From: Candidatus Micrarchaeota archaeon
Lineage (GTDB): Archaea; Micrarchaeota; Micrarchaeia; Anstonellales; Bilamarchaeaceae
Assembly: GCA_038046765.1 (NCBI GenBank)
Contig: JBBSVN010000004.1
Span: 32,001-96,000, forward strand
Length of the DNA stretch: 64,000 nucleotides
Reading direction: 5' to 3'
Shown: piece by piece, positions 1 through 64,000 of the stretch
How the letters are laid out: every line of letters begins with the position of its first letter
Position numbering within the stretch: position 1 is the first letter of the stretch
Position numbers and translations under genes: made by a program
Notes under the pieces: generated by a model
What the model was told of the DNA's origin: nothing
Databases searched by the model: none
Seen by the model: only the letters and a program-made list of their open reading frames with translations

Positions 1-519
1 AGAAGCAGGCATATGAATGCGCGAACTAGTTTGATTGGCTCGATCTACAAGACGACGAACAAAACCGTGATTAAGTCTAGTTCTAAGTTCTACAGAAACA
101 CCAGTTACAGGAGGGGTTTCTCTTAAATTATAATAATAAGCTGGAGGTAAAGTTGGGAATGTGGAATCATTTATTATTTTTACACTTAGGTGAAGCGCAG
201 TTCTTATTACAAGCCTTACATAAGAATCATGATCTAAAGAGCTTAGAAATGCCGTTCTAGGCAGTGTTACAAATTTAGGAAGTTCTGAAACTAGAACGCT
301 GGATTTAATTAATTCATCATGAGCGTGACTAAGTACTACAAAATCTTCTCTTGAATTTCTTCCTCTACCTTTATTAACATCCGATTTTAAAACAGGATTA
401 ACATATGTATAAGAAAGTCTATCAAAGCCCCTTACACATGCTCGCTCGAATTTTGCAAGAGATTCTCCTCTTATCAACCCTAAATCATTTCTTCTTAAAA
501 TTTTTGTAGTAGTTACCAT
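1..519 (-). CDS. hypothetical protein, partial (runs off the window start)
   Basis: Manual translation from ATG 519 (MVTTTKILRRNDLG...) is open to position 1; no recognisable motif. Confidence 0.6.
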   Translation of the reverse strand, partial: MVTTTKILRRNDLGLIRGESLAKFERACVRGFDRLSYTYVNPVLKSDVNKGRGRNSREDFVVLSHAHDELIKSSVLVSELPKFVTLPRTAFLSSLDHDSYVRLVIRTALHLSVKIINDSTFPTLPPAYYYNLRETPPVTGVSVELRTRLNHGFVRRLVDRANQTSSRIHMPAS

Positions 520-758
520 AAAATCACAATCAGATATTAAATAGAACTATTTATAAATGTCAATTTTTTACAGATTTTATAACTTATGATACAAGAAAGG
601 CGAACATATAAACATTATGCAGCTCAACATAATATTTTATTCAGACGTAAAATTATAATAAAAAAGATTATGCGGGCAAGCATTATGTTCTACAACATAA
701 TCTTTGTAAGTGCCTTAAGCGCATACTTTTAATACTTTGCATACATTTAATACTTTAG

Positions 759-1013
759 GTGAATAAAATGGCAAATGTTACTCTAAGAAATTTTGATGAT
801 AGATTATATAAGGAATTAAAAAAAGAAGCAGTACTAGATGAGATTACAATTGTTGAAGCGCTTAAACAAGCCGTAGAGTTTTGGCTAACTAACCATAAGC
901 ATCAGAAAAAGAAAAAAAGTATTTTAGATTACAAACCAATGGATTTTGGCCCTGGAAGCGAAAAAAGTAGCATAGAAATTGACGAAGTACTTTATGGTAG
1001 AGATGAAATCTGA
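759..1013 (+). CDS. VapB-type antitoxin (ribbon-helix-helix-like)
   Basis: Small protein MANVTLRNFDDRLYKELK...IDEVLYG; stop overlaps the start of the PIN gene. Confidence 0.75.
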   Translation: MNKMANVTLRNFDDRLYKELKKEAVLDEITIVEALKQAVEFWLTNHKHQKKKKSILDYKPMDFGPGSEKSSIEIDEVLYGRDEI

Positions 1014-1426
1014 TGGCAATTTTGATTGATACTGGAGTATGGATAGGTTATTCTAATCAGAGAGATCAGTATTATCAAACCGCATTAAATATAATGAAGG
1101 ATATTAATTCGGGTAAATATGGATCTATTTTTTCAACCGATTACATTATTGCTGAAGCAGTAAACTATTCTTTAGTAAAATATTCTACAGAAAAAAGTTT
1201 ACATATCGGAGAAACCATGATTAATACTACTGAACTAATCCATTCAAATCAGGATATTTTCGACAGATCATGGTTACTTTACAAGCAAGATAAGCAAGGT
1301 AACCCAGAAAAACCGCTTAGTTTTACGGATAGTACGATAATTGTAACCGCTAAAATGCTCGGGATAAGGTATATTGCTAGTTTTGATGCGAGGTTTAAGA
1401 AATATGTAGAAGTTGTAGATTACTGA
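1013..1426 (+). CDS. vapC: VapC PIN-domain toxin
   Basis: ILIDTGVW, E in IIAEA, LSFTD and ASFD: the PIN acidic residues. Confidence 0.9.
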   Translation: MAILIDTGVWIGYSNQRDQYYQTALNIMKDINSGKYGSIFSTDYIIAEAVNYSLVKYSTEKSLHIGETMINTTELIHSNQDIFDRSWLLYKQDKQGNPEKPLSFTDSTIIVTAKMLGIRYIASFDARFKKYVEVVDY

Positions 1427-1430
1427 TTTT

Positions 1431-2267
1431 ATGTCCTCCACCAACATCAAACAAATTCTTTCTAAAAAAATTCCAAAATCCAAGTTAGAACTAGTTGGGC
1501 GAAGTTTTGATATTGTTGGGAGTATCGCGATTGTAGATGTAAAACCAGAACTTAAAAAATATCAGAAAGATATAGCTCGTGCAATAATGCAAATGCATAA
1601 AACAGTAACAACAGTTTTAGCAAAAGCAAGTGCGGTAAATGAAAAGTTTCGAACTCGCAAGCTACGCTTTATTTTAGGGGAGAGGACTAAGGAAACGATT
1701 TACAAAGAAAATAATTGCATTATGAAAGTCGATGTTGAAAAAGTTTACTTCTCGCCTCGTTTTGTAAATGAACGAAAAAGCCTTGCAGAATTAGTAAAAC
1801 CAAATGAAAACGTGCTAGTTTACTTTGCAGGAGTTGGTCCTTACGCGTTAGTTATTGCCAAAAAAGAAAAAACTGCAAAGGTTGTTGGAATTGAACTAAA
1901 CCCCATTGGTGTAAAATATTTTGAAGAGAACATTAGGCTAAACAAGCTTACAAATGTTATTGCAATTAAAGGAGATGTAAAACGGCAAGCTAAAAAATAT
2001 GCAAACTGGGCTGATCGAATTATCATGCCACACCCAAGCGCTAGCGAAAAGTTTTTAGACAGCGCTTTTATTGCTGCAAAGAACGAATGCGTTGTTCATT
2101 TCTATACTTTCATAAAGGATGAGGACTACTCGCAAATAGAAAAGAAAATCGAATCATCTGCAAAGAAGAACAACTGCAAAGCAGAAATAATTAATCGAAT
2201 CGTAGCAAGGCCTTATGCCAAAGATACTTTTCAGGCATGCGTGGAGTTTCAGATTAGCAAAAAATAA
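1431..2267 (+). CDS. tRNA methyltransferase, Trm5/Taw2 (Met-10+) family
   Basis: FDIVGSIAI, KVYFSPR, FAGVGPY SAM motif, ELNP, DRIIMP. Confidence 0.85.
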   Translation: MSSTNIKQILSKKIPKSKLELVGRSFDIVGSIAIVDVKPELKKYQKDIARAIMQMHKTVTTVLAKASAVNEKFRTRKLRFILGERTKETIYKENNCIMKVDVEKVYFSPRFVNERKSLAELVKPNENVLVYFAGVGPYALVIAKKEKTAKVVGIELNPIGVKYFEENIRLNKLTNVIAIKGDVKRQAKKYANWADRIIMPHPSASEKFLDSAFIAAKNECVVHFYTFIKDEDYSQIEKKIESSAKKNNCKAEIINRIVARPYAKDTFQACVEFQISKK

Positions 2268-2332
2268 TCAGCACTAATCTTTAAAAATTGTTATAGACAA
2301 TGTAATACTATTTATATATAAAAAATTAATTA

Positions 2333-3061
2333 GTGATAACCATGCGTGCATTTACAAGAAGAGAATTAAGCCCGTCAGCAAAATCATTTCTAATTCCATT
2401 ACATAGCAGAGGAATGGCTTGTTATAGCGAGCAAACTAGCGGATGGTACTTTAAAGGCCTTGAAATATTCCGAAGAATAAAAGAAACCGCAGATAACGCA
2501 CCACATAGCGCACAAGATAGAGCAAATTTAAGAGGAATTAAAACGAACCTCGCAGACATCCTTGGAGAAAGAGAACTTGAAACAACAGGATTAGTTGGTA
2601 TTCGGGCATGTAAAGTAGGGGATATCAAGCGAGTAAAATTCGATCTGGTTACTCGCAGGGAAAAGTTAGTACTAACCGTAGATCACGCACCCAGATTAGG
2701 TATAGACGCTTATGTAGGAAGTTTCGAAAAAGAGGAACCAGATTATACTAGCCCAAATAAAATAGAAAGAAAAGAAGAAGATAATCGATCAAGAACCAGA
2801 TCGTCAACAACAAAAACAGACGCAAATAAACCGCCAGCAGTAAAAACAATAATCGCAGTAATGCCAGAACGAGCGGAAAATCCAAAGCTGGATTTGGATA
2901 AGGCACTTGGAATTAGAAAATCGAATACACAGCTAATCGCAGCGATCCTTGTATTAGTTGGAATTGCAGGAGCAGCAATTGCAGATGTAGTTTTAAACAA
3001 AAATAACAAAAAAACAAGCAACTCTTCGCTAGTACAACCTAAGCAAGAACCCCAAAGATAA
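2333..3061 (+). CDS. hypothetical protein with C-terminal transmembrane helix
   Basis: 242-aa ORF; hydrophobic LIAAILVLVGIAGAAIA; GTGAT-N4-ATG start at 2342. Confidence 0.6.
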   Translation: MITMRAFTRRELSPSAKSFLIPLHSRGMACYSEQTSGWYFKGLEIFRRIKETADNAPHSAQDRANLRGIKTNLADILGERELETTGLVGIRACKVGDIKRVKFDLVTRREKLVLTVDHAPRLGIDAYVGSFEKEEPDYTSPNKIERKEEDNRSRTRSSTTKTDANKPPAVKTIIAVMPERAENPKLDLDKALGIRKSNTQLIAAILVLVGIAGAAIADVVLNKNNKKTSNSSLVQPKQEPQR

Positions 3062-3916
3062 AAACAAGAACATTCCAAGAACGATAGGCGGAAGCGCAGG
3101 ATAAACATTTTTCTCTTTATATAAAATGAAAATAAACGCGCTAAAAGAAATGATTGCTCCGATAAAAACCATAGCGCTAGCGATTGGACTAAATGACAAT
3201 AAACTAACTTCCAATAGAACGGGCGCAAGTAAATCCCCACCACCTAAGTCAACTCTTTTTTCTTCAGATTTACCGTACTCAGTTTTACTTGGAACATTTA
3301 CGCGTGAAGTAACTGTAAACGCCAAATCTTGTTTCACCATAAATGTAGCAAGTTCAACCATATGCTTCGTAATAAAAACAGCAAAAAAATCGTATACAGA
3401 GAGAAGTAAGAGGAATATTACGGCTGGCTGCACACCGAGTGAAACTCCAAAAACTACGCCAACGCCCGCAGTTGAAAGAATTGTTGCAGTATTTTTAAGT
3501 TGACCATAAAAGAATTTTAGACCGCCTAGTACAAGCCCTGCAATTATCGCTAATCCCATGCTTTGGTCAAAACCAAAATAGAAAAGTAAACGAAAGACTG
3601 CATAAAAAATAATCGAGGAAGAAGTTGAGATAAGGAAAACTTCTAGAAACTTAAAAATAATCGGATTTTTAACAAATTTTATAAAGCTAAGAAGCACCAG
3701 AGTACCAAACAGCATGTAGATAAAAAAGAAAATCGCGTTTGCAGTATCTTCTGAAGACACACTCACAGAAAAGGCTTCTTTTACATATGGATTAGTATTA
3801 ATGTCATTTACAATAACTACCCCTGTAACTAACCCAAGTAATTGAACTAAAATAAAAAATCCGAGTAATTTTAACAAGAGCTTTGCTGAATAATTCATAT
3901 ATTTCTTTAGTGTCAA
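3029..3916 (-). CDS. presenilin/GxGD-family intramembrane aspartyl protease
   Basis: Multi-TM protein with YD, LGGGD and PALP motifs. Confidence 0.9.
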   Translation of the reverse strand: MTLKKYMNYSAKLLLKLLGFFILVQLLGLVTGVVIVNDINTNPYVKEAFSVSVSSEDTANAIFFFIYMLFGTLVLLSFIKFVKNPIIFKFLEVFLISTSSSIIFYAVFRLLFYFGFDQSMGLAIIAGLVLGGLKFFYGQLKNTATILSTAGVGVVFGVSLGVQPAVIFLLLLSVYDFFAVFITKHMVELATFMVKQDLAFTVTSRVNVPSKTEYGKSEEKRVDLGGGDLLAPVLLEVSLLSFSPIASAMVFIGAIISFSAFIFILYKEKNVYPALPPIVLGMFLFLSLGFLLRLY

Positions 3917-3943
3917 GATTTTTTAATATATCATGTTTATTAG

Positions 3944-5653
3944 ATGGATATGGCTGAGTTTGATGAACTTCTAATAACAACAGGAGTAGATGCACTAGTA
4001 AGACTAGTTAAGGAAAAGGAAAAAATAGAACTTGCAATTGCAGCAAAAACATTAGGTATACCTCAAAGTACGATTGAGGACTGGGCACATATACTTGAAG
4101 AAGAAGGGATAATATCCATAGATTATAGTTTAACAAAAATTTACTTAAGCTGGGTTGTACCCAAAGAAGACGAGATATTGGAAAGAGAAGGAAAAATAAG
4201 CGAAAGTAAAAAAGACATAAGTGAGGACATAACCAATCTTAGAAACAGGATGCGACCAGAACTTGAAAATTTTGAAGACTTTAAAAAGACATTTGAAGTA
4301 TTTTACCAAAAGATTTCTCCGAGATTAAAAGACATTGAATCAACACCAGTAAAAGCACCCAAAGAAGCTCAAGATGAATTAAACAAACAACTAGAAGAAA
4401 TAACGAAAAAAATAGCCGAAACCGAACAAGAAATAGAAACGGCAACAGAAGAATTTTCTGCTTTCAAGTCCAAAATTTTTAGTGAAAAAAAATCAGAGTT
4501 ACCTGATTCAGAACTGATAAAGAAAAAACTAGAGGAATTTTACGAGAAACTAGAACAGATGCAAAAAAAAGTTGAAAAATCCTCAAAATCAGTACCATTG
4601 GAAATGCCAAAATCGGCAGATATGAAAAGAGCTCTTGAAAACTTAAGGAAAGAATTTAGCGAGATTAAAAGAGCGTGCGGACTAGTCCGGGACGATATGC
4701 TTAGCCTAAAGGAGACTGGAGATGTAATAGGCGAGATGGGAAAGGAAATTAAAATCCACGAGCAAGAGATCACCGGAATGGGAAAGGAATTGAAGGATTT
4801 GATGGATGCAGCAGAACAGGTAAGCCAGAGAAGTGAGGCATTATTTGAAAAGTTAAAGAAGAATGAGGATATTGTTTCAAGATTTAATGACAGTTTAGAT
4901 ATTGCAAAGGGAGTATTCACAAGATTCCCAACACAGGAAAAACTAGAAAACGAGATAGAGAAGATTAATGAAAAAGAAGCTAAGGCAGAAGAAAAACTAG
5001 ATGCATTTGAAAAGATTTCATTAAGTTTGCCAAAAGATTTAAGTGCCGAATTTGGTTCGCTTAAAGAAGATATTGACGCAGAAATTGAAAAGTTAAAAAC
5101 TGAAGGAGAAACGCTGGCAAAGAGCATATCCGACCAGGGAGTACTGTATAATACATTCCAAAGAATAAGAGAAAAAAGTGCAGTTTCATTGCAGGCATAT
5201 AGTACGAGATTTAGCAGCTTAACGAATGATTTAATCGTTCTAAAAAAGCAGGCAACTGAAATCGGTAAAACTATTGATAGTTCACTCGATGCGTATTCCA
5301 AGAAACTTAAAGATAAGGACCTTAAGGAAACTGTTAGCGCACTTGAAGGAATAAAAGATAAAAAACAGACTTTAGATCAAATTAACCAAATGATAATAGA
5401 ACTATCAGATAGTGCTGAGGACGTAAGAAAGAAACTGGATCTTCTTAGTAAGGAATCTAAATTTTTAGATATGCGTGCAGAAGGAATAAGTACGACATCA
5501 GGCACGGCCCCAACAAAAGCAACAGTAACTAAAGAAAAGGAAGCCGAGATAGCTAAACAAGTGAAACTAACAAAAGACGAAGAAGATGAGTTTAGGAAGA
5601 AAAGAGAGGAGCTAAGAGACTTGATAAAGAAACTCTGGGAAGAGGGCAGCTAA
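3944..5653 (+). CDS. long coiled-coil protein with N-terminal HTH-like segment
   Basis: 569 aa, E/K-rich heptads; N-terminal ITTGVDALV...TIEDWAHILEEEG. Confidence 0.7.
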   Translation: MDMAEFDELLITTGVDALVRLVKEKEKIELAIAAKTLGIPQSTIEDWAHILEEEGIISIDYSLTKIYLSWVVPKEDEILEREGKISESKKDISEDITNLRNRMRPELENFEDFKKTFEVFYQKISPRLKDIESTPVKAPKEAQDELNKQLEEITKKIAETEQEIETATEEFSAFKSKIFSEKKSELPDSELIKKKLEEFYEKLEQMQKKVEKSSKSVPLEMPKSADMKRALENLRKEFSEIKRACGLVRDDMLSLKETGDVIGEMGKEIKIHEQEITGMGKELKDLMDAAEQVSQRSEALFEKLKKNEDIVSRFNDSLDIAKGVFTRFPTQEKLENEIEKINEKEAKAEEKLDAFEKISLSLPKDLSAEFGSLKEDIDAEIEKLKTEGETLAKSISDQGVLYNTFQRIREKSAVSLQAYSTRFSSLTNDLIVLKKQATEIGKTIDSSLDAYSKKLKDKDLKETVSALEGIKDKKQTLDQINQMIIELSDSAEDVRKKLDLLSKESKFLDMRAEGISTTSGTAPTKATVTKEKEAEIAKQVKLTKDEEDEFRKKREELRDLIKKLWEEGS

Positions 5654-5671
5654 TAAAAGGGCGAAAAATAA

Positions 5672-6031
5672 ATGGAAGAAGTCGATGAATTACTAGATAA
5701 GCTAAAAGAGTGCCCTGCGGAACAATTAGAACTTGTAGTATATGCAGCAGTTATAGAAAAACTAAAAATAACTGCAGAAAAAATATTTGACAGTTACTCT
5801 ACAGAAGAAGAGAATCCACTTGAAGTAAAATTTTTAACTAGAGACGCACTAATTAACGAACTAGAAACAGAGTATGGACTTGTAATAAGAAATCTACAGC
5901 AGGATATTGCAAAATTAATAAGAGAAGCAAAACAGGAAAAATTTTCTAAAAGTTTTACAGAAAAAGTATTTAAGAGCATAGAAAGAGAAACTTGGAATTA
6001 CATATATTCTAAATTTATCAAGGTTAAGTAA
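5672..6031 (+). CDS. hypothetical protein
   Basis: 119-aa ORF co-oriented with neighbours. Confidence 0.6.
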   Translation: MEEVDELLDKLKECPAEQLELVVYAAVIEKLKITAEKIFDSYSTEEENPLEVKFLTRDALINELETEYGLVIRNLQQDIAKLIREAKQEKFSKSFTEKVFKSIERETWNYIYSKFIKVK

Positions 6032-6067
6032 GAGAATTATTCTTTATTATAAGTTTAAAGTGAAAAT

Positions 6068-7213
6068 ATGCTTAATTTAAACACTAAAAATCTGGCAAAT
6101 AAACTAAGAGATCCTTTTGCAAAACTCATAATAATTTATGTATTTTGGATGCTCGCTTGGATTTTAGCAGGTTCACTTTTTGAAGTTTATTTTCTTAGCT
6201 TAGGAATGAGTATCCATGAAATCATCTCAACAAGCATTTTCTGGTTTTGTGCGTCTTTGATACTTATTCCAATAATAAAGAGAATTGAATCCAAAAAATT
6301 CATGCTGTTTGGAATTTTTATTGCAATTGTGGCAATAGCACTCTTAATATTAGTTAAGGATAAAGAGATTGCATTTGTTTATCGTTTTCTTTTAAGTTTA
6401 ACTCAGGTATTTTTCTGGGTTCCATTTAACATTATTTTTTATGAGTTTAGAAAAAATAATAATGCGACTTTAGGAGCGATGTATTATTCCACAGGATCGA
6501 TACTGATGTTATTATTGCCAGGGCTTGGGGGCTACCTGGCACAAAATTTCGGATATCAATCACTTTATCTATCTGCACTCTTTTGTGCGGTTTTGACATT
6601 TGTCCTTGCATTTTTATTTTTAGAAAACAAAATTTATACGTATGATGCAATAGCAAGTCTAAAATCGATCAAAGGGTTAAAAACTCTGCTTTTTTTGGAA
6701 GGATTTGGAGCAGCAGTAATATTGTCAGTTATTTTAGAGGCATTACTTCTAAAATATCTTAATCAACCATTGGAAGTTGGTACATTTATTTCGATAGGTA
6801 CGGCAGTATCAATAATTGCGAGCTTTTTAATTGCAAAAGTTTCAGATTTAAGAAAAAGAAGAAGAGAATTTCTTATTGCATCTGCATTTGCACTTGGAAT
6901 TTCGAGCATTTATACCGGTTTAACCAGCGATTTAACTGGATTTTTTATTGGTTTTACGCTAATTAGCATTTTCAAAACAGTTTTCTTCCCACTCCCGCTT
7001 GCTTTAACAGTAGACAATTCTAAAAATTTAGTTCAGTCAATGCTTGGTCGCGAATTTATGCTAAATGTCGGAAGAATAAGCGGAACTATTTTTGTTTATG
7101 TAATGTTATTTGTTTATGACTTAAACTTTGTCCTTATAATGGTTAGCATCAGCATGTTTGCTTTTTACCCCGTTGTCTTTGAAATGAAGAAAAAGGAATT
7201 GAAAAGAATTTAA
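6068..7213 (+). CDS. MFS transporter
   Basis: About 12 hydrophobic segments; AKVSDLRKRRR loop motif. Confidence 0.8.
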   Translation: MLNLNTKNLANKLRDPFAKLIIIYVFWMLAWILAGSLFEVYFLSLGMSIHEIISTSIFWFCASLILIPIIKRIESKKFMLFGIFIAIVAIALLILVKDKEIAFVYRFLLSLTQVFFWVPFNIIFYEFRKNNNATLGAMYYSTGSILMLLLPGLGGYLAQNFGYQSLYLSALFCAVLTFVLAFLFLENKIYTYDAIASLKSIKGLKTLLFLEGFGAAVILSVILEALLLKYLNQPLEVGTFISIGTAVSIIASFLIAKVSDLRKRRREFLIASAFALGISSIYTGLTSDLTGFFIGFTLISIFKTVFFPLPLALTVDNSKNLVQSMLGREFMLNVGRISGTIFVYVMLFVYDLNFVLIMVSISMFAFYPVVFEMKKKELKRI

Positions 7214-7244
7214 TATATTTAAACTTATTCTGCATTATAAAGTT

Positions 7245-8468
7245 ATGAAAAAAGTAATTGGCAATTTATTCCTGGTTTTGTTTGTAGTGTTTTTTTTATT
7301 TGGATGTTCTGGAAATACACAACTACAAGATAAAGTTGTGAAAGACGAAATTGCTAAAACAACCCAAAGTGAATTAAATCAAACAAATCAATCGGATCAG
7401 ACCCAGATTATAAATTCTAAAGAAAACTCAGTTAATGTGCAAACGAATAATACAAATGAAAATACGGTTTCAAATTCTAATTCGCAAACGCTTCCGCTTT
7501 TATCACTAGGTGATGGTAAATATTCTACATCTCTTAAAGCAGGGTATGTTTATACCTGTAACGCTAATTTTAATGGAGGAGGTGCGTTTAAAGCAGGAGA
7601 ATGGATTAATGGAAGCTTTTGGAATGCATCTAAAAAAGTAACTGTTGATGGAAGTGTAAGCTGGCCAAAGAATTACATTAGTATCGAACTATCCGGCGAC
7701 ACAAGAACAATAAAAACAAACGGCTTACCAAGTCACAAAACCGGAAACTACCCAATTGCAACTAACGATGACGCATATAATTATGACCGAAATCCAAACT
7801 CGATTAAAGAGCAAAGTTTTACGCTTAGTGTTCCTAAAGATCCAATAGTAGTTAACGCACCTTATTGTACCAGTTTGGGAATAATCGCAATTTCTACAAC
7901 AGGAGTTCCGATATTTAACGGTTTTGACGCTGGAGGAAGGGATGCAGTAGCAAATGAAATTCAAGATGTTTGTGATGGCCACCCAGATATAAGTGGGACA
8001 TATCATTATCACTCTGGAAGTAGCTGTATACTAGATTCTTCAAAAGGCGAAACTCATTCTGATTTAGTTGCGTATGCGATTGATGGGTTTGGCTTGTATG
8101 GTAAGTATGGTGAAAATGGCAAACTTTTATTTACAAAAGACCTTGATGAATGTCATGGACACACACATATAATTTTATGGGATGGTAAAACTAAAGAAAT
8201 GTATCACTACCACAGTAGCCCAGATTTCCCATATACGATTTCTTGTTTTAGAGGTACAAAAAGTACAGTTAGCGGAGAAACAGTTGTTTCTGGGTCAACA
8301 AATTCTGCGAGTAATGGTCAAACTCCACAGGCACCTTCTGCGCCTAAAGAAGCAATAGATGCTTGCGTTTACAAAAAAGAAGGTAATTCGTGTAGCTTTA
8401 ATGGAGCACGCGGAATGGTTTCTGGTACGTGTAAAACAACTTCAGATGGATTTGCATGTGTGCCTTAA
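7245..8468 (+). CDS. YHYH-domain secreted/lipoprotein
   Basis: Signal peptide ending LFGC; two D-x-C-x-GH...YHYH motifs; DGFGLYG. Confidence 0.85.
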   Translation: MKKVIGNLFLVLFVVFFLFGCSGNTQLQDKVVKDEIAKTTQSELNQTNQSDQTQIINSKENSVNVQTNNTNENTVSNSNSQTLPLLSLGDGKYSTSLKAGYVYTCNANFNGGGAFKAGEWINGSFWNASKKVTVDGSVSWPKNYISIELSGDTRTIKTNGLPSHKTGNYPIATNDDAYNYDRNPNSIKEQSFTLSVPKDPIVVNAPYCTSLGIIAISTTGVPIFNGFDAGGRDAVANEIQDVCDGHPDISGTYHYHSGSSCILDSSKGETHSDLVAYAIDGFGLYGKYGENGKLLFTKDLDECHGHTHIILWDGKTKEMYHYHSSPDFPYTISCFRGTKSTVSGETVVSGSTNSASNGQTPQAPSAPKEAIDACVYKKEGNSCSFNGARGMVSGTCKTTSDGFACVP

Positions 8469-9511
8469 ATCTTCATTTTTTCTATCGCTTCGTTAAGTAA
8501 ATCTTCGTTTTGGTTAACACAAATCCTTATGAATTTTTTATAATTCCCAAACCCACCCCCTGGCGATACGGCAACTCCTTTTTCTAAACAGGAAAGCGCA
8601 AACTCCCCGGAATCAGTTATGTCCGCTCTGGTTGCGAATACATATATTCCAGATTGTGGTTTTGCAAATTTAAACCCATTTTTTGTCAGAGCTTTTTCTG
8701 CAACTTCGAGCCTTGCTTTCCATAGATTTCGATTTTGTCTAATTATTTCTTCTTCGTTTTCTAAACAGGATAATCCAGCCATTTGGACAAATGGTGCAAC
8801 GCAGGTTGTCGTGATCTGATTAAATTTCACAATTTTCTTAACAATATCTTTTGGCGCGATTGCATAACCTAGCCTCCAACCTTCCATATTAAACTCTTTA
8901 GAAAATGAACGAACTCTTATCGCACCCTCATATCTTGAAATTTTTGTAAAAGACAATTCCTTATATGCTTCATCAAGTATTACATGATTTCCTTTTTTAT
9001 TTGCGTTTTCAATAACGTTTTTTATTGATTGATCAGTATAAACTGTACTTGTGGGATTAAGCGGATTGCAAATAACGGTTATTTTTGAATCAGGCATCTT
9101 GTGCGAATCAAACTGCCAATTACCCTCAAGCCCAGTTTCGATACCATGGAATTTCAAACCAAGCTGTTCGCAAGCTAACTGATAAGCAGGCCAGTATGGG
9201 CCAGGTGTAGTTACGCTTTCGTCTTTTTTTGCCAAAATATTTAATAATGCAAATATCAAATGTTTTGAACCAGGACCGACTACAACTTCATCAATATCGC
9301 AATTTTCCCGCTCGGCAATTTTTTGTCGGAATTCATTTATTCCAGCTCCTGAAACGTAACCGGATTTCGTTTCTTTAATTGATTTAATTGCTGCATCAAT
9401 TGCGGGTTTTGGTGTCGGCAAATTAGTGTCTCCGATGTTTAGTTTTATTATCTTCCTGCCAATTCTCTCAAGCTCAAAAACTTTTTCAGCTAATTCGTAG
9501 AAAGTTACCAT
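8465..9511 (-). CDS. PLP-dependent class I/II (aromatic/aspartate) aminotransferase
   Basis: NPLNPT, DEAY, SFSKEFNMEGWRLG; last gene of the aro/phe/tyr operon. Confidence 0.9.
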   Translation of the reverse strand: MVTFYELAEKVFELERIGRKIIKLNIGDTNLPTPKPAIDAAIKSIKETKSGYVSGAGINEFRQKIAERENCDIDEVVVGPGSKHLIFALLNILAKKDESVTTPGPYWPAYQLACEQLGLKFHGIETGLEGNWQFDSHKMPDSKITVICNPLNPTSTVYTDQSIKNVIENANKKGNHVILDEAYKELSFTKISRYEGAIRVRSFSKEFNMEGWRLGYAIAPKDIVKKIVKFNQITTTCVAPFVQMAGLSCLENEEEIIRQNRNLWKARLEVAEKALTKNGFKFAKPQSGIYVFATRADITDSGEFALSCLEKGVAVSPGGGFGNYKKFIRICVNQNEDLLNEAIEKMKI

Positions 9512-9516
9512 AGAAT

Positions 9517-10332
9517 TTACCCAATATTTTTCCTTAATTTATCAAAAAATCTTTTAGCTTCTTCATAATCTTTTGCTTTGATTACGTGTTTTAAAAACTC
9601 CAACCGATTGGTTATCTTTTCAAGTTGAGCTAGCGAATAGCTATTAAAAAGGATTTCGGCTAGTAAGTGATCATCTTCTGATAAAAGCCCCTTTGCAATT
9701 GTTTTATGTCTTTTAAATGTCGTACCAGGAACTGCAGTTTTATCCATGCATGAAGCAAAAACTAACGATGAAGCAAACGGAGTAGTTAGTGAATAAGCCA
9801 TCATCTGATCATGCTCTGCAAATGTATACTCAAATATTTTTACCCCCAACCTAGTAAAGAGATTTCTAAAAAATTCTTTAGTTTCTGGATCGCTTTCTTT
9901 TATTAGTACAGCATTTTCCTCTTTTAATGAATCCATCGTAGCAAAAGTTGGTCCGAACATCGGATGGACGGAACAGAACTTAAAACCAGATTTATTATAG
10001 AATTCTTCCAACCCGCGCTTAACCGAAGCAACATCGCCAATTACACAAGATTTTGGTAAATATCTGACTACTTCTTCAAATGCCTTAATTGTATTTTGCA
10101 AACTTACTGCATTTATTAGTAAATCAGGTGCAAATGATGAAATTTCTTCGATCGTATGCAAAGCGTTTGTATTAGTTTCTTTGGCAACTAATTCCGCTCT
10201 TTTTGAGTCATTATCATATACAGCGATATTAGTCCCATTTTCTTTAGCTAGTTCTTTAGCAAGAAAAGAACCCATCTTCCCGCAACCGATTATTGCGACT
10301 TTAGTTATCATTATATCGCCTCTTTGTAACAT
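9517..10332 (-). CDS. tyrA: prephenate dehydrogenase
   Basis: GCGKMG Rossmann motif, DVASVK, HPMFGP, EHDQMMA. Confidence 0.9.
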   Translation of the reverse strand: MLQRGDIMITKVAIIGCGKMGSFLAKELAKENGTNIAVYDNDSKRAELVAKETNTNALHTIEEISSFAPDLLINAVSLQNTIKAFEEVVRYLPKSCVIGDVASVKRGLEEFYNKSGFKFCSVHPMFGPTFATMDSLKEENAVLIKESDPETKEFFRNLFTRLGVKIFEYTFAEHDQMMAYSLTTPFASSLVFASCMDKTAVPGTTFKRHKTIAKGLLSEDDHLLAEILFNSYSLAQLEKITNRLEFLKHVIKAKDYEEAKRFFDKLRKNIG

Positions 10333-11375
10333 CCTAAAAACTTAAATGTCGGACTTTCTTTTTTGATTCTTTCTAATAATTCTGCAATTTTTTTATCCTT
10401 GTCACTTCCTTGGAAATCAACTAAAAACACAAACTTACCCGGGTCGTTTGGTACTGGCCTTGATTCGATTCGTGTTAAGTTTGTCTTACTTTCGTAAAAC
10501 AGCTTAATTATTTCAAAAAGTGCTCCTGGCTTATGCGCTGTAGAAAATATTATCGAGCATTTATTACCTACTTCTTTACTGTAATCTTTGGATAATACAA
10601 CAAAACGAGTAGTGTTTGAAGTATGATCTTCGACATTCTCCTTTAAAACTTCTAGATCGTATAATTCGGCGCATAATTTACTTGCAATTGCAGCAGCCCC
10701 GTTTGGTTTATCCTTTGCAACCATCATCGCAGCACCAGCAGTATCATAATACGGCCTTGCTTCTAGTTTATTTCGCTCTGTAAACCCGCGGCATTGTGCT
10801 AATGCTTGGGGATGAGAATACACCATTTTTATTTCACGATAATCTGTTTCAGGAGGTGCAAGTAAACAATGATGAACTGGAACCCGCACTTCGCCAACGA
10901 TTTTCAAGTCATATTGTATTAGTAAATCATTTACATCATTTATCTGCCCAGCTAAAGAGTTTTCTATAGGTACAATACCTAGATCTAACTGACCATTTTT
11001 AACGCTTTGAAAAACTTCTGTAAAATCACTACATGGAATTGCTACGGAATTAGGGTCATGGGTTTTTACTGCCATCTCACTATACGCTCCATGTTCGCCT
11101 TGAAATCCGATTAACTTTAGATTTTCTTTTTGTAATCTTTTGGATTCAGACATTATTTCTTGGAATAACTTTTGTGAAAACGCATTTGAAATTAACCCCT
11201 TTGACTTTGATGAAATTTTGGTCATCACATCTTTTTCTCTTTGTTCGTCACTAACTTCATTTTTAAGTTTTTTTGTTCGTACAGCAATTTCCATCCTATC
11301 GCTTAGTAATTCCAGTATATCGCCATCAATTTTGTCTATTTTTTTCCTTAGTGTGTTTAATTCCATATTTATCAC
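10311..11375 (-). CDS. pheA: chorismate mutase / prephenate dehydratase (P-protein)
   Basis: N-terminal AroQ LRKKIDKID; PIENSLAG, SHPQALAQC, NTTRF, ACT domain LTRIESRP. Confidence 0.95.
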   Translation of the reverse strand: MINMELNTLRKKIDKIDGDILELLSDRMEIAVRTKKLKNEVSDEQREKDVMTKISSKSKGLISNAFSQKLFQEIMSESKRLQKENLKLIGFQGEHGAYSEMAVKTHDPNSVAIPCSDFTEVFQSVKNGQLDLGIVPIENSLAGQINDVNDLLIQYDLKIVGEVRVPVHHCLLAPPETDYREIKMVYSHPQALAQCRGFTERNKLEARPYYDTAGAAMMVAKDKPNGAAAIASKLCAELYDLEVLKENVEDHTSNTTRFVVLSKDYSKEVGNKCSIIFSTAHKPGALFEIIKLFYESKTNLTRIESRPVPNDPGKFVFLVDFQGSDKDKKIAELLERIKKESPTFKFLGCYKEAI

Positions 11376-11405
11376 CTAAACGTAATTTTTTTCTTATTTT
11401 ATTAT

Positions 11406-13787
11406 TTATTTTATTGAGCATATAGATCGCAAATACAAATCTAGTATTGCAATAGCAACAGTATTTTCAACAATTATTGGTGCTCTTATTGCAACGCATG
11501 GGTCATGACGACCAAGTACACTTAATTTAGCATTTTTATTTGTTCGCACATCTATCGTGTCCTGTTCTTTTGAGATTGATGAGGTTGGCTTTATCGCAAC
11601 CCTGCAAACTAATGGCATGCCATTTGTAATACCACCTTGTATGCCTCCAGAATTATTTGTCGTTGTAATAACCGACCTACCTTCGATCGTAAATGCATCA
11701 TTATTTTGACTTCCCCTAGTTGCTGCACCGGCAAAACCCGAACCAAATTCAACTCCCTTAACCGCTGGAATGCTAAATAAGTATTTTGAAAGAACAGCGT
11801 CTACTGCGTTAAAAATAGGCTCGCCAATTCCAACAGAAAGTCCATGAACTTGCAGTTCGATTACACCGCCAAGCGAGTCGCCTTCTGATTTTATTTTCTC
11901 TATTTCTTGTTGCATTTTTGCGCTTAATTCTAAACTAGGACACCTAACGGGGCTTTTATATGTATTAACTAAAGCTTGTTCAAAGCTAGGCATTTTTTCC
12001 ATTTTTATTTCTCCGATTTGTTTGACATATGCTGCAAATCTTACTCCTTTTTCTTCAAGAATTTGTTTTGCAATCGATCCTGCAATTACTGTAAGTGTAG
12101 TAATTCTTGCAGAAAGGAACCCACCACCACGAAAATCAAAAACGCCATTGTATTTGATTAGAGTAGTGTAATCTCCATGGTTTGGCCTTGGAGTAAATCT
12201 AGTTATTTCGTATGGTTTTGAATTTACGTCCTTGTTTTCTATTTCAAATACAATCTGCTCGCTGGTAACGACTCCGTTTTCGATACCTTGCACCAAACTA
12301 AATTCATCTCGCTCCCTCCTAGAAGTCGTAAGGTTTCCAAATGGTCTTCTTTTGTCTAAATCGACACGTATTTTTTCCATGGAAACTTTTGTTCCGATTG
12401 GAATTCCGGTCATTTTTATTCCGATTAGTTTTTCATGCGAACCTCCGTAAAGACGCACTTTGAACTCTTGACCAATTGGTGCAGTCTGGCTAAGCATTGT
12501 CGCACCCAATTTTCGCATATCACAAAAGAAATCAGGGTAAGATTTTGCAATAACTTCGGGATTTTCTATAATTGTTTGTCCATCCGCAATCATGCCAGCA
12601 ATTGCACACGACATTGCGATCCTATGGTCATTATGTGGATCTATTTTCGCACCATGCAGACGAGTAACTCCAATTATTTCTAAAGAATCGGGTTTTTCAG
12701 TGATTTTAGCTCCCATTTTAGTTAATTCGGTGGCTATGGAACTTAATCGATCGCTTTCTTTTATTCTAAGCCTTCCTGCATTTTTAATTTTTGTTATTCC
12801 TTTTGCTTGCGTAGCAATTGTAGCTAATATCGGAACTAAGTCTGGAATATTACTTGCATCGATTTCTGTTGCAATTAATTCTGACCTTTTGACTACTAAG
12901 GAATCTTGTTTTTCTTCGATCTTAGCACCCATTCTTTTAAGAATCGAAATAATTTCACGATCGCCTTGAATAGACTGCACATTCAATCCTTTAATTTCAA
13001 TTTCTGGACCAACAATAACTCCTGCAGCAATTAAAAATGCAGCTCCGGACCAATCGCCTTCAACAATATAGATGCCAGGTGATTTGTAGAATTGATTGCC
13101 TTTGATCGTGAATTTTCTAGGATTTGTTGGGTCGTCCATTTTAACATTTATTCCAAAATCATTTAGAGTTACAATCGTCATTTTAACATAAGAAAATGAC
13201 TCTAAATTTCCTAAAATTTCAATTTCGCTATCTTTTTTGGCTAAAGGTAATGCTAAAAGAAGGCCGCTTATGAATTGAGAGGACACATCCCCACGAATTT
13301 GTATCTTTCCTCCGATTAATCCCCCCGCTATTTTTACAGGGGACAAATTAGAACGATCATCTATTTTTGCACCTACTTTCTTTATTGAATTAGTTAAGTC
13401 ACTAATTGGTCGTTTTAGTAGTCCTGCTTTACCAGTTAAATTTATTTGATTATTGATAAGTGCGCAAATTGGAATCAAAAATCTTAAAGTTGTACCAGAT
13501 TCATTGCAATCGATAGTTAAAATATCATTGATTTTTTTGAACATGATATTGTTGGATCCGTCAACTTCAATGCTATTTTCAGTATAATCAATTTTAGCCC
13601 CAAGAGCTCTTAGTGCACTAATTGTGGCAGATATATCACTGGAAAACAGTGGATTTTGTATTAAGGTTTTTCCCTTTGTTAAGCCGGCTGCAAAAAGAGC
13701 ACGATGAGTATAACTTTTAGATGGTGGTGCAGCAATTGGACTGTTTTGAAGTTTTGAGTTTCGTACTAATATCTCCAGTTCACTCAT
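11406..13787 (-). CDS. aroA-aroC: fused EPSP synthase (AroA) - chorismate synthase (AroC)
   Basis: PPSKSYTHR, SSQFISGLL, LRIKESDR, DHRIAM (AroA), then GGSH, RPNHGD, SARIT, NNSGGIQGG, RHDPC (AroC) in one 793-aa ORF. Confidence 0.93.
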   Translation of the reverse strand: MSELEILVRNSKLQNSPIAAPPSKSYTHRALFAAGLTKGKTLIQNPLFSSDISATISALRALGAKIDYTENSIEVDGSNNIMFKKINDILTIDCNESGTTLRFLIPICALINNQINLTGKAGLLKRPISDLTNSIKKVGAKIDDRSNLSPVKIAGGLIGGKIQIRGDVSSQFISGLLLALPLAKKDSEIEILGNLESFSYVKMTIVTLNDFGINVKMDDPTNPRKFTIKGNQFYKSPGIYIVEGDWSGAAFLIAAGVIVGPEIEIKGLNVQSIQGDREIISILKRMGAKIEEKQDSLVVKRSELIATEIDASNIPDLVPILATIATQAKGITKIKNAGRLRIKESDRLSSIATELTKMGAKITEKPDSLEIIGVTRLHGAKIDPHNDHRIAMSCAIAGMIADGQTIIENPEVIAKSYPDFFCDMRKLGATMLSQTAPIGQEFKVRLYGGSHEKLIGIKMTGIPIGTKVSMEKIRVDLDKRRPFGNLTTSRRERDEFSLVQGIENGVVTSEQIVFEIENKDVNSKPYEITRFTPRPNHGDYTTLIKYNGVFDFRGGGFLSARITTLTVIAGSIAKQILEEKGVRFAAYVKQIGEIKMEKMPSFEQALVNTYKSPVRCPSLELSAKMQQEIEKIKSEGDSLGGVIELQVHGLSVGIGEPIFNAVDAVLSKYLFSIPAVKGVEFGSGFAGAATRGSQNNDAFTIEGRSVITTTNNSGGIQGGITNGMPLVCRVAIKPTSSISKEQDTIDVRTNKNAKLSVLGRHDPCVAIRAPIIVENTVAIAILDLYLRSICSIK

Positions 13788-15120
13788 TTTTTACACCTTT
13801 TATTAATCCTAAATTTATGGCTTCGCAAATTATTTGAGTTGTAACCTCTTGAGGCAATTTGTCTTGGGTTGAAATTATTACATCACAAGCTTCTGCATAT
13901 AATCCTAATCTATTTTTCATTACTTTTCTTAAAATTCCTAACTTATCGGGAAAATTTACCAAGGGTCTGCTTTGATCCCCGATGGTCCTATTAACGATTG
14001 TTTCGGGTTTTGTATAAAGCCAAAAAACCAAACAATGTTTTTTTAGTTTTTCTACATTTTCTATGTCCAAAATTGCACCGCCCCCGCAGGAAATAACTGA
14101 ATTCTGGGCGTGAGCAATCTTACTCATTTCTTCCTTTTCTAATTCCCTAAATTTTGTTTCACCATGAATTTCAAATATATCTTTTATTTTCGTTCCATTT
14201 ATAGTTTCAATATTCTGGTCAACATCGATCAGTTTTAGGTTAGTTTCTTTGGCAATTAGCTTTGCTACTGTAGATTTACCAGAACCCATTAGACCAACTA
14301 AAGCAATATTTTGCGGTTTTGCATGTGCCTTAGCTAATACTTTTCGCATAATTTCTATAGGAGCAGTCTTACCAGTAAAAATCTCAAATGCTTTTACACC
14401 TTGGTAAAGCAACCATTCGCTTCCGTTGATAATTTTGCAACCTAGTTCGATAGAATCTGTTAAGAGTGCTGTCTTTTTGGAATAATTTGCATCTAAAACT
14501 ACTAATTCTTTTGAGAGGAGTTCTTTTGGAATTAACTGGTCGAGCGTATTTGCTGTGCTAACAATTGCAACTGCATTTACTAAAGCTTGCGTTAAATCTG
14601 AACTAGATAAAGAACAATAATCGCAACCTAGCCTATTCGCAATATCTTTAGCTTTTTCAATTGTTCGATTCGCAATTACAACCTGTGCCCCCTCTGAAAG
14701 TAAACCTAACGCAGCAGCTTTTGCAGCGCCTCCAGCTCCAATTACAACGAATTTATTTCCGTTAATTTTTACCCCATTTGCTTCAAGTGCTTTGGTAACT
14801 CCTAGGACATCGGTGTTAAATCCATGGAGTTTACCATTTTCTATTTTTATTGTGTTTACTGCACCAAGTAATTTAGCTTCTTGATTTAGTGTATCGCATT
14901 TTTGTGCCATTTCTTCTTTGAACGGCGCAGTAATATTTAATCCTAAGATTCCTAAGTCTTTTGCAAGCGCAATAGCTTCATCCGCATTATTTGCAGCAAT
15001 TCGTACGTATTTGGCATCTATACCTAATTCTTCAAGTCCAGCATTATGCATGTTAGGGCTAAGGCTATGTGAAATAGGATTACCCACAACTGCGTAAAGT
15101 TTCATGCTTTCTTGTTTCAT
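13780..15120 (-). CDS. aroE-aroK: fused shikimate dehydrogenase (AroE) - shikimate kinase (AroK)
   Basis: HSLSP, NITAPFK, NTD, GAGGAA, then GLMGSGKS, FRELE, GGG, RPL. Confidence 0.93.
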   Translation of the reverse strand: MKQESMKLYAVVGNPISHSLSPNMHNAGLEELGIDAKYVRIAANNADEAIALAKDLGILGLNITAPFKEEMAQKCDTLNQEAKLLGAVNTIKIENGKLHGFNTDVLGVTKALEANGVKINGNKFVVIGAGGAAKAAALGLLSEGAQVVIANRTIEKAKDIANRLGCDYCSLSSSDLTQALVNAVAIVSTANTLDQLIPKELLSKELVVLDANYSKKTALLTDSIELGCKIINGSEWLLYQGVKAFEIFTGKTAPIEIMRKVLAKAHAKPQNIALVGLMGSGKSTVAKLIAKETNLKLIDVDQNIETINGTKIKDIFEIHGETKFRELEKEEMSKIAHAQNSVISCGGGAILDIENVEKLKKHCLVFWLYTKPETIVNRTIGDQSRPLVNFPDKLGILRKVMKNRLGLYAEACDVIISTQDKLPQEVTTQIICEAINLGLIKGVKNE

Positions 15121-15121
15121 G

Positions 15122-15787
15122 TCAATTACCTAAATTTTTTCTTAAGTTTTTAATCGCTTCTTCAAGTGTTTTTTTGTCGATTTGCCCATCGGCAGTTTCT
15201 TTACCCGAGGATAACGAAACGTAAGTACAAAAACTCCCTAAAAGAGGAGCAATTATTCTTGTAATTTTTCCCTTTTCACCCATACCAATTACAATTAATT
15301 TTCTATCCAAGTCGCTTTGATCAAGTAGCCCAATTAGCCTCGCATTATCCCTCTCGTCATTGACTTTACAAGCTATTTTTGCAATATCTGCTCCGTCTGT
15401 AAAGCACCAATTTATTGTTTGCTTTAATTCTTCTCTTGAAGGCGTTTTTTCATAGTTATGGTATGAAAGAATAACTTTGCATCGCCTCGCTTTAGCAGCT
15501 GCAATAATTTCTTGTTTTATTTTATCTTCAGATTCAATTTCAACATCGACAAAATCTGCTCCTTGTTCTATTGCTTTAAGTAGGATTTCTTTTCTTTGTT
15601 GCTCATTCATCTGATTGTTAGGCCGGCATGTCGCGATCATCTTAGTTTTTCCTTTACTTGAAAGCAGATTAGATAAGTCAGTTAGCGAAAGTTTATTCTG
15701 ATCGAGCCTAAGTTCTGCTAAATCTAAACCTAAAAGTGCTGATTTACATTTTTCTAGTCCAACTTCAGCTATGCTAACACAGATCAT
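15122..15787 (-). CDS. aroD: 3-dehydroquinate dehydratase, type I
   Basis: ELRLD, SYHNYEKTP, DIAKIA, MGEKGKITR, ADGQI. Confidence 0.92.
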   Translation of the reverse strand: MICVSIAEVGLEKCKSALLGLDLAELRLDQNKLSLTDLSNLLSSKGKTKMIATCRPNNQMNEQQRKEILLKAIEQGADFVDVEIESEDKIKQEIIAAAKARRCKVILSYHNYEKTPSREELKQTINWCFTDGADIAKIACKVNDERDNARLIGLLDQSDLDRKLIVIGMGEKGKITRIIAPLLGSFCTYVSLSSGKETADGQIDKKTLEEAIKNLRKNLGN

Positions 15788-16812
15788 AGAATTTCACCAA
15801 TTTCTTCAATCGGAACTTCTTTCACAACTGATTTTCCAATCCCTTCTAAAAGCGCCATCTTAACATCAGTTCCTTTTTTCTTTTTGTCTTTGCTTATTGC
15901 ACCAATTATTGCATCTTTTTTAATATAATCTAACTGCGTTGGAAGTCCCAATTTTTTCAAAAGATTTTCGATTCTATCCTTATCCTCTTCTTTTAATGTG
16001 CCTTTTTTAACGCAAAGCTTTGCATCATAAACTGACCCTATCGCAACCGCTTCTCCATGAGGTAATTTATGTACTTTTTCTAGTGCATGAGCGATCGTGT
16101 GCCCAAAATTTAATTTAACCCGTTCATTTTGTTCTAATTCATCTTTTTGAACAATGTTTACTTTAACCGAAATTGCATCGCCAATTACTTTTTCAAGTGC
16201 AATACGTTTCATGCAAATAATATCCTCCAAGTTCGACTCTAAGTATGAAAATAAATTAGCATCAGCAATTACTGCGTGTTTTACAATTTCCGCAAATCCG
16301 CATTTTAGGTCTTCTTTTGGAAGCGTTTTTAGAAGTTCTAAATCGCATAAAACGAAATTTGGTTGTCTAATAGTACCAATTAAGTTTTTGTATCCATTTA
16401 AGTTTACCCCATTTTTACCCCCTATACTTGCATCTACTTGAGCTAGAAGTGTTGTTGGAACAAAACCAAATTTTAAACCACGTAAATAGGTACTAGCAAC
16501 AAACCCAGTTATATCGCAAACTACGCCCCCTCCAACTCCAACTATAAAAGTTGAACGCTCAACACCTAATTCTAGAAACTGCTCGTAAATATTCTCAACT
16601 GTCCTAAGGGTTTTTACATTTTCACCAGTTTCGATTTCAATTATTTGAAATCCGAATTCTTCGAGCTTGACGCGATGGTAATTTAACACATTTTTATCAC
16701 TAATAATTACTACTTGTGCACTTGCATCTAGGTAGTCTTTAAGGTTAGATACGTCTTCGCCAATCGCGATTTGCGTACTACCCGTATTTGTAGTTAATTG
16801 TATTTTTTTCAT
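15784..16812 (-). CDS. aroB: 3-dehydroquinate synthase
   Basis: [33 protein letters not shown]. Confidence 0.95.
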
Positions 16813-17630
16813 AAAGAACTCCTCATAAAATTATCAAGCGCCCGAATCTTTTTAGTCATTTTTGTAAAATACGCTGGCGTGAGTGCCTGATCTTTATCGC
16901 AAAGTGCTTCTGGGGGATTTCTATGAACATCTACAATTAATCCATCTGTCCCGCATGCTACTGCCGCTAAACTCATCGGCTCGATTAAAGTTATTTTTCC
17001 AGTAGCATGGCTCGGGTCAACAATGATTGGAAGATGAGTTAATTCTTTAACTGCAGGTACTGCACTTAGATCAAGGGTATTTCTAGTGTAAGTTTCATGA
17101 GACCGTATTCCTCTTTCACATAGAATTACATTTGGGTTTCCTTCGTTTAAAATGTACTCTGCGCAGTATAACCATTCTTCGATTGTTGAATACATTCCTC
17201 GTTTAAGTAATACTGGTTTGTTTGCTTTACCTACTTCCCTAAGTAATGAGAAATTCTGCATGTTTCTTGTTCCAATCTGAAGTACATCTGCGTATTCACA
17301 TACCCAATTTACATCTCTGGTATCTACTACTTCAGTTACGATTGGTAAACCAGTTACATCCCTTGCTTTTTCTAAGATTTTTAAGCCCTTTAATCCTAAA
17401 CCCTGGAAAGCGTATGGCGAAGTTCTTGGTTTAAACGCGCCTCCGCGAAGCATATCCGCTCCTGCTGCTTTTACCGCGATTGCAGTTTCTACAGTTTGTT
17501 CTTCACTTTCAACAGCGCATGGGCCAGCGATTATCGTTAACCCTTCACCTATTTTTACATTGCCAACTTTTACGATTGTTCTGCCGCTTCCGTTTAAACC
17601 GGCAAGTTTTATTTTTTTAATATCAACCAT
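16809..17630 (-). CDS. aroF: DAHP synthase, class I-beta, without fused regulatory domain
   Basis: [20 protein letters not shown]; 273 aa. Confidence 0.93.
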
Positions 17631-17738
17631 TTTTTACACCTTGAATAAATTTTAGTTTTTCATTCCAATTTTTGTTTTCTCTTCAAATATAAAATATCAA
17701 AAAGCTAAAAAAATAAAGTTAACACTAAGGATTTTTTT

Positions 17739-17797
17739 AAAAACGCAACCAACACAAAAATTATTTTTTAAAATTTTTATTAAAAATTGTTAGTTGC
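17739..17797 (-). terminator. candidate attenuator terminator upstream of the aro operon
   Basis: Minus-strand GCAACTAACA (17797-17788) pairs with TGTTGGTTGC (17754-17745), one G-U, followed by GTTTTT. Confidence 0.5.
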
Positions 17798-17799
17798 AC

Positions 17800-17901
17800 T
17801 CAATAGTTAAAACTAAATCTAAAATTAAAGCTGAAGCTATAGAACCAGTTTGCATTTCTTGCAATTTTATTTAATGACATTTTGTCTTCAGCGTTTATCA
17901 T
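17800..17901 (-). CDS. putative aromatic-amino-acid leader peptide (MINAEDK)MSLNKIARNANWFYSFSFNFRFSFNY
   Basis: Manual translation; ATG at 17901 or 17880, TGA at 17802-17800; 9 of the last 15 codons are W/F/Y. Confidence 0.6.
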   Translation of the reverse strand: MINAEDKMSLNKIARNANWFYSFSFNFRFSFNY

Positions 17902-18132
17902 TGTACTCAACCAACTAAGTTTCTCCAATCTAATACCTTAGAACTATCCTTTTGGATTGAGGACAGATCGAGATCGGCATATTTCCTGATCTCGAGATAT
18001 TAACACATTTTTACACTATTTATACAATATTATCCATAAAAGTATTTTTAAATGTTCCTGATTTAGAAACTAATTCTAGCTTCGCTTCGGGTAAAGCTAT
18101 ATTTTAAAACATTAAAGAGGTAAAATATTTTT

Positions 18133-18519
18133 ATGAAGTCCAAAATTATAATTGAAAAATATTTCAAAGCACTCGAAACGGGAAATTATGAACAGATGAT
18201 AAAATTATTCACACCAGATGCAGTAGTTCATTCTCCAGTATATGGTAATGTAAAAGCAAACGAATTTTATAAGAAATTATTTTCTGATACGTCTGAATCA
18301 AAAATTATATTATTAAATATTTTTGAAGGCAAAGACAACTTTACAGGCGCATGCCATTTTATGTATGATTGGAAACTTGCCAATGGAAAAGATATTTCTT
18401 TTGAATGTGTTGATGTATTCAAATTTTCTGATAGTGGACTTATCAAGGAACTTACAATTATTTATGATGCATCAGCGACTAGGCCAGCGCTCAAAAGGAT
18501 AAATAAAAATACAGGTTAG
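18133..18519 (+). CDS. SnoaL/NTF2-like protein
   Basis: YFKALE...LFTPDAVVHSP; VDVFKF...GLIKELTIIYD. Confidence 0.8.
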   Translation: MKSKIIIEKYFKALETGNYEQMIKLFTPDAVVHSPVYGNVKANEFYKKLFSDTSESKIILLNIFEGKDNFTGACHFMYDWKLANGKDISFECVDVFKFSDSGLIKELTIIYDASATRPALKRINKNTG

Positions 18520-18524
18520 TAATT

Positions 18525-19061
18525 ATGAATAAATTTATTTGCCTAATTCGAGGAATAAACGTCAGCGGTCAGAAATTAGTAAACATGAAAGAATTAACTA
18601 AACTACTAGAAACGCTGGAACTTAGGAATGTAAAAACGTATATTCAAAGTGGCAATATAATTTTTGAAAGCGAACCCAGCGATTGCAAAGAACTTGAGAA
18701 AAAGATAGCTAGCATAATAGAACAAAGATTTGGTTTTTCTGTTAACGCATTAGTTAAAAGTAAAGATGGCTTTTTAGAAATTGCAAAAAATAATCCATTT
18801 TTAGGTAAGCCAAATATCGATTTGACAAAGTTGCATATTACTTTTTTGTCTAAATTACCAGCAAAAATACCGAAAGAAGAAATCGAAAAAGTTAAATCTA
18901 GCTCTGAAGAATTTCTAATTACTAAAGATGTCATTTATCTGTATTTGCCAGATGGTTATGGAAGAACAAAAATATCAAACAATTTCTTTGAAAAAAAGCT
19001 TGTGGTTAATGCAACAACTAGAAACTGGAAGACGATGATGGCATTAACTCAAATGATTTGA
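18525..19061 (+). CDS. DUF1697 family protein
   Basis: LIRGINVSG, VKTYIQSGN, TTRNWKT. Confidence 0.85.
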   Translation: MNKFICLIRGINVSGQKLVNMKELTKLLETLELRNVKTYIQSGNIIFESEPSDCKELEKKIASIIEQRFGFSVNALVKSKDGFLEIAKNNPFLGKPNIDLTKLHITFLSKLPAKIPKEEIEKVKSSSEEFLITKDVIYLYLPDGYGRTKISNNFFEKKLVVNATTRNWKTMMALTQMI

Positions 19062-19063
19062 AT

Positions 19064-19804
19064 TCATTTCTTTATTATCCAAATCATTTCTTGTTTTTCA
19101 TCCTTTAATTTTTCTCCCTTAAATCCACCGTAAACAGTCCAAATCTTGAAACCCGCCATTTTAAGAAGTAATTCGAACTCTTTTTTATAAATGTAACAAA
19201 GCTGTATCTGAAGTTTTTTGTAAACTTGGCCTTTAGTATCAGTTAAAAAAGAAGTCGCATGGATTAACTGATTGATAGGTTCATAATGCGTTTGTTCTTG
19301 GTTTAGATACTTTATTCCCTTTATCCATACGACCTGTTTTTTTGTTTTTATTCCTAAGTTTCTTTTTGCCATTACAGTAAAATTTGGATAAAAGAAGTTA
19401 ATTATTAGTTTTCCACCTTTCTTGAGATGCTCCTTAAAGTTCTTGAGAGTTTTAATCTGATCTTCGCTAGATTCAACATGATTAAATGCACGATAAGGGA
19501 CAATAATTAGATTGTATTTCTTATGTGCATTGAAATTTTGCATATCTGCTTTCCACACCGTAGGTGCAAGACCCATGACTTGTGCTTTTCGATTAAGAAC
19601 ATCAAGCATCTTTGGAGAAATGTCTATTCCTTCAATGTCTACACCATTTTTAAGCAAACAGAGAAGAACCCTTCCAGTTCCACAAGCAATCTCTAATACC
19701 TTGCCTTTAGTTTTCTTTGCTTGTTTAAGATAGAACTCTAAGTCTCCCTGTGTACCAACATAAACGGAATCGTAAAATTCTGCAAATTTATTGTAATTTT
19801 TCAT
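19064..19804 (-). CDS. class I SAM-dependent methyltransferase
   Basis: VLEIACGTGR, GIDISPKML, HLKKGG. Confidence 0.85.
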   Translation of the reverse strand: MKNYNKFAEFYDSVYVGTQGDLEFYLKQAKKTKGKVLEIACGTGRVLLCLLKNGVDIEGIDISPKMLDVLNRKAQVMGLAPTVWKADMQNFNAHKKYNLIIVPYRAFNHVESSEDQIKTLKNFKEHLKKGGKLIINFFYPNFTVMAKRNLGIKTKKQVVWIKGIKYLNQEQTHYEPINQLIHATSFLTDTKGQVYKKLQIQLCYIYKKEFELLLKMAGFKIWTVYGGFKGEKLKDEKQEMIWIIKK

Positions 19805-19840
19805 ATAATTTAATCGAACATCAAAATTATTAACCGATGC

Positions 19841-20626
19841 TTAAATTATATTTTTCACAAACCCTTTGACATCACTTAATGCTTTTTCTTCTTCATTTAA
19901 TTTTCCGTTTTTATCAATGTATTTTGTGTAAATATTAATTATTTTACTTCCAACAATTACGCCATCTGCACCGGCTCGAATAAATTCCAGTGATTGCTCT
20001 TTATTTGAAATACCAAAACCAACAAAAAGATTATTTTTTCTGTTATTTATTTTGGCCAAATTTTGTGCAAATTCTTTTACTGATTTGACAAATTTTAAAC
20101 TTTCAATACTCGTACTAGTTCTTGCTCCTGTAGTTCCGGCAACTGAAACCAAGTATGTAAACAGCTTTTCTTTTTGAAGAATTTTTCTAGAGCGATCTAT
20201 TTGGGTGTTAGAAGAAATCAAATTAACTATCGAAATATTGTATTTTTCCGTCAGATTTTCAAATGTTTTATCTTCTTCAAACGGCAGATCTGGAATAATA
20301 ATTCCTTGAACTCCTACTTTGGCCATCCTCTGCAAGAAATTTTCCCTTCCATACGCATAAACAATGTTATAATAAGTCATGAAAACAAATGGAGTTTTGA
20401 TGTGTTCTTTCCTTAGAGTTTCTACCATCGAAAAGATTTTATCTGTGTTTGCTCCGCTTTTAAGAGCACGTTCGCTTGCTCCTTGAATCGTTTTTCCATC
20501 TGCAATCGGATCTGAAAAAGGAATCCCTAATTCTATTAAATAAGAATAAGGCGCGAGAGTTTTAACTAACTTGTAAGTAAAATCCAAATTCGGATCGCCA
20601 CAACAAACATAAGGAATAAATTTCAT
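19841..20626 (-). CDS. trpA: tryptophan synthase alpha chain
   Basis: [35 protein letters not shown]. Confidence 0.95.
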
Positions 20627-21819
20627 AGATTTTCAGCCTCGTTTTGCTCTAACTTTGAAATTCGATCAACATCCTTGTCTCCTCTTCCGGAAAGGTTGAC
20701 AATAACTACAGAATCCTTCTGTGCAATCTTTGCAAGTTTTGGTAAGTATGCAATTGCATGAGCACTTTCAAGAGCAGGAATAATTCCCTCATCTTTAGAT
20801 AGAGAATAGAATGCGGCAAGTGCTTCGTTATCATCTATCGAAACATACTTAGCACGTTTACTATCGTGCAAATTTGCATGTTCTGGCCCAATAGCAGGAT
20901 AATCTAAACCAGCCGATATAGAATGTGTTTCTCTTACTTGCCCAAAATTATCTTGTAGTAAATAAGTAAGCGTCCCATGCAGTACTCCTTTCTTACCATC
21001 ACCGCTTATTCTTGCTGCATGTTTTTTAGTACTAAGACCTAACCCTCCAGCTTCAACTCCGATCATTTTAACATTTTTATGTTTTAAAAAAGCGGAAAAT
21101 AATCCTATTGCATTGCTTCCCCCACCAACGCAAGCAAGTAGATAATCGGGTAGCTTCCCTTCTTTTTCAAGAATTTGTTTTTCTGCCTCAACTCCAATAA
21201 CTGATTGGAAATGTTTTACTATACTAGGATACGGGTATGGACCAAGCGCCGAACCTAAAATGTAATGCGTATCTTTGAAATTTGTCGCATAATCCCGAAG
21301 CGCTTCATTTACGGCATCTTTTAATGTTTGTGAGCCAGATTCGACAATCTTAACCTCTGATCCAAGCAATTTCATCCTATAAACATTAAGCGCTTGACGC
21401 TCGGCATCTACTTTGCCCATGTAAACAACGCATTCTAAACCAAATAACGCTGCTGCAGTTGCGCTAGCTACACCATGTTGACCAGCTCCAGTTTCTGCGA
21501 TGATTCTTTTTTTATTCATGTATTTTGCTAAAAGTGCTTGACCAATTGTATTATTTATTTTATGAGCACCAGTATGTAGAAGGTCTTCTCGTTTAAGGTA
21601 AATTCTAAGACCAAATCTTTTACTTAGGTTTTCTGCAAAATAAAGCGGAGTAGGCCGCCCCGCATAATCTTTTAAGTAGTCCTCAAGTTTTTTATTAAAT
21701 TCTTTATCTGCAATTGCTCTTGCAAAACTTTCTTCAAGCTCTTGTAGTACCGGAACTAGTAATTCTGAAACGTATTGTCCGCCAAATTCTCCGAAGTTTT
21801 TTTGCATTTTACAGAACAC
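20623..21819 (-). CDS. trpB: tryptophan synthase beta chain
   Basis: [43 protein letters not shown]. Confidence 0.97.
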
Positions 21820-22585
21820 CTTTTAATTCGCGTATCTTTGCTTCTTGATTATCAGCTTTCCAAAGCGCAGATCCAACAAGTATCCCATTTGCTCCTGCAA
21901 CCTTGACAAACTTTGCATCCGCATAAGATTTGATTCCGCTTTCGCTTATAACAGGTTTATTTATCGTTCCACTAGCAGCAAGTATATCTTTAGTTCGATT
22001 CAGGTCAACTTTTAATGTTTGTAAATCTCGATTATTTATCCCTAGAACATCTGCCTTTGTTTTAGCTGCTCTTTTCATTTCATTTGCATTATAACACTCG
22101 AGCAAAACATCAAGACCGTTCTCATGAGCTAAATCTATAAAACTGTTAACATCCAGATTTAATCTGTCCATAACTTTCATTATTAAAAGAATACAATCTG
22201 CCCCATAATGTTTTGCAGCTTTAATCTGGACTGGGTCAATTACAAAATCCTTAAATAAAACCGGGAGTCCCGTTTCTTTAGCAATAGCTAAATTGTTCAA
22301 ATTTCCCTTGAATATTTTTGGTTCAACCACAACTGAAATCGCATCTGATCCACATTCCTTAAACCGCTTTGCTGTTTTTTCCACATCGATATTTTCAAAG
22401 GAGTATTCCCCAGCCGGTGAAGCATGTTTTATTTCAGAAATTAATATGAAACCACAATCACGTATTTTCTTTAGTAAGCTAACATGTTCAAAACTATTTT
22501 TAGTAATTTTTGCATCGTTTATATCGTAATAACCCGTCCGTACACTTTCTTTTGCGCATTCGATAAATTTATCTAGTATATCCAT
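21809..22585 (-). CDS. trpC: indole-3-glycerol phosphate synthase
   Basis: EIKHASP, KDFVID, GINNRDL, ISESGI; no C-terminal TrpF domain. Confidence 0.93.
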
Positions 22586-23562
22586 TAGTATCGCCTCAAC
22601 ATTTCTAATTTTTCAAGTGATTTGCCTGAATCAATTGATTTTTCTGCAAGAGTTACCCCATATCTTATACTACCTGCGATTCCACTAACGTAAATTGCAG
22701 CACCTGCATTAAGAAGAACGATTTCACGAGCTGGTCCTTCTTTGCAATTTAACACTTCTAGAATTATGTTTGCACTTTCTTTTCGATCATTTGCACATAT
22801 TTTATCTAAACTTGAACGCTTAAACCCAAAATCTTCTGGCGAAATGGAATATAAATTAATTTTATAATTAGAGATTTCGCTTATGTTCGTATCCGCACTT
22901 ATACTGATTTCGTCAGTATCACTAGAAACAATCAAGGTTTTTTCTGTACCAATTTCACGAACGGATTTTGATAATTTCTCCAGAAGCGAAGCATCGTAAA
23001 CTCCAATGACCTGTCTTTTAGCATTTGCTGGGTTAGTTAATGGGCCAAGGACATTGAAAATAGTCTTAAAACCAAGCTCGCGTCTAGCTTCTGCAACGTT
23101 TTTCATTGCAGGATGATAAATGCGTGCAAAAAGGAACCCGATTCCGATCTCTTCGATTTGTTTTTCTACAGCTTTAGGTTCCAAATCAATCTTTACTCCA
23201 AGAGCTTCTAAGACATCAGAACTTCCGCATTTACTAGAAGCGGATCTATTACCATGTTTTGCAATGTTTACCCCTGCTCCTGCTGCAACAATTGCACTAG
23301 CTGTTGAAATGTTGAATGTATGATTGCCATCGCCTCCAGTTCCAGCAGTATCAACTAAATTTTTAACTTTTGAAGAAATCTTAACCATTTTTTCTTTCAT
23401 TAAATTTGCAAATGCAGCAATTTCTTCGCAAGTAACATTTTCGATTTTTAATTCTGTAAGAAAGGTTGCAATCTGAGAAGGATTATATCGATTTTCAAGA
23501 ATTTCTCTGAAGATTCTTATTTCTTCTTGTAATTGCAACTTGTCAACCATCTTTAGCACCAT
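22585..23562 (-). CDS. trpD: anthranilate phosphoribosyltransferase
   Basis: DTAGTGGDG, FNIST, KHGNRSASSKCGSSD, GPLTNP. Confidence 0.95.
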   Translation of the reverse strand: MVLKMVDKLQLQEEIRIFREILENRYNPSQIATFLTELKIENVTCEEIAAFANLMKEKMVKISSKVKNLVDTAGTGGDGNHTFNISTASAIVAAGAGVNIAKHGNRSASSKCGSSDVLEALGVKIDLEPKAVEKQIEEIGIGFLFARIYHPAMKNVAEARRELGFKTIFNVLGPLTNPANAKRQVIGVYDASLLEKLSKSVREIGTEKTLIVSSDTDEISISADTNISEISNYKINLYSISPEDFGFKRSSLDKICANDRKESANIILEVLNCKEGPAREIVLLNAGAAIYVSGIAGSIRYGVTLAEKSIDSGKSLEKLEMLRRY

Positions 23563-24145
23563 CTAAAAAGTTCTTAAGTATTTGTTTTCCTTCTTCGCTC
23601 ATTATAGATTCTGGATGAAATTGAATTCCAAATATTGGAAATTGTTTATGTCTTAGTGCCATTATTACATTGTCATCTGTACTTCTTGCAATAATTTCTA
23701 AACAACTAGGTAATGAAAATTCATCAGCAATTAATGAGTGATAGCGCATAATACTTAGAGGATTTTTTATATTCTTGAAAAGCCCATTTCCATTGTGGTT
23801 TATCTGACTAGTCTTTCCGTGCATTGGTTTTTGTGCTTTTATTACCCTGCCACCAAATGCGTTAGCTATGCCCTGATGCCCTAAACAAATACCTAAAACG
23901 GGAATAGACTTTCCAAGTTCTAGAATAACTTCCTTGCATTTACCAAAATCACGTTCATTTTCAGGATTGCCTGGCCCTGGTGAAATGACAATTTTAGAAT
24001 AATTCTTTTTCTTGATTTCTTCCAAATTAATTTGATTATTTCTGATTATATCTACCTTGCAACCTAATTCTCCTAGGTATTGATATAGGTTATATACGAA
24101 TGAATCAAAATTATCAATTAACAGAACGTTCATATTTTTCTTCAC
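23543..24145 (-). CDS. trpG: anthranilate synthase component II (glutamine amidotransferase)
   Basis: IDNFDSFVYNL, SPGPG, GICLGHQ, RYHSL, QFHPES. Confidence 0.95.
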   Translation of the reverse strand: MKKNMNVLLIDNFDSFVYNLYQYLGELGCKVDIIRNNQINLEEIKKKNYSKIVISPGPGNPENERDFGKCKEVILELGKSIPVLGICLGHQGIANAFGGRVIKAQKPMHGKTSQINHNGNGLFKNIKNPLSIMRYHSLIADEFSLPSCLEIIARSTDDNVIMALRHKQFPIFGIQFHPESIMSEEGKQILKNFLDGAKDG

Positions 24146-25463
24146 CTATGGCTAAGAGTAATGGTTTTGCTTTTTGCTCGGTTTCTTCATACTCTTTTTG
24201 AGGAACGCTATCATAAACTATTCCCGCTCCCGATTGTATATATGCTTTATTTTTGTTTGAAAATAAAGTACGAATTCCTATTGCAAAATCCGCATTGTCA
24301 TTTGAAGAGAAGTACCCAACTGCCCCGGAGTATGGGCCGCGATTAGTTTTTTCTAATTCTTTTATAATTTCAATTGCACGTATTTTTGGAGCACCGGAAA
24401 CAGTTCCAGCAGGAAATATCGCTTCAAAAACATCTCCAGAATTTTTTCCTTCTTTTAGTTTGCCTTTTACAATTGAAGAGATGTGCTGGACATGCGAATA
24501 CTTACTAACTTTCATAAATTCTGGAACCGATACCGAACCGATTGCTGCGACTTTGCCAATGTCATTTCTTGTTAAATCAACAAGCATAAGATGTTCTGCT
24601 CTTTCTTTTGGATCATTAAGAAGTTCTGTTTCAAGTCGTTTATCTTCTTCAACAGTTTCCCCCCGTTTTCTTGTTCCAGCTAAAGTAGCATAGCTCGTAA
24701 TTTCTTGCCCTTCTAATCGAACTAGGTTTTCAGGACTAGAGCCAATAATTTGCCTCTCATCAAATTTCAGATAAAACATGTAGGGTGAGGGATTTATTGC
24801 CCTTAATTTTTTATAAAAAGAAATTAAGTTCCCAGAGTATTTTACTTCATATCGCTTTGAGAGTACAGATTGGAAAATGTCTCCGTTTCTTATGTGATCT
24901 TGTGCAATTTCTACATTTTCACAAAATTGTTCTTTAGTCAAATTACATTTTTTATTATACATTTCTAAAGGAGATGTGGAAAAAGAAGAATCTTTAACAG
25001 AATTTAGAATTTCATTTACTCGGTTTTCTTTTTGATAGACATATCTTAGAGTATTATTTAGATGATCGTAGATAATTACATCTTCATATATTCCGAATTC
25101 AAAATCAGGAAACCTCAGATCATTTTGAGTTTGTGCAGTAAACTTTTCTATATAATTTACATATTCAAAAGAGAAATAACCTACTGCTCCTCCAAAAAAT
25201 CCCTTTTCTTCTAGAGATGTTCTTGGAATGCATGATTTTAGGTCTTTTATCGGACTAATTGTATCTAGTTCTTGCCCATCGACCGTGATTACTCCACGAT
25301 TTAACTTTACTGTTTTTGTTGGAGAAAATCCTAAGAATGAGAATCTTGCCCTTTTTTGGTCTCCTTCGCTACTTTCAAGTAAGAAAGATGCACAAAAATG
25401 TTCATTTAGTATTGAGTATAAATCAGTTGGACTAACGTGCAAATCTAGATCTACTTTATGCAA
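24114..25463 (-). CDS. trpE: anthranilate synthase component I; true start possibly TTG 25497 via +1 frameshift
   Basis: FLLES, NPSPYM, GSSPE, AEHLMLVDL, PAGTVSGAPK, GAGIV. Confidence 0.93.
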   Translation of the reverse strand: MHKVDLDLHVSPTDLYSILNEHFCASFLLESSEGDQKRARFSFLGFSPTKTVKLNRGVITVDGQELDTISPIKDLKSCIPRTSLEEKGFFGGAVGYFSFEYVNYIEKFTAQTQNDLRFPDFEFGIYEDVIIYDHLNNTLRYVYQKENRVNEILNSVKDSSFSTSPLEMYNKKCNLTKEQFCENVEIAQDHIRNGDIFQSVLSKRYEVKYSGNLISFYKKLRAINPSPYMFYLKFDERQIIGSSPENLVRLEGQEITSYATLAGTRKRGETVEEDKRLETELLNDPKERAEHLMLVDLTRNDIGKVAAIGSVSVPEFMKVSKYSHVQHISSIVKGKLKEGKNSGDVFEAIFPAGTVSGAPKIRAIEIIKELEKTNRGPYSGAVGYFSSNDNADFAIGIRTLFSNKNKAYIQSGAGIVYDSVPQKEYEETEQKAKPLLLAIGEEKYERSVN

Positions 25464-25497
25464 GCCAAAGTAAATCCCTTTTTCCTGTATTCTGCAA
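25456..25497 (-). promoter_or_regulatory. trpE leader ORF MQNTGKGDLLWLA* containing a candidate Trp-sensing +1 frameshift site
   Basis: GAGGTG-N6-TTG CAG AAT ACA GGA AAA GGG GAT TTA CTT TGG CTT GCA TAA; +1 frame TTT GGC TTG CAT is the trpE frame. Confidence 0.6.
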
Positions 25498-25565
25498 ATC
25501 TAGCACCTCAATAAAATTATTTTGATTAATAATCGAATTGCTGTCTAGCATATATTTAAACATTT

Positions 25566-26084
25566 GTGTACAAAAATATACATATGCTCGATATTCTTGA
25601 AAAATTCTTTGAAAATGCACGAGGAAGGAAACTTGTTGCTATTGAATTTTTACGTTTAGGATTAAAGGTAGATGGAACAGGTAAGATATATGTTGGTGAA
25701 ATAGAAATAGCTCCCACTAAGATTGGTAGAGCACTTGGAGTTGACCGGAGAGTAGTAATAGAAACAGCAAAAGAAATAGCGAATGATGAGAAACTACTAC
25801 AAATATTTTACAAACTTGAATCAAGGTCATTTATTGCGAATGCAGCAAAAGAATTTGGTTTTGATGTGGTTGAACTTAGAGCTAATCCAAAAGCAAAAGG
25901 AATTGTAGCAGAAGTTACTAAGATTTTAGCTGATTGCGGAATTGTTATTCGTCAAATTATAACTGATGATCCAGAATTATTTCCTGATCCTGTTTTGACA
26001 ATCATAATTAATGGAAAACTTAATGCAAAAGTAGTAAAAAAACTGAAGGAATTAAGTTTTATGGAGTCATTGAAGATCAGATAA
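25566..26084 (+). CDS. archaeal amino-acid metabolism regulator with ACT domain (COG2150-like)
   Basis: IGRALGVDRRVV HTH-like segment; GIVAEVT...IRQIITDDPEL; divergent from trpE. Confidence 0.8.
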   Translation: MYKNIHMLDILEKFFENARGRKLVAIEFLRLGLKVDGTGKIYVGEIEIAPTKIGRALGVDRRVVIETAKEIANDEKLLQIFYKLESRSFIANAAKEFGFDVVELRANPKAKGIVAEVTKILADCGIVIRQIITDDPELFPDPVLTIIINGKLNAKVVKKLKELSFMESLKIR

Positions 26085-26101
26085 AAACGCAAACTAAAAA
26101 T

Positions 26102-27139
26102 TTAGTCTAATTTATAGCATCCTCTGAATTCATGCGAAAGAAAATCAAGGCAAACACTTATCAATTTACCTTCCAAAACTTCCTGCAAAGATAATACCTG
26201 TAAAGCATTACTAACTATGGTTTCAATGTGGTGGCGAACAAGTATTTCTTTATTTATTGTTTGAGAACCGTTCCATCGCGCTGTAAGAATTTCTTTTAGT
26301 TTATCAACATCCAACTTAAGTAAATTTTCTAGATTATGAACTATAGATAATCCAAGGATATCAGGTAACAAAATACCTTGCATATGTAAACTAACCATAA
26401 AGTTAGGTTGATAAGAACCTAATTCAATAAAACTTCCACTGTGAAATGAAGATGCAACATCTTCAAGCAATATTGCGCCACTAAGATTTAATAAAAATTC
26501 TGGATCAGGATGAGACAGACTAACAGGTCGTTTCCATGCTAATTGATCAGAAAGCACATCCATGCTGCCATTAATTAAATTTCTATTAGGATAATGGTAC
26601 ACGCTACTTTGATAACCTATAAGAAAGCGTAAATGAGGCAAACCATCAAGAACATCTGCTTGTTCAACAATGATTAAACCAGCTAGTGCACGATTAGAAT
26701 AAGTTAAACATAAATCATTATCACCAATGATTTTCATACCTTTATGGTCGGAAAATAAAAAGTGGAAATCATCTGATTCAATTCGATAGTGTAAAGCTAA
26801 AAACGGAGAAATCCGCCTTGTGATTGAATTTATTCGATATTCATAAGAGAATAATTCTTTAAATTCTTTAGCAAGTGCTTGAGGTGCTTCCCCTCTGAAT
26901 TCGGCAGATTTTTCTGCATCGGCAAAGGGTTTAAGAACACGCGTTCTTCTAGAAGATTCATTAATTGCAATTTTTCTAAAAGCAGATATTCTTTGAGCTA
27001 ATGGTAGTGCATAAAAAGCCTTGGCTTCTTGTATTTTTTGAAGACCTTTGTCCCGTCGATAATCATAAGCAGTTTTCGTAGCATTTTTCATAGTATTTAT
27101 TATAGGTAGAAGTGTATATAAATATATCCTTTTTACCAC
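26102..27139 (-). CDS. hypothetical protein
   Basis: 345-aa ORF, no motif recognised. Confidence 0.6.
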   Translation of the reverse strand: MVKRIYLYTLLPIINTMKNATKTAYDYRRDKGLQKIQEAKAFYALPLAQRISAFRKIAINESSRRTRVLKPFADAEKSAEFRGEAPQALAKEFKELFSYEYRINSITRRISPFLALHYRIESDDFHFLFSDHKGMKIIGDNDLCLTYSNRALAGLIIVEQADVLDGLPHLRFLIGYQSSVYHYPNRNLINGSMDVLSDQLAWKRPVSLSHPDPEFLLNLSGAILLEDVASSFHSGSFIELGSYQPNFMVSLHMQGILLPDILGLSIVHNLENLLKLDVDKLKEILTARWNGSQTINKEILVRHHIETIVSNALQVLSLQEVLEGKLISVCLDFLSHEFRGCYKLD

Positions 27140-27148
27140 AATATCAAA

Positions 27149-29200
27149 TTAACCAACTTCTCCTTCCTTCACTTTTTCTGTTCTAATTTCTTGGTTTCCA
27201 GCCACGAGTTTCTTACCTTGCGCAAAAACAAAATTATCTTTTACCGTAATAGATACTTTGAAAAAATCGTCAATTGTAATCGAAGGTTTTGGCGTTTGTT
27301 TTGTTCCTTCCAAAGTAACTTTAGTCCCAACTTCTGCTTCTGTAAAAACTACTTCGACAGATGATTTATCCTCTGCAGCTAACACCATTCCTTGACTTTC
27401 AACGCCCCTTAAAAGCGCACTTGGAATATTTCGAAGTATCAAAACTTTCTTGTTAAGCAGTTGCTCCGGAGTATAATACTTAGCAATCCCTGAAACAATC
27501 TGAACAATTTTATCTGCGCCAAGTTGTACTTTTTCCACATAGAGTTTATCTGCGTTAGGATGTTTTTCAACGCTTAGTATTTGACCTACTTCTATGTCAA
27601 GATCTGAGAAATGGATAGATATGATAGGCGCAACTGTTTTGTTTAGATCCGCTTTAGCAACCAACTCCAATTTCTTAAAAATAACTTTCGGTTCGCCAAT
27701 CTTATGACCTTTTTCAACAGATAATTTACCTAGACTCTTTATTCCCTGCTCTGGCAAACTAAGTTGTACGAATATTTCTTTAGAAGAATCAGGAACAAAT
27801 GACGAAAATAAAATAGCCATATCTTTAACTTGATTAACTAGAACGTGAAGTACAGTATCTGCCCTTGCTTTATTAGTTTTAACTAACTCCCAAGGTTTAT
27901 TGTCCTGGAAATATTTATTTGCGTTTTTAGAAGCGGACATTGCAACAGATACGCCATCTTTAAGTTTAAACTGATCCATCGAACTAGTGAACTTTTCGTA
28001 AAAGCCCTGTTGTTCTTCTAAGAATTTTTTATCAGCTTCGCTAATTTCGCCTTGAGGAACAATTCCATTAAAATTATTTTTAAGGAAGACCAAAGTACGA
28101 TTTACAAGATTACCCAAGTTAGCGAGTAGTTCACTATTGTTCTTTTCAATTAGTACTTTTTCTGAAAAATCCCCGTCTTCAAAAGTTGAAACTTCGCTAA
28201 GTAATGTGTAACGAATCGTATCAAGACTATATTTCTCAATCAACTTAAATGGATCGACAATATTTCCTAGGCTTTTACTCATTTTCTGCCCTTCAACAGT
28301 TATATAACCATGGACAAAAAGTGTTTTTGGTATTTCTAAACCTGCTGAAAGTAAAATCGCTGGCCAATAAACCGCATGAAAACGAATGATACCTTTACCA
28401 ATTACATGAACATCTGCTGGCCAGTATTTATTGAATTTTTCTTCGTCTTTACTGTATCCAATTCCTGTAATATATGTGCCAAGGGCATCGAACCACACAT
28501 ACATAATCTGATTACTATCGCCAGGAACTTCTACCCCCCAACCCTTAGCTCGTTTAACAGAACGAGAGATACTAAAGTCTTTAAGCCCTCCACGAATAAA
28601 TGATAAAACTTCATTCTTTCGCGTTTCGGGTAAGATTTTAAGTTCGTCCGATTCAACAAGTTTTTCAAGTTTTTCCTGGTATTTTGAAAGCTTAAAAAAG
28701 TAATTTTCTTCTTCGATTGTTTCGAGTTTTGTTCGATGTTCGGGGCAAACTCCTTCAGGCAAATCATCTAATTCATAGAAGGCTTCACAGCCCACGCAGT
28801 ATAAACCAGAGTATGTTTTTTTGTAGATATCGCCGTTTTTATCACATAGTTTCCAGAGTTTTTGAACCCCAGTAAAATGAGGCTCTTTTATCGAAGTTCT
28901 AAGAAAGGAATTGAATGATAATTTAGTTTTTTCTGCCATTTTTCTAAAAAGTTCTGCATTCTCCAAACAAAGCTGCGCTGTTGTAATACCCTTAGCTTCT
29001 GCAGCTTGGACATTTTTTAAGCTGTTCTCATCTGCACCAGTTACTAGAAAAACATCATTTCCAATTAGTTTCTGATAACGCGCAATCGCATCTGTTTGTA
29101 TAAATTCTAATGCATGACCTAAATGAGGCGCAGCATTAACGTATGGAATTGCTGTTGTAATGTAAAATTTTTTCATAGGAACCACTTTCAAAAAATACAC
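27149..29200 (-). CDS. metG: methionyl-tRNA synthetase with C-terminal tRNA-binding domain
   Basis: FYITTAIPYVN, HLGH, YVWFDAL, KMSKS, HPNADKLY, LRGVESQGM. Confidence 0.96.
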   Translation of the reverse strand: MYFLKVVPMKKFYITTAIPYVNAAPHLGHALEFIQTDAIARYQKLIGNDVFLVTGADENSLKNVQAAEAKGITTAQLCLENAELFRKMAEKTKLSFNSFLRTSIKEPHFTGVQKLWKLCDKNGDIYKKTYSGLYCVGCEAFYELDDLPEGVCPEHRTKLETIEEENYFFKLSKYQEKLEKLVESDELKILPETRKNEVLSFIRGGLKDFSISRSVKRAKGWGVEVPGDSNQIMYVWFDALGTYITGIGYSKDEEKFNKYWPADVHVIGKGIIRFHAVYWPAILLSAGLEIPKTLFVHGYITVEGQKMSKSLGNIVDPFKLIEKYSLDTIRYTLLSEVSTFEDGDFSEKVLIEKNNSELLANLGNLVNRTLVFLKNNFNGIVPQGEISEADKKFLEEQQGFYEKFTSSMDQFKLKDGVSVAMSASKNANKYFQDNKPWELVKTNKARADTVLHVLVNQVKDMAILFSSFVPDSSKEIFVQLSLPEQGIKSLGKLSVEKGHKIGEPKVIFKKLELVAKADLNKTVAPIISIHFSDLDIEVGQILSVEKHPNADKLYVEKVQLGADKIVQIVSGIAKYYTPEQLLNKKVLILRNIPSALLRGVESQGMVLAAEDKSSVEVVFTEAEVGTKVTLEGTKQTPKPSITIDDFFKVSITVKDNFVFAQGKKLVAGNQEIRTEKVKEGEVG

Positions 29201-29797
29201 TTAATTTCGTATCATTTTTATTAAATCACTTTTAGTAATTATTCCACTTATATTGCCATCTTTTTTTATAAGTACCGCACCATAGTGGTGAAGCAAATTT
29301 GCAACAACTTCAACCTCGCTAGTTTCGGGTACAATTGGAAAACTTTCTTTCATTACTTCTGCAACTTTTTTTATTGCGACATTATCCTTTCTTTCCGCAA
29401 AATCTACAAACAAATCCTCGCTTAGACTTCCAATGATATTTTGTCCATATTTTACAGGTACTTGAGATATTGCCTTGGTTCGCATGATTTTAATTACTTT
29501 TTCAACTAGATCAGAGGAAGTCACAAATATTACATTTTTAGTTGCGATGTCTTTTGCTAATTTTCTTTTTTGGTCTTTGTTGATCTGATTATCCAAAGCC
29601 TCAAAAATTGCCTTTACTTTAGAATATGCGGGGTCGATATGACCTGATTCTAGTTTTGCGATTAGAGATTGACTTACCCCCGCTAGCTTTGATAATTCTG
29701 TTTGCGTAAGGTTAAGTTTTTTTCTTATTTCTTGAATTTTTTCAATGTCTTGAATGGTGATCACCTGTTTTAGCATTGAGCAGTGAGCTATGAGCAT
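29201..29797 (-). CDS. XRE-HTH + CBS-pair transcriptional regulator; real start probably near 29764-29755
   Basis: LTQTELSKLAGVSQSLIAKLESG; CBS motifs SQVPV and GIITKSDL; first ~11 codons of the ORF call lie in a repeat element. Confidence 0.88.
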   Translation of the reverse strand: MLIAHCSMLKQVITIQDIEKIQEIRKKLNLTQTELSKLAGVSQSLIAKLESGHIDPAYSKVKAIFEALDNQINKDQKRKLAKDIATKNVIFVTSSDLVEKVIKIMRTKAISQVPVKYGQNIIGSLSEDLFVDFAERKDNVAIKKVAEVMKESFPIVPETSEVEVVANLLHHYGAVLIKKDGNISGIITKSDLIKMIRN

Positions 29798-29971
29798 TGC
29801 CCAGTAAAGAGTAAACGCCTTTACTAGCTCCGATTAAACGCCAACAGTTCAATGAACCATAAAACGTTGCGACGTTTTATCGGTCGTCAAGTGCAAGCAC
29901 TTGCCGATGCAGTGAGCCCAAACGTACGAATTCGTAGCTCCTTGCCCAAGGCCCAAAACTCATGGCTGAAA
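29768..29971. repeat. hairpin-rich element, copy 1, bounded by inverted GCnnTGA heptamer arrays
   Basis: 28-nt TCGTCAAGTGCAAGCACTTGCCGATGCA (29884-29911) is the exact reverse complement of 43840-43867; shares CCAGTAAAGAG-N5-GCCTTTACTAGCTC with copy 2. Confidence 0.85.
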
Positions 29972-30033
29972 TATTCTTAAAAGAATATTTATTTCAATAA
30001 TATATTTAAATAAGAATATTTTTAAGTATTGCT

Positions 30034-30897
30034 ATGGCAGCACAAACTAGAAGGATTGGAGTACTTACCGATTTTGGAAAAGATGAAGCACCGTATTTGT
30101 TAAGGTCAGCTATAAGAAGAACTAATAGAGATGCATTAATTGAAGATATTACACACGCAATACCTAAGTTCAATATTCTTTGTGGAGCCTGGAGACTTAG
30201 AAGAGTGGTTAGCGATCATACGCAAGAGCAAGGTTCAATCTATGTTGCAGTAGTTGACCCGGGAGTGGGTGGAAGAAGAAAGAATATAATCGTAGAGACA
30301 AAAACAGGCAAACTTTTAGTTGGACCAGATAATGGCTTACTCTCTCTTGCGTTTTTAGAAGAAGGTGTAGAAAGAGCAATTGAAATAAGAAATAATGAAT
30401 TTACTTTTGTTCGTCAGGCGGCATCAAAAACATTTGCTGGTAGAGATGTGTTCGCTCCTGTAGCTGGTTTTTTGGCAAACGGAATTCGAATACAAGATTT
30501 TGGACCAGAACTAAAAGAAGATGAATTAACAAAAATAAAACTAAGTTGCGAATTCGCAGATAATAAAAGAAGCGGATGCCTGGTTGATATTGATGATTTT
30601 GGAACACTAAGAACGAATATGCCAAATCATTTAGCACATGAACAATTAGAAAGACCTGTCCAACTTAAGTTTTCCGATAGTGTTAGTCAAAATGTGTTTT
30701 ATGAAACTCGGGTTCGCTTAGTTCTTGCATTCTCTGAACTACCAATTGGAGAATTGGGCATTTTACTCTCTTCTACGGGTTGTCTGGATATCGCAGTAAA
30801 TCAGGGTAGTGCAGTAGAAAAACTAGGAATTGGTTTTGATAGAGTTGGACTAGATACTGGTCTAGTTCCGATAACTAGCGTTGGATTAAGTTTTTAA
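30034..30897 (+). CDS. SAM hydroxide adenosyltransferase (DUF62, chlorinase/fluorinase family)
   Basis: LTDFG, DITH, VVDPGVG, GPDNGLL, TFAGRDVFAP, IDDFG, IAVNQG. Confidence 0.92.
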   Translation: MAAQTRRIGVLTDFGKDEAPYLLRSAIRRTNRDALIEDITHAIPKFNILCGAWRLRRVVSDHTQEQGSIYVAVVDPGVGGRRKNIIVETKTGKLLVGPDNGLLSLAFLEEGVERAIEIRNNEFTFVRQAASKTFAGRDVFAPVAGFLANGIRIQDFGPELKEDELTKIKLSCEFADNKRSGCLVDIDDFGTLRTNMPNHLAHEQLERPVQLKFSDSVSQNVFYETRVRLVLAFSELPIGELGILLSSTGCLDIAVNQGSAVEKLGIGFDRVGLDTGLVPITSVGLSF

Positions 30898-32537
30898 TCA
30901 CGGACGCTTGCATCTAAGGGGCAAGCTTCAGAAAATGAGATATTTGCTACACCATTAGAGTTATTTGGCCCAAAGGATATATTTTGCACTATAAGAAACA
31001 GAGAAGAATAATTCATGGAGTAGTATGTTGACCCACCATTTTCGATTAATCTCCTTTCTAAAATGCCACAAAGTGAATTTTTACGAGAAAATGCAGCTAT
31101 TGCGGGATTAAATTGAGATGGAGGAATAAGGTAATCTAAAGTAAATCGCAAATCTCCTGCCTGAAATCTTATCGGGAATTCTTGTCCGACAGATAACTGA
31201 GTATTCTGGGATGAGCATATAGCTAAATATGGATTAAACGGTTGACAAACAAAAGCATCAGAATTAACATCAACTGCTACTCTAGAATCTACTGACGTTA
31301 CTGCATCAGCTATCGCTGCATCCGGAATTCGCGCGTCCAAAATTCTTGCATCCACTATAACAGGAGCGTCTCTTTGAACAGCTGCATCCGGTATATTCGC
31401 ATCAGGTAAAACTCCTGCATCTTGTCCGCAGGTTCTATTTATATTTACTGATGCATACCACGTTCCTGCGGGTTGCCAGTATCTATTTGAGCTTAACGTA
31501 AATGTATACGAAGATCCTAGATTCGGAGGTGTAATCGTTACCTGACCGTTTTCAAGCAAATCTGTTGATTCAAAAATATAACAACTAGAAGTTCGCAAAA
31601 AAGATATTCTAGCGATTCTTGTTATCGGATTAACATTTTCAAGTAATATTCCAAATACGTTTCTTGAACTAAAATCAACAGTGTAGATTTGGTTTTGAGT
31701 TAGAGTTGCCCTATTTAGGCTCGATCCGCAAGATAGTATTGAACCAGTTCGAGCAAATGTAGTACACATTGCATCAGCTAATTGGCTTGAATCGCGTAGA
31801 GTTGAATCTTGAATTTGCGCATCCATACTTACAATGTTTGCGTCCGGGTTTGCATCGGCACTCGCATCAATTACACCTGAATCAGGTAAGGGTGACCCGC
31901 ATGTTTTTTTAAGTGAAAGTAACACACGTTCGTTAGCTCCTTCCTGAATTAAACCAGATAAACCATATTCTAGATTATATGGGCCAATTACTTCCTGGGC
32001 AGGTGGTGCACCTACTTGCAATAAGGTTGATCTAAGAATACTGCAACGCATAAAATCCTGATTCCATATACCGATTTCAATTAATGCAGTATTTTGAATA
32101 AAATCCACATTGGAAGCAGAAAATCCAACCAGTGCAGTATTATCTAATGCGAATAGCGTTCGAGTATTTGAGTATATCGATTGAACACTCGAACTCCAAC
32201 AAGTTAAAGGAGTCAAATTTGCACTTGTCCAAGCGCATGTTGAACTAGCATCAACACTATTAGAATCACTGATTGCATCATCTGATAATTTTGTATCACC
32301 AATATTTTCTGAATTAGAATCAACTGATGTAATTGCATCTAATTTTGTTGAGGCATCAATTGGTCGGTACCCTTTTTCACTACAGCCGGCTAGTGATAAA
32401 GAAGCTGCAAGAAACGCATTTCCGATTCGGTTCTTGGCGATTATAGATTTATCCCTAGTAGAATCGATTGAATTTACATCTCTTTTTCGTGCAAAATAAT
32501 CTAAAAGTTTCATAAGTTCACCTTGAAAACGAATCAT
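30894..32537 (-). CDS. secreted/lipoprotein-like surface protein with Asp-Ala low-complexity linkers
   Basis: LSLAGC lipobox-like motif; repeated DA/PDA stretches separating three Cys-containing domains. Confidence 0.7.
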   Translation of the reverse strand: MIRFQGELMKLLDYFARKRDVNSIDSTRDKSIIAKNRIGNAFLAASLSLAGCSEKGYRPIDASTKLDAITSVDSNSENIGDTKLSDDAISDSNSVDASSTCAWTSANLTPLTCWSSSVQSIYSNTRTLFALDNTALVGFSASNVDFIQNTALIEIGIWNQDFMRCSILRSTLLQVGAPPAQEVIGPYNLEYGLSGLIQEGANERVLLSLKKTCGSPLPDSGVIDASADANPDANIVSMDAQIQDSTLRDSSQLADAMCTTFARTGSILSCGSSLNRATLTQNQIYTVDFSSRNVFGILLENVNPITRIARISFLRTSSCYIFESTDLLENGQVTITPPNLGSSYTFTLSSNRYWQPAGTWYASVNINRTCGQDAGVLPDANIPDAAVQRDAPVIVDARILDARIPDAAIADAVTSVDSRVAVDVNSDAFVCQPFNPYLAICSSQNTQLSVGQEFPIRFQAGDLRFTLDYLIPPSQFNPAIAAFSRKNSLCGILERRLIENGGSTYYSMNYSSLFLIVQNISFGPNNSNGVANISFSEACPLDASVRD

Positions 32538-32543
32538 TAAACA

Positions 32544-33287
32544 TTATTCTAAAACTTCTTCCATTCTGATTTTTTTATCAGCTGTTGTAGCTTTTTCGCC
32601 TTCTAGAGCAAGAATAACCTTAGCTGGTTCGCGAGCTTCCTCTAACTGTTTTTCTAAAGCTCGCTTTTGTTTTGTGGCTTTAGAAATTTTATATAAAAAA
32701 GGAGAAACAAATACCCACATCATTAAACTAACTAGGTATGGTACATTTTTACCAAATATTAGAAGATTTAGTGCAGCGTTAACAAACACAACTGCAAGTG
32801 CCGTAACTGCTGCAGTAGTTGATTGACGAACTAAGGTTTGTAGTTTTTTTTCTAAATCTTTAACCTCCGTTGTCTTAAAGACAGATGCTTCGAGATTTCT
32901 TTCAGCGCTAATTACTAAGGCAAGTTGTAACTGTATTTCTTGGCGTTTCGCACGAAGAGCGTCTAATTGTTCCTTTTGATTTCTAGTATCACGTAAAAGT
33001 ATGGCAATATCAGAAACTTGTCTTGTTAATCGATCAATATACTCTTTCAATAAAGCGTCGCTTGAAAAAGGTGCCAGTTCTTTTCTCATTTCTTGTAAAA
33101 CTAAAGCTTCTGAAACGCAAGGAAGATTTTTTGCAGAGTTTTCTGGAGATGGGGATGGGTTTTGTACTGCGAATTTATCCTTAGATCTTTGAAATGAATG
33201 GTAAGGTAAAATATTTGCAAGGTTGAGGCTAGGAGTATTCGTTCTTGTTGAAATCCGATCTTTTCTATAAAAAATGAGACTTTGCAT
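32544..33287 (-). CDS. hypothetical membrane protein with coiled coil
   Basis: Two hydrophobic helices after a heptad-rich region. Confidence 0.65.
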   Translation of the reverse strand: MQSLIFYRKDRISTRTNTPSLNLANILPYHSFQRSKDKFAVQNPSPSPENSAKNLPCVSEALVLQEMRKELAPFSSDALLKEYIDRLTRQVSDIAILLRDTRNQKEQLDALRAKRQEIQLQLALVISAERNLEASVFKTTEVKDLEKKLQTLVRQSTTAAVTALAVVFVNAALNLLIFGKNVPYLVSLMMWVFVSPFLYKISKATKQKRALEKQLEEAREPAKVILALEGEKATTADKKIRMEEVLE

Positions 33288-33340
33288 TATTTTATTTTAT
33301 CTGCTAGGATTTTTAAATGTTGTATAAAATGAAAAAATAG

Positions 33341-33769
33341 TTATTTGAACGGATTTGTAACTTTCAACCCATGCAACTTAGAAAAATCTCGTTCATTTTC
33401 AGTGACAATTTCATTGACAAAATTACTTTCCATAGTCGCAGCTAATAAGGAGTCAAAAAAGTGTAAACCATAGTTAGAGGCAAGATGCAATGCTTCTACT
33501 ACCTCCTGTTCATTATAAGCTATTATCTGATAAAGGCTTTTAAGCTGTAAAACATATATTCGTACCTGATTATAGGATATCGAAGGTCTTGCCTTTTCGC
33601 AAAGAACTCTGGAAAATTCTGCAAGATTTTGAGCACTTATTAGTCCTTCACCATTTTCGTCTAGTTCTTTTAGAACCTTTTTTGCAATTTCGTGCTTGAT
33701 AGGGTCACTATTATCATAGGCATAGATAAGAATGTTCGTATCAATCAGTTTTTTAGTCATAAATTTCAT
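33341..33769 (-). CDS. vapC: VapC PIN-domain toxin
   Basis: IDTNILIY, QNLAEF, FFDSLL, TENERDF. Confidence 0.9.
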   Translation of the reverse strand: MKFMTKKLIDTNILIYAYDNSDPIKHEIAKKVLKELDENGEGLISAQNLAEFSRVLCEKARPSISYNQVRIYVLQLKSLYQIIAYNEQEVVEALHLASNYGLHFFDSLLAATMESNFVNEIVTENERDFSKLHGLKVTNPFK

Positions 33770-34010
33770 CTCGTGATGTATAAGCTTTGCCCTTAAAACC
33801 TAAATTTATGCCCTTATCAATAGTTTGAAAAAATTGTTTTCGAATCTGTTCTTTTTTTTCTTTTTCCCTTAGTTCGTCCAAAGCTTGTTGTATAACTGTA
33901 CTTATTGAGCCTTTTTTAGATCCATATTTTTCCTGAACCTGTTGACGAAGAAATATTTCATGTTCCTCATCTAGAGTGATATAAACATTACCCATAAAAT
34001 CACCAAACAT
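33753..34010 (-). CDS. VapB-type antitoxin
   Basis: MGNVYITLDEE...GSISTVIQQAL RHH-like; SRDEIYD tail; overlaps vapC. Confidence 0.75.
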   Translation of the reverse strand: MFGDFMGNVYITLDEEHEIFLRQQVQEKYGSKKGSISTVIQQALDELREKEKKEQIRKQFFQTIDKGINLGFKGKAYTSRDEIYD

Positions 34011-34039
34011 ATTTAAATATACAATACATATTTAAATAT
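34008..34039. promoter_or_regulatory. tandem palindromic TATA/operator sites of the vapBC pair
   Basis: CATATTTAAATAT at 34008-34020 and 34027-34039, each containing the palindrome ATATTTAAATAT. Confidence 0.45.
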
Positions 34040-34054
34040 CTTTCTACTATAACG

Positions 34055-35794
34055 TTATCTCCTTTGTCTTTCAAACATTGATATGACTTCCCTAGTCGTC
34101 GTTATATCTGCAACAGACTTATCATCCCTTAATCTTTGCATCCTGGGAAACCTTAATGCATATCCTTTTGTCCCTTTACTTTCTTTACTATCCATTCCAC
34201 ATGTATGATTTGATGAAACAGTTATTTCATCAAAAGCAACTTCAACAATATACTTTGGTTCAACCCAATAATCGGGAACTAGTGCATCTGCAAAGTCCAG
34301 ATTAGCTGGCGGTGTCTTTGTTTTTATCTTGTCCAGAGTTTTTCTAAACTCTTTCATCTCTTGTTCACTATAACCGGAACCAATCTTCGCAACAGTCTCA
34401 AGACGATTTGTGTCCTCATTATAAACCGCAACAAGAAGCCCGCCAAACTCAAACTCTGCCCGACTTCCTTTTCCTAGGAAATATCCGACAATAACCGCGT
34501 CAACTGTATCAACCGCTTTTCCATAAGATTTTTTCAGTTTTATCCAGGCAAATTTCCTTTTTCCTGCAGTATAAGGAGAATTGAGGTCTTTTGCCATAAT
34601 CCCTTCCAGACCCTTGTCGATTGACTCTTTAAACATTTTTTCTAGGTTTGAAGAATCATTAATCATACGCATTTCAGATAGTTTAAGAACACCAGATGGA
34701 AATGTTTCTTCAAGAATTCGTCGTCGTTTTTTGTAGCTTTCAAAAGTAAGGTCTTGCCCATCCAGATAAACTATGTCAAAACAAAAAACGTATAGTGGCA
34801 ATTCCTTTTGTGCCTTATCAATCCCATATTTTCTTCTTCGGTGCATAGTTTCCTGAAAAGAATGGAACCGTTTTTCTGATTCATTATAAGCTAGTGCCTC
34901 ACCTTCAAAAATTATCTCGTTAATGTTAAGGTCTTTTATAGATGCTACTACCTCTGGAAGCATATTTGTTATATCTTTCAGGCTTCTTGAATAAATTCGA
35001 ACTTCGTTGTCTTTTTTGTGGCATTGCATCCGAAAGCCGTCAAGCTTAAACTCTACAGCACACTCCCCAATTTTTTCGATAATTTCCTCGGGATTAGATA
35101 AGCGCTCAGCTAGGGCGGGCATCAGAGGCTTGAATGGCGTTACTTTGAATTTATCGATTTTTTCCGGATAAGAAAAGAAAACTTCTGCAACATAACCTAG
35201 GTCAGCACAAACATTAAACGCACGTTCTAATGGTTCGCGAAGAGATTTATCCCCCACCGAACAAACCGAAAGCGCATCTAAAATAGTTGGATCACCAACC
35301 CCGAGCCTAAGCCTACCTAGAACAAAACGAATAATATATATTGAATCAGCTGGATTGCAATTATTCAGTAGTTCCACAAGGTGTTTGATTTTAAGTTCCT
35401 GACTCCCAAGGCCAGCAGTCCCGGCAATTTTATAAAAGGAATCATAAACGTACAAAATATCAAGATCTTTAGCACTAAGTGAAAGTTGTTTTTTTTCTTT
35501 TAAAAGTGAGGCTGAAGTAAGACCCAAATCACCAGATTTCTTGTAGTTTTTTTCTACTTCGGTCTTTGTGTAACCGCTAGCTGAAGCAATCGCAGCAATA
35601 GCAAATTTTTCGCCAAGACCAAGTTCAATTCCCAAATAAGGAGGGGCAAGAATTCCCTGAACAATATAAACTAATTTACGTATTTCATCTTTTTTTGCAT
35701 TTTTAAAAAGTTCTGCAAGAATATCCGTCATCTCCAACCTGCCACTTTTTGATTCGATTTTGGAAAAGGCATTTGCAACATCAGTAAAAAGCAT
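34055..35794 (-). CDS. lig: ATP-dependent DNA ligase
   Basis: EFKLDGFR (KxDG), EGE, FDI, EGIMAK, WIKLK, LRFPR. Confidence 0.96.
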   Translation of the reverse strand: MLFTDVANAFSKIESKSGRLEMTDILAELFKNAKKDEIRKLVYIVQGILAPPYLGIELGLGEKFAIAAIASASGYTKTEVEKNYKKSGDLGLTSASLLKEKKQLSLSAKDLDILYVYDSFYKIAGTAGLGSQELKIKHLVELLNNCNPADSIYIIRFVLGRLRLGVGDPTILDALSVCSVGDKSLREPLERAFNVCADLGYVAEVFFSYPEKIDKFKVTPFKPLMPALAERLSNPEEIIEKIGECAVEFKLDGFRMQCHKKDNEVRIYSRSLKDITNMLPEVVASIKDLNINEIIFEGEALAYNESEKRFHSFQETMHRRRKYGIDKAQKELPLYVFCFDIVYLDGQDLTFESYKKRRRILEETFPSGVLKLSEMRMINDSSNLEKMFKESIDKGLEGIMAKDLNSPYTAGKRKFAWIKLKKSYGKAVDTVDAVIVGYFLGKGSRAEFEFGGLLVAVYNEDTNRLETVAKIGSGYSEQEMKEFRKTLDKIKTKTPPANLDFADALVPDYWVEPKYIVEVAFDEITVSSNHTCGMDSKESKGTKGYALRFPRMQRLRDDKSVADITTTREVISMFERQRR

Positions 35795-35898
35795 GAAGAT
35801 AATTAGAAGAGGGTGTTTTAATTATTAACTATATTTGCAAGGGAATGAAAAGAGATAAAAAAGTAAAATAAAAAATTATAAAAAATAAAAAAATATTA

Positions 35899-36333
35899 CT
35901 AAGAACAGAGACCCTGTGTTCCAGACTTTATTGCAGGTGCACCATTTATCGTACATCTTAGGTATAAACCAGTGGTTTTATTTCCTGCATCACAAGTTGT
36001 TGTATTATCAACTAAACAACATTTTGTATCAGTTTGTGCCTTAAGAATTGCAGCACTTGTAGCCGTACAAGTAGCATTATAATTTTGCTGCTGTGTCGAA
36101 TCAGTTATTGCTTTTAAAAATGGAGGATTATCAAAATCAATACCAAAAGACGTATTTAGAACATACGCAAAAGACAGTGCAATTACAAACAAGGATAACG
36201 CTAAAAACATAGGATTATGTTCCAGATGATTTCCCATTACCTTGGACATGCCATTAGAACTCTTTTGTTTGGAGGATTTAGAGTTCGTTTCACTATTCCC
36301 TTTTATTTTTAAATTTTTCTTTCTAGTCGCCAT
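35899..36333 (-). CDS. hypothetical membrane-anchored Cys-rich protein
   Basis: Single TM helix followed by 6 Cys. Confidence 0.6.
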   Translation of the reverse strand: MATRKKNLKIKGNSETNSKSSKQKSSNGMSKVMGNHLEHNPMFLALSLFVIALSFAYVLNTSFGIDFDNPPFLKAITDSTQQQNYNATCTATSAAILKAQTDTKCCLVDNTTTCDAGNKTTGLYLRCTINGAPAIKSGTQGLCS

Positions 36334-36436
36334 ACTCTACAAATATTCGTTATAAGTATTTAAATATTTGCATAAGATTTTAAGTAAAAATCACATAAGC
36401 ACTAAACTAATAATCAGAAAACAAAGGAAAAGAAAT

Positions 36437-36553
36437 TGGGGGAGCCGTGATAGTCAGTCTTGAGTCTCCAGTTTATGTTTTGGAAACGAAAACATTTGAA
36501 CACAGATCACCGGCTCCCAAAGCCGACAGTCTACCAGGTTAGCCCACTCCCCC
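36437..36553 (-). tRNA. tRNA-Pro(UGG) with a 44-nt intron in the T-loop (36451-36494, position 59/60)
   Basis: Acceptor GGGGGAG/CTCCCCC-A; anticodon arm TCGGC-TTTGGGA-GCCGG; T-stem CTGTG/CACGG with TTCAAA|T split by the insert; CCA not encoded. Confidence 0.88.
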
Positions 36554-36663
36554 ACGTAAATAATAAATTAAATGGAAACAAAAGTAAATAAAAAACTAGG
36601 CTTTTTTGATTATGCTCAAAAAGCTAGAAAAATATACTGGAAAAATACATCATTTTCTGAAGT

Positions 36664-37833
36664 TTAGGCCAACTCGGGATTTACAACTTCAACCGAAGCA
36701 CGTTTACTCTTGCTTCTTCGAGCTTTCTTCGTTTTAATCTTTTTTACCTGCGCGATAACGGAAACAGGGTTCTTTTGAGAATTTCCCTTATTCAGATCAA
36801 TTTTCTTAGAAGTTTCTTTTGATGCAACCAATTCTTCAGAAGCAACAGAATCGGATTTGACCTTAGGCTTATTTTTTATAAGTATATAATAAGAAACAAA
36901 GGCGATTGCAATAAAGACTAATACAGCAGATAGGGCAATTGCGCCAGTAAAGTCAGTTTGTGTAACCTGGGTTGGCACTTGCGATCCCCCATCAACTTTA
37001 ACCCCAGGAGTGATTTTTGCACTTTTAGCCAAAGCAATCGCTTCGTTAGCTAAAGAAATAGATTTTTCGTAGTATTGGGATACTAAAGCAATCTTTGAAA
37101 GAGAAAGTTTCACATTGGCATCAGATACATCTGACCCATTCTTTTTTGCAATCTCAATTTCTTTCTGGGCATTATTAATTAAATCCTGTGCTGTTGCAGC
37201 TAATTTTGCATCAGATAAAATAACTGCCGGAACATAGGTGTCAGAAACAACAGGAGAAATTACAGATGAATTATCCGCAGTATTATTTATTGATTTATTA
37301 ACAGATACATTAGTTTGATTAGCAACCATTATGTTGGAAGTATTTAGATTAGTGGAATTATTGGATGTTGATGCATTATTAGAAGATAAAGACAATAGGT
37401 TAGAATCTGCAACTTGCTTACATGCAGCATAATCAAAATAAAATTTTAATGTTTCTGGCCTCTGATAACCAGCTAGTGAACCGTCGACTTCGTAATTTCC
37501 AGAGCGTGTGAGGTTAACTTGTACACCACCAGTATAATTGGAAAGCTGACCTGAAACTTCTCCAACAAAAGGACTTACAAGAACTACGCTAATATTTGCA
37601 TTTGCAATTTCATCCCCCACAGATGTTGCATAGATCGTAAGTAAACCTTGGGGGCAAGTAACGTTTTGTTTTAATGTCAATGGTCTAATAGATGTCCCTT
37701 GATTATCGCTGGACCAAGCAAAGCCAGCATAATTGTAACCAATAGAATACCCAAATGCTACAAGTAAAATTCCTGCAGATAGAGCAATTACTAAAAATAT
37801 TGGTATAAAATGTCGAAATTCCAAAATAATCAA
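36664..37833 (-). CDS. membrane-anchored surface protein with N/S/T-rich linker
   Basis: N-terminal hydrophobic segment, many N-x-S/T sequons, C-terminal TM and basic tail. Confidence 0.7.
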   Translation of the reverse strand: MIILEFRHFIPIFLVIALSAGILLVAFGYSIGYNYAGFAWSSDNQGTSIRPLTLKQNVTCPQGLLTIYATSVGDEIANANISVVLVSPFVGEVSGQLSNYTGGVQVNLTRSGNYEVDGSLAGYQRPETLKFYFDYAACKQVADSNLLSLSSNNASTSNNSTNLNTSNIMVANQTNVSVNKSINNTADNSSVISPVVSDTYVPAVILSDAKLAATAQDLINNAQKEIEIAKKNGSDVSDANVKLSLSKIALVSQYYEKSISLANEAIALAKSAKITPGVKVDGGSQVPTQVTQTDFTGAIALSAVLVFIAIAFVSYYILIKNKPKVKSDSVASEELVASKETSKKIDLNKGNSQKNPVSVIAQVKKIKTKKARRSKSKRASVEVVNPELA

Positions 37834-37859
37834 CCTGTTTAATTTTTTTAAATTTTATT

Positions 37860-38639
37860 TTATTTTTTCTTATTAAATGATTTTTGATAGGACTTAACTT
37901 TTACAGATATTATTTTTTCTTTTTTAAAGAATTTAAAGGAAACGTAAGCCAAAACAAATATAACAACTATCAAAAGAATAGCTGCCACATTAAGTTCTTT
38001 TGATTCGAGTATAAACGGCTCTGAATTTTGCAGTACCTCTGCCATATCAAAAACACCAGTATTACCTTGGATTTTTGCACTGTAATTACCGGAAATAGCA
38101 AGACTAATCTGACCGGGCATTTTTACTGTATATAAAAAAATCATTTTGCTTTGCAGCAAAGATTTTGCAAGCTCAGAATTGATTTGTTTTTTTGTTAGAT
38201 CTAGTGCTTCAGGATTATTTGATACGCCAATACCCGTAGGCAATTGATTGACAATCGAAGTATAAAATGAAGAAAATTTATCTGTTGGAAGCCTGGTAAT
38301 TTTTGCTCGATAAACATTAAAAGGAAATTCGAAAGCACTTGAAAAAGTATAATAAGTATTATCTGGAATAAGCGAAGTTTGAAGCGTTAAAGTATTATTT
38401 GTAAAAGAACAATTACTGGTTTTTTGACATTCACTTTGCACTATTGAAGTAAAATTCTCATAGCCTTCCACAGAATTTGTTTTTGTAATTTGTGAAAGTT
38501 TTGAAGTACCATCAGCACTAAAATTTTGCAGATATGTTTGTGAAATGCATCCAGATAACAGAACGATCGTAAAAACAATAGCGAATAATAAATTTTTCAT
38601 AAACAGTACGACACTGATTTTAATTTTAAACCTTTGCAT
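37860..38639 (-). CDS. lipoprotein with C-terminal TM (LppM-like architecture)
   Basis: LLSGC lipobox, DGTS, YTVKMPG, C-terminal TM. Confidence 0.6.
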   Translation of the reverse strand: MQRFKIKISVVLFMKNLLFAIVFTIVLLSGCISQTYLQNFSADGTSKLSQITKTNSVEGYENFTSIVQSECQKTSNCSFTNNTLTLQTSLIPDNTYYTFSSAFEFPFNVYRAKITRLPTDKFSSFYTSIVNQLPTGIGVSNNPEALDLTKKQINSELAKSLLQSKMIFLYTVKMPGQISLAISGNYSAKIQGNTGVFDMAEVLQNSEPFILESKELNVAAILLIVVIFVLAYVSFKFFKKEKIISVKVKSYQKSFNKKK

Positions 38640-38752
38640 TTGTTACATCTCATTATTTACTACATTTTTGCGTTTCTCTAATGTATTTTCTTATTATATA
38701 CCGCCCAAGACGCGACACAAAAACAAATCTTATGGTCGCGTCAGTCGAATTA

Positions 38753-39825
38753 TTATATCGGAAACAAACCATTAAATTTTGCAATAACTCTTTTGCGAAA
38801 TTTATAAGTGTCGGCAAATTTGGCATAAGCTAGCCAACCTTCCAAACTTTGCAAAACTTCTGATCGATTAATTTCTCCTTTTTCATATTTCTGCTTAAAT
38901 TTTTCTAATCGTTTCCATATTCTTCCTGAATTACTTTTCTTTAACAAACGATATTTTGGAAATATCCTAAAACCTAAGAAAGTTACTCCTCTTTTTATCG
39001 ATATTAATCGGGATTTTTCAGGATGCAACTCGAGCATCAATTTTTCCTTCAAAAAAATATTGAGTTCATTCTTCCATTTTTGCAGAATATTTTTATCTCT
39101 GTGTAGAATTACAAAATCATCAACATAGCGAATGTAGCATCTTGCTTTCAATTTATGTTTTACAAACTGATCAAGTTCGTTGAGATAAACATTTGCAAAG
39201 AATTGAGAGGTTAAATTTCCAATAGACATACCTTTTCCTTGAACTGGATTCTTGTAATTTTCCAATATTTTTCTTATTAGCAAAAATACAGCCCGATCTT
39301 TTATCTTTCGTTCAATTATGCCCAGTAAAACTTCATGATCTACAGTGTCAAAATAATGCCGAATATCAGCTTTAAGGACATAACCAATTACTGCATTTTC
39401 AGAGCTCTCTCTCTCTCTTCAAATTTTTGGTGGTTAAGTGTGGTCTTTCTCAAGAATTGTTCAAACCGATTAATGGCGTTGTGAGTTCCTTTTCCTTTTC
39501 TGTTTGCAAATGAATCAAAAATAAAATCTTTTTCAAAAATAGGGGAAAGTATATTACATATTGCATGGTGAACAACCCTATCCCTAAAGTAAGAAGCACT
39601 TATCTTTCTTGTCTTTGGATCTCTTACAATAAAGGTACTTAGTGGGGAGGGCGAATAGGTAAACTTTTCTAATTCGTTACTGAGCTTGATTAAATTCTGC
39701 TTTAAATCAGATTCAAATTCTATTACGTAATCCTTCAGGGTTTTCCTTTCCCTTGCCTTTTTGAAGGCAAGTTGGAGGTTTTCAATGGAACATATTTGAG
39801 AATACAAATTCTTGTAAACTTTCAT
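38753..39825 (-). CDS. DGR reverse transcriptase, split by a frameshift at an (AG)7 tract (39405-39418)
   Basis: Frame 1 from ATG 39825: KTRKIS, FRDRVVHHA, SFANRKGKGTH. Frame 2: YVLKADIRHYFDTVDH, GMSIGNLTSQFFANVYL, YIRYVDDF, FLGFR. Removing one AG gives a 356-aa ORF. Confidence 0.92.
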
Positions 39826-39856
39826 AGATGTCAAGTCCCATGGGCTGTAAGCCAGA

Positions 39857-39947
39857 GTCATTTCGTAACCGTTGTCGTGCCTTCTGTTGGCATTGACATT
39901 CTGCCTGTTGATGTCGTTCCTGTTGAAGTTACGGATCAAAGGGCGCA
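39857..39947 (-). repeat. DGR template repeat (TR)
   Basis: 91 nt, AAC-rich; 17 mismatches to 40416-40506, all at TR adenines on the minus strand. Confidence 0.95.
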
Positions 39948-40204
39948 GAGGTAACCCATCCACTCTAGCAAGCTGCAATTAGATTGCAGATTGCAACGGT
40001 GCCTAGCACCAACACCACAGTTTCACGTTTTCATCAAGCTAGACTACTTGGTGTCACTGTTGAATTTCATTGAGAAATATTTAGATTTCAAAATAGTGAA
40101 AATTTCTAAAGATTTTCATTCATGTCTAACTACCAAAAGGTAGCTAGCACTGTGGATGAGTGTGTGGCCCTAAGCTTACAACCTAGGGAAAAAGATAAAG
40201 AAGG

Positions 40205-41056
40205 TTACTCTTTTATTTCTAACGCTTTGATTAGTCTGCTCAATGCTTCAAGTTTTTCTGGCCTTACGGTTTGAGCAATATCACTTAAGCTTGCATTAGC
40301 ATCTTCAACTATGGCTCTAAAGGCTTCAAGAGTTACTCCTTTTACTAAAATGCCCTGATTTTCAGGCGCCCGAGCAACCTCAATTTTCGGCGCTGCCTCT
40401 TCGAGGCCAACATACGCCACCCCGTAACCGTTGTCGTGCCCCCTGTCGGCACTGACACCCTGCCCGTAGATGCCGTACCTGTCGAAGCCACGGATCAAAG
40501 GGCGCACTCCTACACCAGAGATTCTGAATAACCATCGTTTTTCTGAATCAGAAAGATTATCAAAAAGTTCTTTTGAGATTTCTAATGGAACTCTAGTTTT
40601 TTCATCTACTTTTCCAGCAGTACCTGATTCTTGAATAAACCCTTCAAGAACTACAACTGATTTTGGCAGAATAACTACTCTTTTATCATTTACTTCAACC
40701 TGCTCTGGATCGATAAATAGACCTACTTTTGCTCTTCCTATTGCCTGCTCTGGAATAGATGAAGCAGGCAATATCCACTCTCTTCCTGCATTATCTTTAT
40801 TTACGTCAACTACATCAATTCCTTTTCTAAATTGACCGCTTTGTTCTGGGTATACTAAAACTTCTCTTGCCCAAGCAGCATAATACCCACTTGGCAATTC
40901 TTTCCATTTTTCTGAACCAACTAAATAATCATCATGAAGAACGTGTGATGGCAATCCACCTTTTTCTTTGACTGCTTTTCTGGCTTCAAGCCAACTTAAA
41001 TCTTGACCAGTTGGAACAATTACTTGTCTTTTTTGAACTTGAACTGTTGCACTCAT
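40205..41056 (-). CDS. DGR target protein, probable C-type-lectin-like fold, 283 aa
   Basis: GAGGTG SD before ATG 41056; SWLEARKAVKEKGGLPS resembles the CLec N-terminal motif; VR encodes RPLIRGFDRYGIYGQGVSADRGHDNGYGVA. Confidence 0.88.
   Translation of the reverse strand: MSATVQVQKRQVIVPTGQDLSWLEARKAVKEKGGLPSHVLHDDYLVGSEKWKELPSGYYAAWAREVLVYPEQSGQFRKGIDVVDVNKDNAGREWILPASSIPEQAIGRAKVGLFIDPEQVEVNDKRVVILPKSVVVLEGFIQESGTAGKVDEKTRVPLEISKELFDNLSDSEKRWLFRISGVGVRPLIRGFDRYGIYGQGVSADRGHDNGYGVAYVGLEEAAPKIEVARAPENQGILVKGVTLEAFRAIVEDANASLSDIAQTVRPEKLEALSRLIKALEIKE
40395..40407 (-). promoter_or_regulatory. DGR target-recognition hairpin candidate GCCTC-GAA-GAGGC
   Basis: 5-bp GC-rich stem with GAA triloop, 8 nt 3' of VR; no equivalent after TR. 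Confidence 0.7.
40416..40506 (-). repeat. DGR variable repeat (VR)
   Basis: Ungapped 74/91 identity to TR; 15 A>G and 2 A>T. Confidence 0.95.
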
Positions 41057-41225
41057 AAATTTAACACCTCTAAAGTTGATATTCTTAGTAAATATATTGT
41101 GCACCGAAGTATTTATAAACCATTCTTTTACATTAAAGTTAACTAAATTGAAAAGATACTTTGGAAAAATCAATAGCGAATTAACAATCACAAACATTTA
41201 AAAGCGTGAGAACATAAATATCGCC

Positions 41226-41519
41226 ATGACAGAAATCAAAAGAAGCTTAAAATGTTCAAGTTGCAACAGTGAGTCAAGTATATACATAAGCACAGAAATG
41301 AATGTTTCTGAACTTTTAATACACGGTAAATGCCCTCGATGTGGCAACTCGCTTCAGATCAATTATAATTTAATTGAGCCTGCAACAACAAACACACCAA
41401 CAACTACAAAAAGCACTAATGAAACTGGTTCAGCAAACCAAATGCAAAACCTTGATGAAACTCTTTTTGACCCGGAGTTTCCAACGCAGAGTATAAAAGA
41501 CTTAATAGAGGGAGAATAA
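41226..41519 (+). CDS. small Zn-ribbon protein
   Basis: CSSC and CPRC pairs. Confidence 0.7.
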   Translation: MTEIKRSLKCSSCNSESSIYISTEMNVSELLIHGKCPRCGNSLQINYNLIEPATTNTPTTTKSTNETGSANQMQNLDETLFDPEFPTQSIKDLIEGE

Positions 41520-41524
41520 CCTCT

Positions 41525-42961
41525 ATGAAAATTTCTTATCTTTTATCTAGAGATCTTGCAAAAAGAATGCTTTTAGTGCATCCCCCAGAACCAAAAAAGG
41601 AAATGCTTATTTCAAATGTTGATGAAGGAATTTACCTTGGAAAAACCCGATTTCTTGGAACGCCTGTTTTTTGGGATTTTAAAAAACTAATCAACCCACA
41701 TATAGGGATAGTTGGTATAAGCGGATCTGGAAAAAGTTATTTTATAAAAAGTTTTCTTACTCGTGCAGCATTAGTTTGGAGAAGTAATGCGATTATTATT
41801 GACTGGGTTGGAGAATATAATAAATGGGTAAAACAAGCAGGAGGGTTAGTTATCGATTTAGGAAAAGAAAAACTTAACTTACTTGATTTAGTTGGGCTTA
41901 AAAAAAGTGACAGGATAAAACAGATAATGTCGGCTTTAGATATACTTTTAGAGCTTAAAACTTACCCAAATGAACGGGATGAAATTGAAGCTGGACTTGA
42001 AGAGATATATGAAAAACAAACAAAACCTAAATTAAAGGATTTAGTAACGCTTCTTGAAAAAAGAAAAAATTTACGCGCTTCCAGATTAATAAAAAGATTC
42101 ACAGTTGAAGGGAGTGATTTTTTTGCTGGAGATAGTACATTTGACATAAAAAAACTCACAACTTCCGGGTTAGTTTGCCTAGATTTACATAACTTGCCTA
42201 CTGAAGAAATTCGTTCATTAGCCGGTTTAACCGTTTTACAGTATATAAAAGAAATAATGCGAAGCGAAGGCGCAACAGACGAGAAGGGAATTAAACTTTT
42301 TGTCGTTTTAGATGAAGCTTGGAAGATTGCGCAGGATGAAAAAAGCGATGTCATAACAATCGTAAGAGAAGGGAGAAAATACAATTTCGCACTAATTGTT
42401 GCAAGCCAAAATCCAAACGACATGCATAAAACGATATTTAGCAATACTGGCTCGATGATAATTTTAAGGCTAGTTTTAAAGGAGTTTAGGGATTATGTAA
42501 AAGAGTCTATTGGCTACGGAGATTTTATCGATGATCAGATATCCAAATTTGGTGTAGGTGATGCTGCAATAAATATGATATTTGCCCAAAGGCAGGCTAG
42601 GGCCCAGACATTTCTTTTAAATAAGATAGATGGTGAAGAACCATTATTTTTATTTAAAATACGAGGTGGGGATATGGAGATCGAAATTGAAAGAGAACAA
42701 CTAATAAAAATGCTTTATGAATTACAGCTAAATGAGAGTCAGATAGAACTAGTAAAGGCAGAATTTGAAAGAAACGATGGAATTATGGATGCTGAAAAGA
42801 TTGTTTCAATGCTTGAGAAGTTTGGATATGCTAAATCAATAATAATGTCCCTCTTAAGGCAACTTGGCATTGATGAGAAAAACTTAATAAAGGTATTTTC
42901 ATTAGTAAAGATGAGAAAGGCAAGAAAAGGAGTAGCAAACATAGTTTTGGACAAGGGTTAA
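41525..42961 (+). CDS. HerA/VirB4-like (DUF87) P-loop ATPase
   Basis: NPHIGIVGISGSGKS, VVLDEAW, REGRKY, ASQ. Confidence 0.88.
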   Translation: MKISYLLSRDLAKRMLLVHPPEPKKEMLISNVDEGIYLGKTRFLGTPVFWDFKKLINPHIGIVGISGSGKSYFIKSFLTRAALVWRSNAIIIDWVGEYNKWVKQAGGLVIDLGKEKLNLLDLVGLKKSDRIKQIMSALDILLELKTYPNERDEIEAGLEEIYEKQTKPKLKDLVTLLEKRKNLRASRLIKRFTVEGSDFFAGDSTFDIKKLTTSGLVCLDLHNLPTEEIRSLAGLTVLQYIKEIMRSEGATDEKGIKLFVVLDEAWKIAQDEKSDVITIVREGRKYNFALIVASQNPNDMHKTIFSNTGSMIILRLVLKEFRDYVKESIGYGDFIDDQISKFGVGDAAINMIFAQRQARAQTFLLNKIDGEEPLFLFKIRGGDMEIEIEREQLIKMLYELQLNESQIELVKAEFERNDGIMDAEKIVSMLEKFGYAKSIIMSLLRQLGIDEKNLIKVFSLVKMRKARKGVANIVLDKG

Positions 42962-42965
42962 GCAC

Positions 42966-43649
42966 ATGGAAGGGGAAATAAAAATTAGTGCAAAAAAGAA
43001 GAAGAAACTAAATGAACTAGCTAAGACACTGGGGGATCTTGGATTTACTAAGATGAATTTTTCAAAGGATAAGATAGTAGTGGAAAAACATAAAGATCAA
43101 CAGACGGATTACCGTATGATTTTTGGATCTGACGCAATAACATTTATTTATACAATACCTGAAAACAAAAAGAGCAAGATTGTAGAATTTGAATTTCTGC
43201 CACTGTTTCTAAATACACTTACGATTGCAACTGATTTTTACGAACTTGATTCTAAAGATATAATAAATTATATTCAAAAAATATGGGCAGAACTTGGAAA
43301 GACCATGGACAAAGATATAATTGAAATTTCAAGCGAACTAAATGATACAAAAACAAAGCATTTTGAATTACAAAGAAAGTATTCGGATCTGCTTAGGTCT
43401 AGCGAAGAAAATGCGAGAATACTAATTGAATGTGAAAGTAAAAGAGATGAATTGCAAAAAAGAACCAGTCAACTTGAAAAAATAAGCGACCAGACATTAA
43501 AAGAAGAATTATATAACTGGATAAAATTGCATGGCGGGAGCATAGATATGATGCAATTTTGTAAAAGCTATAGTATAGCAACGGCACGGGCTGAAGAGGG
43601 AGTTATACTTCTTGTAAAAGAAGGATATATCAGAAAAAGAAGCGAGTAG
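42966..43649 (+). CDS. hypothetical coiled-coil protein with C-terminal winged-helix-like segment
   Basis: 227-aa ORF in operon with the ATPase. Confidence 0.65.
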   Translation: MEGEIKISAKKKKKLNELAKTLGDLGFTKMNFSKDKIVVEKHKDQQTDYRMIFGSDAITFIYTIPENKKSKIVEFEFLPLFLNTLTIATDFYELDSKDIINYIQKIWAELGKTMDKDIIEISSELNDTKTKHFELQRKYSDLLRSSEENARILIECESKRDELQKRTSQLEKISDQTLKEELYNWIKLHGGSIDMMQFCKSYSIATARAEEGVILLVKEGYIRKRSE

Positions 43650-43655
43650 ATTTTT

Positions 43656-43784
43656 ATGGGAGAAGAAGAAAATAAGTATTATGATTTTGCATTACTAAAG
43701 AATTACTCTAAGGAAAGGAAATTTATCATTCTAAAAACCCTTAAAAACAGTTTTTTAGATATGTTAAATATATTTAAGAGGTAG
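43656..43784 (+). CDS. possible 42-aa small protein
   Basis: MGEEENKYYDFALLKNYSKERKF...FKR*, starting 6 nt after the previous stop. Confidence 0.35.
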   Translation: MGEEENKYYDFALLKNYSKERKFIILKTLKNSFLDMLNIFKR

Positions 43785-43918
43785 CATTGAGCAATGTGCC
43801 GTGAGCTTTGAGCACGGAGCAAATTTTAGTTCTGTTCATTGCATCGGCAAGTGCTTGCACTTGACGAGCTAGTAAAGGCTTGTGCTCTTTACTGGACAAG
43901 GCCCACTATGCAAGGCTA
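43782..43918. repeat. hairpin-rich element, copy 2, in the purD leader
   Basis: Inverted relative to copy 1; heptamers GCATTGA GCAATGT GCCGTGA GCTTTGA GCACGGA at the left end. Confidence 0.85.
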
Positions 43919-43933
43919 AAACATGTGATTAAT

Positions 43934-45250
43934 ATGCGCGTTTTATTAATAGGTAACGGAGCTAGAGAGCATGCCATCGCAGAAAAAATATCTGCTGATG
44001 CAGAACTTATTACAATAATGGCTAAGAAAAACCCAGCTATTGCAAAACTTTCTAAAAAGCATTTTATATGCGATATAAACAACCCGCTTGAAGTTAGCGC
44101 TTGCGCAAAAGACCTTGATATTGATGTTGCTTTTGCTTCTCCTGATTCTACGCTTGCTAACGGAATAACTGACGCATTAGATAAAATCGGAATAAGTACA
44201 TCTTCCCCAACTAAAAGCGCGGCCAGAATCGAATGGGACAAAGAGTATATGCGTTCACTTATGAAAGACAATAAACTTAGCGGAAGGGTTGAACACGAAA
44301 TAGTACACAATTTGAAAGACGCGAAAGAAGTAATGACTAGGCTAGGGAATGTAGCGCTAAAACCGATTGGACTCACAGGGGGCAAGGGAGTAAAAGTAAG
44401 CGGAGATCATTTTACAAATATCCAAGGAGCGCTTAGTTACGCAAACGAAGTACTGTTAAAGGACAAGAAACTTTTAATAGAAGAAAAAATAGAAGGCGAA
44501 GAATTTAGTTTGCAGGTTTTTAGTGATGGAACCCACATTTATGATATGCCGCCAGTCCAAGACCATAAACGAGCTTTTGAAAATGATTTGGGAGATAACA
44601 CAGGCGGAATGGGTTCATATTCTACTGGAAAATTACTTCCATTTATAGAACAAAATGATATTGAACAGGGTCGTAAAATTTTACAGGAGATAGTTCACGC
44701 AATGCGAAAAGAAAAAAACTCTTTTAAAGGCGTAATGTATGGCCAGTTTATGGCATGTAAGGGGGGGGTAAAGGTAATAGAAATAAATGCGAGATTTGGG
44801 GACCCAGAGGCAATAAACGTGCTAGCGTTACTTAAGAATTCATTAACAGATATGTTTCTTTCTATTGCAGATGGAAATTTAGAGAGACCGGAATTTTCTG
44901 ACCAGTCTACCGTAGTAAAATATTTAGTTCCAGAGGGTTATCCAACAAAACCAATCGCAGATAGTCCGCTACTAATCGATGAACAAAAAGTTTTAGCATC
45001 GAATGCAAAATTATATTATGCAAGCGTTTATGAAAAAGACAGCGTAATATACACTAGCTCATCTAGAGCCATTGCAACGCTCGGAATCGCAAATACGCTT
45101 GAAGAAGCAGAACAGAAAGCCCAGATTGCCTGCAATGCAGTAAAAGGTAAGGTTTGGCATAGGAAAGATATAGGTACTAAAGAACTTGTAAATAAAAGAA
45201 TTGTACACATGAAAATAATTAGACAGGGTGCAGGTAGCGATGGGCAATGA
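43934..45250 (+). CDS. purD: phosphoribosylamine-glycine ligase
   Basis: MRVLLIGNGAREHAIA, GGKGV, QDHKR, NTGGMG, EINARFGDPE; GTGAT-N4-ATG start. Confidence 0.95.
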   Translation: MRVLLIGNGAREHAIAEKISADAELITIMAKKNPAIAKLSKKHFICDINNPLEVSACAKDLDIDVAFASPDSTLANGITDALDKIGISTSSPTKSAARIEWDKEYMRSLMKDNKLSGRVEHEIVHNLKDAKEVMTRLGNVALKPIGLTGGKGVKVSGDHFTNIQGALSYANEVLLKDKKLLIEEKIEGEEFSLQVFSDGTHIYDMPPVQDHKRAFENDLGDNTGGMGSYSTGKLLPFIEQNDIEQGRKILQEIVHAMRKEKNSFKGVMYGQFMACKGGVKVIEINARFGDPEAINVLALLKNSLTDMFLSIADGNLERPEFSDQSTVVKYLVPEGYPTKPIADSPLLIDEQKVLASNAKLYYASVYEKDSVIYTSSSRAIATLGIANTLEEAEQKAQIACNAVKGKVWHRKDIGTKELVNKRIVHMKIIRQGAGSDGQ

Positions 45251-45500
45251 GCACGAATACGATTTAGAAAAAATGAAGGAACGAACTAAAAAAGATATTG
45301 ATAAACTAGTTGGTATAATAGCGGAATTTAGAAAGCTTAAACTCGATCAAAAATACCCTGCTGCGCTAAAATGGGCAGAGAATTATCTTTTTGATTCAGA
45401 ACATTTTTACAAGGAAAAAAAATATTTTACTGCTTTTGGTGCAGCTAATTACGCTTATGGGATAATTGAAGGATTGTTAATTACAGAGGGTAAAAAATAA
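45228..45500 (+). CDS. DUF357 family protein
   Basis: AENYLFDSEHF...AFGAANYAYG. Confidence 0.8.
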   Translation: MQVAMGNEHEYDLEKMKERTKKDIDKLVGIIAEFRKLKLDQKYPAALKWAENYLFDSEHFYKEKKYFTAFGAANYAYGIIEGLLITEGKK

Positions 45501-46252
45501 TGGAATTTCATCTTAAAAAATCATTAGGCCAAAACTTTCTAAAAGACCAGAACATACTTAGAAAAGAAGTAAGCGTTGCTAATGTTACTGGTAAAAAAGT
45601 TTTAGAGATAGGTCCGGGAGATGGCGGCTTAACACAGATGATACTTGAAGCTAATCCCTCTAGATTAACAGTTATAGAAAAGGACGAGAGATTTGCATAT
45701 TTACTTAAGGATAAATTTAAAACAACAATTTCAATAGTCAAAGATGACTTTCTTAAACACGAATTTACAGATGATTTTGATGTAATTATTGGCAACATCC
45801 CTTATTATATAACCAGTCCAATAATTTTTAAAGTAAAGGACATGAAGTTTGAACGAGCAGTATTCATAGTGCAAAAAGAGTTTGCGATGAAAATGATTGC
45901 TAACCCAAATGATAGCAATTATGGAAGGTTAAGCGTAACAAGCCAGCTATTTTTTGAAGTCAAATACATCCAGACTATTTCAAGAAGGGTTTTTTCACCA
46001 GTTCCTAGGGTTGACTCTGCAATGATTGAACTTAAAAGGACAAACTCAAAATTAGATTCATTTGATCAGGACATTGTTCGCTACTTATTCCAGCATAAAA
46101 ACCAAAGTGTAAAAAAATCATTAGGACACTCGAAGCAGTTTAGTAAAGAACAGCTGGAAAAACTAAATGATTACTCAAAGGTAAAGGTTAGAACGCTAAC
46201 AAAAGAAGAAGTTTTGAAGATTGTTGGAATAATGAAAGAATCGAAGAAATAA
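45500..46252 (+). CDS. rsmA: 16S rRNA adenine dimethyltransferase
   Basis: KKSLGQNFL, LEIGPGDG, NIPYYITSP, QKE, YGRLSV, PRVDS. Confidence 0.95.
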   Translation: MEFHLKKSLGQNFLKDQNILRKEVSVANVTGKKVLEIGPGDGGLTQMILEANPSRLTVIEKDERFAYLLKDKFKTTISIVKDDFLKHEFTDDFDVIIGNIPYYITSPIIFKVKDMKFERAVFIVQKEFAMKMIANPNDSNYGRLSVTSQLFFEVKYIQTISRRVFSPVPRVDSAMIELKRTNSKLDSFDQDIVRYLFQHKNQSVKKSLGHSKQFSKEQLEKLNDYSKVKVRTLTKEEVLKIVGIMKESKK

Positions 46253-46275
46253 AATAAAGAAAATAAAAAGAAAAA

Positions 46276-46854
46276 TTATTGGCTTGGAACTTCTCTTAGT
46301 GAAACATCACTAGACATATTCCAAGAACCATTAGATGATAGATTAAACTTCAGGCCACTAAAAGCAGCCTCCATGCATGCCTTGAATTTATTATGACAGA
46401 GTACTGCAACAGAACCGTCACTTACATTAATGTCCCCACTTGTCTGTGCAACTTTATTTAAATAAAGATCCCATGAGCTAGATTTTTCATAGCTTTTACA
46501 GGAATTATTTGCAATAACTGCGTAAGCGGTTGCAGTATTTTTTGAAAGATCTACATCTGCGCCGCTTATATAAACAGACGCATTTAAACTAGGCAATAAA
46601 TCAGGCATGTTAAAAACAATAAACTGAGTTTCATCACCGCTTGTTTTCAATGTATACGCGGTTTGCGTAGTACTCACTAATTTGACTGTACTTGAGTCAT
46701 AAGTGCAAGTACCAGAAACTCCTGCTCTGAATTTTTGTACTGTTTCTTCTTGACCTCCACATCCAGCAGAGTGTAATGCAAAAGCTACTGCTGCAGTTCT
46801 TAGAACAGATTTAGCAGTCTGATAAAGATTACTTCTCGATAAATTTGCATTCAT
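46276..46854 (-). CDS. hypothetical lipoprotein
   Basis: AAVAFALHSAGC lipobox-like motif. Confidence 0.6.
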   Translation of the reverse strand: MNANLSRSNLYQTAKSVLRTAAVAFALHSAGCGGQEETVQKFRAGVSGTCTYDSSTVKLVSTTQTAYTLKTSGDETQFIVFNMPDLLPSLNASVYISGADVDLSKNTATAYAVIANNSCKSYEKSSSWDLYLNKVAQTSGDINVSDGSVAVLCHNKFKACMEAAFSGLKFNLSSNGSWNMSSDVSLREVPSQ

Positions 46855-47051
46855 ATAATACGCACCCCGATTAGTCTTAAATTATAGTTTATATTATTGT
46901 TTTAGTATGATAATAAATAAGCCAAAACGTTTTTAAATACATAATAAAACATTAGGACAAACGCTAAGGATAAAGAAACTGAATTTATTGGAAAACTAGA
47001 CTAAGAAATTGATAGATAAAAAATAATAAAAAAGAAATAAAAAATTAAAAT

Positions 47052-47864
47052 TTACCTTGAACCTGCGTCTGCTGTACCGTTTGATACAGATGGTTCATAA
47101 TTAACTAAACTCGTTAAACCAGATAAGGTTACGGTTAAGTTAGTACCATCGGAAGTTAAATTTGCGGTATCTAAAGCCACTTCCTTACCTCTACCTTCAG
47201 TTGTGTTAAAGATAACAATTTTGGTTGTAAGTGCAGATGAACCTGAAGAGTTTAAGCTAGTTCCGTATTGGAATGAACCTATACTATTTAATGCGTAAGT
47301 TAAACCCATATCGTAGCTTGTGTATACTTTTTCATCGCTAGCAACACATCCTTCAGTTCCGTTTAAACCACTAACAGTATATGTACCGTTTGAAGCAAGT
47401 ATGCTTGACATCCATAATGTTGAGACAACTGTTGCGCCTGCATCTGGTGCTGACAAAACTGCTGCTGCAACTATATCTGAACCTCTTGAACTATTATCAG
47501 ACAAGCTGAATTGAGCTGAAAAAGTTACTGCTTGAGTTTGTACCATTCCAGTTACTGGATCATATCCCAATTCTAATACTGATGCAGTTTTACCAAAGCA
47601 TGAAACAGTTCTTCCGCCAGATTGTGCATCAGGTGTTGCTACTGAATCAATTTTTGAATCAGTTGTTGCATCGTTCATTGCGCCTACATCGACTGCTCTT
47701 CCACCGTCTAATACTGGTGTTGGGCCGCCTGTTGCTGAATCTCCGCAACCTAATTTACCAACCAAAACTGCTACTTTTGCAAATCTCTTTGCTGCAGATA
47801 ATACCATTGATTCAGACTTAACTGCCTGAGGACCTACTTTGTTCATTTTCAATTCACTTACCAT
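47052..47864 (-). CDS. hypothetical secreted/lipoprotein with DA/DAG linkers
   Basis: GGTGG SD; LGC; DGG, DA, PDA, DAG repeats. Confidence 0.6.
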   Translation of the reverse strand: MVSELKMNKVGPQAVKSESMVLSAAKRFAKVAVLVGKLGCGDSATGGPTPVLDGGRAVDVGAMNDATTDSKIDSVATPDAQSGGRTVSCFGKTASVLELGYDPVTGMVQTQAVTFSAQFSLSDNSSRGSDIVAAAVLSAPDAGATVVSTLWMSSILASNGTYTVSGLNGTEGCVASDEKVYTSYDMGLTYALNSIGSFQYGTSLNSSGSSALTTKIVIFNTTEGRGKEVALDTANLTSDGTNLTVTLSGLTSLVNYEPSVSNGTADAGSR

Positions 47865-48137
47865 TCATAACCACCTTAATCATTAATTGTTTATTTTACT
47901 AGTTAAATATGTTTATGCACCAAAACATTTTTAAACATATCTTTTAACCTCCGTTTCACACTTTTAGAAACAGATAGTGCTTAAGTAGCACATCTTGTCG
48001 CCGATTATTTAACTTAATGATAATATAATGTGGGTTTCCATTTATAAATAAGTAGTCTATAGTTAGGTACAAACCTAATTAGCGATTTTATAGGAGTTGA
48101 CTAGATGATTGTGAGTAATACGCAATACTTTTAATAG

Positions 48138-48536
48138 ATGAACAATAATATAGAAGATATGAAAACAGCAGTTTTAGACACAAACTTCCTTCTTATCCCC
48201 CAGCAATTTAAAATAGATATATTTAGTGAGTTAAATTATCTTCTAGAAGAATATAAAATGGTTGTATCTTCGGCAACAGTGAGGGAGCTAGAGAATATAT
48301 CTAAAAAGATGAGCAAAGCCGGCAGGGCAGCAAAATTTGCAAGAAAATTACTAGAAAGCCATCCTGAAATAGAAGTAATACCAACAACCCTAAATGCAGA
48401 TGATTTTATTGTTGCTTACGCTAAAGAGAACAGGGTAGTAGTCTGTACGAACGACATAGCATTAAAGAAAAGGATGAACCGGATCAGAGTTAAACTTATA
48501 ACTTTAAAATCAAAAGCTAAGATTGGATTTGTCTAG
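48138..48536 (+). CDS. PIN-domain protein, Fcf1/Utp24-like
   Basis: VLDTNFLL, VREL, ADDFI, VCTNDIALKKR. Confidence 0.85.
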   Translation: MNNNIEDMKTAVLDTNFLLIPQQFKIDIFSELNYLLEEYKMVVSSATVRELENISKKMSKAGRAAKFARKLLESHPEIEVIPTTLNADDFIVAYAKENRVVVCTNDIALKKRMNRIRVKLITLKSKAKIGFV

Positions 48537-48545
48537 TGATACCTA

Positions 48546-48863
48546 ATGATTGTTGAAATAATAATAGGAGTAACTGTTGGATGCATAGTACTATACTTTC
48601 TATGGAACCACAATCAAAAAATAATCAACTACGAAAAAGCAATAGAAAATGGCAAAACTAACTTGAAGATACACGCAAATAAAGATTTAAAGAAGCTTAC
48701 AATTAAGGATGTTTACGAAGGACAACCAATAGAATTTGTCAGAAAAAATATCGAATCGGGAGAAGATGTTGAATTTACCTACCCAAAAGGAGAAAAAATT
48801 ACCCGAATTTTTGTAGAAGAAGAAAATGGTAAAAAGCACGAGATAGAGTGTACGTATAAATGA
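48546..48863 (+). CDS. hypothetical membrane-anchored protein
   Basis: N-terminal TM helix, GTGAT SD. Confidence 0.6.
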   Translation: MIVEIIIGVTVGCIVLYFLWNHNQKIINYEKAIENGKTNLKIHANKDLKKLTIKDVYEGQPIEFVRKNIESGEDVEFTYPKGEKITRIFVEEENGKKHEIECTYK

Positions 48864-48881
48864 AAATAAAGAGGAGATATT

Positions 48882-50336
48882 ATGCAAATTAACATAAAAA
48901 AAATAGAACCAGCAGATGTTAAAAGCGAAATACTTGCGATTGCATTGTATCAGGACGAAAGTTTACCATTTGCAGAAATTACTAAAGGAATAAGAAAAGA
49001 AGAATTTACTGGAAAATCTGGACAAGTATCTATAATAGACAGCCAGGGAAAAACTAATTTTAGAAAAGTACTACTTTATGGACTAGGAGAAAGTAAAGAA
49101 TTTAACCTGGATTTATTAAGAAGATTTGGAGGAACTGCGCTTAGATATGCTGCGGGAATTAAAACAACGAGCTTGTCAATTAGTGCGAATATTGTGGAGG
49201 TTAATTCAAGCGATGCAGTACAAGCGATATGCGAGGGAGCGATTTTAGCAAATTACAAACCAATCCAGTTTAAGAGTAAGCAAGATGATTACTTCGAATT
49301 AAAAGAATTTGATGTGATTTCTAAAGAGAACATTGCTGAATATGTAAATCGCGCATCGATACTAGCTAATTCTCAAAATTATGTTCGGGAAATTAACGAA
49401 AATCCAGCGAATATTGCAACACCGCAAAAACTAGCTGAACATGCAAAGAATTTAGCCAAACAAAATAAGCTTGACATTACAATTCTAGAGAAAAAAGATA
49501 TGGAAAAACTTAAGATGAATGCAATACTCGGAGTAAATCAGGGAAGTCCATTACCTCCTGTTATGGCAATTTTAGAGTATAATAAAGGTAAAATGAACTT
49601 GCCACTTTATGCAGTAATCGGGAAAGGAATTACATTTGATAGTGGCGGTATTTCGATTAAGCCAGCTAAAGGAATGCAGGAAATGAAGTATGATAAAACT
49701 GGTGCAGTCACAACATTAGGAATTGCAAAGGCAGTAAGCGAGCTTAAATTACCGATTCGATTAGTTGCAGTATTTACTGCTACTGAGAATATGCCATCAG
49801 GCAGTGCGCAAAAACCAGGCGACATCGTAACAGCATATAATGGAAAAACTATTGAAGTACTAAATACAGATGCAGAGGGGAGATTAATTTTATCAGATAC
49901 ACTCTCGTACATTGCTAAAGAGAAAAAACCAGAAGTTATGATCGACCTTGCAACTTTAACTGGTGCAATGATAGTAGCGCTTGGAAAATATAGAATCGGA
50001 TTATTTAGTAACGATGATACCGTTTCAAATGCATTATACGGCGCTGGAGAAAAAACTTTTGAACGAGTTTGGAGAATGCCAATGGATAAAGAGTACAGTG
50101 AGATGATTAAAGCTGATTTTGCGGATATTAAAAATATCGGAAGCGAAGGCGGAGAAGCGGGTTCGATTACTGCAGCTTGTTTTCTAAAGGAATTTATCGG
50201 GGAAACTAAATGGGCTCACTTAGATATTGCAGGAGTTGATAACATTGCGGAACGACATGCTTATTTAGATAAAGGAGCGAGTGGGATTGGTGTTAGATTA
50301 GTTTGTGAAGCGCTAGAGAAGATGGCGAAGAAATAA
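48882..50336 (+). CDS. pepA: leucyl aminopeptidase (M17)
   Basis: GKGITFDSGG, MKYD, ENMPSG, NTDAEGRL, ATLTGA, WAHLDIAG. Confidence 0.96.
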   Translation: MQINIKKIEPADVKSEILAIALYQDESLPFAEITKGIRKEEFTGKSGQVSIIDSQGKTNFRKVLLYGLGESKEFNLDLLRRFGGTALRYAAGIKTTSLSISANIVEVNSSDAVQAICEGAILANYKPIQFKSKQDDYFELKEFDVISKENIAEYVNRASILANSQNYVREINENPANIATPQKLAEHAKNLAKQNKLDITILEKKDMEKLKMNAILGVNQGSPLPPVMAILEYNKGKMNLPLYAVIGKGITFDSGGISIKPAKGMQEMKYDKTGAVTTLGIAKAVSELKLPIRLVAVFTATENMPSGSAQKPGDIVTAYNGKTIEVLNTDAEGRLILSDTLSYIAKEKKPEVMIDLATLTGAMIVALGKYRIGLFSNDDTVSNALYGAGEKTFERVWRMPMDKEYSEMIKADFADIKNIGSEGGEAGSITAACFLKEFIGETKWAHLDIAGVDNIAERHAYLDKGASGIGVRLVCEALEKMAKK

Positions 50337-50340
50337 CTAA

Positions 50341-50613
50341 TTGCCAATATTTAAATATTTTGCCATTTATAAGATAGATATGGCAAACGAGAGTATTACA
50401 TTAATTGATCAATACGGAAGGTTAGTTGTACCAAAATCAATAAGAGACAAATTCGAAACTAAGCAAGTTGTTTTGATTTATGATGAAAAAAATAAAGATG
50501 CACATATCATCCCAGTAAAGAATATATCCGAATGGAAAGGAAAATTTAAAGGAATACTAAAAAATTATATGAAAGAACACGAGGAAGACCAGAATGATAC
50601 TCATCGTAGATAG
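50341..50613 (+). CDS. AbrB/MazE-type antitoxin (likely start 50380)
   Basis: IDQYGRLVVPKSIR; overlaps the downstream PIN gene. Confidence 0.8.
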   Translation: MPIFKYFAIYKIDMANESITLIDQYGRLVVPKSIRDKFETKQVVLIYDEKNKDAHIIPVKNISEWKGKFKGILKNYMKEHEEDQNDTHRR

Positions 50614-50971
50614 TTGGGCTTGGCTAGCAACTGGTGAAGAGGGAAGACACGCAGATGAATCAATAGAACTAATAAGCAACAAGAAAAATGAAATTTTAAC
50701 AACAATGCTCAATATATACGAAGTATACTATAGGGTTACGCAAGCGTATGGAGAAGAAAAGGCAAGAAAATTCATAGAATCGATAAAACAAAGAGCCAGA
50801 ATTGTCGAAGTGGATGAGGAGCTAACATTTCTTGCAGCAAATTTGCATTTAAAAGAAAAACTTTCAGTAATAGATGCATTTGTTTATGCTACCGCACTAA
50901 AGGAAAACGGACAAGTTCTTACAGGAGACCCTCATTTTAAAGGAAAGGAAATGGTAATTTTTATTGAATAA
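50594..50971 (+). CDS. vapC: VapC PIN-domain toxin
   Basis: IVDSWAW, NIYEV, LSVIDA, LTGDPHF. Confidence 0.9.
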   Translation: MILIVDSWAWLATGEEGRHADESIELISNKKNEILTTMLNIYEVYYRVTQAYGEEKARKFIESIKQRARIVEVDEELTFLAANLHLKEKLSVIDAFVYATALKENGQVLTGDPHFKGKEMVIFIE

Positions 50972-50974
50972 TTT

Positions 50975-51166
50975 TTATCCTCTTTTTGGTTTTGATGCAG
51001 ATAGTGAATCCGTCAAACCTTTATTAGCAAAAGCATCATGTGCAATTGGTTTTCCGGATGCCCAAGGTGGAGAACTTAATTTTGCACCTGCAAAAATACT
51101 TTTTGGATTATCCATACAAGTTCGATATTTTGGTTGTTGAGCTTGGTTCACAGAAACGATAGACAT
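50975..51166 (-). CDS. small hypothetical protein
   Basis: 63 aa with GAGGTG SD upstream. Confidence 0.5.
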   Translation of the reverse strand: MSIVSVNQAQQPKYRTCMDNPKSIFAGAKLSSPPWASGKPIAHDAFANKGLTDSLSASKPKRG

Positions 51167-51287
51167 AAACGCACCTCGAAATTATTTGTTAGTTCGAATT
51201 TGTATTTTATTCCAATTTAAATCCTGCGTTATGTTTGTTACAAAAATATTTATTTTTGTTTTTTATGGAACAGATTGCAAACCTTTT

Positions 51288-51340
51288 TATAGTGGGACAA
51301 CATCAGAGCAGTTACAAACCAATAGATTTATATAGTGGGA
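51288..51340 (+). promoter_or_regulatory. tandem TATA-GTGGGA boxes upstream of the AbrB-hisS operon
   Basis: TATAGTGGGA at 51288-51297 and 51331-51340, each preceded by a T-run. Confidence 0.45.
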
Positions 51341-51414
51341 AAGAGTTAGTCAATATGTTAAAAGAAATTAAACATTATTTATAATTAAGAAAAGATGTAA
51401 TAGAGGTTTGTAAA

Positions 51415-51692
51415 ATGGTTAAAAGGGATGTTCTTCACGAGGGATTTTCTTCATTGTGCTCGATTCAAAGGCACGCCTAGTTTTACCATTAGAAATTCGT
51501 GACACCCTTAATGTAAAAAAGAACGAGAAAATTCTAATTAGCGTTAGCGATGCTAAGGAAGACAAAATCACTATAGAAATTTCTAAGCCTAGCATAAGCG
51601 ATGAAACGGATTCAATCTCATACTCCAGGAATGGAAAATATGTGAATCGGAGAAATACAGAAACTAAAGACAAACAGAATGAGGTGGATTAA
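51415..51692 (+). CDS. AbrB/MraZ-like DNA-binding protein; SD-led start at 51415 needs two +1 shifts (ORF track start 51456)
   Basis: IVLDSKARLVLPLEIR motif; tandem sites AGGGATGTTCTTCAC (51424) and AGGGATTTTCTTCAT (51440). Confidence 0.7.
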
Positions 51693-51744
51693 ATGAACAA
51701 AACAAAAAAAGGTGAAAAAGGAAAAGAGGTAAAAAGGGATTTAC
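51681..51744 (+). repeat. 64-bp leader cassette, copy A
   Basis: 58/64 identical to 52477-52540, last 36 nt identical. Confidence 0.9.
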
Positions 51745-52488
51745 TTCATCAAAAAAGATAGACAACTGAAGGAAAGAACTCGGAGAGTTTTTCGTTCGTT
51801 ATACAAGCAAGACATAATCTCTGAAGAAGAAATTGATAAAATCGAGATTCAGGAATGCGGGGAAAAATTAGTTCGTATTGAAGACCCAAAGATTATAATA
51901 GAAAAATCCGTAAAAAGACAGAAATTTGATGGAGAGGGTATTCTTTATGCTCGCCAAACCGTTGCAAAAATGCTGTATCAAGCTGCGGATACTTTGCCTT
52001 TAGGTTTTAAACTAAAATTTTTTGATGCATACAGACCATTAGAATTCCAACGAATGTTATTTGAAGAGGAATATCAAAGAACTAAAAAAGCAAATCCTGG
52101 TTTAGATGAGAGCGAAATCAGAAAGATTGTTTTTGTTTCAGTTTACCCTCCTAGCTATGATTTACAGAAACCCCCTCCGCACAGTACAGGTGGTGCGATT
52201 GATCTAACGATTTTAGATCAAAGTGAAAAGGAATTGGATATGGGTTCTAGATATTGTGAATTTGGAGAGAGCATGCACACAAATTACCCGAACTTGACTA
52301 GTTCTCAAGCCAAAAATCGATTGATACTATTAAATACGATGCTCAATGCAGGTTTTGCTAACTTTCCAGGTGAATGGTGGCACTACATGTATGGCGAAAG
52401 AGAGTATGTTGCGTATACATCAAAAATAATAGGAAAGGCAATGACTGCGATATATGCAGGTACAAAAACAAAACAAGAGGTGGAGTAA
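51693..52488 (+). CDS. VanX-like D-Ala-D-Ala dipeptidase (M15); SD-led ATG 51693 is out of frame, +1 shift proposed near 51746
   Basis: IQECGEKLV, FDAYRP, PPHSTGGAIDLT, DMG, EWWHY; frame open from 51733 with no ATG/GTG/TTG until 51970. Confidence 0.85.
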
Positions 52489-52540
52489 ATGAATAGAATG
52501 AAACAAGGTGAAAAAGGAAAAGAGGTAAAAAGGGATTTAC
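52477..52540 (+). repeat. 64-bp leader cassette, copy B
   Basis: Direct repeat of 51681-51744. Confidence 0.9.
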
Positions 52541-53677
52541 GGCACAGATACTAAGAAAGTATTTGTTTCGAGAAGTACTTGCGAAATTGAAACAATACGC
52601 AAACCATATTATGGAATAAATGTATCCCAAGGTGAAGAACCAATAGATCAACTAGATTTTCTTTTCTTTGTAAAGCGATTAGGGATTCCAATAACTGTTT
52701 TTATAGCAGGGCAATATGGAGTATTAAACGACAAAAACGGATCTGAATTAGCTAGAAAAGAGATGATAAAGGAAAATCTTTTTAGAAAATTATTTGAAAT
52801 TTTTAAAGTAAATGGACAAACTCTCGTAACCCGTCAATTATGGAGCGGTTCACCTTACTGGCAATGTGTTCTGGATTTAATAGATAATAAAGAAATGCCT
52901 TACAAAGCTAAACAGAATAATGAAAGATTTCAAAGAATAAAAACAGCATTACAAACTGATATTAAAGGATCTGCAAGACAATTATCAGAAAAAGTATTTG
53001 ATAGATTAGCTGATTTTGAGCCATCTTCATTTTATACTTTGTTTGAAGTAGCAGAAGCAAAATATTTTAGAGAAATATCGAAATATGATTCTAAAATAGG
53101 TCCGGAAAGCGAAGAACCTTATGATAGGTTCATTCGGGAATTTATGCCAACAATCCAGTTATACCAACCAATATACTTGGATTCAACATTAGAAAAAACA
53201 AGCAGAGCAATTCCGTATATGACTGGCAAATGGGGCGGAGAAAGAGTTTACTTAACTGACTCAAAAGAGGATTTATTGACAAAAGTTTACAAAGCATCCC
53301 AAAGAACTGATAGAACTCCGGTTTTTTGGAAGATAAATGGTTATTCTGCAGAGGAAACACTAACTATAAATCCATTTGCAAGATTAACTATTTTTGCACT
53401 TGAATCAGCAAGAATAGTTGATTGTTTACCCTTAAGGTTGGGCAATAGAAGCATCTATTCTTCAGAAGAAGCTCTAGAGTTCTTAGATAAATCAGGTTCC
53501 CGAGATTTACCTAAAATGGCTGGCGTTGTGGGAGAAGCGATTTGGAATTACATCCTAAGGCCAGTTCAACAACCCCTTATAAAAAAATACTTCGAAATTT
53601 CGCGCAGTTATAATGACTTTGGTGAAGAATATTTTCGTAAAGAAATAGCGCACATGAGGAGGGATGATCTACTATGA
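52489..53677 (+). CDS. hypothetical protein, possibly class I aaRS-like fold; SD-led ATG 52489 is out of frame, +1 shift proposed near 52542
   Basis: Frame of ORF 52763 is open from 52529 (KGIYGTDTKK...PYYGINVSQG...) with no ATG/GTG/TTG before 52763. Confidence 0.65.
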
Positions 53678-54387
53678 AAAAAATTGGGATTTTAGGGGGG
53701 ATGGGACCAGAAAGTACGGCCCATACATACATGAAAATGATTGAATATTGTCAGAAAGAGTATGGGGCAAAACAAGATGCTGATTTCCCCCCAATTGTCA
53801 TTTATAGTTGCCCTATTCCGGACGTAGTAAACATAAATAATAAAGAAGTCGAGCTACTGGAAAACTTAGAAAGTGGAATAGATTTGCTAAAGAACGCAGG
53901 TTGTAAATTTGCAATAATTCCTTGCAATTCAGTACAGAGTTTTTTACCTGTACTTAGCAAAAAACTTCCGATAATTTCAATAGTCGAAGAAACTATCGAA
54001 GAACTAACGAAATTAGGAATAAAGAAAGTCGGACTCCTAGCTACGCAAACAACGCTTTCTAAAAGAATTTATCAACAGGCTTTGGAAAAACAAGGAATCG
54101 AAATGATTCTGCCAGAAAACCAAAAAGAAGTAACAGAGGTAATTAGGAAAATCCTTGAGGGTAAGAAAGAAGAAACCAAAGAAAAATTATACAACATAAT
54201 AAATAATCTGAAACGCAAAGGTGCAGGTGCAGTAATATTAGCGTGTACAGATTTACCATTAATAGTTGACAAAAAAGATTTTGATATCGCAATATTAGAC
54301 ACTGTAGAAATTCTCGCAAAAGCCGCAGTTAAAAAATATTACCAGTTAATTGATTATAGGTTAAAAAGTTCGAGGTCAAATAAATGA
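53674..54387 (+). CDS. aspartate/glutamate racemase family protein
   Basis: IGILGGMGPEST, IPCNS, GLLAT, ILACTDLP. Confidence 0.92.
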   Translation: MKKIGILGGMGPESTAHTYMKMIEYCQKEYGAKQDADFPPIVIYSCPIPDVVNINNKEVELLENLESGIDLLKNAGCKFAIIPCNSVQSFLPVLSKKLPIISIVEETIEELTKLGIKKVGLLATQTTLSKRIYQQALEKQGIEMILPENQKEVTEVIRKILEGKKEETKEKLYNIINNLKRKGAGAVILACTDLPLIVDKKDFDIAILDTVEILAKAAVKKYYQLIDYRLKSSRSNK

Positions 54388-55619
54388 AAGGAACACCAAA
54401 AGGAATGCGGGATATACTCCCTGAAGACGCAATGCTGCGAAGGCAAGTGCTAGAACTGGTTGAAAAAGTTTATCGAAGTTACGGTTATGTTCCAATTGAA
54501 ACTCCTGCAATTGAATATTTATCAACACTTAAAGCAAAAGGCGGAGAAGAAATTAACAAACAAATATTTATTTTCAAAGATGAAGAAGTTGGATTACGCT
54601 TTGATTTAACCGTCCCTCTTGCTCGAGTAGCAGCTACAAATGTATTTACTAAGCCATTCAAACGATACGCATTTGCACCAGTCTGGAGATATGAAGAACC
54701 TCAAAAAGGAAGGTTTCGGGAATTTTGGCAGGCAGATATTGATATTATTGGAACTAAAGGTATGCGGGCTGAAGCTGAATTATTGACAGCAGCTAGAAAC
54801 GCACTAGTTGCACTTGGATTTAAGGAACTAAGAATTTTACTAAATAACCGAAAAATACTTGATGCATTAGCTAAGAAACTAGAAATAGAAGACAAAAAAG
54901 AATCAGTATTCAGATTACTAGATAAGATAGACAAAGTTGGAAAAGAAAAAGTTGAAGAAGAATTAAATGAAGTAATTGGAAGCGAAAAAACTAAGGAACT
55001 ACTCTCAATTCTAACTGTTTCGGGCGATAACAAAAAGAAACTTGAAATAATTAAATCAATAAGCGAAGACGGCGCAAAAGAACTGGAGGACATTTTAGCA
55101 CTAACTAACTTTGAAATCGAAATAGATTTGCTACTTGTTCGTGGTTTAGGATACTATACTGGACCAATATTTGAAATAAAAGGTAGCGAGAATATAGGTT
55201 CAATAGCAGGTGGCGGAAGGTATGATAATCTTCTAGCGGTTTATGGAAAGGAAGACGCTGCAGTTGGAATTAGTTTAGGAATTGAGCGAATAATTACACT
55301 TTTAAAAGAAAAACAAATTCAACTAAAGCGAACTTATAGTAGCGTACTAGTTGCAAATGTAAAACCAGAGTTCTATTCTTATGCAGCACAAATAGCGGGA
55401 AAACTACGAGAAAATGGAATAAATGTAGAGACAGATTTAAACGAACGAAACTTAAGAAAACAATTTGATTATGCAAATTCTTTAGGGATAAGTTATGTAA
55501 TAATTGTCGGGGAAAAGGAAATTAAAGAAAACAAGGTAACGCTAAGGAATATGAATTTAGGGGATGAAAAATTCCTAGACTTAGGGGCAACAGTTAGCCT
55601 TTTAAAAGCTTCTGTGTAA
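54384..55619 (+). CDS. hisS: histidyl-tRNA synthetase
   Basis: PKGMRD, LRFDLTVPLAR, QKGRFREFWQ, LVRGLGYYTG, GGGRYD, GIER. Confidence 0.97.
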   Translation: MKGTPKGMRDILPEDAMLRRQVLELVEKVYRSYGYVPIETPAIEYLSTLKAKGGEEINKQIFIFKDEEVGLRFDLTVPLARVAATNVFTKPFKRYAFAPVWRYEEPQKGRFREFWQADIDIIGTKGMRAEAELLTAARNALVALGFKELRILLNNRKILDALAKKLEIEDKKESVFRLLDKIDKVGKEKVEEELNEVIGSEKTKELLSILTVSGDNKKKLEIIKSISEDGAKELEDILALTNFEIEIDLLLVRGLGYYTGPIFEIKGSENIGSIAGGGRYDNLLAVYGKEDAAVGISLGIERIITLLKEKQIQLKRTYSSVLVANVKPEFYSYAAQIAGKLRENGINVETDLNERNLRKQFDYANSLGISYVIIVGEKEIKENKVTLRNMNLGDEKFLDLGATVSLLKASV

Positions 55620-55623
55620 ATTT

Positions 55624-56445
55624 ATGTATATGTCTGGAAAAATGATTGAATACATGAGACGGGGTAGGAGTTCAAGACCTAGCCGTTTTTCAGCACTTCT
55701 TTTAGGTGCAGTAGCATCTTTTTCATCAAGATTACTAAATGCAGATGAACCTGCTACAAAAAATAGACCAGCAGTTACTACTGTAGCAAACAAAGCAGAT
55801 GATGATTTAAGGCGAAAAATTGTAGATGGGGCAATTGACCAAATAAGCAAAGAATATTGTGGCATTGGAGGTACAAACCCAAAAAATAAACATTGTTTAA
55901 ACTGTTTAGGATTAGTATATGCTGCATTAGAAAAAATAGGAGTAAACTCACAAAAATTAAGCCGAAACGGAACGCAAATGATTCCACAACTTTTAGGCTT
56001 GCATGGGATTGCAACATACCAATTCAAAGCAGATATGACAAATGACAAATTATTTTTACTTGTGCTCGAACAAGAGGATGGCAAGGTAAAGGAAACATTT
56101 ATTGAAAATGTCACCAAGAAAAGTCTTGAGAAAAATCTGCCACCAGGATATGTATTATTTTTGGTAAATCCTAGGCCAAATAAAAATGAAAACGGCCAAT
56201 TAAAAGAAAATCCTGTTGCAATAATTAATACACAAACAGGAAAACTTAATAGATATTGGATTTGGCACACAGGTATAAGCTCGGATTCGCTAGGGGAAAT
56301 GGTTCATGCTTCTTATGTACCTGAAGGGAATGTAATGCACGGACACGTCCAATCGGAAGATTTAACAGCATTCGTTTCGAATTTAGGTTACAGTGGAGTT
56401 ATTGCTGTAAAACCAAACTTTGCAGCACTTAGGAAAGTTAAATAG
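55624..56445 (+). CDS. NlpC/P60-like papain-fold peptidase, probably exported
   Basis: NCLGLVYAAL, WHTGI, MVHAS; hydrophobic N-terminal segment after an Arg-rich start. Confidence 0.6.
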   Translation: MYMSGKMIEYMRRGRSSRPSRFSALLLGAVASFSSRLLNADEPATKNRPAVTTVANKADDDLRRKIVDGAIDQISKEYCGIGGTNPKNKHCLNCLGLVYAALEKIGVNSQKLSRNGTQMIPQLLGLHGIATYQFKADMTNDKLFLLVLEQEDGKVKETFIENVTKKSLEKNLPPGYVLFLVNPRPNKNENGQLKENPVAIINTQTGKLNRYWIWHTGISSDSLGEMVHASYVPEGNVMHGHVQSEDLTAFVSNLGYSGVIAVKPNFAALRKVK

Positions 56446-56451
56446 AACTAG

Positions 56452-57729
56452 TTGAAAATTATGGCAGAAGCAATGGAAATAGGAAAACCAAGAGAAATTA
56501 CAAATGCGCCCCTAGATTCAAAAAGAAAGAAAATGCTTGAGTATATAAGAGAAAGAATCGCACAGAACCAACCAGTTTTAGGAGAAAAAATATATAAACT
56601 AGATATTAATTTAAAATCTAAGTATAAAAAAGCCGAATTTAGTGATGTATTTAAGAAATTAGTTGGAATAGAAATGGAAAAAGATTTTCCAGATTTAGCA
56701 GCGATAAATGCCAAAGTTGAAAATCAGGACATCAGAGTAGCATTAGATAAGACCACAGTTAATTGGCTTTATTTAAAGATGAATGGAAAGAAAACAGATG
56801 GAATTGAAGCAAAGATAAAACCAGACACTCTGAAAAAGTTAAACCTGACTTATGATCAGATAAGGAAAAAATCCATAATTTCAATTGAAATAAAAGTTAA
56901 TTTAGGGGTAGTACCAACTTTAGCTGCTGAAAATAGAAATTTATCAGAAGAATCAAGAAAAGCATATGAAAGCGAGCAACCGTTTATTATATTTGGTTTT
57001 AAAAGAGAATATTTAGGACAGGTGTTAGCTCTTTACGAGAACACAGGCGAGCCTGCCAGAGTAAATAAAAAGCCTTCGGATAAGCCCTGGAAAGGAGAGA
57101 TAGAAAATGATCAGACTAAAGTAGTTGACGCTCAGATAAAAGAGCAGATACTAGCTAATTTAAACAAAGGCTTTCCATCTGGAATTTTTATATCAAAACC
57201 GTATGATTGTATCACACTAATAAACCGAGCTTTGGCAAGCGCAGGATTAAGAAGAGTAAATAATAATGCAGGAAATACACTGTTTCAAGCCATAGATAAA
57301 AAAGGATCGACTTTAGTTACAGCGGAAAAACTGGTTGCTAGTCCTAAAAAAGTTTTTGAAGATGCTAAACCAAAAGATGGGGACATCGTCTTTTTTCTAA
57401 AAGCAATTGATGCCAAGGAAATAGAATGGAGAAAAAAGGTGGGTGACCGGGTTTTTAAAAATCCAACAGACGGACTTACATATGCTGTATCCCACGTTTC
57501 TATGTACACAAAAGGAGGTAGTAGTGGCCATCTTCTTTTACAGGCACATATAAACAGAGGGACAATTAAGTCTGATGATGCAGTCAAATATATTGCAAAC
57601 AATGTTCGACCGTATAATCAAGAAAATAAAAAACCTTTTAACGCAATCGCAATTCTGCCATTAAGCGCACTTGGAGTAACAAGCCAACTTCTAGCAACAG
57701 TACCAAAAAAATCACAAAAAACAATGTGA
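56452..57729 (+). CDS. protein with C-terminal NlpC/P60-like domain
   Basis: YDCITLINRAL, DGDIVFF, SHVSMY, LLQAH. Confidence 0.65.
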   Translation: MKIMAEAMEIGKPREITNAPLDSKRKKMLEYIRERIAQNQPVLGEKIYKLDINLKSKYKKAEFSDVFKKLVGIEMEKDFPDLAAINAKVENQDIRVALDKTTVNWLYLKMNGKKTDGIEAKIKPDTLKKLNLTYDQIRKKSIISIEIKVNLGVVPTLAAENRNLSEESRKAYESEQPFIIFGFKREYLGQVLALYENTGEPARVNKKPSDKPWKGEIENDQTKVVDAQIKEQILANLNKGFPSGIFISKPYDCITLINRALASAGLRRVNNNAGNTLFQAIDKKGSTLVTAEKLVASPKKVFEDAKPKDGDIVFFLKAIDAKEIEWRKKVGDRVFKNPTDGLTYAVSHVSMYTKGGSSGHLLLQAHINRGTIKSDDAVKYIANNVRPYNQENKKPFNAIAILPLSALGVTSQLLATVPKKSQKTM

Positions 57730-57730
57730 A

Positions 57731-58990
57731 GTGATAAACTTGAGTGAGCAAACCTTATCACAAGAAAGTAAAAAACCATTAGTCAAAATAAGGTTCGATA
57801 CAGACACGCAAGGCAGAGACCAAGCATTAGAACAAGCTACAAAACTAATCGAAAGCAGTAAAAAGGAAAAATCAGCAAAGGTCATTTATGTAAATGCGGA
57901 ATTTGATTTAAGTAAACTAAAACTAGCAGATCAAATAGCTAAAGTAAAACTTAATAATTTTACCAGCCTTCTTCGAATGGACAATGAAACAACAGATAAA
58001 ATTACATTTACAGCAAACTCTGGAACAAAGACAAATTTAAAGCTAGATTGGAGCATCCAGCAGTATCTTCTTTATTTAATTTCCCAAAAGCAGGGACAGA
58101 CATACACATTGCCAAGAAACTTTTTTATAGCAGATAAAAATAAACTTGACACTGAAGGGTTTGTTAAGAGAATTTTTGAAGGGGGAAAAATAAATGTAAA
58201 TGTAAGGGTAGAAATAATACAAAAAGATGCAGTAGCTGCAAATGGAACGACATCTGACAAAAGGTATATTGTTTTAGAAAGGACTAGCGGGAAAAAATAC
58301 GAGTATCTGGCATTTACTCCTGCTAATAATAGAAATACTAGTAAGAAGGAACTTAGGATACTAGCAAAAGACAGCATAGAACTAGGAAGACCGATAAAAA
58401 ATATATACATAGCTGCCCCATATAGTTGCATTGGTTTTGTTAATAAGGTACTAGAAAAATCGGGAGCAAATAAAGTTAAGCCATCACCCGCAATAGACTT
58501 TAATCGGTCTAATAAGGGCGAATCTGTTTTTGTAACGAGCGAAGAGGTAACAAAAAGGGGAAAAATAGATGGAACTACAATTGAGGAGACATTAAAAGCA
58601 GCACATAAAGGAGATATAATACTTTGTTTTACCTCGTTAATTAGCCGCGAGCAAATGATGACACAGGGTAAAGGTTGGGAAAAATTTGCCGAAGCTAAAG
58701 CAACGGAGTATACAAAAATAAACGGTGCACAAAGCGTGGTATGGAAAGGTAATGTTCCTTACATTGTAGGTCATGCTGCAATTTATGCAGGTAAAAACGA
58801 AAAGGGAGAACATATGATAAACCAGGCACATATTGGAAATGGTTTAATAGTAAGTGAACCAATAACCCCCTATTTTAAGATCGTTCTACCTAATCATTTC
58901 AACGCCTTTGCAATAATCTCTTATGATTATTTTAAGGACAAAAAATCAACAGAAGAAAAACTAGCAGCAATACCTAAAAGATCAATTTGA
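57731..58990 (+). CDS. protein with C-terminal NlpC/P60-like domain
   Basis: YSCIGFVNKVL, KGDIIL, GHAAIYAG, INQAH. Confidence 0.65.
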   Translation: MINLSEQTLSQESKKPLVKIRFDTDTQGRDQALEQATKLIESSKKEKSAKVIYVNAEFDLSKLKLADQIAKVKLNNFTSLLRMDNETTDKITFTANSGTKTNLKLDWSIQQYLLYLISQKQGQTYTLPRNFFIADKNKLDTEGFVKRIFEGGKINVNVRVEIIQKDAVAANGTTSDKRYIVLERTSGKKYEYLAFTPANNRNTSKKELRILAKDSIELGRPIKNIYIAAPYSCIGFVNKVLEKSGANKVKPSPAIDFNRSNKGESVFVTSEEVTKRGKIDGTTIEETLKAAHKGDIILCFTSLISREQMMTQGKGWEKFAEAKATEYTKINGAQSVVWKGNVPYIVGHAAIYAGKNEKGEHMINQAHIGNGLIVSEPITPYFKIVLPNHFNAFAIISYDYFKDKKSTEEKLAAIPKRSI

Positions 58991-59505
58991 TTTTTATGTT
59001 AAAAGCAAAACTACTTTATTTAAAAGATAAACAATTTTTCATAGATGAAAAAGGAGTCCTAAAATTCTTTGGAAAACCATTTGACTGCGCTCGGGATTTG
59101 AAAAAAGAGGGCTATGAATTATTGCATATTATAGATGTCGATGCACAAAAAGGCGTAAACACAAATATGGATGTTTATGATAAATTAACCTACAACATAA
59201 ACGTACAGGTTGAAATAGATTATAACGAAGCTTTAATTGCGAAACTCCTTCGAATGAATACAAGAATAGTTTTAGTTCTTCCTCCAAAAATTGACCTTGA
59301 AAAATTAGGTGAAAGGAAAAGATTATTAGTTGGAAAAGTTACGGCAAACTACGATGGGGACATAAGCAATGTGTTTGATGTTGTAATTGAAAACGCAACT
59401 ATGAAAGCAGTGGAAAAATTCAGCAAACTTGGAAAAAGAGTAATTGTTTACAATAAAGATTTCACTAAAGAAATGAAGAAACTAGTTTTTGCTGTTATTG
59501 AATAA
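58987..59505 (+). CDS. short, degenerate HisA/HisF-like barrel protein
   Basis: LHIIDVDA..G...N...INVQV resembles the HisA N-terminal half but lacks GGGIR; 172 aa. Confidence 0.5.
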   Translation: MIFMLKAKLLYLKDKQFFIDEKGVLKFFGKPFDCARDLKKEGYELLHIIDVDAQKGVNTNMDVYDKLTYNINVQVEIDYNEALIAKLLRMNTRIVLVLPPKIDLEKLGERKRLLVGKVTANYDGDISNVFDVVIENATMKAVEKFSKLGKRVIVYNKDFTKEMKKLVFAVIE

Positions 59506-59509
59506 AATT

Positions 59510-60262
59510 TTAAAAGCGATCTGTAATCCTAGACCATTGGTTTTGAACTATACGTGCGTAATTTTCAATTCCTTTTATAACATCCTCAATTTTCTGAGTT
59601 GCAGCAAGATGATCAGAATTTAACGGCCAGGTAACTGCAAAACTATCGCAAATATACGGACTATTGTAAGTACCTGGCTCTTTGGATTCTAGAGAATATA
59701 AAATAAAACCAATTATATCTGGACTACTAAGAGTAATATCTACCTTATGTGTATAATCATCGCATGAAAGAGTAAGACTACGATCAACTATGCCGCCCTC
59801 CGCGGTTTCTTTTATAGTAAGTTGTTCAATAGAGGATTCATCGTTTCCAAACGATTCTTCTCCAGCTGGATTCTGGAAAATCTCGATAGGACCGTTTACA
59901 TTTCCAGATATTTTTTTAGATAATTGACCAGTTTTACTTACTGCAACTAATAACGCTTGGTTAAAATCAGTCTCAAGTCCGACATCAATAGTTTCAATGC
60001 CTCTTGTATAAATAGACCCCACTCTTCCTTCAACACGATAAGACTTTGATAAGTCAAAACAGGCAGATGGTTCTTTGACTTCTTGAGAAAGAACATCAGT
60101 TAAAAGAAGATTAGTAAAATGTTTCATACGAAGTGTCGATTTTGCTTTTTCTTGGAACGCATCAACTGAATCCAACATGGTCAGACGAGATTTGCATATA
60201 ACCGTAATTAAATCTCGTTCACCGCGCATTGGAACGCATTTGACAGTATGTAGAGAAGACAT
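59510..60262 (-). CDS. hypothetical protein
   Basis: 250-aa ORF, no motif recognised. Confidence 0.6.
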   Translation of the reverse strand: MSSLHTVKCVPMRGERDLITVICKSRLTMLDSVDAFQEKAKSTLRMKHFTNLLLTDVLSQEVKEPSACFDLSKSYRVEGRVGSIYTRGIETIDVGLETDFNQALLVAVSKTGQLSKKISGNVNGPIEIFQNPAGEESFGNDESSIEQLTIKETAEGGIVDRSLTLSCDDYTHKVDITLSSPDIIGFILYSLESKEPGTYNSPYICDSFAVTWPLNSDHLAATQKIEDVIKGIENYARIVQNQWSRITDRF

Positions 60263-60271
60263 TTGAAAACC

Positions 60272-60973
60272 TTAAACCAGCACAAACCCATTATCAGATA
60301 TCTCACAGGGATAAATCTTAGTTGAATGCGCAACTCCTTTCATTTTTAAAACTTCGATTGCTCTTGTTCTTTGCTTTTCTTTTGGAGAATATAAATAATA
60401 AATATGTATCCAACCATCTGAAAATGTTTCTACACCGTATTTTGTATCAGGTAAAACATCAAGAGTTGTAGCCGGAACGTCTTCTGAAATTAGTAGTACG
60501 GTTACGCCCCATTTACGTAAACCATCGATAAATTTTATAAAGTTCTTTTTCCGTTCATCATCAGTTTGAAAATGCAGAGCAAGGGGGAGTATGGAATCGA
60601 TAACTACTCGCTTAATTCCAAAACTATTTATTAATTCCTGAATTGCACCGCTATTATTAAGAAGCTGGTCAACCTCGTGAAATGGATAATCAAGGAAAAC
60701 AATTTGTTTATTTTTTTCAAATTTAGCAATATCCCAAGAGTAACTTCTAAGATGATCAAAAACAGCCTGTCTGCCCTCTTCAATTGAAATGTATAATCCA
60801 GACTCCTTATTTTTAGCTCCTTCAACTAAAAACTGCATGCCGAAGGTACTTTTACCAGATCCAGTTGAACCGCTTAAAGTAATTACACTGCCCTTAAGCA
60901 ATCCTCCACCTAAAATTTCATCGAAATCTTCAACACCGCTTTTTATGAATGTCCGCTCCATGGAAAAAATCAC
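60272..60973 (-). CDS. KaiC/RAD55-like RecA-superfamily ATPase
   Basis: SGVEDFDEILGGG, GSTGSGKST, YISIEE, RVVIDS, VLKMKG. Confidence 0.9.
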   Translation of the reverse strand: MIFSMERTFIKSGVEDFDEILGGGLLKGSVITLSGSTGSGKSTFGMQFLVEGAKNKESGLYISIEEGRQAVFDHLRSYSWDIAKFEKNKQIVFLDYPFHEVDQLLNNSGAIQELINSFGIKRVVIDSILPLALHFQTDDERKKNFIKFIDGLRKWGVTVLLISEDVPATTLDVLPDTKYGVETFSDGWIHIYYLYSPKEKQRTRAIEVLKMKGVAHSTKIYPCEISDNGFVLV

Positions 60974-61503
60974 TTATCATCTTTTTTATCCAAAATTGCC
61001 CGACCAACTTTTATTCTATTTTCTAAGTACACCTTATATCTTTCTAAATCTTCCGTAGATGAGGTTTTTTCTGCAATAGTCTTTTTAATACCAAACCAAT
61101 TCGCAGAAACAGACATTAGTATATCTTGTATCGTCTGAACGCTAAGTTCAAAATGATTAGGCCTAAGGATTTCAACATTTAGCGGATTAAAAAGAGAACA
61201 TAAGTTTATCAAAGTAAGTAAATCTTTTACAAGAACTTTTACCTCGATAGATGTGGAAAAAACTTTATCTGTTTCTACGGGTTCGTTAATTTCGCCTAGC
61301 GCGTATATTACACCCTGGGTTTTAATTATTGAATCAATAAATCCTGTTGAAAGACTAGTTAAATTGTCTTTATCAGAAGAGTGTAAGTCAAAATATAATA
61401 GGCAGAGCGTACCTCCCTTGCTTATTGCATCATTAGTTATTTTATCAGCGTCAACCATAATTACAGTAGACCTCAAAGTAAATAAAAACTGATTGGTTTG
61501 CAA
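60970..61503 (-). CDS. hypothetical archaeal protein (likely start MVDADK near 61458)
   Basis: ORF overlapping the KaiC-like gene; FNPLNVEILRP. Confidence 0.65.
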   Translation of the reverse strand: MQTNQFLFTLRSTVIMVDADKITNDAISKGGTLCLLYFDLHSSDKDNLTSLSTGFIDSIIKTQGVIYALGEINEPVETDKVFSTSIEVKVLVKDLLTLINLCSLFNPLNVEILRPNHFELSVQTIQDILMSVSANWFGIKKTIAEKTSSTEDLERYKVYLENRIKVGRAILDKKDDK

Positions 61504-61719
61504 GACGCGATTTCGAATTTTATAATAAAAAATAAACTATTTTTATAAAAATCGTTCGATTTTACTTAGAAAGATATACAAAAAGTACCATATTAGCGCC
61601 CGACAGTAAACCAAGACATACGCTCCCACTTGGGCAGAAAGAGGTCAGTCTATATTACATACTTGTAGGGCATCGCACTAAAATATGCTAATAGCGATCC
61701 AGAGAACTTCGTTCTCTAA

Positions 61720-61745
61720 ATCGTCAAGTGTGCGCACTTGCCGAT
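61720..61745. repeat. third, partial copy of the CAAGTG-N4-CACTTG hairpin module
   Basis: ATCGTCAAGTG-TGCG-CACTTGCCGAT: same arms as copies 1 and 2, different loop. Confidence 0.75.
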
Positions 61746-61888
61746 ACCAGCAGATGCATGCTTCTCTCATACTCGAATTTACTTTGGAGATTACTGCCCG
61801 AGGCTCTCGGATTACAAAAGATGTTAAGGATCACTACAATTAGCATTTAACATATTATTATTTAAATACAAACTGGCAAATTAAATTC

Positions 61889-62848
61889 ATGGAAAATTCT
61901 ACTATTACTAGTTCGAACAAGAGAGATTTATTTGTAAAAAAGTCCAGGCTCGCAGTTACAGAGGCACTAAAAAGCAGAGATATGCTTTTAGTCGGAGTTA
62001 CACGTACACTTGATGATTTAGATAAAACGATAAACTTGCTAAATGAGCGTTTACAGGACTGGTATGGAGTTTATTTTCCTGAGCTTAAAGTTGAAGAGCC
62101 ACAAAAATATGCTCAAGTCGTATTAGGTTTTGACAAAGAAACCCCAGACTTAGAATTCCTTAAAGGAATTGTTGGCGATAATAGAGCTCACGATTTAGTT
62201 AACCGAAGCCAGAGAAGCTTAGGTGCAAAAATAAGTGCAACAGACTTAGGTGCTTGTAGGATGCTGGCACAACAAGTAACGGACATGTATTCTTTAAGGG
62301 AAAAATATCAAAAATACCAACAGGAATTAACAGAAGACATTTGCCCAAACATTGCATATATTACAGGATATATGCTTGCTGCAAAATTAATTACCCACAT
62401 AGGTTCAATTAAAAGATTTGCGATTCTTCCAGCTAGTACAATACAGGTTCTTGGTGCTGAAAAGGCATTATTTAAGCACTTAAAAAATAGAAGAATTGCA
62501 CCACCAAAGCACGGTTTAATTTTCCAGTTCCCGCAATTAGGAAGCGCTCCTAAAAGAGTTCGAGGAAAGATCGCAAGAGCATTAGCTAATAAGATTTCAT
62601 TAGCAGCTAAAGCAGATGCATTTACAAAGAATTTTATTGCCGAACAAATCAAAAAGGACTTTGAAGTCCGAATGAAACAAATAATGGAGGAAAGTAAGGG
62701 CGAGAAGAAAGTAAAAGAAGGGGCAATCAAGTATATAACCGAAGATGAAGCAGAAGGAAATAAACAAGAAGGCGGTCGTGGCGGTGGAAATCGCGGAGGA
62801 AATAGAGGCGGCTTTAGAAGAAATGATAGAAAAGGAGGAAGACGTTAA
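61889..62848 (+). CDS. nop5: C/D box RNP protein Nop5 (Nop56/58) with RGG-rich tail
   Basis: WYGVYFPEL, PASTIQVLGAEKALF, PPKHGLIF, RGKIARALA. Confidence 0.93.
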   Translation: MENSTITSSNKRDLFVKKSRLAVTEALKSRDMLLVGVTRTLDDLDKTINLLNERLQDWYGVYFPELKVEEPQKYAQVVLGFDKETPDLEFLKGIVGDNRAHDLVNRSQRSLGAKISATDLGACRMLAQQVTDMYSLREKYQKYQQELTEDICPNIAYITGYMLAAKLITHIGSIKRFAILPASTIQVLGAEKALFKHLKNRRIAPPKHGLIFQFPQLGSAPKRVRGKIARALANKISLAAKADAFTKNFIAEQIKKDFEVRMKQIMEESKGEKKVKEGAIKYITEDEAEGNKQEGGRGGGNRGGNRGGFRRNDRKGGRR

Positions 62849-62919
62849 ACTTGATTTTATTAGGTAATTATAAATGTAAATACGTGTCTTTATAAATATT
62901 TTGGAGCATAACAATTTAT

Positions 62920-63396
62920 ATGAAAAAACTTCTTTTTCGTAGTGATTTAACCTCCCGCAGCCCTGCAGAAATAAAAAAAGAACTAAGTAAAGCCAGAAGC
63001 GCGACGCATCCTAAAAAAATGGCTCTATTTTTTGATGATGACGAAAGATCTATAATTTATGCAGAACCAAAAAAAGTGACGCGTGAAGACATCCACCTAA
63101 GCTTTGAAAGCGATTATACTGGTGAGAGGACAAGTTTAACAGATATACAAATAGAATTAATTGTAGGTATAGAAACTTACGCTTATAGCGGAAATATGGA
63201 TAGATTTGGTAATTATCCAAAAGGTAGTACAGACCATTATCAATTTGCAGCTTTAGAAGAATTGATTAATGCAGGCTTACTTATAGAAACAACAGGTGCT
63301 AACGGTACCAGAATGGCACAAATATCAGATCTTGCTCGTGCTGGAAAATACAGAATTGTAGCTGAAGTTTACGAGGAACAAATTGAAACAGATTAA
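62920..63396 (+). CDS. hypothetical protein
   Basis: 158-aa ORF. Confidence 0.55.
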   Translation: MKKLLFRSDLTSRSPAEIKKELSKARSATHPKKMALFFDDDERSIIYAEPKKVTREDIHLSFESDYTGERTSLTDIQIELIVGIETYAYSGNMDRFGNYPKGSTDHYQFAALEELINAGLLIETTGANGTRMAQISDLARAGKYRIVAEVYEEQIETD

Positions 63397-63426
63397 GCTA
63401 AGTATAAAAGTCAACAAACTTATCTA

Positions 63427-63960
63427 CTATTTTGGTTCCTTCTCAAAAACTACTTTTCTACCTGTTTCTTTTTCTAGTTGTGTTGCGACTTTTTCTTGCA
63501 TCTCTGATTCAGTAATGTCCGATTTATCGATAAATTTTATATTAAAACTGGATCCCTTAAAAAGACGATAATAGGCTGTAATAAAAGGAGTAGCAAGCGT
63601 CCAAAGTATTCTCTGTGCAACAGATGGATTAAATAATTCTATTCCTGTCTCGGTTCTTACTTGAAAATGATAAGTTACATAACTGCGTCTAATTTCTTTT
63701 GTTTCTTTAACTTCTTTAGCAGGTAAAACCACCGGAGGGTACTTCCCAGTAATAATAATTTCTGATGACGAACCTAGAGTCGGATGTGTTTTTAGAGGAA
63801 CAGGGGTCTTAAATAATTGAAAATAATATCTTGAATTAGGGGATTCGCATTTTGGAGCTTGAGGTTTTTTAGATATTGGTCTTGACATAAGTATATCACC
63901 AATAATAAGTGCACAGAGAGAGTATTTATATCTTTCGTTTTTTATCTTTTTTAACAACAT
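63427..63960 (-). CDS. hypothetical protein (likely start MSRPISKK)
   Basis: GGTGAT SD before the internal ATG. Confidence 0.55.
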   Translation of the reverse strand: MLLKKIKNERYKYSLCALIIGDILMSRPISKKPQAPKCESPNSRYYFQLFKTPVPLKTHPTLGSSSEIIITGKYPPVVLPAKEVKETKEIRRSYVTYHFQVRTETGIELFNPSVAQRILWTLATPFITAYYRLFKGSSFNIKFIDKSDITESEMQEKVATQLEKETGRKVVFEKEPK

Positions 63961-64000
63961 TTAGTGAAATTCGCTTAATTTTATAAATATTTGTATGCAC

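Follow-up and report, generated by a model that had tools for sequence, protein, structure and literature searches.

The window analysed here is a 64-kb stretch of DNA (C4:32001-96000) from a 1.5-Mb genome that is 90% complete, and its minus strand carries an aro operon with aroF in first position. After aroF come, in order, aroB, aroD, an aroE-aroK fusion, an aroA-aroC fusion and a chorismate mutase-prephenate dehydratase gene, and the operon closes with a prephenate dehydrogenase-like gene and an aminotransferase gene, both with profile matches below curated cut-offs. This gene set covers the common aromatic pathway together with the Phe and Tyr branches. The two fusions occupy window positions 11406-13787 (aroA-aroC) and 13780-15120 (aroE-aroK) on the minus strand. 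Because the neighbour beyond the aroF intergenic region (18133, plus strand) runs divergently, the aro operon needs its own promoter within that region, and a TATA-like box there puts the predicted transcription start at about 18025-18022. The operon and its leader are laid out as follows.

8465-16812, minus strand: the rest of the aro operon, after aroF (gene list and profile matches)
16809-17630, minus strand: aroF, DAHP synthase without an N-terminal ferredoxin-like domain (TIGR01361 and NF006421, above cut-off)
17637-17642, minus strand: SD of aroF, AAGGTG (read from the sequence)
17800-17901, minus strand: leader ORF of 33 codons, MINAEDKMSLNKIARNANWFYSFSFNFRFSFNY and a stop codon (ORF list; family conservation)
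17847-17803, minus strand: aromatic sensor stretch of the leader ORF (codon count)
18045-18052, minus strand: TATA-like box, TTTAAAAA (sequence; context match to loci L011, L085 and L094)

The word AGGTG is 15-fold enriched before the gene starts of this genome. The best relatives of aroF are Candidatus Micrarchaeota records, for which the tree labels name the phylum Microcaldota, and in a quick aroF tree bacterial and archaeal rows are intermixed on weak forks. No match to the PF18152 domain was found anywhere in this 90% complete genome.

An initial annotation of this DNA had described an aromatic-rich ORF roughly 170 nt before the DAHP synthase gene. Both parts of that description stand: the 15 codons at 17847-17803 contain one Trp, six Phe and two Tyr, and the ORF ends 169 nt before the aroF ATG at 17630. 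In dinucleotide shuffles of the 502-nt intergenic region, nine aromatic residues in 15 codons appeared in 3 of 3000 sequences, and nine with all three kinds present in none of 3000. The accompanying caveat that AT-rich DNA inflates such codons was a fair one, as the ORF is only moderately unusual in this genome: seven aromatic residues in 12 codons were reached by 41 of 3000 of the shuffles, and a small ORF with at least seven aromatic residues in 12 codons lies in 11 of the 629 upstream regions of the genome. Since ORFs of this kind are not rare in an AT-rich genome, the case for a leader rests on conservation.

A second copy of the leader lies outside the window (C4, about 135120-135232, minus strand; locus L151). 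It has 36 codons ending in YCFFYFGL, is partly decayed, shares the promoter context, has a weak hairpin at its stop codon and precedes an orphan gene of 251 amino acids. Searches with the orphan protein returned no homologue except itself and no Pfam or NCBIfam match; its first residues recall the N-termini of regulatory DAHP synthases, with a profile E value of 0.9 that is not significant. No other cognate leaders were evident in this 90% complete genome, in which hisD and ilvD were not found.

The trp operon is separate from the aro operon (window 25463-19841). A TrpY-family gene (window 25566-26084, plus strand; NF053754, 150 bits, under the cut-off of 180) runs divergently from trpE, and the word TGTACA, which we take to be the TRP-box consensus, occurs at 25572-25567 within the trpE/TrpY-family intergenic region (25464-25572). 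It seems that the trp operon uses a repressor and the aro operon a leader. The TRP-box motif was also used for a promoter scan of the leader family; TRP-box-like pairs were present at the promoter in 4 of 39 leaders by a narrow pattern, and this candidate was set aside. Elsewhere in the window, two ORFs (38753-39978, minus strand) hold reverse-transcriptase-like sequence with a YVDD motif, of the kind seen in diversity-generating retroelements.

The leader family in related archaea

The loci sampled comprised 80 from a species-genome collection and 30 + 40 from the 70 matching genomes in a 401-genome phylum sample. The initial annotation had pointed to the regions upstream of aro operons in relatives as the place to look, and with the window excluded an aromatic-rich small ORF of the same family was found in 39 of 42 distinct archaeal loci with a short DAHP synthase. 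By threshold, 36 of the 42 had a small ORF with at least six aromatic residues in 12 codons no more than 450 nt upstream, compared with 4 of 42 when the antisense strand of these loci was scanned. The figure of 39 was reached by eye, removing L100 from the 36 and adding L047, L098 and L107, which are below the ORF threshold but belong to the family on inspection, together with L011, whose leader is 462 nt upstream. The three loci without a family leader are L100, L104 and L034, and in L034 aroF directly follows another gene. In L100 and L104 (genomes G017 and G326) the intergenic region before aroF lacks the leader ORF, an apparent loss of the leader in one sub-clade; L029 is their neighbour in the tree.

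The core motif of the leader is [FY]-S-F-[SG]-Y, kept at 25-55% GC, and the family leader persists in loci with a GC fraction of 0.45-0.55. It is spread over several families of the class, and among the 35 matches further off (L116-L150) 12 were judged by eye to carry a similar leader. Some of these distant leaders precede DAHP synthases with a ferredoxin-like regulatory domain, with PF18152 present in all five genomes tested. A link between the leader and a DAHP synthase lacking a regulatory domain, as had been proposed, therefore does not hold, because similar leaders also precede enzymes that bear PF18152.

Structural tests used 39 leaders, namely the window and 38 relatives, with L022 omitted as a near copy of L021; these leaders were chosen for having a leader, and kin among them are not independent. 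Phe occurs in all 39, Tyr in 38 and Trp in 29, and all three aromatic residues are found in 28 of the 39, so that the view of a cognate-codon leader heading an aromatic operon is upheld. The last 15 codons contain on average 7.2 aromatic residues in frame and 0.5 and 1.5 in the other two frames, the frame having been selected on this feature. At several loci (L001, L002, L007, L023, L088, L092, L095, L096 and L098), CAG replaces TAG at the usual stop; there the ORF runs through the whole 5' arm of the hairpin described below and the peptide ends in QENH or QENR. In 24 of the 38 relatives the leader AUG is preceded, 44-67 nt upstream, by a TATA-like word; by the loose pattern used, 9 relatives lack one.

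A conserved leader mini-gene thus precedes the aro operon in Micrarchaeota. Judged from these sequences, the family is very probably a ribosome-read aromatic sensor of some kind, and it is likely that what the ribosome senses is the supply of Phe, Tyr and Trp.

Predicted helices of the leader RNA and the ribosome's position

The predicted folds of the leader RNA contain a helix inside the ORF (P1) and a hairpin at the stop codon (P2).

18002-18006, minus strand: original leader SD-like word GTGTT (region 0), at present separated from the AUG by about 100 nt (alignment)
17830-17892, minus strand: helix P1 inside the ORF, predicted, 17892-17886 paired with 17836-17830 (MFE fold)
17788-17797, minus strand: P2 5' arm (region 3), 2 nt after the stop (fold)
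17755-17787, minus strand: P2 loop, 33 nt of A/U with U-tracts (sequence)
17745-17754, minus strand: P2 3' arm (region 4) (fold)
17739-17743, minus strand: U5 run one base after the stem, the terminator tail of the initial annotation (sequence)
17719-17729, minus strand: region 5, a semi-conserved YUAGWG-type motif (alignments, folds)

In P1 the FSFSY codons are paired with the first codons of the ORF. Across the family this duplex averages -12.3 kcal/mol, compared with -7.6 kcal/mol when shuffled, and none of 5000 permutations that swapped partners between leaders did as well as the matched pairs, kin not being independent in this test. Leader ORFs avoid U5 runs, holding 0.08 per ORF versus 0.46 under synonymous resampling, which speaks for the termination model given below, although P1 pairing may account for it as well.

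For P2, the initial annotation had described a 10-bp stem followed by a U-run and called it terminator-like. The stem, with one G-U pair, and the U5 run are both there; the loop is 33 nt long, and the terminator scan lists no site. The stem of the window has a z score of -2.7, and 2 of 200 shuffles fold as well; across the family, P2 averages -16.3 kcal/mol versus -6.7 kcal/mol for dinucleotide shuffles, and in 33 of 39 leaders none of its 20 shuffles does as well. P2 loops range from 13 to 43 nt, and 32 of the 39 contain a U4 run. The loop and 3' arm are the most U-rich part, with a U content of 0.53-0.54 that drops to about 0.3 behind them. In the folds, among them one with W19 in the A site, P2 can be extended by pairing of region 5 with the stop and the codons just before it. 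The 5' arm begins between 21 nt before and 5 nt after the end of the stop codon in the 39 leaders, and this stop-to-P2 geometry stays constant while the distance from P2 to the aroF start runs from 27 to 409 nt.

A third helix, P0, pairs region 0, the leader SD region, which resembles the 3' arm, with the P2 5' arm in 28 of 39 leaders. In alignments of the relatives, the region 0 equivalent (GTGGT or GTGTT) stands a few nt before the leader AUG, and GGTGA, GGTGT and similar words are enriched before gene starts of the present genome. Matched P0 pairs exceed swapped pairs modestly (3 of 5000 permutations as good without the window; median p of 0.02 with one leader per clade). The effect is modest because region 3 pairs with SD-like sequence generally: it is anti-SD-like, giving -6.3 kcal/mol with the aroF SD region and -7.4 kcal/mol with region 0. 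P0 can form before the 3' arm exists in 27 of 39 leaders and wins at equilibrium in 8; P2 prevails at equilibrium in the other 31. In the window, the original region 0 gives only -3.2 kcal/mol with the 5' arm.

The fold of the whole 283-nt leader is no better than its shuffles (z of -0.12), and RNAalifold on a 26-row MAFFT alignment returned three pairs, no covariation and no consensus structure. As the helix arms are out of register in the MAFFT alignment, per-sequence helices and shuffles were used. A swap test of the two P2 arms (3:4) was circular and was set aside. Rfam 15 covariance models gave no matches at the gathering score in seven loci and none at E values up to 5 in window positions 17550-18150. 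A box C/D K-loop after P2 was considered and rejected as inconsistent when the alignment was inspected by eye.

The trpL/pheL layout that had been claimed for this leader is not borne out by the position of the ribosome. A passage in PMC7261190 places the archaeal ribosome footprint edge 15-16 nt from the P site. With the stop codon in the A site, the terminating ribosome overlaps the hairpin in all 39 leaders, covering 4-16 nt of the P2 5' arm, and a U-run (at least five U in the 8 nt after the helix, counted regardless of loop length) follows the hairpin in 1 of 39. Stalling would leave the 5' arm free at codons at least 12 nt upstream of it, which holds for 175 of 188 Phe, 53 of 95 Tyr and 22 of 29 Trp codons; a Trp codon is far enough upstream of the arm in only 22 of the 39 leaders. 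The 3' arm is 0.08 unpaired on a stall at a core codon (mean of 39 leaders). The initial annotation had also proposed that TTAGTT (17816-17811) pairs with AACTAA (17795-17790) as an alternative to the stem. The two words are complementary, but the pairing does not displace the stem, as folds with ribosomes stalled at W19, F23, F27 and F31 keep all 10 bp; at these four stall positions in the window, no 2:3 anti-terminator that displaces the hairpin was found.

Since full translation would hinder P2 and stalling would allow it, P2 acting as a terminator would have the wrong sign for a biosynthetic operon. The sign would be right if P2 is read as the ON fold, and the wiring first proposed for this leader is probably inverted. 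The element probably works like a leader-peptide attenuator and is outside the trpL/pheL structural class.

Candidate outputs of the leader

aCPSF1/FttA, a CPSF73 homologue, is a cleavage-type terminator, and its gene is present in this genome (TIGR03675, 827 bits). Our best model, to which we assign a probability of about 0.5, is that stalling lets P2 form and mask an archaeal terminator read as a U-tract or by aCPSF1, and that run-through melts P2 and transcription stops. When amino acids are plentiful, a coupled ribosome would reach the stop codon and cover the 5' arm at the time when the loop and the 3' arm emerge, and after its release P1, together with P0 in most relatives, would delay P2. 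The U-tracts would then stay open, and aCPSF1/FttA cleavage or oligo-U release would end the transcript some 20-60 nt past the stop. When amino acids are scarce, the ribosome would stall on aromatic codons upstream of the 5' arm, P2 would form once the 3' arm emerges, and RNA polymerase would continue into aroF.

What is described of archaeal termination is compatible with such an arrangement. Archaeal terminators are U-tracts that do not strictly need a hairpin, in the relevant passage of PMC8716108, and FttA prefers a U at -23 together with U-rich RNA from -30 to -36, in that of PMC11616081. The spacing taken from the FttA structure, a 3'-arm U preceded 7-13 nt upstream by U-rich RNA, is present in 32 of 39 leaders. 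The corresponding score averages 5.3 in leaders and 3.1 in shuffled leaders, and it is often reached elsewhere in this AT-rich genome, by 67% of 496 flanks at gene ends and 55% of 370 at gene starts. The 3' arm is predicted to be 0.52 unpaired in the OFF state against 0.08 on stalling, a difference that comes partly from removing its partner, and the loop U-tract is largely unpaired in both states. Because P2 beats P0 at equilibrium in most leaders, the OFF state would rest on timing and kinetics. The same excerpt of PMC11616081 puts forward the hypothesis that FttA is shut out by a coupled ribosome; loading of FttA would then have to follow immediately on ribosome release. It is plausible, though at somewhat less than even odds, that Micrarchaeota have a class-wide ribosome-mediated attenuation of their own, in which the leader ribosome gates aCPSF1/FttA by melting a hairpin at the stop codon, archaeal-built and not a borrowed bacterial attenuator.

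The same sensor could instead have a translational output, with the ribosome melting P2 and the freed pyrimidine loop and 3' arm folding over the aroF RBS. Mycobacterial poly-Cys leaders have a translational output of this type. In the OFF fold, opening the aroF start costs over 1 kcal/mol more in 19 of 39 leaders and less in 1, the mean added cost is 1.8 for the 28 short spacers, and single folds of L003, L004 and L005 pair the loop with the SD. However, a shuffled loop and arm give the same effect (mean difference of -0.03, positive in 12 of 39), the window shows no effect (7.5 versus 7.8), and the spacers to aroF vary 15-fold and reach 409 nt. SD occlusion as a general output was rejected on the failed shuffle control, and the translational alternative is in our judgement unlikely. 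Termination fits the output better than SD occlusion does.

Slightly more doubtful is the reading in the initial annotation, by which P2 itself is the terminator and folds once the ribosome has left the stop codon, unless a ribosome stall or an alternative pairing keeps it from forming. The five U after the stem in the window, the standing of P2 as the equilibrium fold in 31 of 39 leaders and the 42 of 95 Tyr codons that lie less than 12 nt from the arm, where a stall would cover it, are all in its favour. Nevertheless, at least five U in the 8 nt after the helix occur in 1 of 39 leaders, and in the window the helix takes up three of the U. A classical terminator, meaning a short-loop G+C hairpin with a U tail, was found in 0 of 39 archaeal leaders and in 13 of 14 bacterial ones, a comparison in which the bacterial set consists of 14 aromatic leaders hand-picked from the same search and the 15-nt loop limit of the scan excludes most P2 loops and biases the archaeal count. 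Stalls at W19 to F31 in the window keep P2, and most Phe stalls in the family leave the 5' arm free.

The leader of this genome carries a repeat element that its aligned relatives do not have at this position.

17903-17998, minus strand: inserted two-hairpin repeat element of about 96 nt, ends uncertain by a few bases (genome repeat profile)
17995-17988/17975-17968, minus strand: repeat hairpin 1, part of the inserted element
17961-17952/17914-17906, minus strand: repeat hairpin 2, part of the inserted element
C1:4965-5067, C3:49384-49437, C5:45210-45260, C7:14002-14043, C8:52657-52708, C9:811-860 and C10:116417-116453: further copies of the repeat (first-hairpin profile)

The profile of the first hairpin has eight matches in the genome including the leader copy, six of which built the profile, and C1:4967-5067 aligns to the inserted repeat over its whole length (E of 0.004). 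The family could be a real sensor of which this copy alone has been disabled or made constitutive by the insertion. The repeat parts the original SD and region 0 from the AUG and supplies the bases before it; it adds an out-of-frame ORF of 16 codons (17980-17930), and the new SD-like bases are paired inside the repeat. Against this, the ORF, P1, P2 and region 5 are intact, the predicted opening cost of the leader start is 5.8 kcal/mol, equal to the mean of the relatives (5.8), and the repeat ends in words enriched before the starts of this genome (GTTGA, TTGGT). A disabled copy is improbable, to about the same degree as a P2 terminator or slightly more so. As the repeat has displaced P0 and the original SD, the switch may have been retuned in this genome, and it may still work without P0, since the predicted accessibility of its start matches that of the relatives. 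An apparent co-change of regions 0, 3 and 4 in the window was dropped, as the 8-nt match derives from the repeat and pairs within it.

That the peptide itself matters, as a TnaC-like nascent-chain arrest sensor of free amino acid or as a small trans-acting protein, is highly improbable: an F-S-F motif does recur in archaeal and Desulfobacterales leaders, but the length, N-terminal half and C-terminal end vary freely, the stop codon is lost in several loci, and an RNA-level constraint is indicated by the Ser codons near the leader end, which are AGY in 68 of 79 cases versus 222 of 506 in aroF.

Relation to known leaders and regulators

For leader-peptide attenuation to work, translation must keep time with transcription, and a natural switch of this sort, conserved and compact, would offer a direct test of functional transcription-translation coupling in archaea. 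The gating of aCPSF1/FttA by ribosome position and RNA folding could be tested in the same way. The case also indicates that a costly biosynthetic pathway is retained and regulated in some small DPANN archaea. We found no archaeal leader-peptide attenuator in the literature searched, which consisted of open-licence papers and bioRxiv; older comparative genomics could mention one. The main texts of a review of archaeal coupling (PMC8116511) and one of termination (PMC13675443) contain no word beginning with "attenuat-", and in PMC12482152 such a word occurs in the references only. As far as we could find, leader-peptide control has so far been described only in bacteria.

In trpL, pheL and pheM of E. 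coli, the first helix lies inside the ORF. Like the archaeal leader, these are short ORFs with cognate codons, as summarised in a section of PMC11802643. The same paper also covers the closest described case, the aroR-aroF attenuator of Corynebacterium glutamicum (Neshat et al. 2014, as summarised in PMC11802643). There too, a DAHP synthase operon is headed by a leader containing Phe and Tyr codons, and stalling raises transcription; unlike the archaeal leader, it is bacterial, its codons are Phe-Tyr-Phe only, and the response reported there is to Phe and not to Tyr. The model proposed here resembles Salmonella mgtL/mgtA and corL/corA, where, according to a passage of PMC12360218, full translation unmasks a termination-factor site and stalling favours a resistant fold. 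Those systems employ Rho with a rut site and sense Mg2+, whereas in the archaeal case aCPSF1/FttA or oligo-U would do the reading and aromatic tRNA charging would be sensed; we do not propose that the systems are homologous. A passage of PMC6737238 gives TrpY of Methanothermobacter and Tar of Thermococcus as the regulators known for aromatic genes in archaea; they control the same pathway but are DNA-binding proteins that act at initiation and not RNA leaders.

The aromatic leaders of Desulfobacterales, Bacteroidota and Chlorobi share with the archaeal ones a short ORF of cognate codons and a first helix inside it. The archaeal hairpin differs in sitting on the stop codon, with a U-rich loop of 13-43 nt and no conserved tail, whereas the bacterial leaders have a short-loop G+C hairpin with a U tail that begins 16-64 nt after the stop (13 of 14).

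A conserved GRFFFSFRSVHP leader precedes aroF in Desulfobacterales and kin (L032, L040, L041, L045, L055, L064, L067-L069 and L073), and leaders of this Desulfobacterales type are followed by two tandem terminator-like hairpins. Tyr-rich (RYYLYYY) and Trp-rich (WWWRWW) leaders stand before DAHP synthase genes in Bacteroidota/Chlorobi (L025-L027) and in deltaproteobacteria (L076, L077 and L079). In Thermoplasmata (L020 and L035), a short ORF 250-300 nt before aroF ends in (L)F(Y)SYRY and has a U/C tract immediately behind its stop; it may be an element of this kind in a further archaeal phylum.

What the first reader, a model, noticed from the sequence alone, without database searches (positions are those of the whole stretch)
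25456..25510. trpE begins with a Trp-sensing version of the same frameshift motif
Seen (minus strand): GAGGTG-N6-TTG CAG AAT ACA GGA AAA GGG GAT TTA CTT TGG CTT GCA TAA. The only strong SD serves this 13-codon ORF. Its single Trp codon sits exactly where His codons sit in the hisS-operon sites 26 kb away. CTT-TGG-C differs from the prfB site CTT-TGA-C by one base, and a +1 slip (CUU>UUU) reads GGC TTG CAT AAA, which is TrpE. Inference: with ample Trp the ribosome stops two codons later; under Trp starvation it shifts into trpE, and the overlapping trpGDCBA genes follow by coupling. The sensor codon matching the pathway at two independent loci is the strongest argument against chance.
Basis: partly seen in the sequence, partly recalled or inferred. 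Interest (0 to 1): 0.92.

Follow-up and report, generated by a model that had tools for sequence, protein, structure and literature searches.

The report
Amino-acid-sensing frameshift switch before trpE
In this small groundwater archaeon and its relatives, a short conserved cassette in front of tryptophan, proline, histidine and cysteine genes seems to let ribosomes slip one base into the enzyme's reading frame when the matching charged tRNA runs short, a kind of amino-acid control I found described in no paper I searched.

Summary
A Shine-Dalgarno (SD) sequence, GAGGTG, serves a 13-codon leader, TTG...AGG GAT TTA CTT TGG CTT GCA TAA. trpE lies in its +1 frame and has no canonical start before TTG 25463.

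Seven trpE loci from six genera of the family keep an SD, a start, a few variable codons and A(A/G)G GAT NTN CTT TGG (CAT TGG in one), always one base out of frame with trpE. TTG 25463 is kept in only 2 of the 7.

The same cassette precedes other genes, with the A-site codon following the pathway:
- Pro CCA before proB-like and proC genes
- His CAY before hisD and four times in this window's hisS operon
- Cys TGC before a cysteine synthase

Several of these genes have no start codon of their own.

Best reading: a programmed +1 ribosomal frameshift triggered by a "hungry" cognate codon. TrpY-type transcriptional control sits on top of it.

Contigs from an independent study show no indel. The starvation response and the slip itself are untested. 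A small HTH family (TGC or TTC) fits no pathway.

This scan noted a similar cassette before on other DNA (Nanohaloarchaea, e1-2720082).

The parts
25567..25582 (-). Two TGTATA/TGTACA boxes just upstream of the TATA-like box; likely TrpY operator (TRP-box-like)
   Evidence: Read. Similar boxes flank the TATA-like box in relatives, both with and without the cassette. The TRP-box consensus TGTACA is recalled, not tested.
25553..25560 (-). TATA-like box TTTAAATA of the trp promoter (inferred)
   Evidence: Conserved as TTTAAATA or close variants about 55 nt upstream of the first start codon in most trpE loci of the family. The transcription start was not determined.
25504..25509 (-). Shine-Dalgarno GAGGTG, 6 nt upstream of the leader start
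   Evidence: It is complementary to the genome's own 16S 3' end ...GATCACCTCA. Predicted duplex energy is -10.7 kcal/mol.
25456..25497 (-). Leader ORF (0 frame): TTG start, 13 codons, TAA stop; peptide MQNTGKRDLLWLA
25474..25479 (-). AGG GAT, the conserved upstream half of the cassette (possible SD-like or nascent-peptide stimulator)
   Evidence: Invariant or A(A/G)GGAT in all 7 trpE cassettes and in the cassettes of other genes. Duplex with the 16S tail is -7.5 kcal/mol, about the 5th percentile of background.
25464..25473 (-). Shift site TTA CTT TGG C: E-site TTA, P-site CTT (25470-25468), A-site Trp codon TGG (25467-25465). After a +1 slip the P-site tRNA sits on TTT and the A site reads GGC.
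   Evidence: CTT TGG is kept in 6 of 7 trpE cassettes and is CAT TGG in the seventh. A tRNA-Leu(GAG) gene is present.
24114..25469 (-). trpE reading frame (+1 relative to the leader), from the slipped codon to the stop
   Evidence: Chorismate_bind E 4e-96; Anth_synt_I_N covers residues 10-139 of the TTG-start form.
25461..25463 (-). TTG, first canonical start in the trpE frame; a possible frameshift-independent start in this genome
   Evidence: The aligned codon is not a start codon in 5 of 7 cassette-bearing relatives.
19841..24145 (-). trpG, trpD, trpC, trpB and trpA. Each start overlaps the preceding gene's end by 1-32 nt.
   Evidence: ORF coordinates; Pfam GATase, Glycos_transf_3, IGPS, PALP and Trp_syntA. 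Translational coupling is inferred from the overlaps.
25566..26084 (+). Divergent TrpY-family regulator gene (probable start ATG 25584)
   Evidence: NCBIfam TrpY_fam gives E 7e-44 and 149.7 bits, below the 180-bit cut-off. There is a weak ACT-domain hit.
51416..51481 (+). Leader with two tandem cassettes, AGG GAT GTT CTT CAC (51424) and AGG GAT TTT CTT CAT (51440), the second in the +1 frame of the first
   Evidence: The same tandem layout, with a gap of 1 or 4 nt, occurs in 10 of 10 loci examined.
51450..51692 (+). AbrB/MazE-like small regulator ORF, reached after two +1 shifts
   Evidence: (weak MazE_antitoxin hit). The orthologues conserve LDxKARLVLPLEIR.
51694..51761 (+). Leader with cassette AGG GAT TTA CTT CAT (51735-51749)
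51745..52488 (+). Peptidase_M15 (D-Ala-D-Ala dipeptidase-like) ORF in the +1 frame; first canonical start only at 51970
   Evidence: The Pfam domain spans residues 61-225 of the 251-residue open frame (profile positions 29-189), whereas the first ATG is codon 80.
52489..52554 (+). Fourth His leader: the same cassette with CGG in place of CTT (AGG GAT TTA CGG CAC)
52541..53677 (+). Unknown protein in the +1 frame of that leader; the annotatable ORF 52763..53677 lacks its N-terminal ~75-90 residues
   Evidence: Orthologues of 355 aa align their residues 93-350 to its residues 3-274, and they carry CTT CAT cassettes.
53674..55619 (+). Asp/Glu racemase and histidyl-tRNA synthetase genes; each start overlaps the preceding stop by 4 nt

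Best explanation
The trp mRNA opens with a short leader ORF that has the only good ribosome-binding site. Ribosomes start at TTG 25497 and read MQNTGKRDL-L. With peptidyl-tRNA-Leu on CUU in the P site, they must then decode the single Trp codon UGG.

If Trp-tRNA is plentiful, UGG is read and translation stops two codons later, so that ribosome makes no TrpE. If charged tRNA-Trp is scarce, the A site stays empty. tRNA-Leu(GAG) re-pairs one base forward (CUU to UUU), GGC is read, and the ribosome continues in the trpE frame. It then makes TrpE with an 11-residue N-terminal extension. The overlapping trpGDCBA genes would follow by coupling.

The conserved A(A/G)G GAT NTN just upstream stimulates the slip, but by which route is open: a weak pairing with the 16S 3' end at prfB-like spacing, or the nascent K/R-D-hydrophobic-L peptide.

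The cassette is modular. With a Pro, His or Cys codon in the A site it gates proB/proC, hisD and the hisS operon, and cysK in related genomes.

Shown: the anatomy, its conservation, the frame relations, the codon-to-pathway match, and the lack of own start codons in many gated genes. Inferred: the slip itself, its dependence on aminoacyl-tRNA supply, the role of AGGGAT, and the coupling.

TrpY-type repression at TGTACA-like boxes adds transcriptional control.
For: 1. Anatomy. SD, 6 nt, TTG, then AGG GAT TTA CTT TGG. trpE is in the +1 frame, which is closed upstream by TAG.

2. Conservation. 7 of 30 trpE loci examined in the family (six genera, TrpE 54-66% identical to this one) keep the SD, a start, 2-8 variable codons and the core. 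The core block holds most of the invariant columns of the alignment, while its flanks are barely alignable. 21 of the 30 loci have a plain SD-ATG at the equivalent place, and 2 could not be assessed.

3. Codon matches pathway:
- TGG before trpE in 7 of 7.
- CCA before proB-like genes in 3 genomes. The best NCBIfam hit is TIGR01027, at about 110 bits, below its 186-bit cut-off.
- CCA before proC in 2 genomes. One is TIGR00112 at 183 bits, below its 196.75-bit cut-off. The other ORF is cut at 35 residues and was named from its GAGNMG motif only.
- CAY before hisD in 3 genomes (Histidinol_dh, E 1e-114 to 1e-129).
- TGC before a cysteine synthase (cysKM 361 bits, above its cut-off).
- Sources.
If these five codons were drawn from the cassettes' own codon mix, my arithmetic gives about 6e-5 for five matches out of five.

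4. Gated ORFs that lack their own start:
- proB-like: the first ATG/GTG/TTG is at codon 43, 49 or 28, although the AA_kinase domain begins at residue 5-10.
- M15 dipeptidase: first start at codon 80 of the open frame (75 codons after the shift site).
- hisD of G097: first start 114 codons after the shift site, although the domain begins at residue 45.
- HTH protein: first start at codon 56.
- Of 26 cassettes followed by a +1 ORF of at least 55 codons, 14 have no upstream start in that frame.

5. Tandem His sites are spaced 1 or 4 nt apart in 10 of 10 loci, which is what two successive +1 shifts require.

6. CAT and CAC alternate at His sites. That change is silent in the leader frame but changes Ile/Met to Thr in the +1 frame, so selection is on the leader-frame codon.

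7. 41 of the 44 filtered cassettes carry one of six codons (CAT, CAC, TGG, CCA, TGC, TTC), all starting with U or C, so the slipped codon is UUU or UUC. Both can re-pair with tRNA-Leu(GAG), whose gene is present.

8. Contigs of a second study are identical across the site.
Against: - There is no expression, proteomic or ribosome data. No RNA run holds the locus.
- In this genome TTG 25463 lies 2 codons after the shift site, and AGGGAT sits 10 nt upstream of it, so some TrpE could start there without a slip.
- 12 of 26 gated ORFs have a canonical start in their own frame within the leader. Five of these are the ATG created by GAT-G inside the motif.
- The P-site codon is not always CTT. It is GTT at 4 second sites of tandem pairs, CTC at 1, CGG at window 52540, and CAT in the G009 trpE. 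These re-pair poorly, so simple slippage cannot be the whole mechanism.
- AGGGAT pairs only moderately with the 16S tail: -7.5 kcal/mol against -10 to -11 for true SDs.
- A small HTH protein family carries TGC in three genomes, TTC in three, and a TTG/TTC tandem in a seventh, with no pathway link found.
- The cassettes were found with patterns that require CTT, and the survey is not exhaustive.
Confidence: 0.7

Rival explanations
1. The cassette is a constitutive +1 frameshift site that sets a fixed low expression level. The A-site codon is merely a slow or rare-amino-acid codon and does not report the supply of its own amino acid.
For: The A-site codons are mostly for the rarest amino acids (Trp, His, Cys). 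The HTH family uses TGC or TTC with no pathway link. No starvation data exist.
Against: Five of five enzymes of known pathway carry the cognate codon. The codon is constant within each orthologous group over genus-level divergence: TGG 7 of 7 and CCA in all 5 proB-like or proC cassettes. A fixed attenuator would not need the codon to track the pathway.
Confidence: 0.1
2. There is no frameshift. TrpE starts at its own TTG 25463 (or at in-frame ATG, GTG or near-cognate ATT codons in relatives). The leader is an overlapping regulatory uORF whose translation or stalling at UGG modulates initiation, reinitiation or mRNA stability.
For: TTG 25463 exists, and the leader stop TAA 25458-25456 overlaps it, a layout suited to termination-reinitiation. 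12 of 26 gated ORFs have an in-frame start within the leader. The +1 reading of the motif always contains ATT, ATG or ATC.
Against: TTG is kept in only 2 of 7 trpE cassettes, and the position of the leader stop varies from 2 to 27 codons after the shift site. 14 of 26 gated ORFs have no upstream in-frame start. In 9 of those 14 the first downstream start lies at least 10 codons after the shift site; in the proB-like genes, the M15 dipeptidase and hisD of G097 it falls inside the conserved domain. A ribosome stalled on the sensor codon would cover the nearby in-frame start, which would lower enzyme synthesis in starvation, the wrong sign. The mod-3 spacing of tandem sites has no meaning without frame changes.
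Confidence: 0.12
3. The conserved 12-16-mer is a binding site for a protein or RNA (an operator, a TRAP-like site or a T-box-like tRNA-binding leader), and the reading-frame relations are incidental.
For: The block is conserved at the nucleotide level across unrelated genes. A specifier codon that matches the pathway is also the hallmark of T-box leaders (recalled).
Against: The codon is always in frame with an SD-served start 5-17 codons upstream, and the gated ORF is always +1. The leaders are only about 20-60 nt long. No Rfam family matches in the window apart from an unrelated RT-16 RNA. No conserved fold was found: z-scores for 6 relatives range from +0.9 to -1.6.
Confidence: 0.05
4. The feature is chance, an assembly error, or decaying pseudogenes.
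For: These are metagenome-assembled genomes. G009 trpE has an internal TGA and a deviant cassette.
Against: The same layout occurs in independently assembled genomes of six genera at trpE alone. Contigs of a second study show no indel. The gated ORFs are intact with strong domain scores.
Confidence: 0.02

Closest known systems
prfB (bacterial release factor 2) autoregulatory +1 frameshift
   Same: Both have P-site CUU, a slow A-site codon starting with U, and a purine-rich G-containing hexamer exactly 3 nt upstream of CUU. In both, the product of the shifted frame relieves the shortage that caused the shift. The site lies early in the message.
   Different: Here the A site holds a sense codon sensed through aminoacyl-tRNA supply, not a stop codon sensed through RF2. 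The host is an archaeon, which has no RF2. The cassette is modular and is used on at least eight gene families with different sensor codons. The pairing to the 16S tail is weak.
Yeast Ty1, ABP140 and EST3 +1 frameshift sites (CUU followed by a codon read by a scarce tRNA; recalled) and laboratory 'hungry codon' frameshifting (passages of PMC5009743 and PMC8211752 seen)
   Same: Peptidyl-tRNA-Leu slips on CUU while the A site waits for a limiting aminoacyl-tRNA. Efficiency depends on tRNA supply.
   Different: Those sites are not wired to the biosynthesis of the amino acid they wait for. The 2016 review treats hungry-codon shifting as an error process of unclear natural use.
Bacterial leader-peptide transcription attenuation (trpL, hisL, pheL) and cysteine-responsive short ORFs of mycobacteria (10.1101/834739; search listing and abstract only)
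   Same: A short leader ORF carries codons for the amino acid that the operon makes. Ribosome speed at those codons reports the level of charged tRNA. The result is two-tier control together with a repressor, here TrpY.
   Different: The output here is a change of reading frame, not terminator or antiterminator folding. There is a single sensor codon, or two separate cassettes, rather than codon runs. No conserved hairpins were found.
Antizyme (OAZ) +1 frameshift
   Same: A +1 programmed frameshift acts as the sensor and effector of a metabolic feedback loop.
   Different: It senses polyamines, acts at a stop codon, is eukaryotic, and shuts synthesis down rather than switching it on.
Saccharolobus solfataricus fucA1 -1 frameshift
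   Same: It is a cellular archaeal gene that needs programmed frameshifting. According to the 2021 review it is the only such case reported (passages seen).
   Different: It is a -1 shift on an A-rich heptamer, with no known sensing role and a single gene.

Membership tests
prfB-type +1 programmed frameshift | CUU in the P site followed by a slowly decoded codon, with the product encoded in the +1 frame | tested here: met
   CTT TGG C with trpE in the +1 frame. The same layout occurs at 44 filtered cassettes in relatives.
prfB-type +1 programmed frameshift | The slow codon is the stop codon UGA, read by the gene's own product RF2 | tested here: not met
   The A site holds sense codons (TGG, CAY, CCA, TGC, TTC). 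The gated genes are trpE, proB, hisD and others, not a release factor.
prfB-type +1 programmed frameshift | An internal Shine-Dalgarno-like element 3 nt upstream of CUU that pairs with the 16S 3' end | tested here: inconclusive
   AGGGAT lies exactly 3 nt upstream. The predicted duplex with the genome's own 16S tail is -7.5 kcal/mol and needs a bulge. Background mean is -3.2 and the 5th percentile is -7.0, while true SDs give -10 to -11.
Leader-peptide transcription attenuator (trpL type) | A short translated leader with cognate codons upstream of the biosynthetic operon | tested here: met
   A 13-codon leader with one Trp codon, served by the SD.
Leader-peptide transcription attenuator (trpL type) | Mutually exclusive terminator and antiterminator hairpins followed by a U run | tested here: not met
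   The leader overlaps trpE directly. One fold in this genome has z -2.7, but the 6 relatives have z from +0.9 to -1.6 and no shared structure.
T-box leader | A roughly 200-nt structured leader with a specifier loop and T-box sequence, matching the Rfam model | tested here: not met
   Rfam gathering-threshold scan of the whole window found only RT-16 at 39946-40188. The leaders are about 20-60 nt long.
TrpY regulon (archaeal trp transcriptional control) | A divergently transcribed TrpY-family gene next to trpE | tested here: inconclusive
   NCBIfam TrpY_fam gives E 7e-44 and 149.7 bits over 159 of 163 profile positions, but the cut-off is 180 bits.
TrpY regulon (archaeal trp transcriptional control) | TGTACA (TRP box) repeats around the promoter | tested here: met
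   TGTATA at 25582-25577 and TGTACA at 25572-25567. Similar boxes occur in relatives. The consensus itself is recalled from memory.

The most novel reading that the evidence does not exclude
A family of DPANN archaea uses a portable 'frameshift attenuator'. It is a roughly 16-nt cassette placed just after a start codon, and its one exchangeable codon sets which aminoacyl-tRNA is monitored. With different codons, the same device switches on tryptophan, proline, histidine and cysteine biosynthesis genes, a tRNA synthetase operon, and small transcription factors when the cognate charged tRNA runs low. Two cassettes in series give a steeper response.

This would be a third general solution to amino-acid sensing on the mRNA, beside attenuators and T-boxes. 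It would also be the first regulatory +1 frameshift in archaeal cellular genes.
Probability: 0.62. Interest if true: 0.95.

Novelty: new variant of a known kind. Interest (0 to 1): 0.9.

Why it matters
If it holds, this shows that archaea, where no leader-peptide attenuation or T-box control is known, monitor tRNA charging directly on the ribosome and turn the signal into a change of reading frame.

- It would give 'hungry codon' frameshifting, so far a laboratory error phenomenon, a dedicated natural role.
- Many DPANN genes now look start-less, truncated or broken. Gene callers would mis-annotate proB, hisD, the M15 dipeptidase and small regulators in these genomes, and metabolic reconstructions may undercount them.
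- It would offer a compact, codon-programmable sensor for synthetic biology.
- The hypothesis can be tested directly with reporter constructs.

Tried and rejected
- **RNA or expression evidence.** The look-up of sequencing runs listed no RNA holder, so nothing can be said about expression.
- **Conserved RNA structure around the site.** One fold in this genome scores z -2.7, but there is no shared or significant fold in 6 relatives. Dropped as a general stimulator.
- **Missing m1G37 on tRNA-Leu as the cause of slipperiness.** A Trm5/TYW2-family gene is present. Dropped.
- **Transcriptional slippage on the A-run before AGGGAT.** The run is A5 here but only A2-A3 in relatives. Rejected.
- **A pathway link for the HTH family (TGC/TTC cassettes).** The neighbours are unknown proteins, a PP2C-like protein, a ferredoxin, a HAD hydrolase and an AbiEii-like protein. 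No amino-acid pathway was found.
- **More cassettes in this genome with relaxed motifs.** Only the sites listed were found. The CGG variant was found by chance.
- **Spread beyond the family.** The exact 12-mer matched in 4 of 77 genomes of other families of the order, about the level of the control. Other lineages may use other motifs; this was not tested.
- **ARAGORN tRNA census.** It found only 8-12 tRNA genes, too incomplete to judge tRNA gene dosage.
- **Literature.** Six searches and passages of two reviews (PMC5009743; PMC8211752) turned up no description of such a system. The library lacks most subscription journals.
Full report
**What is in the sequence**

On the minus strand the trp promoter region shows two TGTATA/TGTACA boxes (25582-25567) and a TATA-like TTTAAATA (25560-25553). 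About 45 nt further on comes GAGGTG (25509-25504). Six bases later the ORF TTG CAG AAT ACA GGA AAA AGG GAT TTA CTT TGG CTT GCA TAA runs from 25497 to 25456.

Everything else is as described.

trpE is identified by Pfam (Chorismate_bind E 4e-96, Anth_synt_I_N) and is followed by overlapping trpG, D, C, B and A. It lies in the +1 frame of this leader. That frame is closed by TAG at 25502-25500 and contains no ATG, GTG or TTG until TTG 25463, two codons past the Trp codon.

The genome's own 16S rRNA ends ...GATCACCTCA, so GAGGTG is a true Shine-Dalgarno (SD) sequence for the leader.

The divergent gene 25566..26084 is the best match to the TrpY family of tryptophan-responsive regulators (E 7e-44, 149.7 bits, below the 180-bit cut-off).

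Earlier notes of this scan call the organism a groundwater Micrarchaeota (DPANN). I did not test that label. The runs that hold the DNA are groundwater metagenomes.

**Is the DNA right?**

Contigs from a second, independent study cover the cassette with no differing letter and no gap. Run X4 covers 25212-25538 and run X5 covers 25384-25581. An assembly indel is therefore not the explanation.

**Conservation at trpE**

TrpE was found in 31 of 99 genomes of the family, and I examined the 5' ends of 30 loci.

- Seven loci, from six genera with TrpE 54-66% identical to this one, have the same layout. It consists of an SD, a start codon (ATG in the six relatives), 2-8 unconserved codons, and then A(A/G)G GAT NTN CTT TGG. 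It is always one base out of frame with trpE.
- One of the seven (G009) has CAT TGG, and its trpE carries an internal TGA.
- In the alignment the core block holds most of the invariant columns, while the flanks are barely alignable. Three genera share an identical 16-mer.
- The codon aligned with TTG 25463 is TTG in 2 of the 7 and TTA, CTG, CCG, CCG or ATA in the rest, so it is not a conserved start.
- 21 of the 30 loci, from other genera, have a plain SD-ATG at the equivalent distance from the TATA-like box and start directly with MIYKKL...
- Two loci could not be assessed.

The cassette therefore looks like an insertion between the start codon and the body of trpE in one clade.

**The same cassette on other genes**

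In this genome a scan for the motif with frame filters found five sites at four loci:

- trpE.
- Two tandem sites (CAC at 51436, CAT at 51452) in front of an AbrB/MazE-like ORF.
- One site (CAT at 51747) in front of a Peptidase_M15 ORF. Its first canonical start is codon 80 of the open frame, although the Pfam domain is already aligned from residue 61 at profile position 29.
- One site on another contig (TGC) in front of a 69-residue HTH_7 protein whose first canonical start is codon 56.

A fourth His site, with CGG in place of CTT, lies at 52531-52545. It precedes an unknown protein whose orthologues show that about 75-90 N-terminal residues lie upstream of its first ATG. The racemase and histidyl-tRNA synthetase genes follow, with 4-nt stop/start overlaps.

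**Relatives**

- The 12-mer AGGGATNTNCTT gave 41 matches in five relatives against 12 for the reversed-pattern control.
- AGGGATKTACTT gave 60 matches in 99 family genomes against 26 for the control. Of these, 24 are followed by CAY, 7 by CCA, 5 by TGC, 5 by TTC and 4 by TGG.
- I fetched all 41 loci of the first search and the 43 not already held from the second, and analysed frames and families.

Where the gated gene belongs to a known pathway, the A-site codon is the cognate one in every case:

| A-site codon | Gated gene | Genomes | Family evidence |
|---|---|---|---|
| CCA | proB-like amino-acid kinase | G001, G004, G099 | best NCBIfam hit TIGR01027, about 110 bits, below the 186-bit cut-off |
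| CCA | proC | G114, G001 | TIGR00112 at 183 bits (cut-off 196.75) for G114; the G001 ORF is cut at 35 residues and was named from its GAGNMG motif |
| CAY | histidinol dehydrogenase | G010, G041, G097 | Pfam Histidinol_dh, E 1e-114 to 1e-129 |
| TGC | cysteine synthase | G020 | cysKM 361 bits, above cut-off |
| TGG | trpE | 7 genomes | see above |

If the five codons were drawn from the cassettes' own codon mix, five matches out of five has a probability of about 6e-5 by my arithmetic. Against genome-wide codon usage it would be far smaller. I saw no cassette whose codon contradicts a known pathway.

**Evidence that a frame change is needed**

Among 44 cassettes that pass an SD-plus-start filter, 26 are followed by a +1 ORF of at least 55 codons.

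- 14 of the 26 have no canonical start in that frame upstream of the shift site. In 9 of those 14 the first start is at least 10 codons after the shift site.
- For the proB-like genes the AA_kinase domain begins at residue 5-10, but the first start is at codon 28-49.
- For hisD of G097 the first start is at codon 114.

Tandem His cassettes before the AbrB-like gene occur in 10 of 10 loci examined. The second motif lies 1 or 4 nt after the first His codon, that is, in its +1 frame. The conserved LDxKARLVLPLEIR body follows in the next +1 frame.

At His sites CAT and CAC alternate. This is silent in the leader frame but changes Ile/Met to Thr in the enzyme frame, so the constraint is on the leader-frame codon.

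41 of the 44 filtered cassettes carry one of six codons (CAT, CAC, TGG, CCA, TGC, TTC), all of which begin with U or C. The slipped P-site codon is therefore UUU or UUC, which tRNA-Leu(GAG) can re-pair with. Its gene is present.

**Evidence against, or limits**

- 12 of the 26 gated ORFs do have an in-frame ATG or GTG within the leader. Five of these are the ATG created by GAT-G inside the motif, and two are the GTG inside the SD.
- In this genome TTG 25463 could serve trpE, so frameshift-independent expression cannot be excluded at those loci.
- P-site codons other than CTT occur: GTT (4) and CTC (1) at second tandem sites, CGG at 52540, and CAT in G009. These re-pair poorly, so slippage cannot be the only route. 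Out-of-frame A-site binding, as proposed for some yeast sites (recalled), may contribute.
- The AGGGAT element sits exactly 3 nt before CTT, as the SD-like element does in prfB. Its predicted duplex with the 16S tail is only -7.5 kcal/mol, about the 5th percentile of background, against -10 to -11 for real SDs. A nascent-peptide effect of K/R-D-(L/V/F)-L is equally possible.
- No shared RNA fold was found. A Trm5-family gene is present.
- A small HTH family carries TGC in three genomes, TTC in three, and a TTG/TTC tandem in a seventh, with no pathway link in its neighbourhood.
- The search patterns required CTT and, in the family-wide scan, a non-G letter 18 nt downstream. The census is therefore incomplete.
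- The exact 12-mer is almost confined to this family: 39 of 98 other family genomes against 4 of 77 genomes of other families of the order.

**Mechanism proposed**

1. Ribosomes load at the leader.
2. With peptidyl-tRNA-Leu on CUU, they wait for Trp-tRNA at UGG.
3. If it is supplied, they read on and stop at TAA two codons later.
4. If it is lacking, the tRNA-Leu shifts to UUU, GGC is read, and TrpE is made as MQNTGKRDLL-GLHKVDL...
5. The overlapping trpGDCBA genes would follow by coupling (inferred).
6. TrpY would add control by free tryptophan at the promoter.

The result is a two-tier logic like that of bacteria, reached by other means. The hisS operon would work the same way and would give HisRS an autoregulatory loop.

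**Comparison with what is known**

The closest mechanism is prfB (CUU, a slow A site, and a stimulator 3 nt upstream). It fails the defining feature of a stop codon read by RF2. The yeast CUU sites and laboratory hungry-codon shifting share the dependence on tRNA supply but are not wired to the cognate pathway.

Functionally the cassette resembles trpL/hisL attenuators and T-boxes, but it lacks their RNA structures.

- The 2016 recoding review treats hungry-codon shifting as an error process of uncertain natural use (passages seen).
- The 2021 review of archaeal recoding lists one cellular -1 case (fucA1) and a +1 case only in a haloarchaeal virus (passages seen).
- Six full-text searches found no description of this system.
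I did not re-examine that DNA.

**Verdict**

- The cassette is real and conserved (about 0.97).
- A programmed +1 frameshift is the best reading (about 0.85).
- Its control by cognate aminoacyl-tRNA supply is likely but untested.
- Overall confidence in the full statement is 0.7.

Noticed in passing
window 52489-52554 (+), and on to 53677: There is a fourth His leader in the hisS operon. It is the same cassette, but with CGG in place of CTT (AGG GAT TTA CGG CAC). It sits in front of an unknown protein whose real N-terminus lies about 75-90 residues upstream of the first ATG (52763). The orthologues carry CTT CAT.
   Followed up: partly
window 25566-26084 (+) and 25567-25582: A divergent TrpY-family regulator gene (probable start ATG 25584) lies next to trpE, with TGTATA/TGTACA boxes between it and the trp TATA-like box. 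The boxes are also kept in relatives that lack the frameshift cassette.
   Followed up: partly
window 25493-25503 and 25436-25446 (-): An 11-nt direct repeat, CTAGATTTGCA, occurs at the leader start and again inside early trpE. A predicted stem joins the SD/start region to the region after the shift site (z -2.7). In G013 and G114 the SD/start also pairs with a stretch about 70 nt downstream. No structure is shared across all relatives.
   Followed up: partly
G000 contig C6 8570-8807 (L018), outside the window: The same cassette with a Cys codon (TGC) sits in front of a 69-residue HTH_7 protein that has no start of its own. Orthologues in other genera carry TGC, TTC, or a TTG/TTC tandem. The function is unknown and no pathway link was found.
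   Followed up: partly
L068, L075, L030 (G053, G075, G013); L071, L076 (G070, G078); L100 (G006): Two families of unknown proteins (358-467 aa and 355 aa) and a radical SAM/SPASM protein are gated by His-codon cassettes. They may be unrecognised histidine-related functions.
   Followed up: no
window 39946-40188 (-): There is an Rfam RT-16 RNA match (59.8 bits, above the gathering score). It fits earlier notes of retroelement-related features in this genome.
   Followed up: no
window 48882-50971 (+): Just upstream of the His-gated operon lie an M17 leucyl aminopeptidase gene and then a 90-aa ORF plus a PIN-domain gene (a possible toxin-antitoxin pair).
   Followed up: no
G085 contig C7 8239-8269 (L081): One motif match reads CTT TGA A, a stop codon in the A-site position as in prfB. 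However, there is no leader start nearby, so it is probably chance.
   Followed up: partly

Follow-up and report, generated by a model that had tools for sequence, protein, structure and literature searches.

Codon-matched +1 cassettes as probable frameshift switches for amino-acid starvation in a family of Micrarchaeota

Introduction

In bacteria, prfB, the gene of release factor 2, is controlled by an autoregulatory +1 programmed frameshift, and trpL, hisL and pheL are leader-peptide attenuators. To our knowledge, the sensing of amino-acid supply in archaea is largely unknown, and we know of no archaea that have T-boxes or classical attenuators.

The prfB shift is mentioned, and pheL discussed, in the review PMC5009743. 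There and in a 2021 review (PMC8211752), the shifting of yeast Ty1 and ABP140 (CUU-AGG-C) and hungry-codon shifting in Escherichia coli (Gallant) appear as a slip of Leu-tRNA on CUU while the A-site aminoacyl-tRNA is scarce; Ty1 depends on a tRNA that is always rare and yields a fixed ratio, and the E. coli work is presented as dealing with starvation errors and with no regulatory device. The +1 frameshift of antizyme, a polyamine sensor, is described there as eukaryotic, with a metabolite signal acting at a stop codon and with RNA or nascent-peptide stimulators (PMC5009743, PMC8211752). For archaeal cellular genes, the 2021 review names a -1 shift in fucA1 as the sole demonstrated programmed frameshift and no established +1 case (PMC8211752).

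Here we analyze a 64,000-nt stretch of DNA (the window) from a very small Micrarchaeota archaeon of groundwater, a member of DPANN, together with a comparison set of 99 genomes of its family. The operon that ends in hisS in this window carries short dead-end leader frames from which the conserved proteins are displaced by +1, and the same arrangement recurs on other biosynthetic genes with other codons at the junction. We found no published description of a codon-matched +1 switch for amino-acid shortage in the literature.

Results

The initial annotation held that three consecutive genes upstream of hisS each open with a Shine-Dalgarno (SD) sequence, an ATG and a short dead-end frame, with the conserved protein in the +1 frame, and all of these elements were recovered on the forward strand. 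Each of the leader start codons (51415, 51693 and 52489) is preceded at 6-7 nt by GAGGT or GAGGTG, and the 0 frame closes after 21-22 codons: leader 1 (51403..51480) has its SD GAGGT at 51403-07, 21 codons and a TAG at 51478-80; leader 2 (51681..51761) has GAGGTG at 51681-86, 22 codons and a TAG; leader 3 (52477..52554) has GAGGTG at 52477-82, 21 codons and a TAA. The ATGs at 51693 and 52489 abut the preceding TAA, and leaders 2 and 3 share 34-36 identical nucleotides. The proteins proper (AbrB-like, M15 dipeptidase and TyrRS-like) lie in the +1 frame behind AGG-GAT-NTN-CTT/CGG-CAY, at the four positions that had been claimed: AGG GAT GTT CTT CAC (cassette 1a, 51424..51438, with the His sensor codon at 51436-38), AGG GAT TTT CTT CAT (1b, 51440..51454, in the +1 frame of 1a), AGG GAT TTA CTT CAT (cassette 2, 51735..51749) and AGG GAT TTA CGG CAC (cassette 3, 52531..52545). 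The motif AAAAGGGATNTNC occurs four times in the window, compared to 0.06 occurrences expected, and none of 100 shuffles reached four.

The first gene product is a putative AbrB/SpoVT-like small DNA-binding protein without His (51453..51692), a weak match to the NCBIfam family TIGR01439 (20.6 bits against a cut-off of 28.3, E 2.8e-4), with no Pfam match at E 0.01. Its frame is the one obtained after both shifts, and we propose from this layout that it would be reached only through two shifts in series, 1a and then 1b. The tandem layout on AbrB genes is also found in relatives, with a spacing of 19 nt compared to 16 nt here, both equal to 1 modulo 3. Upstream of leader 1, the box TATAGTGGGA(C/A)A can be read twice on the forward strand (51288-51299 and 51331-51342); it also precedes AbrB leaders in relatives and is probably a promoter or operator of the operon. 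The second gene encodes a VanX-type M15 D-Ala-D-Ala dipeptidase (51748..52488; Pfam PF01427, E 1.6e-20). In genes 2 and 3, the +1 frame opens one codon ahead of GGG and contains no ATG, GTG or TTG for 79 and 78 codons, respectively, close to the approximately 78 noted before. Because the Peptidase_M15 match starts at residue 61 of the gene-2 +1 frame, part of the domain precedes any canonical start.

The third gene (52544..53677) encodes a protein with no Pfam, NCBIfam or PDB sequence match. Among the Foldseek chains listed for its structural model (pLDDT 64), all are tyrosyl-tRNA synthetases (best E 5.6e-9, TM 0.45-0.52), and the protein is thus predicted to have a TyrRS fold. The HIGH motif is the class I signature for ATP binding. 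This protein has no intact HIGH, because 9 of 11 related loci encode a family member devoid of His, and the window's copy has its single His at residue 371. The operon continues with an Asp/Glu-type amino-acid racemase (53674..54387; PF01177, E 2.9e-35; TIGR00035, 158.6 bits) and with histidyl-tRNA synthetase, hisS (54384..55619; PF13393, E 2.7e-49), joined to each other and to the TyrRS-like gene by ATGA overlaps, as anticipated. Both the catalytic core (PF13393, 168.5 bits) and the anticodon-binding domain (PF03129, 69.1 bits) of HisRS score above their cut-offs. The 411 residues of HisRS include no His (6.1 expected, P 0.002), and the His-gated proteins in general are nearly free of it.

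The window holds a Trp version on the reverse strand. A leader (25456..25508) with GAGGTG at 25508-03, a TTG start at 25497 and a 0-frame TAA at 25458-56 contains the cassette AGG GAT TTA CTT TGG (25479-65), and trpE (24114..25466; Pfam Chorismate_bind and Anth_synt_I_N) occupies the +1 frame. This gene is the first in a row of seven same-strand reading frames, among which the family-library identification applies to trpE. A cassette of the same type, with the sensor TGC, heads a small HTH gene.

A scan of this and related genomes, in which the codon after the motif was compared to operon function, was strongly positive. The combination of SD, ATG and cassette yielded 47 matches in 37 of the 99 family genomes, compared to one match for the reversed control. 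We examined 85 distinct AGGGATKTACTT sites, 42 of which passed the strict signature; among the other 43, at least nine represent the upstream member of a tandem pair on AbrB genes. All cassettes come with an SD and a 0-frame start, early closure of that frame and the protein in +1. In all 15 assignable genes or operons, belonging to seven separate gene families or operons, the codon after CTT fits the pathway (rough chance product 5e-6): TGG stands on trpE (five with the exact motif and two with variant motifs), CAY on hisG (one) and hisD (three), CCA on proB-like genes (three) and proC (one), and TGC on cysK/M (one) and on an HTH gene that precedes cysK-like and hexapeptide-transferase genes (one). 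The sensor codons observed were CAY, TGG, CCA, TGC, TTY and TTR, with CAY by far the commonest (20 of the 42 signature sites). HTH-type genes with TGC, TTC or TTG have no pathway link nearby, with the exception of one locus. In at least 16 genomes, hisS has a His cassette on the same strand no more than 3 kb upstream, and the order TyrRS-like, racemase, HisRS is recognizable in 6 of 11 named related loci. The His gating of the hisS operon that the initial annotation had proposed is supported, as an instance of a wider codon-matched system rather than a trait of this operon alone.

Ten of the 85 sites lie in frame within long ordinary reading frames, one of them with CAT; therefore, the motif alone cannot force a shift. 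The sensor codon starts with T or C in all 42 signature sites, whereas it starts with A or G in 4 of these 10 in-frame copies. CTT followed by T or C is also present in the trp cassette and in three of the four His cassettes of the window, and this first base fits what a slip from CUU to UUY requires. The CGG of cassette 3 departs from this and would re-pair poorly, a weakness already conceded that still stands; its orthologues have CTT CAT in place of the window's CGG CAC. Poor re-pairing after a +1 slip is also predicted for one trpE relative (CGT) and for several second AbrB cassettes (GTT). The 16S tail reads GATCACCTCA, to which AGGGAT is an imperfect anti-SD match; GGGAT differs by one base from the SD GTGAT and lies 3 nt before CTT. 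The distance from GTGAT to ATG peaks at 4 nt (54 cases, compared to 23 at 3 nt), in line with the spacing argument made earlier. In one relative, a true SD-like sequence replaces AGGGAT (GGTGAA-TGT-CTT-CAC).

Discussion

We consider it likely, from sequence comparison, that these cassettes are prfB-like programmed +1 frameshift switches that sense charged tRNA, with a hungry sense codon in place of the stop codon. A ribosome would start at the normal SD and ATG (or TTG), read 3-18 leader codons and arrive at AGGGAT-NTN-CTT-XXX, where CTT (Leu) would occupy the P site and the sensor codon XXX the A site. When the cognate aminoacyl-tRNA is abundant, XXX would be decoded and the ribosome would terminate in the dead-end frame after a few more codons. 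Conversely, if it is scarce, the A site would remain empty and the peptidyl-tRNA-Leu would slip from CUU to UUY, presumably aided by the SD-like AGGGAU, which lies one base too near the P site, and the enzyme or regulator would then be read in +1. In the window, the four His sensors (CAC or CAT) would gate the AbrB-like regulator (two in series), the dipeptidase and the TyrRS-like protein, ATGA-type coupling would extend the gating to the racemase and HisRS, and the TGG version would gate the trp operon. The earlier suggestion that a shortage of His-tRNA switches on the HisRS operon through +1 shifts is supported by the codon-pathway match.

A different reading dispenses with frameshifting: translation would start at the non-canonical ATT (or ATG) of GGG-ATK, and the upstream SD and ATG would belong to a regulatory uORF that acts by stalling or re-initiation. 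The gene-frame codon is indeed ATT or ATG in all window cassettes and in all seven trpE cassettes, some trpE relatives have an additional in-frame ATG at or just ahead of the cassette, such that a normal start is possible there, and a codon-matched uORF could equally explain the pathway match. We nevertheless regard such a non-AUG start as unlikely. Among close orthologues, the would-be start varies among ATT, ATG and ATC (ATC in at least five cassettes) whereas Leu or Val is retained in the 0 frame; one relative lacks any ATN there, and no SD lies at a usable distance, the good SD always serving the 0-frame start. That the 0-frame stop lies anywhere from 4 to 38 codons beyond the cassette argues against termination and re-initiation. 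Stalling on the sensor codon would place the ribosome over the start and lower expression in starvation, which is the wrong direction, and the T/C-initial sensor codon would be left unexplained.

A genuine shift that is constitutive and insensitive to amino-acid supply, at a fixed ratio or as a "correction", with the codon conserved for another reason, is rather improbable. The abundance of CAY, also on genes without an obvious His link (dipeptidase, AbrB-like), and the varying codons of HTH genes are compatible with this explanation, but the 15 matches out of 15 span Trp, His, Pro and Cys, His is scarce in the gated proteins, and the gated genes that seem unrelated to His, such as these two, sit in hisS operons. 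An earlier shift at AGG, through a Ty1-type hungry AGG or four-base reading of AGGG, with proteins that begin ...G-I-Y-F, would account for the invariant AGG-G and for a +1 frame open from GGG in every case; AAA, on which re-pairing could occur, precedes three of the four window His cassettes and the trp cassette. We find this explanation very improbable: AGG is in regular use here (6.5 per 1000, with AGG-G in 624 of 2003 AGG codons), the preceding codon varies (GGA, GAA, ACG, AAC, CAG and others) and cannot re-pair, and had the ribosome shifted by then, a pathway match of the 0-frame codon behind CTT would be impossible. Single-base assembly errors or pseudogenes have a negligible probability even though the breaks lie near short A and G runs, the classic look of sequencing errors, because contigs from other samples carry the identical junctions, the same break with a 12-15 nt motif occurs in those 37 independently assembled genomes and in named assemblies of other groups, and the downstream frames are intact and conserved. 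These contigs cover the junctions of genes 2 and 3, not site 1, and match the gene-2 junction (run X3) and the gene-3 junction (run X5, from another study) with no difference and no gap; sequencing error as the cause of the frame breaks is excluded. One RNA-library contig, of 152 nt, lies wholly inside the dipeptidase gene.

Returning to the charged-tRNA switch, the combined evidence makes it fairly probable that this DPANN family has an amino-acid starvation regulon built on a portable frameshift sensor of about 15 nt, retargetable by codon, organized in two tiers and including a nearly His-free rescue set. Exchange of one codon would retarget the cassette to Trp, His, Pro or Cys, and perhaps to Phe and Leu. 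The gated DNA-binding proteins (AbrB-like, HTH) would add the second, transcriptional tier, and two cassettes in series may constitute an ultrasensitive switch. We propose that the His version turns on the nearly His-free dipeptidase, TyrRS-like protein, racemase and HisRS; the host is a probable His auxotroph. It should be noted that only 11-12 tRNA genes were found. If correct, this would be a new class of regulation in which tRNA charging is read directly on the ribosome, and the first regulon-scale use of "hungry codon" slipping. For annotation, the cassette would rescue genes that pipelines call broken or truncated, and the sensor codon would predict the amino acid served by an unknown gene, here histidine for the M15 dipeptidase, the TyrRS-like protein and the racemase. 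At 15 nt, the cassette is small enough for direct reporter testing.

Like prfB, the cassettes open with a short 0-frame start and encode their main product in +1. They place CUU at the predicted P site with U or C as the next base, and a putative SD-like element precedes it by 3 nt; a slow codon in the A site would decide between stop and shift, and the product would relieve the sensed shortage. The slow codon of prfB is the stop codon UGA, read by its own product RF2, whereas here it is a sense codon and tRNA charging would be sensed; moreover, a single portable cassette, with its codon exchanged, stands on many unrelated genes, the host is archaeal and the putative SD-like element is AGGGAU. 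Because the sensors are sense codons and the products are enzymes and regulators, the cassette is not a member of the prfB type, but it would work like one. As in attenuators, a short leader frame carries codons of the operon's own amino acid and the speed of the ribosome would set expression. Each cassette has one matched codon (with two cassettes in series on AbrB), and the 80-nt folds after four cassettes form no consistent terminator or antiterminator (z 0.30, -0.03, -2.06 and -0.77). Unlike attenuators, each cassette carries just one sensor codon, the leader and the structural gene overlap in different frames, and the output would be a change of frame rather than transcriptional read-through. 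With antizyme, the cassettes would share a shift efficiency that is both sensor and effector of a feedback loop, as that system is described in PMC5009743 and PMC8211752. The proposed slip of Leu-tRNA on CUU is the one of Ty1 and of starved E. coli; unlike in those systems, the hungry codon here is frequent across ordinary genes and corresponds to the pathway that it would control.

Organization of the operon ending in hisS

Five co-directional genes at 51403-55619 encode, in order, an AbrB/SpoVT-like protein (gene 1), an M15 (VanX-type) dipeptidase (gene 2), a 380-residue protein (gene 3), an Asp/Glu-type racemase and HisRS (hisS). In genes 1-3, a strong Shine-Dalgarno sequence (SD; GAGGT or GAGGTG) lies 6-7 nt before an ATG, which opens a leader frame with a stop after 21-22 codons, the conserved protein being encoded in the +1 frame; the frame of gene 1 is reached by two successive +1 steps. 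At each junction we define a cassette, i.e., AGG GAT NTN, followed by CTT or CGG and by a sensor codon, at which a shortage of the charged tRNA is proposed to trigger the slip. The initial annotation had proposed +1 frameshifts gated by His codons, and re-reading of the window sequence gave junctions identical to those it had written. The +1 frames of genes 2 and 3, which it had described as lacking a start, are open for 79 and 78 codons without ATG, GTG or TTG, and the Peptidase_M15 profile aligns already from residue 61 of the gene 2 frame. The leaders of genes 2 and 3, which have 34-36 identical bases in common, directly adjoin the preceding stop, and at the last two boundaries the genes overlap by ATGA, also as had been described. 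The start of hisS itself is a plain AGTGAT-N4-ATG.

Two copies of the box TATAGTGGGA(C/A)A precede the first leader (51288-51299 and 51331-51342). AbrB leaders of relatives, among them a member of another family of the order (locus L061), have this box as well, ~25-35 nt ahead of their SD. Immediately before the operon and in its orientation is a gene pair that appears AbrB-like and PIN-like from the look of the translations (50341-50971).

Gene 3 (52544-53677) has no sequence match in Pfam, NCBIfam or PDB, and its assignment comes from a fold search with an AlphaFold model (built from 4 sequences, pLDDT 64); all chains listed are tyrosyl-tRNA synthetases, with 2cya as the best (E 5.6e-9). Our guess is that this TyrRS-like protein, the racemase and the dipeptidase act in scavenging of peptides or D-amino acids.

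Cassettes of the trp operon and other genes

The core 13-mer of the cassette is present four times in the window, compared to 0.06 expected, the fourth copy being on the minus strand (25470-25482). The trp leader (25508-25456, minus strand) consists of GAGGTG, 5 nt, TTG, five codons and AGG GAT TTA CTT TGG, with a stop three codons on. Reading frames and the family profile match place trpE in the +1 frame of this leader. Six more same-strand reading frames follow; only trpE was run against the family library, and from their position alone the six would be the remainder of the trp operon. A fifth cassette in this genome, CTT TGC (contig C6, 8573-8810), stands at the head of the gene for an HTH_7-type protein of 68 residues, behind which lies an ORF of 110 residues. 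In relatives, the HTH_7-type family has cassettes with TGC, TTC or TTG, and in one of them (G128) the family of the second gene, behind the HTH gene, bears a TGC cassette of its own.

We also scanned the genome without reference to the motif, looking for short ORFs that follow an SD and overlap a long +1 or +2 frame. The noise was too high (81 candidates for +1); genes 2 and 3 alone stand out, by their 79 and 78 start-less codons. The window also contains an Rfam match to RT-16 RNA (RF03019; 39946-40188, minus strand; 59.8 bits against a gathering score of 50).

Distribution of the cassette among relatives

The pattern AGGGATKTACTT was found in 50 of 176 genomes of the order, and is concentrated in the family of the window (44/98 genomes versus 1/42 in the next largest family); the reversed control gave ~45 matches by hand count. 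A site has the full signature if its 0 frame has a start no more than 25 codons upstream and reaches a stop within 40 codons, and if its +1 frame stays open for 40 codons or more. This signature was present at 42 of 85 distinct cassette sites. Of the other 43, at least nine stand first in a tandem pair on an AbrB gene and lack the signature only in that another +1 shift has to follow. A weak point is that ten are in-frame parts of long ordinary ORFs; the remainder are chance matches, contig-end or unassigned sites. When an upstream GGTG and ATG were also required, 47 matches in 37 of 99 family genomes were obtained, versus 1 for the reversed control. Two other patterns were abandoned. The exact 13-mer gave 11 matches in 60 relatives versus 7 for its control, and a looser cassette pattern was used instead; the broad pattern AGGGATKTNCTT (about 485 matches in the order) yielded mostly chance matches inside genes among 30 loci, as evaluated among the 150 matches listed, and narrower patterns were substituted. 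Many trpE genes in other genera of the order have an ordinary SD and ATG and no cassette; therefore, the device is lineage-specific and can be gained or lost.

Correspondence between sensor codon and pathway

The initial annotation had proposed that the codon following the motif be compared with operon function. With genes annotated by Pfam and NCBIfam, this codon matches the pathway in all 15 assignable genes or operons: (i) TGG at five TrpE genes with the exact motif, two more trpE genes having the variant motifs AAGGATGTTCTTTGG and AGGGATGTACGTTGG; (ii) CAT or CAC at one HisG (TIGR00070, 174 bits) and three HisD genes; (iii) CCA at three amino-acid kinases, for which the best NCBIfam match is proB, below its cut-off, and at one ProC (182.9 bits versus a cut-off of 196.75); (iv) TGC at one cysteine synthase (cysKM, 360.7 bits, above cut-off) and, in another family of the order, at one HTH gene followed by a PALP enzyme and a hexapeptide transferase. 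Because orthologues are not independent, families were counted: the 15 matches come from 7 separate gene families, and the rough product of observed codon frequencies is 5e-6. The sensor codon starts with T or C in 42/42 signature sites; in the in-gene copies of the cassette, A or G comes first in 4/10. A further weak point is that the HTH genes with TGC, TTC or TTG have no pathway genes nearby except at one locus.

In one relative, a second CCA cassette lies directly after the proB-like gene, at a contig end (locus L123; genome G001, contig C8, 49323-49372). Several genes of one operon may therefore each have their own Pro cassette.

Alternative explanations

If the protein started at the ATT or ATG of GGG-ATK, no frameshift would be involved. 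This is unlikely: the position is ATC in at least five orthologous cassettes, whose 0 frame still encodes Leu or Val (TTA, CTA, GTA), no SD serves it, and the distance to the 0-frame stop is variable. It is likewise unlikely that the ribosome shifts at AGG instead of CTT, as AGG is common in the genome, the codon before it varies, and the sensor codon would then go unread. A hungry or unassigned AGG was ruled out by AGG usage (6.5 per 1000). A genuine shift that does not sense charged tRNA has, in our estimate, a low probability.

Sequencing or assembly error and gene decay are excluded as causes of the frame breaks, given that the junctions of genes 2 and 3 are unchanged in other samples and the same construction is present in independent assemblies of related genomes. 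The possibility of indels, raised in the initial annotation, was addressed with contigs of other samples. Among the four runs compared, run X3 covers the junction of gene 2 and run X5, which belongs to a different study, that of gene 3, both without difference or gap. Where labelled, the runs holding the stretch are groundwater or aquifer metagenomes; metatranscriptomes contributed one 152-nt contig inside the dipeptidase gene, too little for transcription or frame. It should be noted that a run X5 contig joins 51708 to 52505 via the 34-36 nt leader repeat, omitting the whole dipeptidase gene, which is either a strain lacking this gene or a collapsed repeat. No orthologues of the dipeptidase were found in 40 relatives with the query used.

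A proposed His regulon

Comparing cassette with hisS coordinates, we found at least 16 genomes in which a His-codon cassette precedes hisS on its strand by less than 3 kb (G000, the genome of the window, and its relatives G127, G022, G111, G101, G128, G152, G160, G105, G155, G047, G013, G117, G049, G100 and G014), a lower bound, given the subset of motif variants searched; in 5 further genomes the distance is 7-7.5 kb. Gene order varies: G013 has AbrB with two His cassettes, an unassigned gene, a His-gated 361-residue protein and hisS, and in G128 a His-gated hisG is followed by hisS. Named Micrarchaeota assemblies again show the genes in the order TyrRS-like, racemase, HisRS. In all 11 named related loci with the TyrRS-like gene (L204-L214), CTT-CAY or a close variant lies upstream, and a HisRS N-terminus is recognisable downstream in 6 of them.

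The HisRS of the window (54384-55619) contains no His in 411 residues versus 6.1 expected (P 0.002), and HisRS ORFs of related loci contain 0-1. The other products of the operon have few as well: AbrB 0, TyrRS-like 1, racemase 1 and dipeptidase 3. The TyrRS-like family is devoid of His in 9/11 loci and, therefore, retains no HIGH motif. Neither hisD (PF00815) nor hisG (TIGR00070) was found in the source genome, an archaeal assembly of 1.5 Mb, ~90% complete, yet a trpE-headed row of seven same-strand frames is present. The organism may thus be a His auxotroph that responds to shortage by scavenging and by more charging capacity.

Proposed mechanism and comparison with known systems

According to one review, a single -1 frameshift is all that has been reported in an archaeal cellular gene (PMC8211752, 2021); another treats prfB, antizyme, Ty1, hungry codons and an "incidental" shift in pheL (PMC5009743, 2016). 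Searches of open full-text literature yielded no account of frameshift leaders with a matched codon.

Since the information lies in the 0-frame codon after CTT, a ribosome would have to keep to the 0 frame until that codon reaches the A site. The 16S tail has the sequence GATCACCTCA, and SDs of the genome are GAGGTG or GTGAT, the spacing from GTGAT to ATG peaking at 4 nt (54 cases versus 23 at 3 nt). AGGGAT lies 3 nt before CTT, so that a +1 move would restore the preferred SD distance, as the initial annotation argued. In one relative, GGTGAA-TGT-CTT-CAC replaces the AGGGAT version, a substitution that supports an SD-like role of this position. No consistent downstream stimulatory RNA structure was detected. 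A tRNA-Leu(GAG) gene is present. In the whole 1.5 Mb, ARAGORN and the Rfam tRNA model detected no more than 11-12 tRNA genes, several of them predicted to have long introns, and the missing ones may be unassembled, split or atypical.

The P-site codon is CGG in the third window cassette, CGT in one trpE relative and GTT in some second AbrB cassettes. These cassettes, a weak point of the model, would need a route independent of slippage, for example, out-of-frame entry of the next tRNA, as in Ty3. In prfB, an SD-like element, a 3-nt spacer, CUU and a slow codon lead to re-pairing on UUY, and the layout of the cassette is alike, with AGGGAT as the putative SD-like element, a 3-nt spacer, CTT and the sensor codon.
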